Source: an uncultured Candidatus Binatia bacterium
GTDB lineage: Bacteria > Desulfobacterota > Binatia > UBA9968 > JAJDTQ01
Length of the DNA stretch: 64,000 nucleotides
Assembly (NCBI GenBank): GCA_964291295.2
Contig: OZ219754.1
Location: 3,552,001 to 3,616,000 of the forward strand
Direction of reading: 5' to 3'
Part shown: positions 1 through 64,000 of the stretch, in pieces
How positions within the stretch are numbered: position 1 is the stretch's first letter
Layout: each line of letters starts with the position of its first letter
Program-made: the position numbers and the translations under genes
The notes under the pieces: model-generated
Told to the model about the DNA's origin: nothing
Database searches by the model: none
What the model saw: only the letters and a program-made list of their open reading frames with translations

Positions 1-39
1 CGGCGGCCGGCCCCCGTTACTCGGGAAAGGACCATCACC

Positions 40-948
40 ATGGGAAATCTGGGCATCTGCTTCGTCAACCCCGCCCCGCAGATCGAGCCGGGCTACGTCA
101 CCACCATGGCACGAAAATGCGACCAGGCGGGCCTGCATTCGTTCTGGACCATCGACCGCATCGCCTATGACAATCTCGAAGCCATGACCGTGCTCGCGGC
201 CGCCGCGGGAGCCACGGAACAGATCCGGCTGGGGACCTCGGTGCTGCTCTCGGCGCTGCGCCACCCGGCGCTCCTGGCCAAGACCGTGGCCACCCTCGAT
301 TTCCTGTCCAGCGGCAGGCTGACCCTGGGCGTGGGTTTCGGCAGCCGGGAGAGCGACTTCAGTTCGGTGGAGGTTCCCTGGGAACATCGGGGAAGTCGGG
401 CCGAAGAATCCCTGGGCCTCATGAAGCGGCTCTGGACCGAAGACGAAGTGGAGCACCACGGCCGGTTCTTCGACCTCCACAGCACCCGCTTCGGCCCCAG
501 GTCCGTCCAGTCGCCCCACGTGCCCATCTGGATGGGCGGCACCGCCGAGACCGTTCTCAAGCGGGTAGGGCGGCTCGCCGACGGCTATATCTGCGGCAGC
601 AGCGCCGTGCACGACTTCGACGCGGTATGGGATAAGATCAGCGGCTACGCCCGGGCGGCCGGCCGGGACCCGGACCGCATCGAGAAGGCCGGGCTTACCT
701 TCATCGCCATCGACGACGACAAGAACAAGGCGGTGGAGGCATGCGGCAACTATCTCGTCCGCTACTACGGCAAGGTGCGCATGGACGTGGAGAAGTACAT
801 GCTGGTGGGCAGCGCCGGCGCGTGCGCCGACGGCATCCGGCGGATCTTCGCCGGCGGCCTCCAGACGCTGATCATCGGTCTGGCCATCGCCGACCTGGCA
901 CAGTTGGATACGTTCCTGGAGAAGGTGCTGCCGCAGGTGGCGGGCTGA
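40..948 (+). CDS. LLM-class flavin/F420-dependent oxidoreductase
   Basis: Luciferase-like motifs (LAAAAGATEQIRLGTSV, LAKTVATLDFLSSGRLTLGVG, PIWMGG); AAGGA RBS upstream. Confidence 0.85.
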   Translation: MGNLGICFVNPAPQIEPGYVTTMARKCDQAGLHSFWTIDRIAYDNLEAMTVLAAAAGATEQIRLGTSVLLSALRHPALLAKTVATLDFLSSGRLTLGVGFGSRESDFSSVEVPWEHRGSRAEESLGLMKRLWTEDEVEHHGRFFDLHSTRFGPRSVQSPHVPIWMGGTAETVLKRVGRLADGYICGSSAVHDFDAVWDKISGYARAAGRDPDRIEKAGLTFIAIDDDKNKAVEACGNYLVRYYGKVRMDVEKYMLVGSAGACADGIRRIFAGGLQTLIIGLAIADLAQLDTFLEKVLPQVAG

Positions 949-1015
949 TCCGACGTGGCGGCCGCCGCCTGCTTCCGGCCCCCGCCGCCACGGGGATGGC
1001 GGGTTCGGGACGGCG

Positions 1016-1636
1016 CTACAGCGGCGCCGGGTCCTCGAAGTTCCTGGTGTAGGGCAGCCTGGCGGCGGTCTTGTCGACCTCCGCCATGTTCTGGAGAAGC
1101 AGCGCGGTGGAGTCCCACGAGCCCGTGGTCAGGGCGTTGCGGTGGCCGTCGCTGATGTCGAGGTCGATTTCCTCGCCGTCCGGCAGGCGCACCTTCCGGG
1201 CGTCCAGATCCACCGTGAGTTCCACCGCGGGGTCCGACTCCACCAGGGTCATGAGCCTTCCGATGTCCTCCGACGACACCATCACCGCAGGCATCCCCAG
1301 CAGCACGCTGCTGCCGGCGAAGATGGGGCCGAAGGACTCGCCGATGAGGACCCGGATGCCCCAGCGGTACAGAGCCTGCGGTGCGTGCTCCCGTGACGAC
1401 CCGCAGCCGAAGTTGCGGTTCACCAGCAGGACCTCGGCACCCTGGAAGCGCGCCTCGTTGAACGGATGATCGACGAGGTTGCCGCCGGCATCGCGGCGTT
1501 CGTCGAAGAACGGGTACTCGCCCATGCGGTTGAAGGTGATCTCCTTGAGGTAGCGGGCCGGCACGATTCGGTCGGTATCGATATCGTGTCCGCGCACCAC
1601 CACCGCCCTGCCGCTGACCTGCCTGATCTCGTTCAT
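1016..1636 (-). CDS. leuD: 3-isopropylmalate dehydratase small subunit
   Basis: [24 protein letters not shown]; ATG 1636 overlaps the leuC stop (ATGA). Confidence 0.95.
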
Positions 1637-3039
1637 GGTTCCCTCGTGTACGTGCGCACGTCCACGACCCTGCCGTTCAGGGCCGCCGCGGCCACCATGG
1701 CGGGACTCATCAGCAGCGTCCGTCCCTCCGGGCTGCCCTGGCGGCCGATGAAGTTGCGGTTCGATGACGACGCGCACACTTCGCGGCCGTTGAGCTTGTC
1801 GGGGTTCATGGCCAGACACATGGAGCAACCCGCCTCCCGCCATTGAAAGCCGGCTTCGGTGAAGATCCGGTCGAGCCCGGCCGCCTCCGCCTGTTTCTTG
1901 ACCTCCACCGATCCGGGCACCACCAGCGCCCGCACGCCGGATGACACCTGGTTGCCCTTGGCAATACGCGCCGCGGCCACCAGATCGGAGAACCGTGAGT
2001 TGGTGCAGGAGCCGATGAACGCCACGTCGATGGGAGTCCCGAGAATCGGAGCGCCCGGCGTCCAGCCCATGTGCTGGTAGGCCTTCTCGACGGTCCCGGG
2101 ATCCTGCAGCTCTTCGGGGCGAGGCAGGTTCTCCAGCACCCCCAGCGCCTGTCCGGGATTGATGCCCCAGGTCACCGTCGGCTCGATGACCGAGCCGTCG
2201 ATGTCCACCACGTCGTCGTAGCGGGCGTCCGGATCCGACGCCATGGAGCGCCAGTACGCCACCGCGCGGTCGAAGGCCTCGCCCTTGGGCGCGAACTGCC
2301 GTCCCAGCAGGAAGTCGAAGGTGGTCAGGTCGGGGTTGACGTAACCCACCAGGGCGCCGCCCTCGATGCTCATGTTGCAGACGGTCATGCGTTCTTCCAT
2401 GTTCATGGCATCCAGCACCGCGCCGCCGTACTCGTACGCGAATCCCTTGCCGCCGCCGACCCCCAGCTGCCGGATGATGGTCAGGATCACATCCTTGGCG
2501 TGCACGCCCAGGGGGAGACGGCCGTTGACGTTGATGCGCCGCACCTTGAGCCGGTCCATGGACAGGGTCTGGGTGGCCAGCACGTCGCGCACCTGACTGG
2601 TGCCGATGCCGAAGGCCAAGGTCCCGAACGCCCCGTGGGTGCTCGTGTGGCTGTCGCCGCATGCCAGCGTCATCCCCGGCTGGGTCAGGCCGAGTTGCGG
2701 GCCGATGACGTGGACGATGCCCTGCCGGTCGTTACCCGGGCCGTAGTACTCGATGCCGAAGTCACGGACATTCTTCTCCAGCGCGGCCATCATCGCCTCG
2801 GCCTGACCGTCGGCAAAGGGCCGGACCCGGGAGTCCGTGGGTATGATGTGATCGGCGGTGGCGAAAGTCCGCTGGGGCCAAGCGATGGGAAGCCCGCGTT
2901 CCCGCAGCATGTCGAAAGCCTGGGGGGTGGTGACTTCGTGGACCAGGTGCAGTCCGATAAAGAGCTGGGTCTGCCCGGTGGGCAACGTCGTGACGGTGTG
3001 GGCGTCCCAGACCTTGTCATACAGCGTACGTTCAGACAT
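1633..3039 (-). CDS. leuC: 3-isopropylmalate dehydratase large subunit
   Basis: [48 protein letters not shown]. Confidence 0.97.
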
Positions 3040-3042
3040 GAA

Positions 3043-3855
3043 TCAATCTTCTCCTTGTCGGGAATCATAGCCAGCGACCCCGGCCACTTCAAGGGAAGCG
3101 CCGCGGCCGGGAACGCCGCCGCTCCGGTAGGACACCTCCGCCAGGAACAGGCCCCGGGCCGGTGCGGTGACGCCGGCCCGGGTGCGGTCACGGCCGTCCA
3201 TGAGCGCCCCCAGTTCGCCCGGGTCCCGTTCGCCGAGTCCCGCCTGCACCAGCGTGCCGACGATGTTCCGCACCATGTGCCGGAGGAACCCGGTGGCTTC
3301 GATGCGGTAGACCCAGTGGTCCTCCCACGGATAAAGCGCGTTGCCGTAGATCCGCCGGATCGGCGTGGCGGCGCCGCACCCGGAGGCCCGGAAACACGAG
3401 AAGTCGTGTTCCCCTTCCAGTGCCGGCAACGCCTTGCGCATGGCGTCGATGCACAAGGGCCTGGGAATGTGCCACGCGTAGCGGTCATGGAACACCGACC
3501 GCCAGCGGTGGTTCCACAGCCGGTACTCGTAGACGCGCCGCCGGGCATCCCGGCGGGCATCGAACGAAGCGGACGCCGCCTCCGCCGCCCTGACGGTGAT
3601 GTCGTCCGGGGTGAGGGCGTTCAGGCCCCGCTGGATGCGCGTCAGGTCCCGGTCGTCGGCGCAGACGAAGTTCGCCACCTGGCCCAGCGCATGAACGCCC
3701 GCATCGGTTCGTCCGGACCCATGGACCTGGACCCTGTCCCCCAGCAGCACGGCCAGTGCATCTTCCAGGACACCCTGGATCGTCGGCCCCTGGGGCTGGA
3801 CCTGCCATCCGCGGTAACGGGTACCGTCGTACTCCAGGGTCAATCGGACGTTCAT
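3043..3855 (-). CDS. truA: tRNA pseudouridine(38-40) synthase
   Basis: YDGTRYRGWQ, GSGRTDAGVHA, FLRHMVRNIVG. Confidence 0.96.
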   Translation of the reverse strand: MNVRLTLEYDGTRYRGWQVQPQGPTIQGVLEDALAVLLGDRVQVHGSGRTDAGVHALGQVANFVCADDRDLTRIQRGLNALTPDDITVRAAEAASASFDARRDARRRVYEYRLWNHRWRSVFHDRYAWHIPRPLCIDAMRKALPALEGEHDFSCFRASGCGAATPIRRIYGNALYPWEDHWVYRIEATGFLRHMVRNIVGTLVQAGLGERDPGELGALMDGRDRTRAGVTAPARGLFLAEVSYRSGGVPGRGASLEVAGVAGYDSRQGED

Positions 3856-3898
3856 GGGGTCCCTCGGCTCGAGCCGGGAAACAGCGCCGGCGGGCGGA

Positions 3899-4921
3899 TC
3901 AGTGGCGGTTCCGGATCAGGATCTCGGCGATCTGCACCGCGTTGAGGGCCGCGCCCTTGCGCAGGTTGTCGGCCACCACCCACAGGTTGATGCCGTTCTC
4001 CACGGACGTGTCCTCACGGATGCGTCCGACACGGGTGGCGTCCTTGCCCGCCGCCTCGGTGGCGAGCGGATAGTCGTTGCTCCGGGGCTCGTCCTGGAGC
4101 AGCACGCCGGGGGCCTCCCGGAGAATGGCACGGACGTCGTCCGCCGACAGCCGGGTCCGGGTCTCGACATTGATGGACTCGGAGTGGCTGCAGAAAACCG
4201 GCACGCGCACGGCGGTGGCGGTGATGCGGATGTCCGGGTCGTCCAGGATCTTGCGCGTCTCCTGGACCATCTTCATCTCTTCCCGGGTGTAGCCGTCGGG
4301 CAGGAACGTATCGATGTGGGGAATGCAGTTGAACGCAATCGGGTGCGGAAACTGCTCGCACTCCACATCGTGGCTGTTGAACAACGCCGCGGTCTGCTTG
4401 CCGAGTTCCTCCATGGCGCGCCGCCCGGCTCCGGACACCGACTGGTAGGTGGAAACCACGATGCGGCGGATGCCCGCGGCGTCGTACAGCGGCTTGAGCG
4501 CCACCACCATCTGAATGGTGGAGCAGTTGGGATTGGCGATGATGCCACGGCGGACGTGTTCGTCGATCTTGTCCGCGTTGACTTCCGGCACCACCAGCGG
4601 CACGTCGTCGTCCATGCGGAAACGGCTGGTGTTGTCGATGACCACCGCGCCCGCGTCCACCGCCGCCGGGGCGTACTCGGCGCTCACCGACGAACCCGCG
4701 GAGAAGAGGGCGATGTCGATGCCGGCGAAGGAGTCCTCGGTCAGCACCTCCACCGGAATCTGCCGGCCGCGGAATTCGAGACGCTGGCCGGCGGAGCGCT
4801 CGGAGGCCAGCAACCGGAGGGTGTCCACCGGAAACCGGCGCTCCTCGAGAATCTTCCGCATCTCCTCGCCCACCACCCCGGTGGCTCCCACCACGGCTAC
4901 GTTGTGGCTGTCCTTGCCCAT
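3899..4921 (-). CDS. asd: aspartate-semialdehyde dehydrogenase
   Basis: VVGATGVVG, IIANPNCSTIQM, YQSVSGAG, DNLRKGAALNAVQIAE. Confidence 0.96.
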   Translation of the reverse strand: MGKDSHNVAVVGATGVVGEEMRKILEERRFPVDTLRLLASERSAGQRLEFRGRQIPVEVLTEDSFAGIDIALFSAGSSVSAEYAPAAVDAGAVVIDNTSRFRMDDDVPLVVPEVNADKIDEHVRRGIIANPNCSTIQMVVALKPLYDAAGIRRIVVSTYQSVSGAGRRAMEELGKQTAALFNSHDVECEQFPHPIAFNCIPHIDTFLPDGYTREEMKMVQETRKILDDPDIRITATAVRVPVFCSHSESINVETRTRLSADDVRAILREAPGVLLQDEPRSNDYPLATEAAGKDATRVGRIREDTSVENGINLWVVADNLRKGAALNAVQIAEILIRNRH

Positions 4922-4931
4922 GAGCTTCGCT

Positions 4932-6026
4932 TCAGGCCGCGCGGCTCGCCGCAATCTCCTGCCGCACCCGCGCGCCCATTTCCCTGCAACCCACCACCGG
5001 GGCCTCCTCCCCGGCGATATCCGGGGTGCGGTGCCCGGCGTCCAGCACCCGTTCCACCGCCCCCTCGATACAGTCCGCGGCGGCGCCCCGGTCCAGCGAA
5101 TGACGGAGCATGAGCGCCACGGTCAGGATGGCCGCCAGCGGATTGGCCTTGTCCTGGCCGGCGATGTCCGGAGCGCTGCCATGCACCGGCTCGTACAGGC
5201 CCACCTTGCCGCCGAGGCTGGCGGACGGCAGCATGCCGATGGAGCCGGTGAGCATGGCGGCCTCATCGCTGAGAATGTCCCCGAACATGTTGGTGGTCAC
5301 GATGACGTCGAACTGCCTGGGGTCCCGTATGAGCTGCATGGCGCAGTTGTCCACCAGCATGTGGTCGAGCCTGACGTCGCCGTAGCCTTCTTCCTCGTGG
5401 ATCCGGGTCACCACCCTGCGCCACAGCTCGGTGGATTCCAGCACGTTGGCCTTGTCCACCGAGGTGACCCGGTGCCGCCTTCGGCGCGCGGCGTCGAAGG
5501 CCATCCTGGCGATCCGTTCGATCTCCCGGGTCGTGTAGATCAGGGTGTTGACTCCCCGCTCGCCGCCGCCGGGCTCCGGGGTGATGCCCTTGGGCTGCCC
5601 GAAGTAGATACCCCCCGTCAACTCGCGCACCACCACCAGGTCAGTGCCCGCCACCACCTCGGGCTTGAGCGTCGAGGCCTGCGCCAGCGGTGCGAACAGC
5701 CGGACCGGGCGCAGATTGGCGAACAGCCCCAACTCCCGGCGCAACGCCAGCAAGGCCCGCTCCGGACGGATGGCATAGTCCAGCCCGTCCCACCTGGGCC
5801 CGCCCATGGCACCCAGCACCACCGCGTCGCTGGCCTTGGCCAAGGCCAGGACCTCGTCGGTCAGCGGGGTGCCGTGAGCGTCAATGGACGCTCCGCCGAC
5901 CAGACCTTCCTCCACCTCAATGGTGAAGTCGAAGAGGTCGCCCGCCTGGCGCAGCACCGTCATGGCCTCTGCCACGACTTCCGGACCGATGCCGTCGCCC
6001 GGAAGCACCGTGATCTTGTGATTCAT
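4932..6026 (-). CDS. leuB: 3-isopropylmalate dehydrogenase
   Basis: [34 protein letters not shown]; ATGA overlap with leuA. Confidence 0.96.
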
Positions 6027-7579
6027 GGCCCCCCCTCTGCCGAAGCCTGGCGGTGTCGCTTGCGATACTCCAGCCGGTTCAGCGCGTTCACATACGCCAG
6101 CGCACTCGCCATGAGGATATCCGTATGGGAACCCTTGCCCGAGATGTGAATGTCCTTTTCCTGAAGCATGCACGACACCTCGCCCTGGGCGTCCGTGCCG
6201 CCGGTGACGCTGGAAACCGAGTAGCGCCGCAGCGTCGCCTGGCTGCCGGCGATCCTGGCGATGGCTTTGTAACAGGCATCCACCACCCCGTCACCGGTAT
6301 CGTGGACCATCTTCTCCTCGCCGTCCACCCGCATGCGAATGGTGGCCGACGGCACCGCCGACGAACTGGTGGCGACGTTCATGTACAGGAGTTCGTAACG
6401 GTCCGGCTGACTCGGTATCCGCAACACCTCATCCGCCACCAGGGCCTCGATGTCCTCGTCGAACACTTCCTTCTTCTTGTCGGCGAGCTCCTTGAACCGC
6501 TCGAAGGCGCGGCCGACTTCGTCCTTGCCGAGCGAGAAACCGAGTTGCCGCAGCCTCTCGCCGAAGGCGTGCCGCCCGGAGTGCTTGCCCATGACCAGCC
6601 GGTTGCCCGTGATGCCGACGGTCTCGGGTTTCATGATTTCGTAGGTGAGCTTCTGCTTCAGCACACCGTCCTGATGAATCCCGGCCTCATGGGCGAAAGC
6701 GTTGTCGCCGACGATGGGCTTGTTGAGAGGAACCGTGATGCCGGTGACCTGGGACAGCAGACGCGAGGTGGGGTATATCTGCTCGGTATGAATGCGCGTG
6801 TCGAGATTGAACACCGGCTGGCGCGTCTTCAACGCCATCACCACCTCTTCCAGCGAGGTATTGCCGGCGCGCTCGCCGATGCCGTTCACCGTACACTCCA
6901 CCTGCCGCGCTCCGTTGGCCACGGCGGCCAGGGAGTTGGCCACGGCGAGGCCCAGGTCGTTGTGGCAGTGGGCGCTCCAGACGACCTTGTCCGAACCCTC
7001 GGTGTTCTCCATCAGGTACCGCACCAGCTCACCGAACTCGGTGGGGATGGCGTAGCCGGTGGTGTCGGGGATGTTGAGGGTCTTCGCCCCGGCCCGGATG
7101 GCCTCGCCGAACACTTCGACCAGGAAGTCCCGGTCGCTGCGGGAGGCGTCCTCGGCCGAAAACTCGACGTAGTCCAGGTGCTTTCTGGCGTAGGCCACCG
7201 CCGTACCCACGGACTCCATCACCTCGTCCCGGGACATGCGGAGCTTGTGCTTCATATGGATGTCGGAGGTGGCGATGAAGGTGTGGAGCCCGGGCTTGCG
7301 CGCGCCTTCCACCGCCTTGACGGCCTTCTGGATGTCGCCGATCTGCGCCCTGGCCAGGCTGAGGACGATGGGGCGCCTCACGGCCTTGCACACCTGCACC
7401 ACCGATTCGAAATCACCCGGAGACGAGGCGGCGAAACCGGCTTCGATGACGTCCACGCCCAGCTTGTCCAGTTGACGGGCGATGAGGACCTTCTCGTCCA
7501 TGTTCATGCTTGCCCCGGGGGACTGCTCGCCGTCCCTGAGGGTGGTATCGAAAATATTCACGATGTTCCTGGAGCCCAT
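6023..7579 (-). CDS. leuA: 2-isopropylmalate synthase
   Basis: [40 protein letters not shown]-terminal regulatory domain; GAGGAG RBS at 7592-7587. Confidence 0.96.
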
Positions 7580-7592
7580 GGTCTTTCTCCTC

Positions 7593-7627
7593 AAAAAAAA
7601 CTCCCGCTGGGGGTCCGGCGGGAGTTT
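7593..7627 (-). terminator. intrinsic terminator / probable attenuator immediately upstream of leuA
   Basis: mRNA reads AAACUCCCGCCGG-ACCC-CCAGCGGGAG-U8, followed directly by the leuA RBS. Confidence 0.8.
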
Positions 7628-7655
7628 CGGTCAAGCAAGCTGGAGTCTACCTGGA

Positions 7656-8492
7656 TCAGGCTTGTCGCAACACCTGCTCCTCCCTCCGTCGCTTCCGCAC
7701 GGCAAGCAGCCATAACAGGGGGCCCGATAGGGTATAGATCAATAACGCCGAGAACAACATGATCTGCCACATCGCGATGGTCAGTATAAGGACTGCCAGC
7801 GCGGAAAGCAACAACCGAATGGTGCTGCGCTTCTTCAGGTGGTGCGGCTTGAGACTCAGGTAACGGAAATGGCTCACCATGAGGCCCGCCAGTCCACATG
7901 CGATGAGGATGAAGATCACGGGCCTGCCGTCCGTGTTCTCGAGGCCGAGCATGAGATACATGAAGATGGTGGCGGCGATCATGGCCGCGGCCGCCGGGAT
8001 CGGCAGGCCGGTGAAGTAGCTCTTTTCCACAGCCAGGGTCTGGACGTTGTAGCGCGCCAGACGCAACGCGCCGCACACCGTGAACAGCGCCGCCCCGAGG
8101 CCGCCCCAGGTTCCCCACGGGGCCAGCGCGAAGACATGCATCAATACCGCCGGCGCCACCCCGAACGAAACCACGTCGGCCAGGGAATCGAACTCGACGC
8201 CGAACTGGCTGGTCGTGTGGGTCAGCCGCGCCACCGCACCGTCGACACCGTCCAGCAGGTGGGCGGCCACGATCAGCACGGCGGCCCGATGAAACTCGCC
8301 GTCCAGGGCGAACAGAATGGCGAAGATACCGCAGAAGAGATTGCCCGCCGTGAACAGGCTGGGCAGGAGAAAAATGCCCCGGCGAAGCCGATGGGCCGGG
8401 CTCCGCCGTCTCAGGCGGTCCCGTCGGATCCTGCCCCTCGGGATCAGGCGGACCTTCTTGAACGACGTGTCCCTGTTTTCCGGACGTTCCAC
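7656..8492 (-). CDS. pssA: CDP-diacylglycerol--serine O-phosphatidyltransferase
   Basis: LPSLFTAGNL, DGVDGAVAR, FGVEFDSLADVVSFGVAP, LRLARYN, FTGLPIP; start uncertain (GTG 8492 or TTG 8510). Confidence 0.93.
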   Translation of the reverse strand: MERPENRDTSFKKVRLIPRGRIRRDRLRRRSPAHRLRRGIFLLPSLFTAGNLFCGIFAILFALDGEFHRAAVLIVAAHLLDGVDGAVARLTHTTSQFGVEFDSLADVVSFGVAPAVLMHVFALAPWGTWGGLGAALFTVCGALRLARYNVQTLAVEKSYFTGLPIPAAAAMIAATIFMYLMLGLENTDGRPVIFILIACGLAGLMVSHFRYLSLKPHHLKKRSTIRLLLSALAVLILTIAMWQIMLFSALLIYTLSGPLLWLLAVRKRRREEQVLRQA

Positions 8493-8493
8493 G

Positions 8494-9105
8494 TCAGAAC
8501 CTGGCGACAATGGTCTCTCCGCCGCGGACCCGCTGGCCGGGTTGCACCGCCACGTCGGCGTCCCGGGGCAGGTAGAGATCCACGCGGGAGCCGAACATGA
8601 TCATGCCGAAACGTTCGCCCTTCCGCAACGAGTCGCCGGGGCTGACATGGCAGACGATCCGGCGGGCGAGAAACCCCGCAATCTGCACGATGCGAAGCGT
8701 CCGGCCGGCGTCACCCACCAGTGTCACGGCGTTGCGCTCGTTCTCCTCCGACGCCTTGCCCTTGTAGGCGGCCAGGAAATGGCCCGCCTGATAGCGGACA
8801 GCGGACACGCACCCGTTCATGGGCGCCCGGTTGATGTGCACATCCAGGGGTGAAAGGAAGATGCTGAGCCTGAGGCCGCCGGCGTCCGGGGCGTCCGCCA
8901 CCTCCACGACCTTGCCGTCCGCCGGTGAGACCACCACGCCGTCGGCGTCCGGGGCGGTCCGCTCCGGATCGCGGAAGAAACCCGCCACGGCCGCGGCCGC
9001 GGCCAGCAGCAACACGCCGGCCGCGACCCAGCCCACGGCCATGGCCGCGGCCGCCAGCCCCAGCGCGGCAAAAACGAACCGATATCCTTCGGTTGCAATC
9101 CTGAT
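8494..9105 (-). CDS. psd: phosphatidylserine decarboxylase proenzyme
   Basis: FFRDPER, SPADGKV, IFLSPLDVHINRAP, FGSRVD cleavage motif; the family-like N-terminus IRIATEGYRF lies upstream of the first ATG (9042), so the start is placed at ATC 9105. Confidence 0.9.
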   Translation of the reverse strand: MRIATEGYRFVFAALGLAAAAMAVGWVAAGVLLLAAAAAVAGFFRDPERTAPDADGVVVSPADGKVVEVADAPDAGGLRLSIFLSPLDVHINRAPMNGCVSAVRYQAGHFLAAYKGKASEENERNAVTLVGDAGRTLRIVQIAGFLARRIVCHVSPGDSLRKGERFGMIMFGSRVDLYLPRDADVAVQPGQRVRGGETIVARF

Positions 9106-9325
9106 GAGAACGCTCCCCGATATGTTGATCTATACATTGACCGATACGCCCCCGGGGCGGGTCCGTCTCAGCCGACGGGGTGTCGGGCATGTGCGGACCG
9201 GCAGACCGTCCGCGCCAGAGGAGCCTGCACCGCAGAAAATTCTCGTGGGACGGAGAGCCGCCAGAATCCCGATTCGTGCCCAATGAGGGGACCGGGCTGA
9301 AGGTTCCCGGCATTCTGGACGAAAA

Positions 9326-10342
9326 CTAGTTCCTGCTCTTGTCCACCAGTCGGTTCTCGGTCAGCCAGGGCATCATCGACCGGAGCTGCTCGCCCACCCG
9401 CTCGATGGGATGGCTGCGGGACGCCTGGCGCAATTCGTTGAACCGGGACGATCCGGAGCGATGTTCGTTCAACCACTCGCCGGCAAATTTTCCCGACTGA
9501 ATTTCCGCCAGGATCTCCTTCATGACCCTGCGCGTGTCGTCCCCGACGACGCGCGTCCCGCGGGTGAGGTCGCCGTATTCCGCGGTGTTGCTCACGGAAT
9601 AGCGCATGTTGGCCAAGCCGCCCTCGTAGATGAGATCCACGATCAGCTTGACCTCGTGACAACACTCGAAATAGGCCATCTCCGGCGGGTAGCCCGCCTC
9701 CACCAAGGTTTCGTAACCCGCCTGTATCAGCGCCGTGAGACCGCCGCAGAGCACCGTCTGCTCGCCGAACAGGTCGGTTTCGGTCTCGTCCTTGAACGTT
9801 GTCTCGATGACCGCGGCACGGGCACCGCCGATGGCCGCGGCATACGCCAGGCCCACGGGCCGGCTGTCGCCGGACGGATCCTGGTGGATGGCCAGCAGGC
9901 ACGGCACCCCCCTGCCCCGCTCGAACTCGCTGCGCACCAAGTGGCCGGGCCCCTTGGGCGCCACCATGAACACGTTGACGTTCTCCGGCGGCACCACCCG
10001 CTTGAAGTGGATGTTGAAGCCGTGACCGAAGGCCAGGTAGTTCCCCGGCTCGAGACCGGGCTGGATGGCCTCGCGATAGACGTCGCCCTGAAGCTCGTCC
10101 GGCAGCAGGACCATGACCACGTCGCCGGCCCGGACCGCCTCCGCCGTCTCCATCACCGCCAGGCCGGCGTCCGCCGCCTTGGCCCAGGAGGCGCTGTCGC
10201 GCCGGAGCCCCACCACCACATCCACGCCCGAGTCGCGCAGATTGGCGGCGTGCGCATGCCCCTGGCTGCCGTAACCCAGCACGGCGACCTTGCGATGGCG
10301 AATCCGACCCGGATCCACGTCCTGGTCATGGTAGACCTGCAT
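9326..10342 (-). CDS. ilvC: ketol-acid reductoisomerase
   Basis: [36 protein letters not shown]. Confidence 0.97.
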
Positions 10343-10452
10343 GAATACCTCCCTGCCCGATTTCCCTGTCTGATCGACGCCGCCCGCTCCGACGCCTCTT
10401 CGCCTTTCCCGGAACGGAGTGGGAGATCACGGGGCAAACCGCTCCGCAGACG

Positions 10453-10929
10453 CTACAACTCGCGAGCGATGGCGATCCGGCCGGTACGCACGATCTCCTT
10501 GATGCCCAAGGGCTTCAGCAGGCTGATCACCGCCTGGATCTTGCCGGAATCTCCCGACACCTCGATGGTATAGGTCTGCGACGTCGAGTCCACGATGTTG
10601 GCCCGGAAGATCTGTGCGATGCGAATGGCCTCGTCCCTGTGCGTCTGCTTCGCCAGTATCTTGATGAGAGCCGTTTCCCGGTCGATGTGGTCCTCTTCGG
10701 TCAGGTCCACCACCTTGAGAACCTCGATGACCTTGTTGAGTTGCTTCATGATCTGCTCGATGACCTCCTCGTCGCCCGAGGTCACGATGGTGATCATGGA
10801 GATGGTGGCGTCCGGGGTAGGCGCCACCGAGAGACTCTCGATGTTGTAGCCCCGGGCGCTGAAAAGGCCAGCCACCCGCGCGAGCACTCCCGACTTGTTC
10901 TCGACCAGAACCGCGATGATGTGTTCCAT
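10453..10929 (-). CDS. ilvN: acetolactate synthase small (regulatory) subunit
   Basis: LVENKSGVLARVAGLFSARGYNIESL ACT domain, EIVRTG. Confidence 0.95.
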   Translation of the reverse strand: MEHIIAVLVENKSGVLARVAGLFSARGYNIESLSVAPTPDATISMITIVTSGDEEVIEQIMKQLNKVIEVLKVVDLTEEDHIDRETALIKILAKQTHRDEAIRIAQIFRANIVDSTSQTYTIEVSGDSGKIQAVISLLKPLGIKEIVRTGRIAIAREL

Positions 10930-10940
10930 CCGCCAAACCC

Positions 10941-12716
10941 TTACGCCGGCAGGACGGCGTCCACATCCTCTCCCTTTTTCCGCGAACCCTTGCGTGCGGT
11001 CTTCAGCTTCGGCGGATCCTCCAGCATCATCTCGTGCTGCGCGCCGCCGGCCGGGATCATCGGATAGCAGTTCTCGAACCTGTCGATGGCGAAGTTCATC
11101 AGCACCGGACCCTTGTGCTTCAGCCCTTCCTTCAACACCCCCTCCACGTCCGCAGGCCCCTCCGAGTGAAGGCCGAGGATCCCGTACGCTTCCGCCAGCT
11201 TGACGAAGTCGGGGGTGGTGCCCAGGTCGCTGGAAGCGTAGCGCCCCTCGTAGAACAGATCCTGCCACTGCCGCACCATGCCGTGGAACTGGTTGTTGAG
11301 CAGGATGATCTTCACCGGCAGCTTGTAGATGGCGGCCACCGCCAGTTCCTGGAGGTTCATCTGGAAGCTGCCCTCGCTGGTGATGCACAGCACGGTCTTG
11401 CCGGGAAAGGCCTTCTGCGCGCCGATGGCGGCCGGGAATCCGAAGCCCATGGTGCCGAGCCCGCCCGAGGTGAGGAAAGTGCGCTGGGTGGCGCCCCTGA
11501 AGTACTGCGCCGCCCACATCTGGTGCTGGCCCACGTCGGTGACGACGATGGCCTTGTGCCGGGTGAGTTCGTAGGCTTTCTCGATGACGAACTGCGGCTT
11601 GGTCGCCTTGTCGTCTTCCTGCCGGTAGGCGAGCGGATGCCGGGCGGACCATTCGTTCACCTGTGCCTGCCACGGCCTCCGCTGCGCCTTGACGCTGGCG
11701 GGATTGCCGTCCATGGAACCGAGCACGTTCACCAGTTCCCGCAGCACCTGCTTGACGTCGCCCACGATGGGAATGTGGGCATGGACGTTCTTCTTGATGG
11801 AGGTGGGGTCGATGTCGATGTGGATCACCCGGGCCCGAGGCGAAAACTCGGACAGCTTGCCGGTCACGCGGTCGTCGAAGCGCGCGCCCACCGCGATCAG
11901 CAGATCGGCCTCGTGCATGGCCATGTTGGCGCAGTAGGTGCCGTGCATGCCGAGCATGCCCATGCACAGCGGATGGGTTCCGGGAAACGCGCCCAGTCCC
12001 ATGACCGTCATGGTCAACGGGATCTGCGTCAGCTCCGCGAACTCCCGGACCTCGTTGGCCGCACCGGAGAAGATCGCCCCGCCACCGACGTAGATGACCG
12101 GCCGCCTGGCCTTCAGAATCTCGCTGGCCGCCTGCTTGATCTGATGGCGATTGCCGGTCACCGTGGGACGGTATCCCCGGAGGTCGACCTTGTCGGGATA
12201 GCGGAACTCGGTGGACTCGGTGCTCACGTCCTTGGGAATGTCCACCAGCACCGGACCGGGACGGCCCGTGTTGGCGATGTAGAAGGCCTCCTTGATGGTG
12301 GCCGCGAGGTCGGCCACATCCTTCACCAGGACGTTGTGCTTGGTGCAGGGACGGCTGATGCCGATGTTGTCGGCTTCCTGGAACGCGTCGTTGCCGATGA
12401 GGCTGGTGGGAACCTGACCCGTGAAGGCCACCAGCGGGACGGAATCCATCATGGCGTCCGCGAGGCCGGTGACGATGTTGGTCATGCCCGGACCCGAGGT
12501 CACCAGCGCGACACCCGCCTTTCCGGTGGCCTTGGCATGGCCCTCGGCCATATGTATCGCGCCTTGCTCGTGCCGGGTCAGAATCACCTCGACGTCCTTC
12601 TGCTGGTGCAGGACGTCGAACAGCTTGAGGACCACGCCGCCGGGAATGCCGAAGAGGGTCTTCACTCCCTCGCGTTTGAGCGACTCCACGAATATTTCCG
12701 ACCCGGTCAAGTGCAT
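10941..12716 (-). CDS. ilvB: acetolactate synthase large subunit, biosynthetic
   Basis: RHEQGA, TSGPG, GRPGPVLVDIPKD, DVGQHQMW, SGGLGTMGFG, GMVRQWQ. Confidence 0.97.
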   Translation of the reverse strand: MHLTGSEIFVESLKREGVKTLFGIPGGVVLKLFDVLHQQKDVEVILTRHEQGAIHMAEGHAKATGKAGVALVTSGPGMTNIVTGLADAMMDSVPLVAFTGQVPTSLIGNDAFQEADNIGISRPCTKHNVLVKDVADLAATIKEAFYIANTGRPGPVLVDIPKDVSTESTEFRYPDKVDLRGYRPTVTGNRHQIKQAASEILKARRPVIYVGGGAIFSGAANEVREFAELTQIPLTMTVMGLGAFPGTHPLCMGMLGMHGTYCANMAMHEADLLIAVGARFDDRVTGKLSEFSPRARVIHIDIDPTSIKKNVHAHIPIVGDVKQVLRELVNVLGSMDGNPASVKAQRRPWQAQVNEWSARHPLAYRQEDDKATKPQFVIEKAYELTRHKAIVVTDVGQHQMWAAQYFRGATQRTFLTSGGLGTMGFGFPAAIGAQKAFPGKTVLCITSEGSFQMNLQELAVAAIYKLPVKIILLNNQFHGMVRQWQDLFYEGRYASSDLGTTPDFVKLAEAYGILGLHSEGPADVEGVLKEGLKHKGPVLMNFAIDRFENCYPMIPAGGAQHEMMLEDPPKLKTARKGSRKKGEDVDAVLPA

Positions 12717-12736
12717 CTTTCTCTCCCTGACTCCTG

Positions 12737-12964
12737 CTAGCTCGCCGACTTGTACTTGTCGAGAATCTGCATGATCCTGTCCTTGCCCACGAGCTTGAGC
12801 TTCTGGATGCGCTTCCTTTCCATCTCCTCTTCGGGTGACAGGTGGCCTCTGTCGTGAAGATCCAGCAACCGCTTCTCGTACTCCAGGTGCTCTTCGTAAT
12901 ATTGGCGCAGTTCCGGATCCTTATCCAGGACAGCGGCTATCATTCGCTCCTCCCGCTCCTCCAT
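12737..12964 (-). CDS. small coiled-coil protein, DUF465/YdcH-like
   Basis: 75 aa, EH..YEKRL...LSPEEEMERKRIQKLKL.GKDRI; GGAGG RBS. Confidence 0.7.
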   Translation of the reverse strand: MEEREERMIAAVLDKDPELRQYYEEHLEYEKRLLDLHDRGHLSPEEEMERKRIQKLKLVGKDRIMQILDKYKSAS

Positions 12965-13075
12965 TGAACCACCTCCCGGGCAAGGTTTTGAGAAAACGAC
13001 AAAATCTATCCAACCACCGGATTTTTGTCAACGAGTGACCGCTGGGCGACCCCGGCCAGCCAGCGAGATCCGGGA

Positions 13076-13840
13076 TCAGGAGTGCGGCGGCGAAACCCGG
13101 GACCCGGAGCCCGGCGGTTTCCCGGCCGCGGCGTCCGGCGGGCGTATGTAGCGGGGAATCAGCGGCTCGGCCGCGATGGCAGGCGCGGTCCGGTACCGTC
13201 CCTCGGCGATGCCGGCGACGGCGGAGGCGGTGCTTGGAAGATCGGTTCCCGCCATGATCCGGGCGTGGCCGCCGGTGCAGCGGCGGATCACGTCGGCGTG
13301 GGCCTGGGCGCCGGCGCCGACAAACACGCACGGCCCCTTTGCCAACCCACTCACCCGCCGCACCATGGATTCCGGCGGCGCCAGGCAATCCTCCATCCGA
13401 CACTCGAACGCCGCCGCCGTGCGGCGGTAGAGGGAGCCGTAGACTTCGCCCTTGCGCGCGTCCAGCAGCGGGCATATGAAAGCCGCGCCGTCGTCCGGGC
13501 CGGGCATCCGATACGCCATCGCCTCCAGGGTCGGTATCCCGACCACCGGGGTATCCGAACCATAGACCAAGCCCTTGACCGTGCTGATGCCGATCCTCAG
13601 GCCGGTGAAGGAGCCGGGTCCCACGGCGACTCCCACGAGCGAGAGGCTCGAAAAGCCGGCGCCGGCCCGCTGGAGCACCTCCTCGATGATGGGGATCAGG
13701 CCTTCCGCATGATTCGACCGGCCCGGCCGGCGGTCCTTCGGCGGCGCGGACTCCCGTACGCACTCCGCCACGAGCCCGCCATCTTCCAGGACCGCGGCGC
13801 TCAGCCGTGCCGTCGACGTGTCGAGTCCGAGTACCCTCAC
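13076..13840 (-). CDS. tsaB: tRNA threonylcarbamoyladenosine biosynthesis protein TsaB
   Basis: LGLDTST, GPGSFTGLRIG, LDARKGEVY, P.YIR. Confidence 0.93.
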   Translation of the reverse strand: MRVLGLDTSTARLSAAVLEDGGLVAECVRESAPPKDRRPGRSNHAEGLIPIIEEVLQRAGAGFSSLSLVGVAVGPGSFTGLRIGISTVKGLVYGSDTPVVGIPTLEAMAYRMPGPDDGAAFICPLLDARKGEVYGSLYRRTAAAFECRMEDCLAPPESMVRRVSGLAKGPCVFVGAGAQAHADVIRRCTGGHARIMAGTDLPSTASAVAGIAEGRYRTAPAIAAEPLIPRYIRPPDAAAGKPPGSGSRVSPPHS

Positions 13841-13862
13841 GGCTCCCGTTCCAGTCGTCCCG

Positions 13863-14939
13863 TCAACTTCCGAAGATACGGGCCAGGTCGTTGTAGAACG
13901 CGTAGACCATGACGAAGAGCAGGACCACCAGGCCCACCTGCTGCGCCCGTTCCCGTTGCCGTGCCTCGACGGGTTTGCCGCGCACGGCCTCGATCAGGAA
14001 GAACAGCAGATGCCCGCCGTCCAGCACCGGGATCGGCAGCAGGTTCAGGACGCCAAGATTTATACTCAGCAATGCCATCAGGAGCAGGTAGTCCGCCAGA
14101 CCCCGTCGTGCCTGCTGGCCGGCCAACTGGGCGATCATCAGGGGACCGCCGAGATTCGCCGAATCCACCCGCCCGGTCACCATCTTGACCAGCACCTCCA
14201 CCGTGAGCAACGAGAAATCCATCGTCCGGGTCACCGCCAGCCAGCCCGCGGTCAGCGGATTCCCCCTTTCCATCTCCATGGCTCCGGTGCCTTGTATGCC
14301 CACAAGCCAGGTCTCCTCGGGCTCGCCCAGACGGTTCCGCGTCTGTCCCCGCACGGGGCTCAGCGTGACCGCGAATTCCCGGTCGCCGCGGACCACCCCC
14401 AGGTCCAGGGGACGCCCCTGGCTCGCCTGGACCCCGCGCGACAGTTCATCCCAGGACCGGACGGGACGGTCGCCCACCATGACGACCCGGTCTCCCGCCT
14501 GGAGCCCGGCGCCGGCGGCCGGGGAGCCCGGCTGCACGCCGCCGATCTCCGCGGTCCGGTAAGGCACCCCGAAGAAAAGGAAAACGCACAGGAACACCGC
14601 CATGGCCAGCAGAAAGTTCGCACCGGGCCCGGCCGCCACGATAGCGGCTCGAGTGGCCAGCCCACGATGGGCGAAGGACTGGTTCCGGGCGGCGAACGCG
14701 ACCGGCTCACCGGGGTTCTCGCCCACCATCTTGACGTAGCCTCCCAGCGGGAAGGCGCTCACGCAGTATTCCGTTTCGCCGCGCCGGCGGACCCATACCT
14801 TCGGGCCGAAGCCGATGGAGAAGGTCAAGACGCCCACGCCGGCCTTCTTGGCCACGAGGAAGTGGCCCAGCTCGTGAAGGAACACCAGTACGCCGAAGGC
14901 GACAACCGCGGCGGCGATCATGTAGATGATGTCGATCAC
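13863..14939 (-). CDS. rseP: RIP metalloprotease RseP
   Basis: HELGH, FPLGGYVKM, PDZ domain, NLLPIPVLDGGH; GTGA overlap with dxr. Confidence 0.95.
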   Translation of the reverse strand: MIDIIYMIAAAVVAFGVLVFLHELGHFLVAKKAGVGVLTFSIGFGPKVWVRRRGETEYCVSAFPLGGYVKMVGENPGEPVAFAARNQSFAHRGLATRAAIVAAGPGANFLLAMAVFLCVFLFFGVPYRTAEIGGVQPGSPAAGAGLQAGDRVVMVGDRPVRSWDELSRGVQASQGRPLDLGVVRGDREFAVTLSPVRGQTRNRLGEPEETWLVGIQGTGAMEMERGNPLTAGWLAVTRTMDFSLLTVEVLVKMVTGRVDSANLGGPLMIAQLAGQQARRGLADYLLLMALLSINLGVLNLLPIPVLDGGHLLFFLIEAVRGKPVEARQRERAQQVGLVVLLFVMVYAFYNDLARIFGS

Positions 14940-16102
14940 GTCGCCACTCCGTCCTGCTGCACGAGATTCCGGGCGAACGACCGGGACCATTGATCGGCGG
15001 CAAGGATCTGCCGCACGGTTCTCGGCTTGATGGGTTCGTGAGCGTTCATGGTCTCCCGGCTGATCTCGTGGATTCGGCGAAAACCGATGCGACCGTCCAG
15101 AAAGGCGTCCACCGCCACCTCGTTGGCCGCGTTGAGAACGGGCGGAACCGTACCGCCCCGCTCCAGGGCGCCGTAGGCGATGTCCAGCGCCGGATAGCGC
15201 CGGCGCTCCACCTTCAGAAAGGTGAGATCCCCCTGTTCGGGCAGGTTCAACGGCGCCAGCCCGGTCTCGAGCCGCTCGGGATAGGACAGCGCGTAGGCGA
15301 TGGGGATGCGCATGTCGGGTACGCCGAGTTGCGCCATGACCGCGCCGTCACGGTAACGCACCATGGAGTGGACGATGCTCTGCGGGTGTATCATCACCTC
15401 CACCCGCTCCGCCGGCACGCCGAACAGCCAGCATGCCTCGATCACCTCCAACCCCTTGTTCATCATGGTGGCGGAATCGATGGTGATCTTCGGACCCATC
15501 TTCCAGGTGGGATGCCGCAGCGCCTGGCGGATGGTCACGCGGCGCAACTCCGGGAGCGGCGTGCGCAGGAACGGCCCTCCGGAGGCGGTGAGGATGATCT
15601 TGTCGACGTCGTCCCGGCGGTTCCCCTCAAGACACTGGAACACCGCGCTGTGCTCGCTGTCCACCGGCAGGAGCCGCACCCCCCGCTTCCAGGCCTCCCG
15701 GACCAGCAACTCGCCGGACATGACCAGCGCCTCCTTGTTGGCCAGCCCCACGTCCTTGCCCGCCCGCACGGCGGCGAGGGTCGGCACCAGTCCCGCGCTG
15801 CCGACGATGGCCGCGAGCACGAAGTCCGCCGTGGGTTCCGCCGCCGTGGCCGCCGCCCCTTCCTCGCCGTGGACGACCTCGACCCTGCGGCGCCCCATGA
15901 GCTTGCGCAGGACATCGACATCCTCCGGGTGCCGGACGCTGACCATGCGCGGGGAGAACTCGGCCACCTGCCGCGCCAGCAACTCCAGGTTGCGCCCTGC
16001 CACCAGTCCGCTGACCTTGAACCGTCCCTTGAAGGTCCGGATCACGTCAAGGGCGTTGACGCCGATGGTTCCGGTGGATCCCAGGATGACGATGGATTTC
16101 AT
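14936..16102 (-). CDS. dxr: 1-deoxy-D-xylulose 5-phosphate reductoisomerase
   Basis: LGSTGTIG, LANKE, PVDSEHSA, LTASGGPF, WKMGPKITIDSATMMNKGLE. Confidence 0.97.
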   Translation of the reverse strand: MKSIVILGSTGTIGVNALDVIRTFKGRFKVSGLVAGRNLELLARQVAEFSPRMVSVRHPEDVDVLRKLMGRRRVEVVHGEEGAAATAAEPTADFVLAAIVGSAGLVPTLAAVRAGKDVGLANKEALVMSGELLVREAWKRGVRLLPVDSEHSAVFQCLEGNRRDDVDKIILTASGGPFLRTPLPELRRVTIRQALRHPTWKMGPKITIDSATMMNKGLEVIEACWLFGVPAERVEVMIHPQSIVHSMVRYRDGAVMAQLGVPDMRIPIAYALSYPERLETGLAPLNLPEQGDLTFLKVERRRYPALDIAYGALERGGTVPPVLNAANEVAVDAFLDGRIGFRRIHEISRETMNAHEPIKPRTVRQILAADQWSRSFARNLVQQDGVAT

Positions 16103-16901
16103 GATGGCAGGAACCGCAGCCAGCAGGTACTCAGGACTCCCGGAAAGATGAGGCTGTCAAGCCGGTCCATGAGGCCGCCGTGGCCGGGCAGGATCACGCC
16201 CGAGTCCTTGACCGAGAAGCTCCGCTTGATCAGCGACTCGAACAGGTCGCCCAGTTGAGCGATGAGGACAATGGCCAGTGAAAGCCCCAGGACCGGACCG
16301 GAAGGCGCGGCCAGCAGCCATCCACCCGACAGCCATCCGACGGCGACGCCCGCAACGGTGGCCGCCACCGACCCTTCGACGGTCTTTCCCGGACTGACTG
16401 AAGGATACAACTTTCTTCGGCCCAGGGCGACACCGGCCAGATAACCGGCGCTGTCGGCCGAAAAAACCACGATCAACAGCCACAGCACCCATTGGTAACC
16501 GCCGCGGTAAAGCACCGTCAGATGCGGGAACAGGTAACCCAGGTAAACAGCACCGGCCAGCGCCAGCCCGAGATGGCGAAAGCGTTCCTCGACCGTGCCG
16601 CCTGCGAACACGAACACCGTGAACAGACCCGTCGCGATGACCGGGAACAGGCCGGACAGCCCGGGCACCACCAGGGTGAGCGACAGCAGCATGCCGGCGG
16701 TGACCCCGGTGGCACGCACCCACCCATGGTCGGGAAAGGCCATGTGGAAGTACTCGAGGAGCGCGATGAGGGTGAGGAGTTCGATGAACGACGCGAACAG
16801 CCAGACGTTGTCCAGGACGACGATCCCGAACACGAGGGGGATTCCGGCCAGCGCGGTCCATACCCGGGCGCGCATCGAGTGTCGTATCTCCGGCACGGAC
16901 G

Positions 16902-16905
<4 letters not shown>
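16099..16905 (-). CDS. cdsA: phosphatidate cytidylyltransferase
   Basis: SPGKTVEG, GDLFESLIKRSFSVKDSGVILPGHGGLMDRLDS. Confidence 0.95.
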
Positions 16906-17645
<740 letters not shown>

Positions 17646-17707
17646 TCCGGAAAAGGCAGGCGTGGCCGAAGGATGCGGCCCCGGTGTCCGGTACGGACTC
17701 CGGCCCA

Positions 17708-18265
17708 CTAGACCTCCATGATCTCCTCTTCCTTGGCCTTGAGGAAGCCGTCCACCTTGCCGACGAACTCGGCGGTGATTTTCTGGATGCGACCCTGGCC
17801 CTGCTTCACCTCGTCCTCGGTGATCTCCTTGTCCTTCTGCATCTCCTTCAACGCGTCGATGGCGTCGCGCCGGTGGTTTCGTACCGAGACACGATAGTCT
17901 TCCGCAGTCTTGCGCACCTGCTTTACCAACTCCTTGCGCCGCTCGCCGCTGAGTTCCGGAATCGGCACCCGGATCAACTGGCCGTCATTGGACGGCGTCA
18001 GGCCGAGACCCGCCTTGAGGATGGATCTCTCGATGCCGGCGATGGCGCTGCGGTCGTAGGCCTGAATCGTCACCAGCCTGGGCTCGGGCACCGAGATGGT
18101 CGCGATCTGGTTCAACGGGGTCCGGGTGCCGTAATATTCCACCGCAACCCCCTCGAAAAGGGCGGCCGAAGCCCGGCCGGTGCGCACGTGCCCCAACTCC
18201 CGGCGCATGGCCGCCAAGGTCCGCTCCAGCTCTTCCTGGAACTCGCGGTAGAAGGCATCGTCCAT
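17708..18265 (-). CDS. frr: ribosome recycling factor
   Basis: RTGRAS, VEYYG, IPELSGERRKELVK, VRNHRRDA. Confidence 0.96.
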   Translation of the reverse strand: MDDAFYREFQEELERTLAAMRRELGHVRTGRASAALFEGVAVEYYGTRTPLNQIATISVPEPRLVTIQAYDRSAIAGIERSILKAGLGLTPSNDGQLIRVPIPELSGERRKELVKQVRKTAEDYRVSVRNHRRDAIDALKEMQKDKEITEDEVKQGQGRIQKITAEFVGKVDGFLKAKEEEIMEV

Positions 18266-18275
18266 GGTTCACCTG

Positions 18276-19019
18276 TCAGCTTGCGTGTTCCCGGTCCCCG
18301 ACACCTACCAGCGTGCCGATGGGCTGACCGCTCACTACCCTGCGTATGTTGCCCCGCTCCATGACATTGAAGACGATGATGGGAAGCTTGTTGTCCATGC
18401 AAAGCGAAATGGCGGTGGCGTCCATCACCTTGAGCTCCCTGCTCAGCACCTCCATGTGGGTCAACTCACGGAAGAGCTTCGCGCCATGATTCTTCAACGG
18501 GTCGGTGTCGTAGACGCCCGGGACCTTGGTGGCCTTCAGGATGACCTCGGCGCCCACCTCCATGGCGCGCAGGCTCGCGGTCGTGTCCGTGGTGAAATAG
18601 GGATTGCCGGTTCCGCCCGCGAAGATGACGACCCGACCCTTCTCCAAGTGCCGCACTGCCCGCCGGCGTATGTACAACTCGGCCACCTGACGCATCTCGA
18701 TGGCCGACATGACGCGGGTCGAGACACCGACCTTCTCCAGCGCGTCCTGGAGTGCGATGCTGTTGATGACCGTGGCCAGCATGCCCATGTAGTCGGCGCT
18801 GGCCCGATCAATGCCGTGGTCACTGGCCTCGGCACCGCGCAGGATGTTGCCGCCGCCGATCACCAGGGCGATCTCGCAACCGAGTTCGTGGACCTCGCGA
18901 ATCTCCTCCACGAACCGCATGACAGTGACGGGGTCGATGCCGTACTGGCGCTCGCCGGCCAGTACCTCCCCCGTGATCTTGAGAATGACTCGCTTGTATC
19001 TCAACTCGAGGGCGGTCAT
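18276..19019 (-). CDS. pyrH: UMP kinase
   Basis: [30 protein letters not shown]. Confidence 0.96.
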
Positions 19020-19030
19020 TCGGTGGGATC

Positions 19031-19636
19031 CTACTCCCTCATCCCCTCGCCGACGGAGTATCGAACGAAGCGCCTGACGCGAATGTTCTCGCCCAGGCGC
19101 GCGATGGCGTCCTGTATCAGATCCCCGACCCGGCGGCCGGGCTCCTTGATGAAGGCCTGCTCCATGAGACAAGCCTCCTCGTAGAAACGCTCCATCTTGC
19201 CGTCGACGATCTTCGACAGCACCGCCTCGGGTTTGTTCAACTCCTCGGCCTGCTGCCGGAAGATCGCCTTCTCCCGCTCCAGTTCCTCCTGGCCGACCTC
19301 TTCTCGGCGTACGTAGCGCGGGTTGGCGGCCGCCACCTGCATGGAAAGATCTTTTACCAGGGCCTGGAACTCCTCCGTGCGAGCCACGAAGTCGGTCTCG
19401 CAATTCACTTCCAGGAGGACGCCGATCCTGTTCCCGCCGTGGATGTAGGAGCCCACCAGCCCTTCGCTGGCCTCGCGCTCGGACTTGCGCGCGGCCAGCG
19501 CCAGCCCCTTCGCTCTCAAGTGATCCACCGACTTCTCGAAGTCACCCTCGCACTCCACCAAGGCCTTCTTGCAGTCCATGAACCCCGCGCCCGTCTTGTC
19601 TCGCAACTGTTTGACCCTGCTCGCATCAATGGCCAT
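19031..19636 (-). CDS. tsf: elongation factor Ts (short form)
   Basis: [29 protein letters not shown]. Confidence 0.96.
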
Positions 19637-19642
19637 GCCAAC

Positions 19643-20626
19643 TCAGCTCCCCGCCGTGCTCGGCGCATCCGTGGATTTCTCCGTCCCGGACTTCTCCTCG
19701 GCCGACTCCGTCGCGGCAGCCGGTTCCGGGGCTGCCGCGGGCGATTCCGGAGCCGCGGCGGGCTCCGGCACAGCCGCAGGCGTCGATACCGGCACCCCTT
19801 CCGGTACAGCCGTTCCGGCCTCCGCCGTGACCTCCGCTGCTGTCGCCACCGTGTCTGTCGCCACCAGCTCCTCCTCGACCGAACCGCCCTCCGAAGCAGC
19901 CTCGGACCGAGCGGCTTCGGCCTCCATCCTGGCTTGGTCGCACAAAGCCTTGCCCTCGTTGACCGCCTCGGCCATGAGCTTGCAGAAAAGCCGGATGGCG
20001 CGAATCGCATCATCGTTGCCGGGGATCTTGTAATCCACCAGGTCCGGGTCGCAGTCGCTGTCGATGATCGCGATCACCTTGATGCCAAGCTTGCGCGCCT
20101 CCCGCACCGCGATGGCTTCCTGCCCGGGGTCGATGACGAATACCGCATCCGGCAGCTTCCGGATATCCTTGATCCCGCCGAGCGCGCGCTCAAGCTTCGC
20201 CTGTTCGCGGCTGTGCGAGAGCATCTCCTTCTTGGTCAGCGCCTCGACGACCTTGGGGTCGTTGGCCATCTCCTCCAGCTTCTTCAGGCGTTCGATGCTC
20301 TGGCGGACTGTCTGGAAGTTCGTCAGCGTGCCGCCGAGCCAACGATGGTGGACATAGGACATGCCGCAGCGTTCCGCCTCCTCACGAACCGAGTCCTGCG
20401 CCTGCTTCTTGGTCCCCACGAACAGGACGTGGCCCCCGGACATGATCAGATCCCGCACGTGGGCGCAGACATCCTTGATCATCCTTACGGTCTGCTGCAG
20501 GTCGATAATATGAATCCCGTTCCGCGCCCCGAAAATGTAAGGCTTCATCTTGGGATTCCAGCGACTGGTCTGGTGCCCGAAATGGACGCCGGCCTCCAGT
20601 AGCTGCTTCATGGATACATCCGTCAT
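19643..20626 (-). CDS. rpsB: 30S ribosomal protein S2 with long acidic Ala/Pro-rich tail
   Basis: [31 protein letters not shown]. Confidence 0.97.
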
Positions 20627-20793
20627 GGCTGAAGAACCTCGAGTTTTACGTAGCTCGCCATCCTCTTGCCCTGTCTCACAAACCTGGGGGAACCTGCTCG
20701 TTGTATGCTGCCGGGAATGGAAGAAAGGAACGATGGGCTATTAGCAGAATTGGCACCGTCACGCAAGAGAAGCCCGGCAAGGGCGGTGTCCGG

Positions 20794-22155
20794 TCATGTG
20801 TTCATGGACTCCAGAAACTCCTTGTTGTCCCTGGTGCCGTGGAGCTTGTCGAGGAGAAACTCCATCGCCTCGACCACGCTGAGCTGCGACAGCACCTTGC
20901 GGAGGATCCAGATGCGGTTGAGGTCCTCCTTGGGGATCAACAGCTCCTCCTTGCGCGTACCGGACTTGTTGATGTCCACCGCAGGGAACACGCGCTTGTC
21001 CATCAGCCGGCGGTCCAGATTGATCTCCATGTTGCCGGTTCCCTTGAACTCCTCGAAGATCACCTCGTCCATGCGGCTTCCGGTGTCGATCAGAGCCGTC
21101 GCGATGATCGTGAGGCTGCCGCCGTCCTCAATGTTCCGCGCGGCGCCGAAAAACTTCTTCGGCTTGTGCAACGCATTGGAATCGACACCACCGGACAGGA
21201 TCTTGCCGCTGGGCGGCACCACCGTGTTGTAGGCCCGGGCCAGGCGGGTAATGCTGTCAAGCAGGATGATGACGTCCTTGCCGTGCTCCACCAGCCGTTT
21301 GGCCTTCTCGATGATCATTTCGGCCACCTGGACGTGGCGCGTCGCCGGCTCGTCGAAGGTGGAACTGACCACCTCCCCGACCACCGAACGCTGCATGTCG
21401 GTAACTTCTTCCGGACGCTCGTCGATGAGCAGGACGAGAAGAACGGCATCCGGGTGGTTGTGGGCGATGGCCTTGGCGATGTTCTGCAACATCATGGTCT
21501 TGCCGGTCCGTGGCGCCGCCACCACCAGCCCCCGCTGCCCCATGCCGATGGGGGTCAACAAATCGATGAAGCGCGTGGTGTATTCGTCCGCCTGATGTTC
21601 CAGCGTGATGCGTTTGTCAGGATAGAGCGGCGTCAGATTGTCGAAGAGGATCTTGTCACGCACCTTGTCGGGGTGGCCGTTGTTGATGGTCTCGACCTTG
21701 AGGAGGGCGAAATACCGCTCGCCGTCCTTGGGAGGCCGAATCTGGCCGGAAATGATGTCTCCCGTGCGCAGGCCGAAACGCCTGATCTGGCTGGGCGAGA
21801 CGTAAATGTCGTCCGGACCCGGCAGGTAGTTGTAGTCCGGCGCTCTCAGAAAACCGAACCCGTCGGGCAAGGTCTCCAGCACGCCTTCGCCGTACACATA
21901 TCCGTTCTTCTCCGTCTGGGCCTGCAGGATCGCGAATATCAAGTCCTGCCGCCGCATGTTGGCCGCGCTCTCAATGCTGAAACCCTTGCCGATGCTGGCC
22001 AGTTCCGCGATTTTCTTGGCCTTGAGCGAGCCCAGATTCAAGCCGTTCTGGTGCAAGGGCTCGACCGCCGAAGCCGCCCGGCTCCTGCGATGGCCTGGAG
22101 CCGCCTCGTTCTTGGTCTCGCCTTCGCCTGCGGAGCGCGTCCGTACGTTAGCCAT
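20794..22155 (-). CDS. rho: transcription termination factor Rho
   Basis: [47 protein letters not shown]. Confidence 0.98.
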
Positions 22156-22301
22156 GGAACTTCCTTTCAATCACGCCGCCGGCGGCCCGTCGAAACGGAA
22201 CGAGGGCCGACTGCGAAGCAGGAATCGGATCTGATTTGTCGCAATGATTGATAAAGCGGGTTGGATCGAAACCGACCGGATTCGGCACTGCGGTCAGGAG
22301 A

Positions 22302-23273
22302 CTAGATACTAGGTGATGCCGCCGCCCTTGTCAAGCATGCCGCCTCGGGGATCTCCCGCGCGTTGCCGCTCAATACCCGGCGGGCGCGGCCGACATCCTC
22401 GTCCATCTGCCGTACGAGTCTTTCCACCGAAGGGAACTTCCGTTCCTCCCGAAGTCGTTCCACGAAGAATACCCGCAACCGGCGACCGTACAAATCCTCG
22501 CTGAAATCCATCAGGTGCGTCTCGATGGTTCTGGGGCCCGAACCGAAGGTGGGATTGACACCGATGCTGGTGACGCCGGGCAACCGCCTATCACCCAACC
22601 GAACCCACGTCGCGTAGATTCCGTTGGCCGGCACCACCTCGGTCCTGCTGTGCACATTGGCCGTGGGAAAGCCGAGTTCCCGGCCTCGTCGATGCCCCTC
22701 GACGACAGAACCGGCAACGAAATGGCAACGTCCGAGATGACGCCGGGCGACATCGACCCTGCCTTCTTCCAGCAATGCGCGGATGCGGCTGCTGCTGACG
22801 GCGTGGCCCGAGTCGGCCACGGCCTGGATGACCTCGACCTCCATCCCGGCGGCGGGCCCCCATGCCATGAGTTCCTTGACCGTGCCGGCCCTGTTCCTGC
22901 CAAAACGGAAGTCCTGCCCGACCCACAGCCGTTCGACACCGAGCTGGCCCAGATACCGCCCCACGAAGTCACGCGGCGACAACGCGCAGAAACCCGGCGT
23001 GAAACGCTGAATCACGAGACAGTCGATGCCGGCGCGCCGCAACAGCGCCAATTTGTCCCGGCGCGCCAGGATCAGTCGCGGCGCGAATCCCGGTGCAAGA
23101 ATCTTCAGCGGATGGGGTTCGAACGTCAGAACAACGGCGGACCCGCCGCGCGTCCGCGCGTCCGCCAGCACACGCCGCAGCAGATCCTGATGTCCCAGAT
23201 GCACCCCATCAAAGTTTCCAATGGTCATGACGGGACGAACAAGGGGACGCCTGACGTGCCGCAGTATCTGCAT
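22302..23273 (-). CDS. ribF: bifunctional riboflavin kinase/FAD synthetase
   Basis: IGNFDGVHLGHQ, VSSSRIR, GRELGFPTAN, LREERKF. Confidence 0.95.
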   Translation of the reverse strand: MQILRHVRRPLVRPVMTIGNFDGVHLGHQDLLRRVLADARTRGGSAVVLTFEPHPLKILAPGFAPRLILARRDKLALLRRAGIDCLVIQRFTPGFCALSPRDFVGRYLGQLGVERLWVGQDFRFGRNRAGTVKELMAWGPAAGMEVEVIQAVADSGHAVSSSRIRALLEEGRVDVARRHLGRCHFVAGSVVEGHRRGRELGFPTANVHSRTEVVPANGIYATWVRLGDRRLPGVTSIGVNPTFGSGPRTIETHLMDFSEDLYGRRLRVFFVERLREERKFPSVERLVRQMDEDVGRARRVLSGNAREIPEAACLTRAAASPSI

Positions 23274-23364
23274 CGTTGTTCCTGGAAGGCGTCCGTGAAG
23301 GCTCGGCCGGTGCAGGACTCGAAACCCGTCGCTTGCTCTCACGCAACGATCCACCGATCGGGGA

Positions 23365-24231
23365 TCAGGTGCCCAGGGAGCGGATTTTCTCCTGCGCCTT
23401 TTCGGCTTCCCTGGATTGCGGGTACCGTTTGATGACTTCCTGCAGGATGAGCCGTGCATCGACCCGGTTTCCCAATTCGGCAAAGGCGTAGCCTATCCTG
23501 AGCAAAGCCGCGGGAACCTTGTCGCCCTTCGGATACTCCTTGCGCACCAAGTCGAATTCCAGAATGGCTTCGTCGAACTCCTGGAGCGCGTAGTAGCTTT
23601 CGCCGATCCAGTACTGCGCGTTGTCCGTCAGAGCGCTGTCCGGGTACTGTTCGACGAATTTCCTGAACTGTTCGATGGCGCCGCGATAGTCCCGCTCGCG
23701 CAGACGTCTCCACGCATCTTCGTAGTTCCGCCGGGCTTCCGCCGCCTCCCGAACCGACGCCGGTTCGGGAGCCGCGGTTGCAGAATCCTTCTCAGCCGGC
23801 GCCCCGGTGTCGACCGTCGCCGCGGTCCCGCCGGTTCTCAGAACAGCGTTCCGCAGCAGGCGCAGTTCACCCTCACGCACCTTGAGCAGCTCCCGCTGGC
23901 TCCGTACCTCCGTCTCGAGGGCCGCCAACCTCTGCTGCAGCTCCTTGATGTTTCCGGAACCGACCCCCGCTCCGTGACGTATCTCCTCCACCGCCCCCTC
24001 GGCGGCGTTGAGGCGGTCCCGCATGGTGGCAAGCTCCGCACGGGTATCCGCCAACTGCCTGCGGGTCTGGTCGATCTGTTCGGTCAACCCGTTCAGCACC
24101 GCCCACTCGCGTTCCGTCAACGGCGTGCGGTCGGGGGGTGCGGGCGCCGCATAGTAGTCTACGGTGCAGCCCCATGCTGAAGCCAGCAAGGCAACGGCTA
24201 ACGATACGCGGACACCGATTCGCATGGACAT
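23365..24231 (-). CDS. cpoB: Tol-Pal system TPR protein CpoB/YbgF
   Basis: Lipoprotein-like signal, coiled coil, TPR NAQYWIGESYY...KVPAALL; follows pal. Confidence 0.88.
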   Translation of the reverse strand: MSMRIGVRVSLAVALLASAWGCTVDYYAAPAPPDRTPLTEREWAVLNGLTEQIDQTRRQLADTRAELATMRDRLNAAEGAVEEIRHGAGVGSGNIKELQQRLAALETEVRSQRELLKVREGELRLLRNAVLRTGGTAATVDTGAPAEKDSATAAPEPASVREAAEARRNYEDAWRRLRERDYRGAIEQFRKFVEQYPDSALTDNAQYWIGESYYALQEFDEAILEFDLVRKEYPKGDKVPAALLRIGYAFAELGNRVDARLILQEVIKRYPQSREAEKAQEKIRSLGT

Positions 24232-24327
24232 GCAGCCCTCTCGCGAATGAGGAACCGGCGGGCAGTCATGGCTGGCAGAGCATGAACGACACAGGCCATG
24301 TCAGCCTGTCCGAGCAAGCGGAACTCT

Positions 24328-24921
24328 CTACGAGGACGGCTTGAGGGGCCGGACGACGAAATGCGCACGCCGGTTCTTGCGCCAGCACTCCTCCGAGTTT
24401 TCTCCACAGACCGGGAGTTCCTCTCCGTAACTGATGGTGGAAAGACGATCCGGAGCATTTCCCAGTGTCACGAGATAGTCCTTGACCGCCTGAGCCCGCC
24501 GGGCCCCCAAGGCCAGATTGTACTCGTTGGTGCCCCGATTGTCCGCATGACCCTCGATCTCTATCGAGACGTCGGGTTTCTGCTTGATCCAGTCGGAATT
24601 GCGTTGCAGCAGATCCCGGGCGTCCGGCCCCAGCTCGGCGCGGTCAAATTCGAAATGGACATCCGCCAGCACACCTTCCTCGGCGGGCCTGCCTTCCTGG
24701 AGGGCGGTAAGGCTGTCCGTGCCCGTCTGAACATCCGCCGCCGGCCCGCCCGCCGGCGACGACAGGGTGCCTTCGGCAATACCGCTTGGATCGCTGCCGC
24801 CCGCCGTCCCGACTTCGGCCGGCGGAGCCGTCTCATCCCCCGGTTCGGGAGGCGGCGTGCAGGAGACGAGCAGTTGAAGGGAAAGGGAACAAGACAGCAA
24901 GACAAGCGATTTTCTCATCAT
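24328..24921 (-). CDS. pal: peptidoglycan-associated lipoprotein
   Basis: Lipobox LLVSC; OmpA domain IEGHADNRGTNEYNLALGARRA, ISYGEE, KNRR. Confidence 0.94.
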   Translation of the reverse strand: MMRKSLVLLSCSLSLQLLVSCTPPPEPGDETAPPAEVGTAGGSDPSGIAEGTLSSPAGGPAADVQTGTDSLTALQEGRPAEEGVLADVHFEFDRAELGPDARDLLQRNSDWIKQKPDVSIEIEGHADNRGTNEYNLALGARRAQAVKDYLVTLGNAPDRLSTISYGEELPVCGENSEECWRKNRRAHFVVRPLKPSS

Positions 24922-25139
24922 CCGTTTATTTCCTGTCTTCCCCGAAGATGGGTTGGGACGACTCGGCAAGGATGTGGCGACACCATGACGGCGATCTTGT
25001 GGCGACAATTTCATGACGCCCACTCACATGATGACAACCACTGTAAGACAGACTCATGACAAACACTGTACGGCAACCGCTGTCCCTGACAAGATGTTGC
25101 AGGGCACTGGACGACTGACCGGCCCCTGCCCCGCCTAGG

Positions 25140-26540
25140 CTAGCGCAGCCGGGGCGACCACGAAGGATGTGTATCATCTCCGGTGGAGCCTGTCAAACGT
25201 CGCTGGCTCTCTCCGTCACGCCGCATCGTATAGATTCGACGGGAACCCGTGCGGTCCGACGTGAAGGCGATGAACCGTCCGTCGGGCGACCAGGAGGGAT
25301 CCTCGTCATTGTGCCGGTTGTTGGTGATGGCCCGCTGCTCGCTGCCGTCCGGCCGGATGGTAAAGATGTTCATGACGCCCTTCGACCTTCCCGCGAAGGC
25401 GACAAACTCCCCCGTGGGCGACCAATCGGGCGACTGATTGTAGCTGCCCTCGAATGTCAGCCGGCGAACCTGTCCGCTGGAGACTTCCAGGACATGGATC
25501 TGGGGGGTTCCGTGCCGGTCGGACACGAATGCGATCCTTCGTCCATCCGGCGACCAGGTGGGCGAGATGTCGATGCTGGGGTTCGTCGTAAGGCGCTCCA
25601 CGATCATGCCCGAACGGTTCAGCAGGTAGAGGTCCTGATTGCTCCGCCGCTCCAACGGAATGGCGAGGTGCCGTCCGTCCGGCGACCACCGGCCGCGCAG
25701 GCTCAACCCGTCCCCGGTGGAGATCGGCGTCTCCCGGTCGGTGGTCAGGTCGAAACCGACCACCCGCGGCCTGCCCGTCCCGTAGGAGAGATAGACCAGA
25801 CCCTTGCCGTCCGGCCACCATGAGGGGAACAGGTTGATGGTTCGGTTGTTGGTGACCTTCTTCTTCCCGGTTCCGTCCAGATGCGCGACATATATCTCCT
25901 TGAACCGGTCCCTTCCGGTCGAGACATACGCGATCCTGGTATCGAACACGCCCCGGACACCGGTCAGCTTCAGGATGACCTCGTCGACGAAACGATGGGC
26001 CATGCGCCGGGCGTCACGGACATCGCCGGAGTACGTCTTTCCCAGTAACGCCTCCTGGCGGAAAACGTCGTAGAGCCAGAACTCGACCTCGACCCCCTCG
26101 CCGGAGACCCGGAAACCACCCTTGACGAGCCCCTCGGCTCCGATGGTTGCCCAATCCCGGAAATCGAATTCGCCCGATCGGATCCCGGTTCGCTGAGGAT
26201 GCTCAAGGTAGGCGGATCGGTCGATGATCGTGAACCAGCCGGAGCGGTCCAGATCGTCGGTGATCACGTCGGCCAGGCGCTCGGAAAGGCGCTCGACATC
26301 GCTCGACATCCCGAGGTTCCTGAGCGGGGAAACCGCCATCCGGTAACGCTCGGCGCCCGGACCGACGATCAGGCCCTTGACCTGGCCCTGAACCGCCACC
26401 GGGAAAAGCCAGCAGAGCACCAGCGCGGCGATGATCCACGCCACCCACCGGCGGCGGGAAGCCTCAACCGGTCCGTCCAGCCCCTGCCCCGCTCGGGGCG
26501 TGCTCCGTTCCCCCATGTTCCAGGAATCCTCTTCGTTCAC
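25140..26540 (-). CDS. tolB: Tol-Pal beta-propeller protein TolB
   Basis: AHRFVDEVI..LTG..G.FDTRIAYV, repeated WSPDG units; start uncertain. Confidence 0.93.
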   Translation of the reverse strand: MNEEDSWNMGERSTPRAGQGLDGPVEASRRRWVAWIIAALVLCWLFPVAVQGQVKGLIVGPGAERYRMAVSPLRNLGMSSDVERLSERLADVITDDLDRSGWFTIIDRSAYLEHPQRTGIRSGEFDFRDWATIGAEGLVKGGFRVSGEGVEVEFWLYDVFRQEALLGKTYSGDVRDARRMAHRFVDEVILKLTGVRGVFDTRIAYVSTGRDRFKEIYVAHLDGTGKKKVTNNRTINLFPSWWPDGKGLVYLSYGTGRPRVVGFDLTTDRETPISTGDGLSLRGRWSPDGRHLAIPLERRSNQDLYLLNRSGMIVERLTTNPSIDISPTWSPDGRRIAFVSDRHGTPQIHVLEVSSGQVRRLTFEGSYNQSPDWSPTGEFVAFAGRSKGVMNIFTIRPDGSEQRAITNNRHNDEDPSWSPDGRFIAFTSDRTGSRRIYTMRRDGESQRRLTGSTGDDTHPSWSPRLR

Positions 26541-26564
26541 GTCAAGCGCCCCTGCGCCACGATG

Positions 26565-27584
26565 TCAGCCATCCTCGGCGGCAGGCCGAAAAACCAGTTC
26601 GACCTGCGCGAACTCGCGCGCATGGCGCGGCGGCGGCGGCGGCAAGGGACTCGCACCCCGCACCGCCCGTATCACCGATTCATCGTAGGAGAGGTCTCCC
26701 GAAGACTTCAACAACCGGAGCCCGAAGATCTCCCCATCGACCCCGATCCCGAAACCCACGGTTACCTTGAGGTCCCTGCGTTTGCCGATCCAGGTCCAAC
26801 GCTCCTTGATGCGGCCGAGCATCCCGTTGCGATAGGCCACGAACTCCATTCCCCTGACCAGGGCGCCGCCATTGCCGCTGCCGGCGCCCGACGTCTCCGA
26901 ACCGGCATGCGGCGTCCGGGCCTCGCGTTGCAATCGCGCCCGCTCCCTGGCCGCCGCCACGGCGGCATCGATACGCCTTCGATTCAGCCTCTGGACCAGC
27001 CGCGAATCCTTGCCCGGTTCATTTTTCGGCTTCGGCGCTTGGGGGGGCTTCCTGACGACTTTCTTCGTGACGACCTTTCCGGGACTCCTGCGAACAGGCT
27101 GCTTCTTCGTCTTGACGACCTTCTTCGTCTCGACCGCCTTCTTCGGTTCGACCAACTTCTTTTTCGGTTTCTCCGGCGCCTTGACGACCTTCTTCCGGCG
27201 CGGCGGTGGCTCCTTTGCCTGCGCCTTTGGCGGCGGCGGAAGCTCCTCGGGAGCCTGGGTGATTTTCGGTGGATCCGGAACGGCCGGTTCGGAGTCGGCC
27301 TCGTCCAGCGGCGGGAGCGGTTCGGCCCGCGCCGGTTTCACCTCCTGCCGCTCGGGGCTTCGAAGATCGGGGCGCGGCCCCGGCATGTCTCCAGCCACCA
27401 GGTCCACGGTATAGACGGGGACGGGAGAGTCCCGGCGTGCGGTGCTCGCGGGCACCAGCAGCAATGTCAGGACAAGTACCAGATGGAGAGCGCCCGAGAA
27501 GCAGATCCACCACCTCAGACCACGGGTGCCCGATCCACGATGCTCCTCGTGGGGGTCGCCTTTCCCGGGGAAGATGGCGCGCAT
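26565..27584 (-). CDS. tolA: TolA/TonB-family energy transducer
   Basis: N-terminal TM helix with S..H, Pro/Lys-rich linker, C-terminal SSGD.SYDESV.RAV...SPLPPPP; sits between tolR and tolB. Confidence 0.8.
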   Translation of the reverse strand: MRAIFPGKGDPHEEHRGSGTRGLRWWICFSGALHLVLVLTLLLVPASTARRDSPVPVYTVDLVAGDMPGPRPDLRSPERQEVKPARAEPLPPLDEADSEPAVPDPPKITQAPEELPPPPKAQAKEPPPRRKKVVKAPEKPKKKLVEPKKAVETKKVVKTKKQPVRRSPGKVVTKKVVRKPPQAPKPKNEPGKDSRLVQRLNRRRIDAAVAAARERARLQREARTPHAGSETSGAGSGNGGALVRGMEFVAYRNGMLGRIKERWTWIGKRRDLKVTVGFGIGVDGEIFGLRLLKSSGDLSYDESVIRAVRGASPLPPPPPRHAREFAQVELVFRPAAEDG

Positions 27585-27609
27585 CCGACTCCCTCTTCCT
27601 GAACACCGC

Positions 27610-28029
27610 TCACGGACCGGTGAGCGGCAGGGCCATCATGCCGAGCCTGCCGATGCCCGCGCCCTTGATCTCGCCGATGGCGGCGATCACCGAGCCGTAA
27701 CGAACATCGCGGTCCGCCCGCAGGTAGACGGATTTGCCGGGGTCCAGATTCCGAATGGCCTGCAGCTTCGTTCGAAGCTCCGCCGGAGTCACCTCGTTGT
27801 CGTTCAGGTAGACCCGGCCTTCCCGTGAAACCGTGACGATCAAGGGGTCCGCCTCGCCCACCACCGGGCTGGCCTTGGCTTGCGGCAGATTGACTTCCAC
27901 GCCCTGCTGAATGATCGGCGCGGTGACCATGAAGATCACCAGCAACACCAGCATGACATCCACGAAGGGGGTGACATTGATGTTCGACAACGGCAGCGCG
28001 TTCCGCCCCTGGCCGACGTCAGCCGCCAT
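27610..28029 (-). CDS. tolR: TolR
   Basis: INVTPFVDVMLVLLVIFMVTAP, LRADRDVRYG. Confidence 0.92.
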   Translation of the reverse strand: MAADVGQGRNALPLSNINVTPFVDVMLVLLVIFMVTAPIIQQGVEVNLPQAKASPVVGEADPLIVTVSREGRVYLNDNEVTPAELRTKLQAIRNLDPGKSVYLRADRDVRYGSVIAAIGEIKGAGIGRLGMMALPLTGP

Positions 28030-28089
28030 GACTCACCCCTTGTCCGTTCGGACCACTCGCGCAGTCCCCGACCATGCCGGAGGTATCCA

Positions 28090-28902
28090 TCACTTCCTGG
28101 TGAAATGCCGCTCCGCGATATTGAGAAACTCCTGCGTGAAGTTCTCCATGTCCGTGGTCAGCACCCGGATCTCCTGAAGGTAGTGGTTGTAGGCGATGAG
28201 CGCGGGAATCGCCGCCATCAGGCCCGCCGCGGTGGCGACCAGCGCCTCGGCGATTCCGGGCGCCACCGCCTGAATCGTCGACGACCGGGTAACGCTGAGC
28301 CCGCGGAATGCGTTCATGATGCCCCACACCGTGCCGAAGAGGCCTATGAACGGCGTGGAGCCGGAGGTGGTCGCCAGGAAGGTCAGCGTCTTCTCCAGCT
28401 TCGTCAACTCCACGTTGGCGGCGCGTTTCATGGCCCGCGCGACGTTGTCCACCCCGCTGAGATCGGTGGTCAGACCCTTCGCCTCCGCCGCGTCCCGGCG
28501 CGACACCCGGAGCAATTCCTCGTATCCGGCGACAAAGACCTGGGCCACCGGACTCGCTTCCAGCTCCTGGCTGGTTTCGTGTATCGAGGCCAGGTTGCGG
28601 CTCTCCCAGAAGACTTCGATGAAACGGGCCGACTGGACCTTGGCATCGCGCACGTGTCTGTACTTGAAGAAGATGACGCCCCAACTGACCACCGAGATGA
28701 GGATCAACAGATAGAGCACCAACTGGACAACCGGACCCGCTCCCAGGACCAGATCGAGTATGCCCTGATGCTGCAGAGCCACCGGCACGGGGTCGGGCTG
28801 AACCGCCAACTGGTAGATCGAGAAGTATGTCAGGAAATACGGCATCACCCACGGCACCAACCATGGTGCCAAACCACGCGGCCCATCACCCCGGGCCATC
28901 AA
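28090..28902 (-). CDS. tolQ: TolQ
   Basis: TPFIGLFGTVWGIM, VAPGIAEALVATAAGL.AAIPA; true start may be further downstream. Confidence 0.92.
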   Translation of the reverse strand: MMARGDGPRGLAPWLVPWVMPYFLTYFSIYQLAVQPDPVPVALQHQGILDLVLGAGPVVQLVLYLLILISVVSWGVIFFKYRHVRDAKVQSARFIEVFWESRNLASIHETSQELEASPVAQVFVAGYEELLRVSRRDAAEAKGLTTDLSGVDNVARAMKRAANVELTKLEKTLTFLATTSGSTPFIGLFGTVWGIMNAFRGLSVTRSSTIQAVAPGIAEALVATAAGLMAAIPALIAYNHYLQEIRVLTTDMENFTQEFLNIAERHFTRK

Positions 28903-28981
28903 CCCGGGCCATCAACCCCATACAATCTTGAAAGTTTATTTTAATCGCAGTACCCAGTCAATTGGTCGTCTTTTGAGTACC

Positions 28982-30199
28982 ATGCTCCGCAACGTTTCAG
29001 AACTGCCCCTGGCGGGAAAGACCGTGTTTCTCCGAGTGGACTTCAACGTACCCCTCGACGGCCGGGCCATCACCGAAACCCACCGTATCCACAGCGCGCT
29101 GCCGACGATCCGGTTCCTGCTGGAGAAGGCCCCCAGGCTCGTGATCGCCTCCCATCTGGGCCGCCCCGGCGGGACCTCCGACCACCGGTGGAGCCTCGCG
29201 CCCGTGCAACGACACCTCGAACAAACCCTTTCCATGCCCGTGCGGCTCGCTCCCGACTGCGTTGGTCCGGCAGTGCGGCAGTTGGTGGCGAACCTGGACA
29301 AGGGAAGGGTCCTGTTGCTGGAGAACCTCCGGTTCCACTCCGGCGAGGAGGCCAACGACCCGGCATTCGCGCGGTCGCTTGCGAGTCTGGCGGACGTCTA
29401 CGTCAACGACGCCTTCGGCGCGGCACATCGGGCTCACGCCTCCACCGCCGGCATGGTCCGGCATTTCCGGGAAAAGGGGATGGGCTTTCTGTTTCACCAG
29501 GAAGTCGAATACCTGTCCCGTGTCCTCGGCGCGCCCGAGCGGCCCGTCGCCGCCATCCTGGGAGGCGCCAAGGTCTCCGACAAGATCGGCGTGCTCAAGA
29601 ACCTGATACCGCGGGTGGACCTCGTCATGGTGGGCGGCGCCATGGCATACACTTTCCTGAACGCCCGCGGCATCGCCGTGGGACGGTCGCTGCTGGAGAC
29701 GGAATCCCTTGCCGTGGCCAGGGAGATCATGAGCGAGGCGGAGCGGTCCGGAGTCCCGTTCGTGCTGCCGGTGGACCATGTCGCCGCCGGGGACATCGAC
29801 GGCGCCGATCATGGCGCGACCCCCGACGCGAACATCCCGGAAGACCGGATGGGGCTCGATATCGGTCCGAAGACAGCCGCCCTGTTCTCGGAAAGACTCG
29901 CGAACGCGGCCATGGCGCTGTGGAACGGTCCCCTGGGGCTGTTCGAACGGGAGCCGTTCCATCGCGGAACCGTGGCGGTGGCGCGGGCGCTGGCGTCCTC
30001 GGACGCCGTCAGCATCGTCGCCGGCGGCGACACGGTGGCGGCCGTGCGGCTTGCCGGGACCGCCGACAACGTGACACACCTGTCCACCGGAGGGGGAGCC
30101 ACGCTGGAGTTTCTCGAGGGCCGGACGCTCCCCGGCATCCAGGCCCTGGAAGACGGGAACCCCGGCGCAGCCGCGGCATGGCGAAACGCACGGTCATAG
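28982..30199 (+). CDS. pgk: phosphoglycerate kinase
   Basis: RVDFNVP, SHLGRP, LENLRF, NDAFGAAHRAHAS, STGGGA. Confidence 0.96.
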   Translation: MLRNVSELPLAGKTVFLRVDFNVPLDGRAITETHRIHSALPTIRFLLEKAPRLVIASHLGRPGGTSDHRWSLAPVQRHLEQTLSMPVRLAPDCVGPAVRQLVANLDKGRVLLLENLRFHSGEEANDPAFARSLASLADVYVNDAFGAAHRAHASTAGMVRHFREKGMGFLFHQEVEYLSRVLGAPERPVAAILGGAKVSDKIGVLKNLIPRVDLVMVGGAMAYTFLNARGIAVGRSLLETESLAVAREIMSEAERSGVPFVLPVDHVAAGDIDGADHGATPDANIPEDRMGLDIGPKTAALFSERLANAAMALWNGPLGLFEREPFHRGTVAVARALASSDAVSIVAGGDTVAAVRLAGTADNVTHLSTGGGATLEFLEGRTLPGIQALEDGNPGAAAAWRNARS

Positions 30200-30960
30200 C
30201 CAACTGGAAGATGCACGGAAGCCAGCAGGAGGCCCGCACCCTGGCGCGCGGTGTCCGCCGGCTGCTGGACGACCGCCTTGCCGCCGTCGCGGTGGTGCTG
30301 GCCCCGCCGCTCACCTCCCTGGAGACCGTGCGGCAGGCCATCCGGGGAAGCCGGCTCGGCCTCTCCGCGCAGAATCTCCACTGGCAGCCCCAAGGGGCGT
30401 TCACCGGCGAGGTGGGAGCGGACATGTTGCGGGACGCGGGCTGCAGCCATGTGATCGTGGGCCACTCCGAGCGGCGCCGGCTCTTCGGTGAGACCAGCAT
30501 CGAGGTCGGACGAAAACTCGCCGCCGCCCTCGATACCTCCCTGACACCGGTTCTCTGTATCGGCGAGACCCTTCAGGAACGCCGCCGCGGCCACACCTGG
30601 CCCACCCTTTCCGCCCAGCTGTCGGGCGCATTGAAGGGCGTCTCGAAAAGTGTTAATGGTGACTTGATAGTGGCATACGAGCCGGTCTGGGCCATCGGAA
30701 CGGGCAGGAACGCGAATCCGACGCAGGTGATGGAAGCCCACCGCTGGATTCGGCGCTCGCTCGCGCGCCGGTTCGGAACCGCGGCGGCACAACAGATACC
30801 CATCCTCTACGGCGGCAGCGTCAATACCGGCAACGCCCCCGAACTGGCCCGGATTCCGGAGGTCGACGGAGTGCTGGTGGGTGGCGCAAGCCTCGATTAC
30901 CGGAGCTTTGCGGCCATCGCGGACATATTTTCGGAACTTCCGGAACTTTCGGGACAGTAG
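30178..30960 (+). CDS. tpiA: triosephosphate isomerase
   Basis: ANWKM, GHSERR, AYEPVWAIGTG, LYGGSV, LVGGASL. Confidence 0.96.
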   Translation: MAKRTVIANWKMHGSQQEARTLARGVRRLLDDRLAAVAVVLAPPLTSLETVRQAIRGSRLGLSAQNLHWQPQGAFTGEVGADMLRDAGCSHVIVGHSERRRLFGETSIEVGRKLAAALDTSLTPVLCIGETLQERRRGHTWPTLSAQLSGALKGVSKSVNGDLIVAYEPVWAIGTGRNANPTQVMEAHRWIRRSLARRFGTAAAQQIPILYGGSVNTGNAPELARIPEVDGVLVGGASLDYRSFAAIADIFSELPELSGQ

Positions 30961-30980
30961 CGCCACCGGACGGACACCTC

Positions 30981-31334
30981 ATGATCATACTGGTAACAAC
31001 GGTCCATGTCCTGGTTTCCCTGGGGCTCATCGTCGTGGTGCTGCTGCAGACCGGCAAGGGCACCGACATGGGCGCCGCTTTCGGGGGAGGCTCCAGCACC
31101 ACCGTGTTCGGCGGCAGCGGCGCAGGCAATTTCCTGACCCGCGTCACCACCGGCATGGCGGTGGTGTTCATGCTCACTTGCCTGACACTGGGTTACTTTG
31201 CGGAACAGCGACCGGGATCGAGCGTCTTCGACAGCGTCAACCCGAGTGCCGGGACCGGCGATGCGCCGGCGGCCACGGACGCACCTGCGGCGCAGAGTCC
31301 GGAAAAGCCCCCGGAGGCACCGGCTTCTCCATGA
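30981..31334 (+). CDS. secG: preprotein translocase subunit SecG
   Basis: VLLQTGKG.DMGAAFGGG, NFLTRVT; standard position after tpiA. Confidence 0.93.
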   Translation: MIILVTTVHVLVSLGLIVVVLLQTGKGTDMGAAFGGGSSTTVFGGSGAGNFLTRVTTGMAVVFMLTCLTLGYFAEQRPGSSVFDSVNPSAGTGDAPAATDAPAAQSPEKPPEAPASP

Positions 31335-31353
31335 AACATGCTCACCCGAACGT

Positions 31354-31440
31354 GCGAGGATGGCGGAACTGGCAGACGCGCTAGCTTGAGGGGCTAGTGC
31401 CAGCAATGGCGTGGGGGTTCAAGTCCCCCTCCTCGCACCA
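31354..31440 (+). tRNA. tRNA-Leu(GAG)
   Basis: Acceptor GCGAGGA/TCCTCGC-A-CCA, D-loop GGAACTGGCAGAC, anticodon arm CTAGC-TTGAGGG-GCTAG, long variable arm, GGTTCAAGTCC. Confidence 0.96.
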
Positions 31441-31530
31441 TGACCCACCCCACACCCATCCACACCCTTCCCTCGCCCACGAAGACGACCCGCCTGCCGG
31501 CGGGTCGTCGGCTCCGGAACGCGGCCGCCG

Positions 31531-31830
31531 TCAGTTCACGGCACGAGCGAGGTCGTACAGCGAACTCACGAGAAAGGCGCGCAGGAACCAGACCGCGAAG
31601 ATGGCCACGACGGGGGACATGTCGATGCCGCCGAAGGCCAAGGGAAGGGCCTGCCTCAGGCGGTCCAGCACCGGGTCCGTCAGATTGCACAGCACGCGCA
31701 CGATGGGGTTGTAGGGGTCGGCATTGACCCAGGAAACCACCGCGCGGCCCAGGATCACCCAGACGTACAGTGCGAGAACGGTGTCCAGCAGTCCCGCCAG
31801 GGCCGCCAGAAAATTACCTGCCACAAACAT
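31531..31830 (-). CDS. yggT: YggT family membrane protein
   Basis: SWVNADPYNPIVR..LTDPVL..LR..LP..GGIDMSP. Confidence 0.9.
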   Translation of the reverse strand: MFVAGNFLAALAGLLDTVLALYVWVILGRAVVSWVNADPYNPIVRVLCNLTDPVLDRLRQALPLAFGGIDMSPVVAIFAVWFLRAFLVSSLYDLARAVN

Positions 31831-31884
31831 GTTTCCGACCCCGATGTTTCCGACCCCGGTCCTCGGCGCGGCGCCTCGCCTGTC

Positions 31885-32583
31885 CTATGCGGACGGGCTC
31901 CGGGGCCCGAACAGCGCGGTGCCGACCCGTACCAGCGTCGACCCCTCGGCTACCGCCACCTGGTAGTCGTGAGTCATTCCCATGGAAAGATCCTCCAGCG
32001 TCACGTTGGGAAGCGCGAGGTCATTCAGCGAATCCCGCAGTTCTCGAAGCCTGCGAAAATACGGGCGGCTGGCTTCGGCATCGCCGGCCAACGGCGGCAC
32101 GATCATCAGCCCCTTGACCCTGACGCGAGAGAGACCGGACACCTCCCGCAACAGCGGCTCGAGCCCCTCCTCGCTGACGCCTGTCTTGGTCCGCTCCCCG
32201 GCGAGGTTGACCTCCACCAGAACGTCGATGTACCGGTTCCGTTCCCGCCCTTCCCGGTCCAATGCTCGGGCCAGCCTGGGACTGTCCAGCGTCTGAATGA
32301 CCGAGAACAGGGCCGCGGCCGCCCGCGCCTTGTTCCTCTGAAGATGTCCGATGAGATGCCATTCGGCAATGTCGCCGGCGGCCTCCTTCTTGGCCTGCGC
32401 TTCCTGGACGTAGTTCTCTCCCAGAAGACGCACGCCAGCCTCCACCGCGGCACCCACCGCGCGGGCGGACCGGCTCTTGGTGGCGGCAAGCAGCCGCACC
32501 TGCCGCGGGTCTCTGCCGCTCCGTTCCGCGGCGCGGACGATACCGTCCATGACCCGTTTGCAGTTGCCCGCGATGTCGACCAT
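31885..32583 (-). CDS. yggS: PLP homeostasis protein
   Basis: LLAATK, GENYVQE, WHLIGHLQRNK, LSMGMTHDY, GSTLVRVGTALFG. Confidence 0.95.
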   Translation of the reverse strand: MVDIAGNCKRVMDGIVRAAERSGRDPRQVRLLAATKSRSARAVGAAVEAGVRLLGENYVQEAQAKKEAAGDIAEWHLIGHLQRNKARAAAALFSVIQTLDSPRLARALDREGRERNRYIDVLVEVNLAGERTKTGVSEEGLEPLLREVSGLSRVRVKGLMIVPPLAGDAEASRPYFRRLRELRDSLNDLALPNVTLEDLSMGMTHDYQVAVAEGSTLVRVGTALFGPRSPSA

Positions 32584-32912
32584 TACCGTGTCGCGCCCCT
32601 GAAGCCGTCTTGAACCGACCCGCGTGCCCGCGTCTGCCGGGCAGGGCGGCCGTTCCCCACTATACTACCACAGGAACAGTATCCACCGTACTTCGGAGCG
32701 GGTCCGTTCGCCCGGGCCGGCACCAGCTGTCCCGGGCGAACGGAAGCGCCGCGCACCCCGATCCCTTCCCCGTGGCCTGCGGACTGCTGGAATCCCACCC
32801 AGCCGGCGCCACAGGCAATTTCCGTGGGACAGGGATACACGGGGAGCCCCGATTCGCGTCCGATCATGGGACAAGGCTACAAATTTCCGGCATTCTGGAT
32901 GACAATCCGGAC

Positions 32913-51931: not shown

Positions 51932-53051
51932 CACCCCGGTTTCCACATTCGCGCGGCGGGGCATCGTCGAAGGCTTCTTCGGTCCCCCGTGGAGCCGGGC
52001 CCACCGCGCGGCCATGTTCGCGTTTGGCGCCGCGCGCGGCATGAACACCTACCTCTACGCACCCAAGGACGACCCCTACCACCGGGAGCGCTGGCATCAG
52101 CCCTACCCGGAGACGGAATGGCGCGAACTCTGCGCGCTCATCGACGCGGCCCGGGGCTGCGGCATCGACTTCGTCTACGGCTTTCACCCGGGCCGGAACC
52201 TCCGCTTTGCCGCGGCGGAACCGGTGCGCCTTCTGCTCGACAAGGCGGCGCGTCTCCAGGATCGGGGCGTGCGCACCTTTGCGGTGCTGTTCGACGACAT
52301 TCCGTCGCGGCTGACGCACACCGAAGACAGGAAGAGGTTCGACGGCAGCCTGGCCAAGGCCGAGTCCCTGTGGCTCGAGGCGGTGCTGGAACAACAGCCC
52401 GCGGGCCGCGATGCGGCGTGGTGGTTCTGTCCCTCGTACTACACGCCCGACCCGCTGTTGGCCCAGACCTTCGGCGAGTTCGAGCCGGAGTTCCCCGAGA
52501 CCGTCGGGCGGTACCTGCCGGCGCCGGTCGACTGCTTATGGACCGGCCCCAAGGTGGTGCCGGAAAGCGTCACCCTGGAACACATGGAGGAGATCGGCCA
52601 ACGGATGGGTCACCGGCTGCTGCTCTGGGACAACTACCCGGTCAACGACCTGACCCGGGCCGACGCCATGCATATCGGCCCCCTCACCGGCCGAGACCCG
52701 CGGCTGCCGGAGCGGGTGCACGCGCACTTGGCCAACCCGCTCCTGCAGGAGCAGCTCAGCTTCATTCCCCTGGCCACCTGCTTCGACTATGCGCGGGAGC
52801 CCGGCACCTACGACCCGGAAACGAGTTGGGATGCGGCGGTGACGGAACGGTTCGGCGCGGCCCACCTGGAACACTGGCGGGCACTCCGGCGGTTCTGCGA
52901 ACAGGATGCCGGCGGCGGCGCGGCGAGGTGCCCCGAGTCCGAGCGGGGCACGCTGGAAGCGGCCCACGCCTACCTGCAGGCCCACCGCGGCGAAGCGTGG
53001 TGCCGTGAATTCGAGCCGTGGCGGGAGCGGCTGGAACAGGCGCTCCGGTAA
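51903..53051 (+). CDS. GH84 beta-N-acetylglucosaminidase (O-GlcNAcase) catalytic domain, no signal peptide
   Basis: RGIVEGFFGPPWS, MNTYLYAPKDDPYHR, catalytic LFDDI, FCPSYY, LWTGPKVV, WDNYPVND; the only in-frame start before the first motif is GTG 51903. Confidence 0.88.
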   Translation: MPGCTTWVRNTPVSTFARRGIVEGFFGPPWSRAHRAAMFAFGAARGMNTYLYAPKDDPYHRERWHQPYPETEWRELCALIDAARGCGIDFVYGFHPGRNLRFAAAEPVRLLLDKAARLQDRGVRTFAVLFDDIPSRLTHTEDRKRFDGSLAKAESLWLEAVLEQQPAGRDAAWWFCPSYYTPDPLLAQTFGEFEPEFPETVGRYLPAPVDCLWTGPKVVPESVTLEHMEEIGQRMGHRLLLWDNYPVNDLTRADAMHIGPLTGRDPRLPERVHAHLANPLLQEQLSFIPLATCFDYAREPGTYDPETSWDAAVTERFGAAHLEHWRALRRFCEQDAGGGAARCPESERGTLEAAHAYLQAHRGEAWCREFEPWRERLEQALR

Positions 53052-53055
53052 CATC

Positions 53056-54363
53056 ATGGACGACAGGACCGTCACCACCCGCGAACTGCTGGCAACCCTG
53101 GAAGAGGTCCGTTCCCGGACCCTGGGTCTGGTGGAGGATCTGTCCGGCGCGCAACTCACCGTGCCCATGTGGAACATCGTCAATCCCCCGCTCTGGGAGA
53201 TCGGACATGTCTCCTGGTTCCACGAACGGTGGGCGCTGCGGCATCTGCGCGGCCGCCGCCCCATCATTGCCAACGGCGACCAACTGTACGATTCCGCGGC
53301 CGTGCACCACGACACCCGCTGGGCGCTGGCGCTGCCGCCGCTGGAGGAAACCCTCGCCTACAAGGCCCGGGTCCTCCGGGAGATCACCGAAGCGCTTCCC
53401 GCCCAACGGCTCGGTCCGGAGGAGACCTGGTTCCACAGGCTGGTCCTCTTTCACGAGGACATGCACGCGGAGGCCATGACCTACACGCGCCAGACCCTGG
53501 GCTATCCCCCGCCTCGGTTCGCGTCCGGACGCGCGGCGCCCCGGGGCGGGCCGTGCCCCGGCGATGTGGCGGTGCCGGGCGGTGCGTTCATCCTCGGCGG
53601 CACGCCGGATCTGCCCTTCGTCTTCGACAACGAGAAGTGGGGGCATCGGGTGACCGTGGCACCATACCGCATGGCCCGGGCGCCGGTAACCAACGAAGCG
53701 TTTGCCGCATTCGCCGACGACAACGGCTACCGGAATCCCCGGTGGTGGAGCACCGAGGGCTGGAACTGGCGGCAGGCCGAGAACCCGGCGCATCCCGTCT
53801 ACTGGAAGCGGGAGGCCCCGGGGCGGTGGCTGGAGCGGCTCTTCGACCGATGGTTGCCACTTCAGCCCGAACTGCCGGTCATCCACGTCAACTGGTACGA
53901 AGCCGAGGCCTGGTGCCGCTGGGCCGGACGCCGGCTGCCCACCGAGGCGGAGTGGGAAATGGCCGCGGCCTCCGGTCCCGGCCCGGGAGCGGCCAAGCGC
54001 GGCTACCCGTGGGGCGACGCCCCGCCGGACCCGGCCTGCGGCAATCTCGACTGGGCGGCCGGCGGACGGCTGCCCGTGGACGCGCTGTCCGCGGGCGACA
54101 GCGCCTTCGGCTGCCGGCAGATGATCGGCAATGTGTGGGAGTGGACAGCCGACACCTTCCACCCCTATCCCGGATTCGTGCGGGATCCCTACAAGGAATA
54201 CTCGGAACCCTGGTTCGGCCACCGCAAAGTGCTGCGCGGCGGCTGCTGGGCCACCCGCTCGCACCTGATCCGCAACACCTGGCGGAACTTCTTCACGCCG
54301 GACCGGCGGGACGTCCTGGCCGGCTTTCGCACCTGCGCGCGCGAGCGGCACGACCGCCGCTAG
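53056..54363 (+). CDS. senA: selenoneine synthase (EgtB-like non-heme iron enzyme)
   Basis: NPPLWEIGHVSWFHERW and FHEDMHAEAMTYTRQTL (SenA-type, not EgtB HHEQQHQE); FGE-like domain (FDNEKW, RLPTEAEWE, GNVWEW, RNFF); adjacent to senB. Confidence 0.85.
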   Translation: MDDRTVTTRELLATLEEVRSRTLGLVEDLSGAQLTVPMWNIVNPPLWEIGHVSWFHERWALRHLRGRRPIIANGDQLYDSAAVHHDTRWALALPPLEETLAYKARVLREITEALPAQRLGPEETWFHRLVLFHEDMHAEAMTYTRQTLGYPPPRFASGRAAPRGGPCPGDVAVPGGAFILGGTPDLPFVFDNEKWGHRVTVAPYRMARAPVTNEAFAAFADDNGYRNPRWWSTEGWNWRQAENPAHPVYWKREAPGRWLERLFDRWLPLQPELPVIHVNWYEAEAWCRWAGRRLPTEAEWEMAAASGPGPGAAKRGYPWGDAPPDPACGNLDWAAGGRLPVDALSAGDSAFGCRQMIGNVWEWTADTFHPYPGFVRDPYKEYSEPWFGHRKVLRGGCWATRSHLIRNTWRNFFTPDRRDVLAGFRTCARERHDRR

Positions 54364-54376
54364 ACTGGAAGACAAC

Positions 54377-55357
54377 TTGGCACGAAAGAACCCCGCGCCG
54401 ACCCGGGTTGCCCTCGTGACCCCCGCCGGGCCCACGCGGCGTACGGGCAACCGGATATCCGGAGGCAGGTGGGCGCGCATCCTCCGGGCCTCGGGACATC
54501 GGGTTGCAGCCCTGGACCGATATGAACGCGAGCCCTGCGACCTGCTGATCGCACTCCACGCCCGGCGCAGCCATGACTCCATCCGGCGGTTCCGCGACCG
54601 GCATCCCGGCAAGCCGCTGGTCGTGGTGTTGACCGGCACGGACCTCTACCGCGACATTCACGTGGACCCGGACTCCCGGGAATCCCTGGGGTTGGCCGAC
54701 CGCCTGGTGGTGCTGCAGCGCAAGGGGCTGGACGAACTCGCTCCGGGGCTGCGCGGGAAGACCCGGGTCATCTACCAGTCCGCCTCGGCCCGCCCCGGCC
54801 GCCCCGGCGACCCCGGCAAGCAGTTCACCGTGGCCGTGGTGGGCCACATGCGCCCGGAGAAGGACCCGTTCCGGACGGCCATGGCGGTGCGTTCATTGCC
54901 GCGCGCATCACGGGTCCGGGTGGTGCACATCGGCGCCGCCTTCAGCAACGGCATGGCCCGGCGCGCGGCGCGGGAGGCGGAACGCAATCCTCGCTACCGG
55001 TGGCTGGGCGAACTGCCCCACTGGAGGACGCGGCAACTCCTGGCCAACAGCCACCTGGCCTCCCTCACCTCGCGCATGGAGGGCAGCTCGAACGTCCTGT
55101 GCGAGGCGCTGGCCTCCAGCGTACCCGTGGCGGCCTCCAGGATCTCCGGACTGATGGGCACCCTGGGAGAAGATTTTCCGGGCTACTACGAACTCGGCGA
55201 CACCGCCGGCCTGAAGCGCCTGCTGCTCCGGGCCGAGAACGACCCGCCTTTCTACCAGAGCCTGGCGCGGCACTGCGCCGAGGTGGCGCCGCTGGTGAAT
55301 CCCGAGCGCGAGATCCGGACGTGGCAGGGATTGATCGATGAGCTTACGACGGGTTGA
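54377..55357 (+). CDS. senB: selenosugar synthase, GT-B glycosyltransferase
   Basis: VTPA...GNR...RWA, LIALHARRS, VLTGTDLYRDI, GHMRPEKDP, SRMEG..NV..EA; TTG start. Confidence 0.87.
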   Translation: MARKNPAPTRVALVTPAGPTRRTGNRISGGRWARILRASGHRVAALDRYEREPCDLLIALHARRSHDSIRRFRDRHPGKPLVVVLTGTDLYRDIHVDPDSRESLGLADRLVVLQRKGLDELAPGLRGKTRVIYQSASARPGRPGDPGKQFTVAVVGHMRPEKDPFRTAMAVRSLPRASRVRVVHIGAAFSNGMARRAAREAERNPRYRWLGELPHWRTRQLLANSHLASLTSRMEGSSNVLCEALASSVPVAASRISGLMGTLGEDFPGYYELGDTAGLKRLLLRAENDPPFYQSLARHCAEVAPLVNPEREIRTWQGLIDELTTG

Positions 55358-55381
55358 AGCGAGGGACCGGTCGGACAGCAC

Positions 55382-56539
55382 TCAGCCGGACAGCACCTCG
55401 ATCAGATTGTCCGCCACGGTGTCCAACTCGCGGCGGGTGATGACCAGCGGCGGCAGCAGCCGGATCACCGTCGATCCCGCGGGCAGCGCCAGCACGCCTT
55501 TCTCCAGCAACGCCACGAGATGGGGCTGGGACTTCTCCCTGAGTTCGATGCCGATCATCAAGCCCAGCTGGCGGATCTCTCGAACCCTGGGCAAATCCGC
55601 GGCCCTGAGCCGCTCCACCAGACGGGCACCCTTCTCCTCGGCGGCCTCGGCCAGCCGCTCGTCGATCATGGCGTCGATGGCCGCCAGCGCGGCGGCGCAT
55701 GCCAGCGGGTTGCCGCCGAAGGTGCTGCCGTGGCGCCCCACCGGCACCTGGACGTTGTCGGCGCAGACCACCGCGCCCATGGGGATGCCTCCGGCCATGG
55801 CCTTGGCCAGGCACAGGATGTCGGGCTCGAGACCGAAATGCTCGCAGGCGAACATCCGGCCGGTGCGGCAAAAGCCGGTCTGGACCTCGTCGACAATGAA
55901 AAGGACGCCCCGCTCCCGGCACAGTTCGCTCACCTGGGCGAAGAACTCGGCCTGGCCCAGATTGACGCCGCCCTCGCCCTGGACGATCTCCAGCATCACC
56001 GCTGCGGTGCCGTCATTCACCTTCTCCGCCAACTTGGCGAAGTTGTTGAAGGGCGTGAACTGGAAGCCCTCGACGACGGGCAGGAAGGGTTCGCGGTACT
56101 CCTTCGTGAACGTGGCGCTCAGCGCCCCCATGGTGCGGCCGTGAAATCCGCGCATGGCGCACACGAACTCCTGCCTGCCGGTGGTGAAGCGGGCGAACTT
56201 GATGGCCGCCTCGATGGTTTCGGTGCCCGAGTTGCACAGGAAGGCGCGGTTGAGATTGCCGGGGGTGATGCCGGCCAGCCGTTCCAGCAGCCGCGCCCTG
56301 ACGTCGTTGTAGAAGATGCCGGGGCAGCTCATCAGACGTCCGGCCTGCTCGGCCACCGCCCGCACCACTCCGGGGTGGCCGTGCCCCAGGTTGGCGACGC
56401 CGTGGCCGGCCACACAGTCGATGTACTCACGACCCTCGTCGTCCCAGACCCGGGCGCCCTCGCCGCGCACCAACACGACGTCGCGCTTGGGATAGACATC
56501 GAACTCGTACCGTTGCTGCAACGCCTTCAGGTCCGTCAC
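55382..56539 (-). CDS. lysJ: [LysW]-aminoadipate/glutamate semialdehyde transaminase (LysJ/ArgD)
   Basis: NSGTETIEAAIK, GFHGRT.GALS, VQGEGG, DEVQTG, LAKAMAGG, HGSTFGGNPL; in the LysW operon. Confidence 0.85.
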   Translation of the reverse strand: MTDLKALQQRYEFDVYPKRDVVLVRGEGARVWDDEGREYIDCVAGHGVANLGHGHPGVVRAVAEQAGRLMSCPGIFYNDVRARLLERLAGITPGNLNRAFLCNSGTETIEAAIKFARFTTGRQEFVCAMRGFHGRTMGALSATFTKEYREPFLPVVEGFQFTPFNNFAKLAEKVNDGTAAVMLEIVQGEGGVNLGQAEFFAQVSELCRERGVLFIVDEVQTGFCRTGRMFACEHFGLEPDILCLAKAMAGGIPMGAVVCADNVQVPVGRHGSTFGGNPLACAAALAAIDAMIDERLAEAAEEKGARLVERLRAADLPRVREIRQLGLMIGIELREKSQPHLVALLEKGVLALPAGSTVIRLLPPLVITRRELDTVADNLIEVLSG

Positions 56540-57327
56540 CGGATCACCGTTCCTTTCCCCGCCAGGGCGTCCCGCACCGGATGCGCCACCCGGCCGTCGC
56601 CCATGATGACCTTTTTCGCGCCCTCCTCGAACAGCTGGCGCAGAGCCCGCATCTTGCGCTTCATGCGCCCTTCCACCTGGGCCTCCCGCTGCTCGAGTTC
56701 GGCAACGCGGAGGGCGGGCACCACGGTGCTCTCGTCGTCCTTGTCCGCGAGAAACCCGGGTGCCTCGATGAGTTGCAGCACCACCTCGGCATGAAAGGCG
56801 GCCTGGAGCACGTTGAGGATGTCGTCGTTCTCCGAGTTGATGGCGGTGTGGTGCTCGTCGAGAATGGGGATGGACAGCACCGGCACGTAGCCCCCGTCAA
56901 GCAGCCACTGGAACAACTCCTTGTTGGCGCTCCTGGGCTTGCCGGAGAAGTCCCGGACGATGACGGTCTTGCCGTTCTTCCGCACCCGGATGCCCTTGTT
57001 GCGCCGTCCCTGGATGGCGCGGCCGTCGATGCCCGAGAGGCCCACGGCGTTGACCCCGTTCTGCTGCAGCAACTCCACGATGCGCTTGTTCTGAACGCCC
57101 GCGTAACCCATGAGGATGGCGTCGAGCGCGGCCTTGTCGGAAAGCACGCTGGTGTAGCCCGACACCGACGTCACCACCTGGGTGGGGCTGCCCAGCCTGG
57201 CCGCGATGGCGTCCCGCAACGCGTTGGCGCCGTGCACCACGATGAAACGGTCCGTTGCCGAGGCCAGATCCTCGGCAATGCCCGGCAGGTTGATGGCGCC
57301 GCCGCCGCCGACCTTCACCAGAATCAT
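56536..57327 (-). CDS. lysZ: [LysW]-aminoadipate/glutamate kinase
   Basis: MILVKVGGG, VVHGA, SVSGYTSV.SD, GLSGIDG, GRMKRK; coupled to both neighbours. Confidence 0.87.
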   Translation of the reverse strand: MILVKVGGGGAINLPGIAEDLASATDRFIVVHGANALRDAIAARLGSPTQVVTSVSGYTSVLSDKAALDAILMGYAGVQNKRIVELLQQNGVNAVGLSGIDGRAIQGRRNKGIRVRKNGKTVIVRDFSGKPRSANKELFQWLLDGGYVPVLSIPILDEHHTAINSENDDILNVLQAAFHAEVVLQLIEAPGFLADKDDESTVVPALRVAELEQREAQVEGRMKRKMRALRQLFEEGAKKVIMGDGRVAHPVRDALAGKGTVIR

Positions 57328-57962
57328 CGGAGCCGCTCCACCGTGTCGTTGGGGATCATGCGCCACTCCGGCAGGTCCGCCACGGTCTCGGAACTGACGG
57401 TGAAACCGCCGCCGCTCTCGCGCAAGCGCAGCCTGAAGTACTCCGGCGCCTCGTTGTAGAACGATCCCACGTAGACATTCTCCCGGTCCGCGATGATCAT
57501 GTTCATGGCCCGGACGTAGCGCGTCCTGCGGACCAGCAGATCCATCCCCTTGCGCAGGGCCGCGGCCATGTCGCCCTTGTCGAAGCGCTTGATGGTGTTG
57601 AACACCTTTTCCGCGCCGATGCGGCCTTCCGCGCGGATCCGGACACCCCGCAACTCGCCGTTGAACGCGAACACGTACCGGTGGTCGGAGAACGGCATGT
57701 TGTTCTCCACCACGACGTTCTCGTCCCGGAACGCGCTGCGGGCATGACCCACCAGCAGCGTCGTGGCGCCGAACCGATCCAGGTCGTCCTCCCAGATGGG
57801 CCTGATGTTGCGATAGATCCGCCACGCGCCGTCCACGAGGAAGGCGCAGCCCCAGCCGTGACCCTGGTATTCGGGGCTGCGGCGGGCGATGTCGGCCAGC
57901 TCCGTCAGGCGCGAGCCGATGTCGAACGGCTCCCGGTTCTTGACGCACAACAGGCGGCACAT
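57324..57962 (-). CDS. class II glutamine amidotransferase-like Ntn hydrolase (EgtC/YafJ/DUG3-like)
   Basis: N-terminal MCRLL (Cys nucleophile), HGWG, GHARSA, NNMPF, FNGEL, VSSE. Confidence 0.82.
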   Translation of the reverse strand: MCRLLCVKNREPFDIGSRLTELADIARRSPEYQGHGWGCAFLVDGAWRIYRNIRPIWEDDLDRFGATTLLVGHARSAFRDENVVVENNMPFSDHRYVFAFNGELRGVRIRAEGRIGAEKVFNTIKRFDKGDMAAALRKGMDLLVRRTRYVRAMNMIIADRENVYVGSFYNEAPEYFRLRLRESGGGFTVSSETVADLPEWRMIPNDTVERLR

Positions 57963-57981
57963 GGCTGACGGCCCGGACGCG

Positions 57982-59034
57982 CTAGGCGCCCGGGTGCAGC
58001 CCCGGGAACTCCAGTCCCAGGGTCTCCTCGAAGCCGCTCATGAGGTTGAAGGCCTGAACCGCCTGGCCCGAGGCGCCCTTCATGAGATTGTCCAGCGCGC
58101 TCAGCACCACCAGCCGGTCCGACCCTTTCTCCTTCTGGAAACCGATGTCGCAGTAATTGGTGCCGCTCAGCAGCTTCGGTTCCGGATAGCGGTAGATCCC
58201 GTCGGCCTCCTTCACGATGCGGAGAAAAGGCTCCCTGCCGTAGACCTCGCGGTAGAGCTTCCAGACATCCTTTTCTTCAAGCGGTTCCTTGAGGAACAGG
58301 TGGCAGGTGGCCAGCACCCCCCGCACCCTCTCGATGGAGGTGGCGGAAAAGTAGACCCGGATGGGCTTGCCGAAACCCAGTTCCTGGACGATCTCCGCGC
58401 CGTGGCGGTGCCGGGTGGGCATGAACGAGCGCACGGCGCCGCTCCGTTCCGGATGGTGGGACGCGTCGGTGGCAACGCGGCCGCCCTCGCTGGAGCCCAC
58501 CTTGACCTCCACCACCGTGCGGTCCGTGTCCACCAATCCTTTGCTGAAGAACGGGTAGATGCCGAGGATGGTGGCGGTGGCGTTGCAGCCGGCGCCGGTG
58601 ACGAGACGCGCGCCCCGGATCTCCTCGCGGTGCAGTTCGGGAACGCCGTAGACGAACTCCTCGAGGAGATCCGGGCGCGGGTGGTGCGTCCCGTACCAGC
58701 ACCGGTACGCCTCCGCGTCGTTGAGCCGGAAGTCGGCGCTCAGGTCGATGAGCTTCGGCGCCAGTGCCCGGAACGAATCGATGCGCTCCATGGCCTGGCC
58801 GTGGGGCAGGCAGAGGAACAGCAGGTCGCACGGCTTGATTTCGTCCATCGTGCGGAAGCGCAGCTGCGTCCGCTTGCGCAGATTGGGATGGGCCTTGAAC
58901 AGAAACTTGCCGGCGTAGCGCTCCGAGGTGACGTCGCCGACCTCCACCCGGGGGTGCCAAAGGAGCAGGCGCAGGAGCTCGCCGCCGGTGTAGCCGGAGC
59001 CCCCCACGATGGAGACCCTCAGCTTGTCCGCCAC
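57982..59034 (-). CDS. lysY: [LysW]-aminoadipyl/glutamyl-phosphate reductase (LysY/ArgC)
   Basis: GGSGYTGGELLRLL, LPHG, IDLSADFRL, GAGCNATA, SHHPERS, DNLMKGASG. Confidence 0.9.
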   Translation of the reverse strand: MADKLRVSIVGGSGYTGGELLRLLLWHPRVEVGDVTSERYAGKFLFKAHPNLRKRTQLRFRTMDEIKPCDLLFLCLPHGQAMERIDSFRALAPKLIDLSADFRLNDAEAYRCWYGTHHPRPDLLEEFVYGVPELHREEIRGARLVTGAGCNATATILGIYPFFSKGLVDTDRTVVEVKVGSSEGGRVATDASHHPERSGAVRSFMPTRHRHGAEIVQELGFGKPIRVYFSATSIERVRGVLATCHLFLKEPLEEKDVWKLYREVYGREPFLRIVKEADGIYRYPEPKLLSGTNYCDIGFQKEKGSDRLVVLSALDNLMKGASGQAVQAFNLMSGFEETLGLEFPGLHPGA

Positions 59035-59089
59035 GGCTGCCGCCCTCCTCCCCGGCACGTCCCGCGCATCCGCTCCCCGCGCCGGCCCA

Positions 59090-59962
59090 TCAGGCCACGT
59101 CCCTGCGCGCCTGCTCTTCCCGCGCCGCGCCGAGCACATGCGCGACGATGAGCCCGGGAATGTTCACCCCGGTGGTATCGATGCTGTTCCGGAACTCCAT
59201 GGTGTAGTTGACTTCGTTGACCAGAAGGCCGCCGACGGTTTCAAGCAGGTCCACCGCAACGATACCGCCGCCCACCGCCCGGGCGGCGCGGAGCGAGAGG
59301 TCTCGCAACTCGTCCGTGACCGGGCAGTTCTCGGCGCGTCCTCCCCGGGCCGTGTTGGTGATCCAGTGCCCGCTGTAGCGGTAGATGGCGGCGACGCACG
59401 CGTCGCCCACGACAAAGCTCCGGATGTCGCGCCCGGTCTTCTCGATATACTCCTGAACGTAGAAGATGGAGTGGTGGTAACTGCCCAGGATCGCCTTGTG
59501 TTCGAGGATCGTTTCGGCCGCGTCCCGGTCGTTCACCTTGGCCAGCAGCCGGCCCCAGGAGCCCACCGCCGGCTTCAGCACCACCGGGTAGCCCATCGCC
59601 TCGATGGCCTCCAGGGTGGATTCCTCGGTGAAGGCGATGCGCACCTCGGGCTGGGGCACGCCGTGCTCCTGCAGGTGTACCGAAGTGAGGATCTTGTCGC
59701 CGCATACCGTGGCCACCGACGACGCGTTGATGCAGCGCACCCCCGCGCTCTCGAAGAGCCGCAGCCCGTGCAGCGCCCGGGAATGGTTGATGCACCGCTC
59801 CAGCAGAACGTCCAGGTCGAACCGGTCCTTGCCCAGGTTGAATGCGAGCCGCCGGTCGTCGATCAATTGGAGTTCCACGCCGGCATGCCGGCGAAACTCC
59901 TTGATCAGCAGCTTCTCCTCCGGGCGCACCAGTGAATGCAGCAACCCGATTTTCAAGCTCAT
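59090..59962 (-). CDS. lysX: amino acid--LysW ligase (LysX/ArgX, ATP-grasp)
   Basis: [47 protein letters not shown]. Confidence 0.92.
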
Positions 59963-60123
59963 TCCCCCCAGTCTTCCTCTTCCTGGGGCGCCTCTTCCAC
60001 CGCCGGAGGATCCAGGCTGGTGACCTCCAACTCGATACCGCAGTCGGCACAGGCGATCAGCTCGCCCTCCACCGCGTCATCCTCCAGTTCCAGTTCCGCG
60101 TCGCATACCGGGCACTCAACCAT
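59959..60123 (-). CDS. lysW: amino-group carrier protein LysW (54 aa, absent from the ORF track)
   Basis: [54 protein letters not shown]: two CxxC, C-terminal EDWGE, GGAGG RBS, ATGA overlap with lysX. Confidence 0.97.
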
Positions 60124-60336
60124 CGACGGATACCTCCCTGTTACGTGGAATCACTCGCAAGCCCCCGGCCCACGCATCGCCAACGCGGGCGGGATGCTCC
60201 CGGCCGGCGCGGATACCGGCCGCGGCGCGCCGGCCATCAACGAGGCCGGTTCGGGTCGGCTCGCCCCGTGTTCCGGCCGGGGCCGGCAATACCGCGGCCG
60301 GCCGGTGCTTCTGTCCTCGCGGCCGCCGCCAACGCC

Positions 60337-61368
60337 TCACAATCCGTAGTAACGCTTGGGATTGTCGCACAGGATCTTCTTGCGCAGACCGGGGCTGACA
60401 TCCTCCCGGGCAAAGAAGTCCGGCAGATCGCGGAAGAATTCCGAGCGCGCCCGCTCGTGGGGAAAGTCCGAGGCCCACAGCACCTGATCCCCGCCGAGCC
60501 TCTCCAGCACGTATGGCAGCGCCTTCTCGTCCACCTCGCAGGTGAAGAACAGGTTGCCGCCGCGAATGATGTCGCTCGGGCGCTGCCTCACCGCCAGCGC
60601 CGCGCCGCGCCGCTCCCAGTTCTCGTCCAGCGCGTCCATCATGAACGGCACCCAGCCGGTGCCGCACTCCAGGTAGGCCACCCGCAGGTCGGGGAAGCGG
60701 TCGTACACGCCGGCGTTGATCATGCTCATCATCTGCACCATCTGCGGCATGGCGTGCTCCAGCGGTCGCGCCTCGGCCAGGCTCTCGAAGATGTCGAGGC
60801 CCAGGCCCGCCACCGGACCGCCATGGACCGCCAGCGGACAATCCAACCGTTCCGCTTCGGCGTAGATCGGGTCGAACCGGCTTCCCCCCAGACCCGCCAG
60901 CGGCGCCATCACGGACGGGATCACGCCCGCCACCATTCCCAGTTCGTCCACGCACCGGCGCAACTCCGCGACCGCGGCGTCGATGTCCTGCACCGGCAGC
61001 AGCGCCACCCCCTTGAGCCGGTCCGACTGACGCCCGAAACAGTCGTACAGCCAGTCGTTGTAGGCCCGGGCCACGGCCGTCGCCCAGCCCTTGTTCCGGA
61101 TCTGGCCGTGGAACAGCGCGTTGCTGGGATAGAGGATGGTCCGGTGGATCCCGGACTCGTCGAGAAAGCTCAGCCAGTTGGCCGCGTCCGGCACCTCCGC
61201 CTTGTGGCGGGACGACATGCCGCGCATCCAACCGTCGGTGAGGGGAAACAGGTAATACTCCCGGGTCCAGTCCTTCTCGGACCAGGGCGCGGGCAGATAG
61301 CGGCGCAGGTCCTTGTCCTGGTCCACCACGTGGCCGTCGGCGTCGATAATGTCATGTTCGCATTCCAT
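60337..61368 (-). CDS. amidohydrolase family 2 protein
   Basis: IDADGHV, RAYNDWL, LAVHG, RFPDLRVAYLECG, WASDFPH. Confidence 0.87.
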   Translation of the reverse strand: MECEHDIIDADGHVVDQDKDLRRYLPAPWSEKDWTREYYLFPLTDGWMRGMSSRHKAEVPDAANWLSFLDESGIHRTILYPSNALFHGQIRNKGWATAVARAYNDWLYDCFGRQSDRLKGVALLPVQDIDAAVAELRRCVDELGMVAGVIPSVMAPLAGLGGSRFDPIYAEAERLDCPLAVHGGPVAGLGLDIFESLAEARPLEHAMPQMVQMMSMINAGVYDRFPDLRVAYLECGTGWVPFMMDALDENWERRGAALAVRQRPSDIIRGGNLFFTCEVDEKALPYVLERLGGDQVLWASDFPHERARSEFFRDLPDFFAREDVSPGLRKKILCDNPKRYYGL

Positions 61369-61413
61369 GTCGGCCTCCACCGCCGGACTCGTGCGGCACC
61401 CCGGCGTCGTGCC

Positions 61414-62883
<1,470 letters not shown>

Positions 62884-63056
62884 GCGTGTCTCCTCGAGGC
62901 CCGTGCCGCACGTCATGAAAAGGCTTGCGGCGCAGAACACCCGCACTGGGCGTGTGGAGGATTAAAAAAGACCGGCGGTTCCGTGTCAAGCGTTCACCGG
63001 CATTTGCGGCAACCCTCCGGCGCCCTCTATACTTGCCGCTTCCCGGACCCACCGCC

Positions 63057-63536
63057 ATGAGACACGTCACGATCCATACCGACGGCGCATGCCTCGGAAA
63101 CCCCGGACCGGGAGGCTACGGTGCCGTGCTTCTCTGCGACGGCAAGCGCAGGGAGTTGAGCCGCGGTTACCGCAGAACCACCAACAACCGCATGGAGATC
63201 ATGGCCGTCCTGGCCGCCCTCCGATCCCTGAAGGAATCCTGCCGGGTGACCCTCTACAGCGATTCCCGCTACGTCGTGGACGCCATGGCCAAGGGATGGG
63301 CGGAGCGCTGGCGCGCCAAGGGGTGGAAACGGGGCAACAACGCCCCCACCCTGAATCCCGATCTCTGGGCCGAGATGCTGGAGCTGTCACACCGCCACCA
63401 GGTCGAGTTCCGCTGGGTCAAGGGCCACGCCGGCAACCGGGAGAACGAGCGCTGCGACCAGTTGGCGGTGGCGGCGGCGAGCGGTGGGACGCTGGCGCGC
63501 GACGAGGTGTACGAGCAGAAGGGCGGGAAACAATGA
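63057..63536 (+). CDS. rnhA: ribonuclease HI
   Basis: TDGACLGNPGPGG, TTNNRME, SDSRY, WVKGHAG..ENERCD. Confidence 0.96.
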   Translation: MRHVTIHTDGACLGNPGPGGYGAVLLCDGKRRELSRGYRRTTNNRMEIMAVLAALRSLKESCRVTLYSDSRYVVDAMAKGWAERWRAKGWKRGNNAPTLNPDLWAEMLELSHRHQVEFRWVKGHAGNRENERCDQLAVAAASGGTLARDEVYEQKGGKQ

Positions 63537-64000
63537 AGGTGGGGCTCACCGGATTTTCCCGGGCGGGCAAGACCACCCTGTACAACGCCCTTACGGGCCT
63601 GAACATCGCGGTGGGCGGTTTCGAGGCACGCCGCGAGGCGGCCATGGCGGTGGTCAAGGTGCCGGACCCTCGCGTGGACGCGCTGAGCGGCATCGTCCAC
63701 CCCAGGGAGAAGAAGTACGCGGAGATCACGTTCCTGGACTTCCCGCCGTCGCAGGAACGGAAAGCGGCGCTGGAGACCCGCTCCCTGACGCAACTGCGCG
63801 AAGTGGACGCCCTGGCCCAGGTGGTGCGGGCCTTCGACGACCCGCTGGCCAACGAGCCGCCGGCGCCCCTGCGGGAGCTCGACGCCTTTCAGGCCGAGTT
63901 GATTCTGGCCGACCTGGCCGTCATCGAGAAACGCCTGGAGCGAATCCGCAAGGAGGCCGTGAAGGCACGGGAGCGGGAGCTGGAGACGGCCCTTCTCGAC
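63533..64000 (+). CDS. ychF: YchF-like ATPase, truncated by the window end
   Basis: MKVGLTGFSRAGKTTLYNALT, VKVPDPRVD, ELILADL..IEKRLER. Confidence 0.8.
   Translation, partial: MKVGLTGFSRAGKTTLYNALTGLNIAVGGFEARREAAMAVVKVPDPRVDALSGIVHPREKKYAEITFLDFPPSQERKAALETRSLTQLREVDALAQVVRAFDDPLANEPPAPLRELDAFQAELILADLAVIEKRLERIRKEAVKARERELETALLD

Follow-up and report, generated by a model that had tools for sequence, protein, structure and literature searches.

The window considered here, meaning the whole stretch of 64,000 nucleotides of DNA that was analyzed, contains six genes, lysW, lysX, lysY, a gene for a Cys-Ntn hydrolase (hereafter the Ntn gene), lysZ and lysJ, which lie contiguously in that order on the minus strand with overlapping stops and starts:

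59959..60123, minus strand: lysW, a 54-aa zinc-ribbon amino-group carrier ending in EEEDWGE (PF21344, 65.9 bits; TIGR01206, 68.9 bits against a cut-off of 53.2)
59090..59962, minus strand: lysX, a RimK-type ATP-grasp ligase (TIGR02144, 346 bits against 275.6; PF22626 and PF08443)
57982..59139, minus strand: lysY/argC-type reductase (TIGR01850, 384 bits against 233.6)
57324..57962, minus strand: Cys-Ntn hydrolase gene, encoding a proposed LysW gamma-glutamyl-amide hydrolase of 212 aa with the N-terminus MCRLL
56536..57327, minus strand: lysZ, LysW-aminoadipate/glutamate kinase (NF010659, [LysW]-aminoadipate kinase, 243 bits against 223)
55382..56539, minus strand: lysJ, class III aminotransferase (PF00202, 374 bits; TIGR00707, 420 bits against 410)

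The lysW/lysX junction is an ATGA overlap, 19 nt separate the lysY stop (57982-57984) from the Ntn start (57962), the Ntn stop and lysZ start again share ATGA (plus-strand letters tcat at 57324-57327), and lysJ begins with a GTG codon that overlaps the lysZ stop. Translation of lysY probably starts downstream of 59139, since residue 41 of the open reading frame is the first one covered by the family match; by profile search this gene is the sole ArgC-family match above cut-off in the window's genome. Matches to lysW, lysX, lysY and lysZ exceeded family cut-offs and LysJ exceeded a subfamily cut-off only, which satisfies membership in the LysW pathway; on the LysJ_Th_th model LysJ scored 470 bits, under that model's cut-off of 700. 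The C-terminal Glu of LysW is the attachment site, and LysX couples the substrate amino acid to LysW. No M20 gene is present in the operon, and genes for SenB and SenA adjoin lysJ on the opposite strand. A first-pass annotation, made from sequence alone, had described a 212-aa gene beginning MCRLL that follows lysY by 19 nt and overlaps lysZ by ATGA, and this held against both the open reading frame and the letters. Its claim that every step of the LysW pathway is present except LysK held only in part, as lysW, lysX, lysY, lysZ and lysJ were found and LysK was absent, but the operon is also missing a homocitrate synthase. Its assignment of the product to class II amidotransferase-like proteins held as well.

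That likeness is weak by sequence and strong by fold. The Ntn protein scored 21.2 bits against both GATase_4 and GATase_6, reaching the gathering score of neither (23 and 27, respectively), and 40 bits against the EgtC equivalog TIGR03442, for which the cut-off is 218.65. There was no M20 family match to the protein in the profile search, and some homologues carry precomputed PF13230 matches. The AF2 model (pLDDT 87, pTM 0.88) predicts a four-layer alpha-beta-beta-alpha Ntn fold for which the closest PDB structure by Foldseek is EgtC (TM 0.84, 2.7 A, E 1e-13), with further matches to PA1307-like 1te5, PurF and GlmS/GFAT at E 1e-7 to 1e-10. Of 120 homologues, 118 begin with Met-Cys (Cys2) and two, which are 3 residues shorter, have the appearance of start-site miscalls; Arg75, Asn101 and Gly102 are kept in all 120. 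Alignment by hhalign placed Arg75 and Asn101-Gly102 on the Arg of GHTRWAT and on the HNG of the genome's own GlmS, with a probability of just 0.4%. By analogy with GlmS/PurF, Arg75 would bind the substrate alpha-carboxylate and Asn101-Gly102 would be the oxyanion hole. HMM and hhalign alignments to EgtC and GlmS end near residue 107, and the region that binds the free alpha-amino group in amidotransferases was not alignable; the invariant G116-A117-E118 may, by inference alone, correspond to the amidotransferase Asp-x-Glu motif. The family comprises more than 3000 sequence clusters, labelled either "class II glutamine amidotransferase" or "hypothetical".

The gene neighborhood was compared across the best 80 of 491 confirmed relatives, i.e. 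closest relatives only, with at least 48% identity. In all 80 loci the Ntn gene adjoins lysY and/or lysZ/lysJ, and the loci come from metagenome-assembled genomes labelled Binatia, Ignavibacteria/Melioribacter, Calditrichia, KSB1, Gemmatimonadota, Gammaproteobacteria, Bacteroidota, Planctomycetota and archaea. Homocitrate synthase sits between lysW and lysX in 25 of these Ntn-type loci, with the homoaconitase large subunit found in 3 and homoisocitrate dehydrogenase in 4. Co-occurrence with LysW was also evident at the level of genomes. Of 251 genomes sampled from the phylum of G043, 12 had LysW above cut-off, and the Ntn gene was present in exactly the same 12; among 201 sampled genomes of one archaeal phylum, LysW occurred in 8 and the Ntn gene in 8/8 of these. 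Weak LysW-like matches in the phylum sample (G113, G127, G072, G066 and G121) had no lysX, lysY, lysZ or lysJ neighbors and were discounted as zinc ribbons of other kinds. One unresolved exception is G086 (90% complete), where lysW-lysX-lysY lie at a contig end and neither Ntn nor LysK was found in the assembly. In a LysZ tree, Ntn-type operons (69 rows) and classical operons (48 rows) were split by one branch with SH-aLRT support of 90. Across 64 Ntn-type loci, LysW ends in Glu 49 times and in Gln 15 times; a Gln-ending LysW also occurred in 1/19 classical loci (L143), and being present in both types this residue is unusable as a marker of operon type.

LysK is the hydrolase of the last step of the LysW pathway (PMC12998189), and its presence was scored with TIGR01902 at a cut-off of 163 bits. 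In the window's genome, which is 99% complete, nothing exceeded that cut-off and the best match was 42 bits. There are nine M20 peptidases elsewhere in this genome, none of which reaches the ArgE, DapE or LysK equivalog cut-off, six of them being ArgE/DapE-family paralogues without an assigned role. Among other Ntn-carrying genomes, LysK was above cut-off in 0/50, 0/12 and 0/9, sets that together represent 68 distinct genomes with three searched twice, and in the phylum of genome G000 it was found in 0/151 genomes. A weaker M20-type match to TIGR01902 at E <= 1e-5 was present in 47/50 and 5/9 Ntn genomes; no M20 match at that threshold was obtained in 3/50 and 4/9, the archaeal genome G039 being counted in both sets. 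A divergent M20 hydrolase acting from elsewhere cannot be excluded in the window's genome, with its six paralogues, or in the 47/50 genomes that have such matches.

For comparison, 54 classical metagenome loci were retrieved with LysZ of an Ntn-less operon; the comparison is with contigs and does not extend to complete genomes from lineages that use LysK, Thermus and Sulfolobus among them. None of the 54 contained the Ntn gene. LysK, at 277-343 bits on TIGR01902, followed lysJ in 20 of the 21 classical loci having at least 1 kb of downstream sequence, and a LysK orthologue was found in 0/80 Ntn-type loci, so that something in the Ntn-type operon must fill the LysK slot. One apparent lysW operon with neither Ntn nor LysK (G075) was rejected as an assembly break because locus L139, with a 100% identical LysZ, has LysK (NF003367, 410 bits against 363) after lysJ, at the point where the G075 contig stops. 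The mutual exclusivity of Ntn and LysK, proposed as a check in the first-pass annotation, thus held at the operon level, and the accompanying search for lysK or argE found none above equivalog cut-off in the window's genome and no LysK in the 68 other Ntn genomes.

Modelling of the complex of Ntn with LysW, also suggested there, passed its controls. The complex scored 0.61 and the best control 0.01. In calibration a score of 0.61 was reached by 58/80 solved complexes and 2/110 mismatched pairs, although these counts are only roughly valid because our own alignments were used. Three runs shared at least 90% of contacts, with partner pLDDT of at least 77. In the model, the C-terminal tail of LysW is predicted to sit in the pocket formed by Cys2, Arg75 and Asn101-Gly102, and LysW residues 45-54 are predicted to contact Ntn residues 1-2, 75, 77-78, 89, 100-110, 115-117, 119-120 and 146-148, positions that are nearly invariant among homologues. 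The suggestion that an Arg-rich sequence would suit the acidic LysW failed as a family trait, since the 120 homologues have a median net charge of +1 (range -7 to +7) and a median pI of 7.8. What is conserved is confined to a basic patch at the predicted LysW interface, with basic residues at 75, 105, 108, 119, 146 and 148.

Taken together, these patterns indicate that the 212-aa protein is probably a stand-alone Cys-Ntn amidohydrolase that performs the last LysW step instead of the M20 peptidase LysK. This reading rests on what was shown: the gene order, co-occurrence with LysW, exclusion of LysK, the fold, conserved residues and a complex model that cleared its controls. The substrate, the reaction, and the amino acid released in the window's genome (Lys or Orn) are inferred, and there are no biochemical or genetic data; the idea of a LysK replacement, as first raised, is supported by comparison and modelling without biochemical demonstration. 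Under the proposed mechanism, removal of Met1 would expose Cys2, and the conserved basic groove would take the acidic EDWGE tail of LysW, with Arg75 pairing with the free alpha-carboxylate of its C-terminal residue. Cys2 would then attack the gamma-carbonyl of the isopeptide that joins LysW-Glu54 to the alpha-amino group of finished Lys (or Orn), with Asn101-Gly102 as the putative oxyanion hole. The amino acid would depart and the LysW-gamma-thioester would be hydrolyzed, regenerating free carrier, and Gln-ending LysW variants may be deamidated by the same chemistry. A bolder reading is possible, although we would not yet favor it: the enzyme may be a protein-C-terminal gamma-glutamyl amidase that not only releases Lys or Orn but first deamidates an inactive Gln-ending pro-carrier to the active Glu form in about a quarter of operons. 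It would then be the first class II amidotransferase-type glutaminase acting on a protein C-terminal residue, and its operons would represent a second, ancient and widely transferred LysW lineage spanning bacteria and DPANN-like archaea.

The alternative explanation that survives best, although we consider it improbable, is an accessory role in which Ntn matures Gln-ending LysW or clears mis-charged or stalled carrier, with product release falling to a divergent M20 enzyme or another hydrolase whose gene lies elsewhere. This would be consistent with the Gln terminus in 15/64 Ntn-type loci, with the six ArgE/DapE-like M20 paralogues of the window's genome that lack an assigned role, and with the M20 matches at E <= 1e-5 in 47/50 Ntn genomes. 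It would not account for the 49/64 loci in which LysW already ends in Glu and the operon nevertheless has the Ntn gene, nor for the Ntn genomes (3/50 and 4/9) with no M20 match at that threshold. Moreover, the contrast of LysK in 20/21 classical operons with 0/80 Ntn-type operons suggests a slot taken over, and a Gln-ending LysW occurs in classical locus L143 also. Far less plausible is a glutaminase subunit that hydrolyzes free Gln and so supplies an enzyme of the pathway, for example at the transaminase step, with ammonia or glutamate. In its favor are Cys2, Arg75 and Asn101-Gly102, which would make up the class II glutaminase set, and the annotation of the family in source databases as "class II glutamine amidotransferase". 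Against it, a synthase domain is absent and there is no conserved partner except the LysW enzymes; LysJ is an ordinary PLP transaminase for which an ammonia channel is unnecessary; the modelled pocket holds the LysW tail rather than a free amino acid; and the stretch that normally bears the Asp for a free alpha-amino group cannot be aligned with EgtC or GlmS. Finally, an EgtC-type enzyme serving the adjoining selenoneine/ergothioneine genes (SenA and SenB) by cleaving a gamma-glutamyl-cysteine-derived adduct is suggested by EgtC being the top fold and HMM match and by SenB and SenA adjoining lysJ on the other strand, but is virtually ruled out, as the first-pass annotation had leaned, by a TIGR03442 score far under cut-off (40 bits against 218.65), by SenA/SenB lying nearby only in Binatia-type loci (20/21, with 0/59 in other lineages) while adjacency to lysY/lysZ is 80/80, and by translational coupling of the Ntn gene to lysZ on the strand opposite senAB.

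Replacement of LysK by the Ntn enzyme, our preferred reading, does not establish what the pathway makes in the window's genome. There, lysA, dapA, argJ and argB are all above cut-off, giving the DAP and ArgJ routes, so Lys or Orn could also arise without the LysW operon, whose product here is undetermined. The genome's only HCS-like genes are in a leu-like cluster at 1121-7579 of the window, and none is dedicated to the operon; with a dedicated homocitrate synthase absent and the four other genes present, both the product and the necessity of the pathway in this genome are unclear. Elsewhere, lysA fell under cut-off in 21/46 Ntn-type genomes, which favors a need for the LysW route there. Two of chromosome-level quality (G035 and G050, chromosome 1) have lysA under cut-off, no LysK, and homocitrate synthase inside the operon.

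Lysine and arginine synthesis on the LysW carrier serves as a textbook example of amino-acid pathway evolution, and its six enzymes had been considered known. If our reading is true, the LysW pathway runs without LysK in a large group of phylogenetically diverse organisms, including Ignavibacteria, Rhodothermia-like Bacteroidota, Calditrichia, KSB1, Binatia, Gemmatimonadota, some Gammaproteobacteria and small archaea. Automatic reconstructions would call such organisms gapped or lysine auxotrophs, and metabolic models of many uncultured lineages would be corrected. The family of more than 3000 clusters would gain a function, as a new enzyme recognizing a protein C-terminus that carries a gamma-linked amino acid, and the exchange would be a clean non-orthologous displacement of a metallopeptidase by a thiol Ntn hydrolase. 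In the open-access literature searched (supplementary gene tables and subscription papers were outside its scope) there was no link of LysW to an amidotransferase, Ntn or EgtC-type hydrolase, and no substitute for LysK was named. Caldithrix has been listed with LysWXZYJ and Hcs and without LysK (PMC5317091); the sections of a preprint that bear on LysW mention it only for LysZ (bioRxiv 10.1101/2024.10.14.618325); and the "lysW" of PMC5584792 is a different gene, a transporter.

Three known systems bear comparison with the Ntn enzyme. The glutaminase domains of GlmS and PurF (Pfam GATase_4/6/7) have the same fold (Foldseek ranks 17-49) and share the Cys1 nucleophile; their alpha-carboxylate Arg and Asn-Gly hole may have counterparts in Arg75 and Asn101-Gly102, going by the very low-probability alignment with the genome's own GlmS. 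The Ntn protein differs from them in having no synthase domain and a shorter segment after Asn-Gly, with its own invariant G116-A117-E118. EgtC (PDB 4zfj/4zfk/4zfl; TIGR03442) is closer: at about 210-230 aa it, too, stands alone as a class II amidotransferase-like domain and has an N-terminal Cys. EgtC hydrolyzes a gamma-glutamyl amide, and the titles of the PDB entries name an Ntn hydrolase with natural substrate. However, identity is just 17-20%, the middle third of the Ntn protein (about residues 108-177) is unaligned by the HMM, its context is lysW and not egtABDE, and its presumed substrate is not a free gamma-glutamyl compound but a protein C-terminus, where a peptide bond ties up the alpha-amino group. 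LysK (NF003367/TIGR01902; Thermus, Sulfolobus and Thermococcus) is the counterpart in function. Thermus LysK additionally deacetylates N-acetylornithine (PMC12998189), whereas nothing suggests the same for the Ntn enzyme, and LysK follows lysJ, while the Ntn gene lies between lysY and lysZ. Both belong to the same pathway and are genes of lysW operons, and by inference for Ntn both would catalyze the same reaction, release of Lys or Orn from the gamma-carboxyl of the C-terminal Glu of LysW, one as a metal-dependent M20 peptidase and the other with a Cys N-terminal nucleophile, on unrelated folds and without sequence similarity.

The proposal that the 212-aa Ntn hydrolase in the LysW operon replaces LysK, the M20 metallopeptidase that releases lysine or ornithine from the carrier protein LysW, is likely to be correct, and it remains an inference because there are no experimental data on activity. 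What is proposed is an established pathway whose final enzyme is non-homologous. The observation in the first-pass annotation was confirmed: the gene follows lysY after 19 nt and overlaps lysZ by ATGA, as read from the window and as had been described, and no M20 gene lies within the operon. Its further inference, that the hydrolase is a non-orthologous LysK replacement, found support in all the computational tests that were available, without any experiment. Four-base overlaps also join lysW to lysX and lysZ to lysJ.

Genes of the LysW operon in the window
59959-60123, minus strand, lysW (curated model)
59090-59962, minus strand, lysX (curated model)
57982-59139, minus strand, lysY/argC (curated model)
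57324-57962, minus strand, Ntn ORF, 212 aa, start MCRLL (GATase_4 and EgtC matches, both sub-threshold)
56536-57327, minus strand, lysZ (curated model)
55382-56539, minus strand, lysJ (curated model)

Tail to tail with lysJ is a trio spanning 51903-55357 that comprises the selenoneine genes SenB (54377-55357) and SenA (52906-54363) and a beta-N-acetylglucosaminidase-family gene (51903-53051) (+). A separate 679-aa ORF (47507-49546, minus strand) is packed with GGxGxD-type, RTX-like calcium-binding repeats and adjoins an RND efflux pump and its membrane-fusion protein (42094-46753).

Two checks named in the first-pass annotation, a genome search for lysK and mutual exclusivity of lysK and the Ntn gene, were both favorable, the latter in the sampled loci and genomes. 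In the window's own genome (3.70 Mb, 99% complete) the best match to the LysK model TIGR01902 scored 42 bits vs a cut-off of 163. M20 paralogues are present, with nine outside the operon: one of carbamoylase/allantoate-amidohydrolase type, one PepT-like, one from an unnamed dipeptidase-like family, and six generic ArgE/DapE-family proteins that fell below every equivalog cut-off. LysK was not over cut-off in any of 50 Ntn-carrying genomes drawn from the 80 retained loci (best score 106 bits), 12 LysW/Ntn genomes from a 251-genome sample, or nine archaeal Ntn genomes; three genomes were counted twice across these sets, leaving 68 distinct carriers. It was likewise absent over cut-off from 151 genomes of the window's own phylum, and the same search passed the cut-off in 4 of 14 control genomes. 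No LysK orthologue was found in the 80 Ntn loci by tblastn with six LysK proteins from classical (Ntn-less) loci, the sole match being an M20 gene in one locus, L045, that lies 9 kb away and is 25% identical.

The converse test, of LysK operons without Ntn, rests on metagenome contigs: 54 loci fetched with LysZ of the Ntn-less operon in G075, a genome of the window's phylum. None contained an Ntn gene. Of the 21 loci in which lysJ was complete and the contig continued past it for 1 kb or more, 20 had a LysK-like gene directly after lysJ (277–343 bits to TIGR01902, and up to 410 bits to the [LysW]-lysine hydrolase equivalog). One of these loci, L139, has a LysZ 100% identical to that of G075 and carries LysK immediately beyond the position at which the G075 contig stops; the apparent lack of both genes in G075 is thus an assembly break. 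The remaining apparent case with neither gene is G086 (90% complete), in which the operon is cut after lysY. In a LysZ tree of 117 rows (quick search, LG+G4, unrooted), a single branch (SH-aLRT 90) split 69 Ntn-type from 48 classical sequences, and the operon types thus represent separate lineages. In one set of Ntn-less metagenome operons (L141 at 6263-7910, L142, L143, L144, and L146), the lysY-lysZ slot held elsewhere by the Ntn gene is filled by two CarboxypepD_reg-domain proteins, the second with an alpha/beta-hydrolase as well, and lysJ and lysK are non-adjacent.

Co-occurrence of Ntn and LysW was examined in three genome samples. In the phylum of G043, a Rhodothermaceae-labelled MAG, LysW was over cut-off in 12 of 251 genomes and Ntn occurred in the same 12 and no others, three of them previously known carriers and nine new. 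In the archaeal phylum of G021, all 8 genomes of 201 with LysW at E <= 1e-6 had Ntn. Among 151 genomes of the window's own phylum, LysW was over cut-off in three (the window's genome, G075, and G086) and was also found in G061, whose in-operon copy scored 48.7 bits; Ntn was present in the window's genome and G061.

A scan of one genome per species gave 491 confirmed Ntn relatives, and all of the best 80 loci retained had lysY immediately before the gene and/or lysZ/lysJ immediately after it, usually in the order lysW-(HCS)-lysX-lysY-Ntn-lysZ-lysJ, where HCS is homocitrate synthase. Submitter labels include Binatia, Ignavibacteria/Melioribacter, Calditrichia, KSB1, Gemmatimonadota, Gammaproteobacteria, Bacteroidota/Rhodothermaceae, Planctomycetota, and archaea, with ribosomal protein S8e encoded in two of the archaeal-labelled genomes; the Ntn-type operon has spread widely. 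HCS lay between lysW and lysX in 25 of the 80 loci, homoaconitase large subunit was added in three (with the small subunit in two of these), and homoisocitrate dehydrogenase in four, and thus in those organisms this is an alpha-aminoadipate lysine operon. Small S8e-encoding archaeal genomes (1.2–1.9 Mb; L052, L078, L096; G499-G642) carry Ntn-type operons with all three functions, and their copies are 48–55% identical to bacterial ones, suggestive of transfer between domains.

Several variants of this arrangement were observed. SenB/SenA adjoined the operon in 20 of 21 Binatia-type loci and 0 of 59 others, and the trio with the beta-N-acetylglucosaminidase-family gene recurred in those 20 only. 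An extra class III aminotransferase paralogue, 33–35% identical to LysJ, sits about 1.3 kb upstream of lysW, after an amidohydrolase gene, in 20 of 21 Binatia-type loci (L017-L037); the window lacks it, with only 214 nt separating amidohydrolase gene and lysW. Gammaproteobacteria/Thiotrichales-labelled loci (L055, L069, L076, L080, L081, L083, L088, L091) have lysW-lysX-lysY-Ntn without adjacent lysZ/lysJ, L081 showing only lysY-Ntn and L055 having lysZ/lysJ 9 kb downstream; lysA was over cut-off in all seven of their genomes searched (that of L080 was left out). In one locus, L032, lysY-Ntn-lysZ-lysJ is duplicated in tandem. Two LysX paralogues per operon occur in L049 and L060 (Ntn-type) and L153 and L154 (classical), conceivably a LysX/ArgX pair.

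The product of the window's operon is undetermined and may be lysine, ornithine, or something else. The genome has lysA (523 bits), dapA (346), argJ (394), and argB (260) over cut-offs and, besides the LysW operon, an argD-like gene (lysA/dapA/arg set, C1:1488839-1498047 and C1:70271-71440). A dedicated HCS is missing; the HCS-like genes present are 26–31% identical to operon HCS, one lying in a leuA/leuB/leuCD-like cluster (window 1121-7579, minus strand). The operon's lysY is the only ArgC-family protein over cut-off.

The Ntn ORF scored 21.2 bits against Pfam GATase_4, just under the threshold of 23. The family is large and highly conserved (3086 clusters at E <= 1e-3, nearly all 207–230 aa, 55–60% identity across phyla), and the few members with a name are annotated as "class II glutamine amidotransferase" or "hypothetical". 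Among 120 homologues Arg75, Asn101, Gly102, Gly116, and Glu118 were invariant and Cys2 was present in 118, the two exceptions being three residues shorter and probably start miscalls. The AlphaFold2 model (pLDDT 87, pTM 0.88) matched EgtC, the ergothioneine-pathway amidohydrolase, best (TM 0.84, E 1e-13, 17–20% identity), with further stand-alone class II domains and the PurF and GlmS/GFAT glutaminase domains ranking behind it. EgtC also ranked first in a profile search of PDB sequences (E 1e-4), aligning only residues 33-107 and 178-208. The HARSAF Arg and FNGEL Asn-Gly align with the HTRWAT Arg and HNG of the genome's own GlmS, at low alignment probability. Sequence and predicted fold thus identify a Cys-Ntn amidohydrolase of EgtC-like kind that is not EgtC.

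Modelling of the complex with LysW, also suggested at first pass, passed its controls, with the LysW C-terminus predicted at the catalytic pocket. Using family alignments, three runs scored 0.61, 0.61, and 0.62, the best of three controls 0.01, and the runs shared at least 90% of contacts with partner pLDDT of at least 77. Of 80 solved complexes, 58 met the benchmark mark, as did 2 of 110 mismatched pairs, counts that are only rough with our own alignments. To our knowledge solved LysW complexes are with LysX, LysZ, and LysY and none is with an Ntn hydrolase, which makes recall by the prediction model unlikely. LysW residues 45-54, its last ten, are predicted to contact Ntn residues 1-2, 75, 77-78, 89, 100-110, 115-117, 119-120, and 146-148, i.e. 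the catalytic pocket and an adjacent loop and helix. These positions are nearly invariant, and the basic ones (75, 108, and 119 at 100%, 146 at 97%, 105 at 88%, 148 at 84%) would face the EEEDWGE tail. In the putative mechanism Cys2 would attack the gamma-amide of the C-terminal residue of LysW, with Arg75 holding that residue's free alpha-carboxylate and Asn101-Gly102 stabilizing the oxyanion; the side of the pocket that binds the free alpha-amino group in glutaminases may, purely by inference, have been rebuilt to let the LysW chain pass.

LysW ended in Gln (EDWGQ), where Glu is canonical, in 15 of 64 Ntn-type loci (L046, L047, L052, L055, L067, L069, L071, L072, L075, L080, L083, L086, L087, L088, L091) and 1 of 19 classical loci (L143); since both types are represented, the Gln end is no marker of operon type. 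An ATP-grasp ligase can activate such an end only after deamidation, so loading by LysX would need that step first. The reaction would be the same gamma-amide hydrolysis with ammonia leaving, and the Gln ends suggest, without biochemical data, that carrier maturation is a further role of the terminal hydrolase.

An alternative explanation is that the Ntn protein has an accessory role with LysW and does not catalyze the final step, which we regard as unlikely. In favor of LysK replacement, organisms without the DAP route need some hydrolase at the end of the LysW route, and the Ntn gene is the sole uncharacterized, universally conserved gene of the operon. Among 46 Ntn-type genomes, 25 had lysA over cut-off and 21 did not, the latter including the chromosome-level records G035 and G050, whose operons contain HCS and which lack LysK. 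Against LysK replacement, unassigned M20 paralogues occur in many Ntn genomes, the window's included. No M20-type match to the LysK model at E <= 1e-5 was found in 3 of the 50 genomes and 4 of the nine archaeal ones, archaeal G039 being in both sets. Minor rivals share what probability remains and are very unlikely.

No description of such an Ntn protein was found in the open-access literature searched, supplementary files not being covered. The Caldithrix genome paper gives LysWXZYJ and Hcs without LysK, and thus the gap was visible and was not addressed. By fold and putative catalytic set the Ntn protein falls within the class II Ntn amidotransferase-like superfamily, nearest to EgtC, but it fails both the EgtC score test (40 bits vs a threshold of 218.65, far under) and the EgtC context test. 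To LysK it would, if the proposal is true, be a functional analogue, although by sequence it fails every feature of M20 membership that LysK has.
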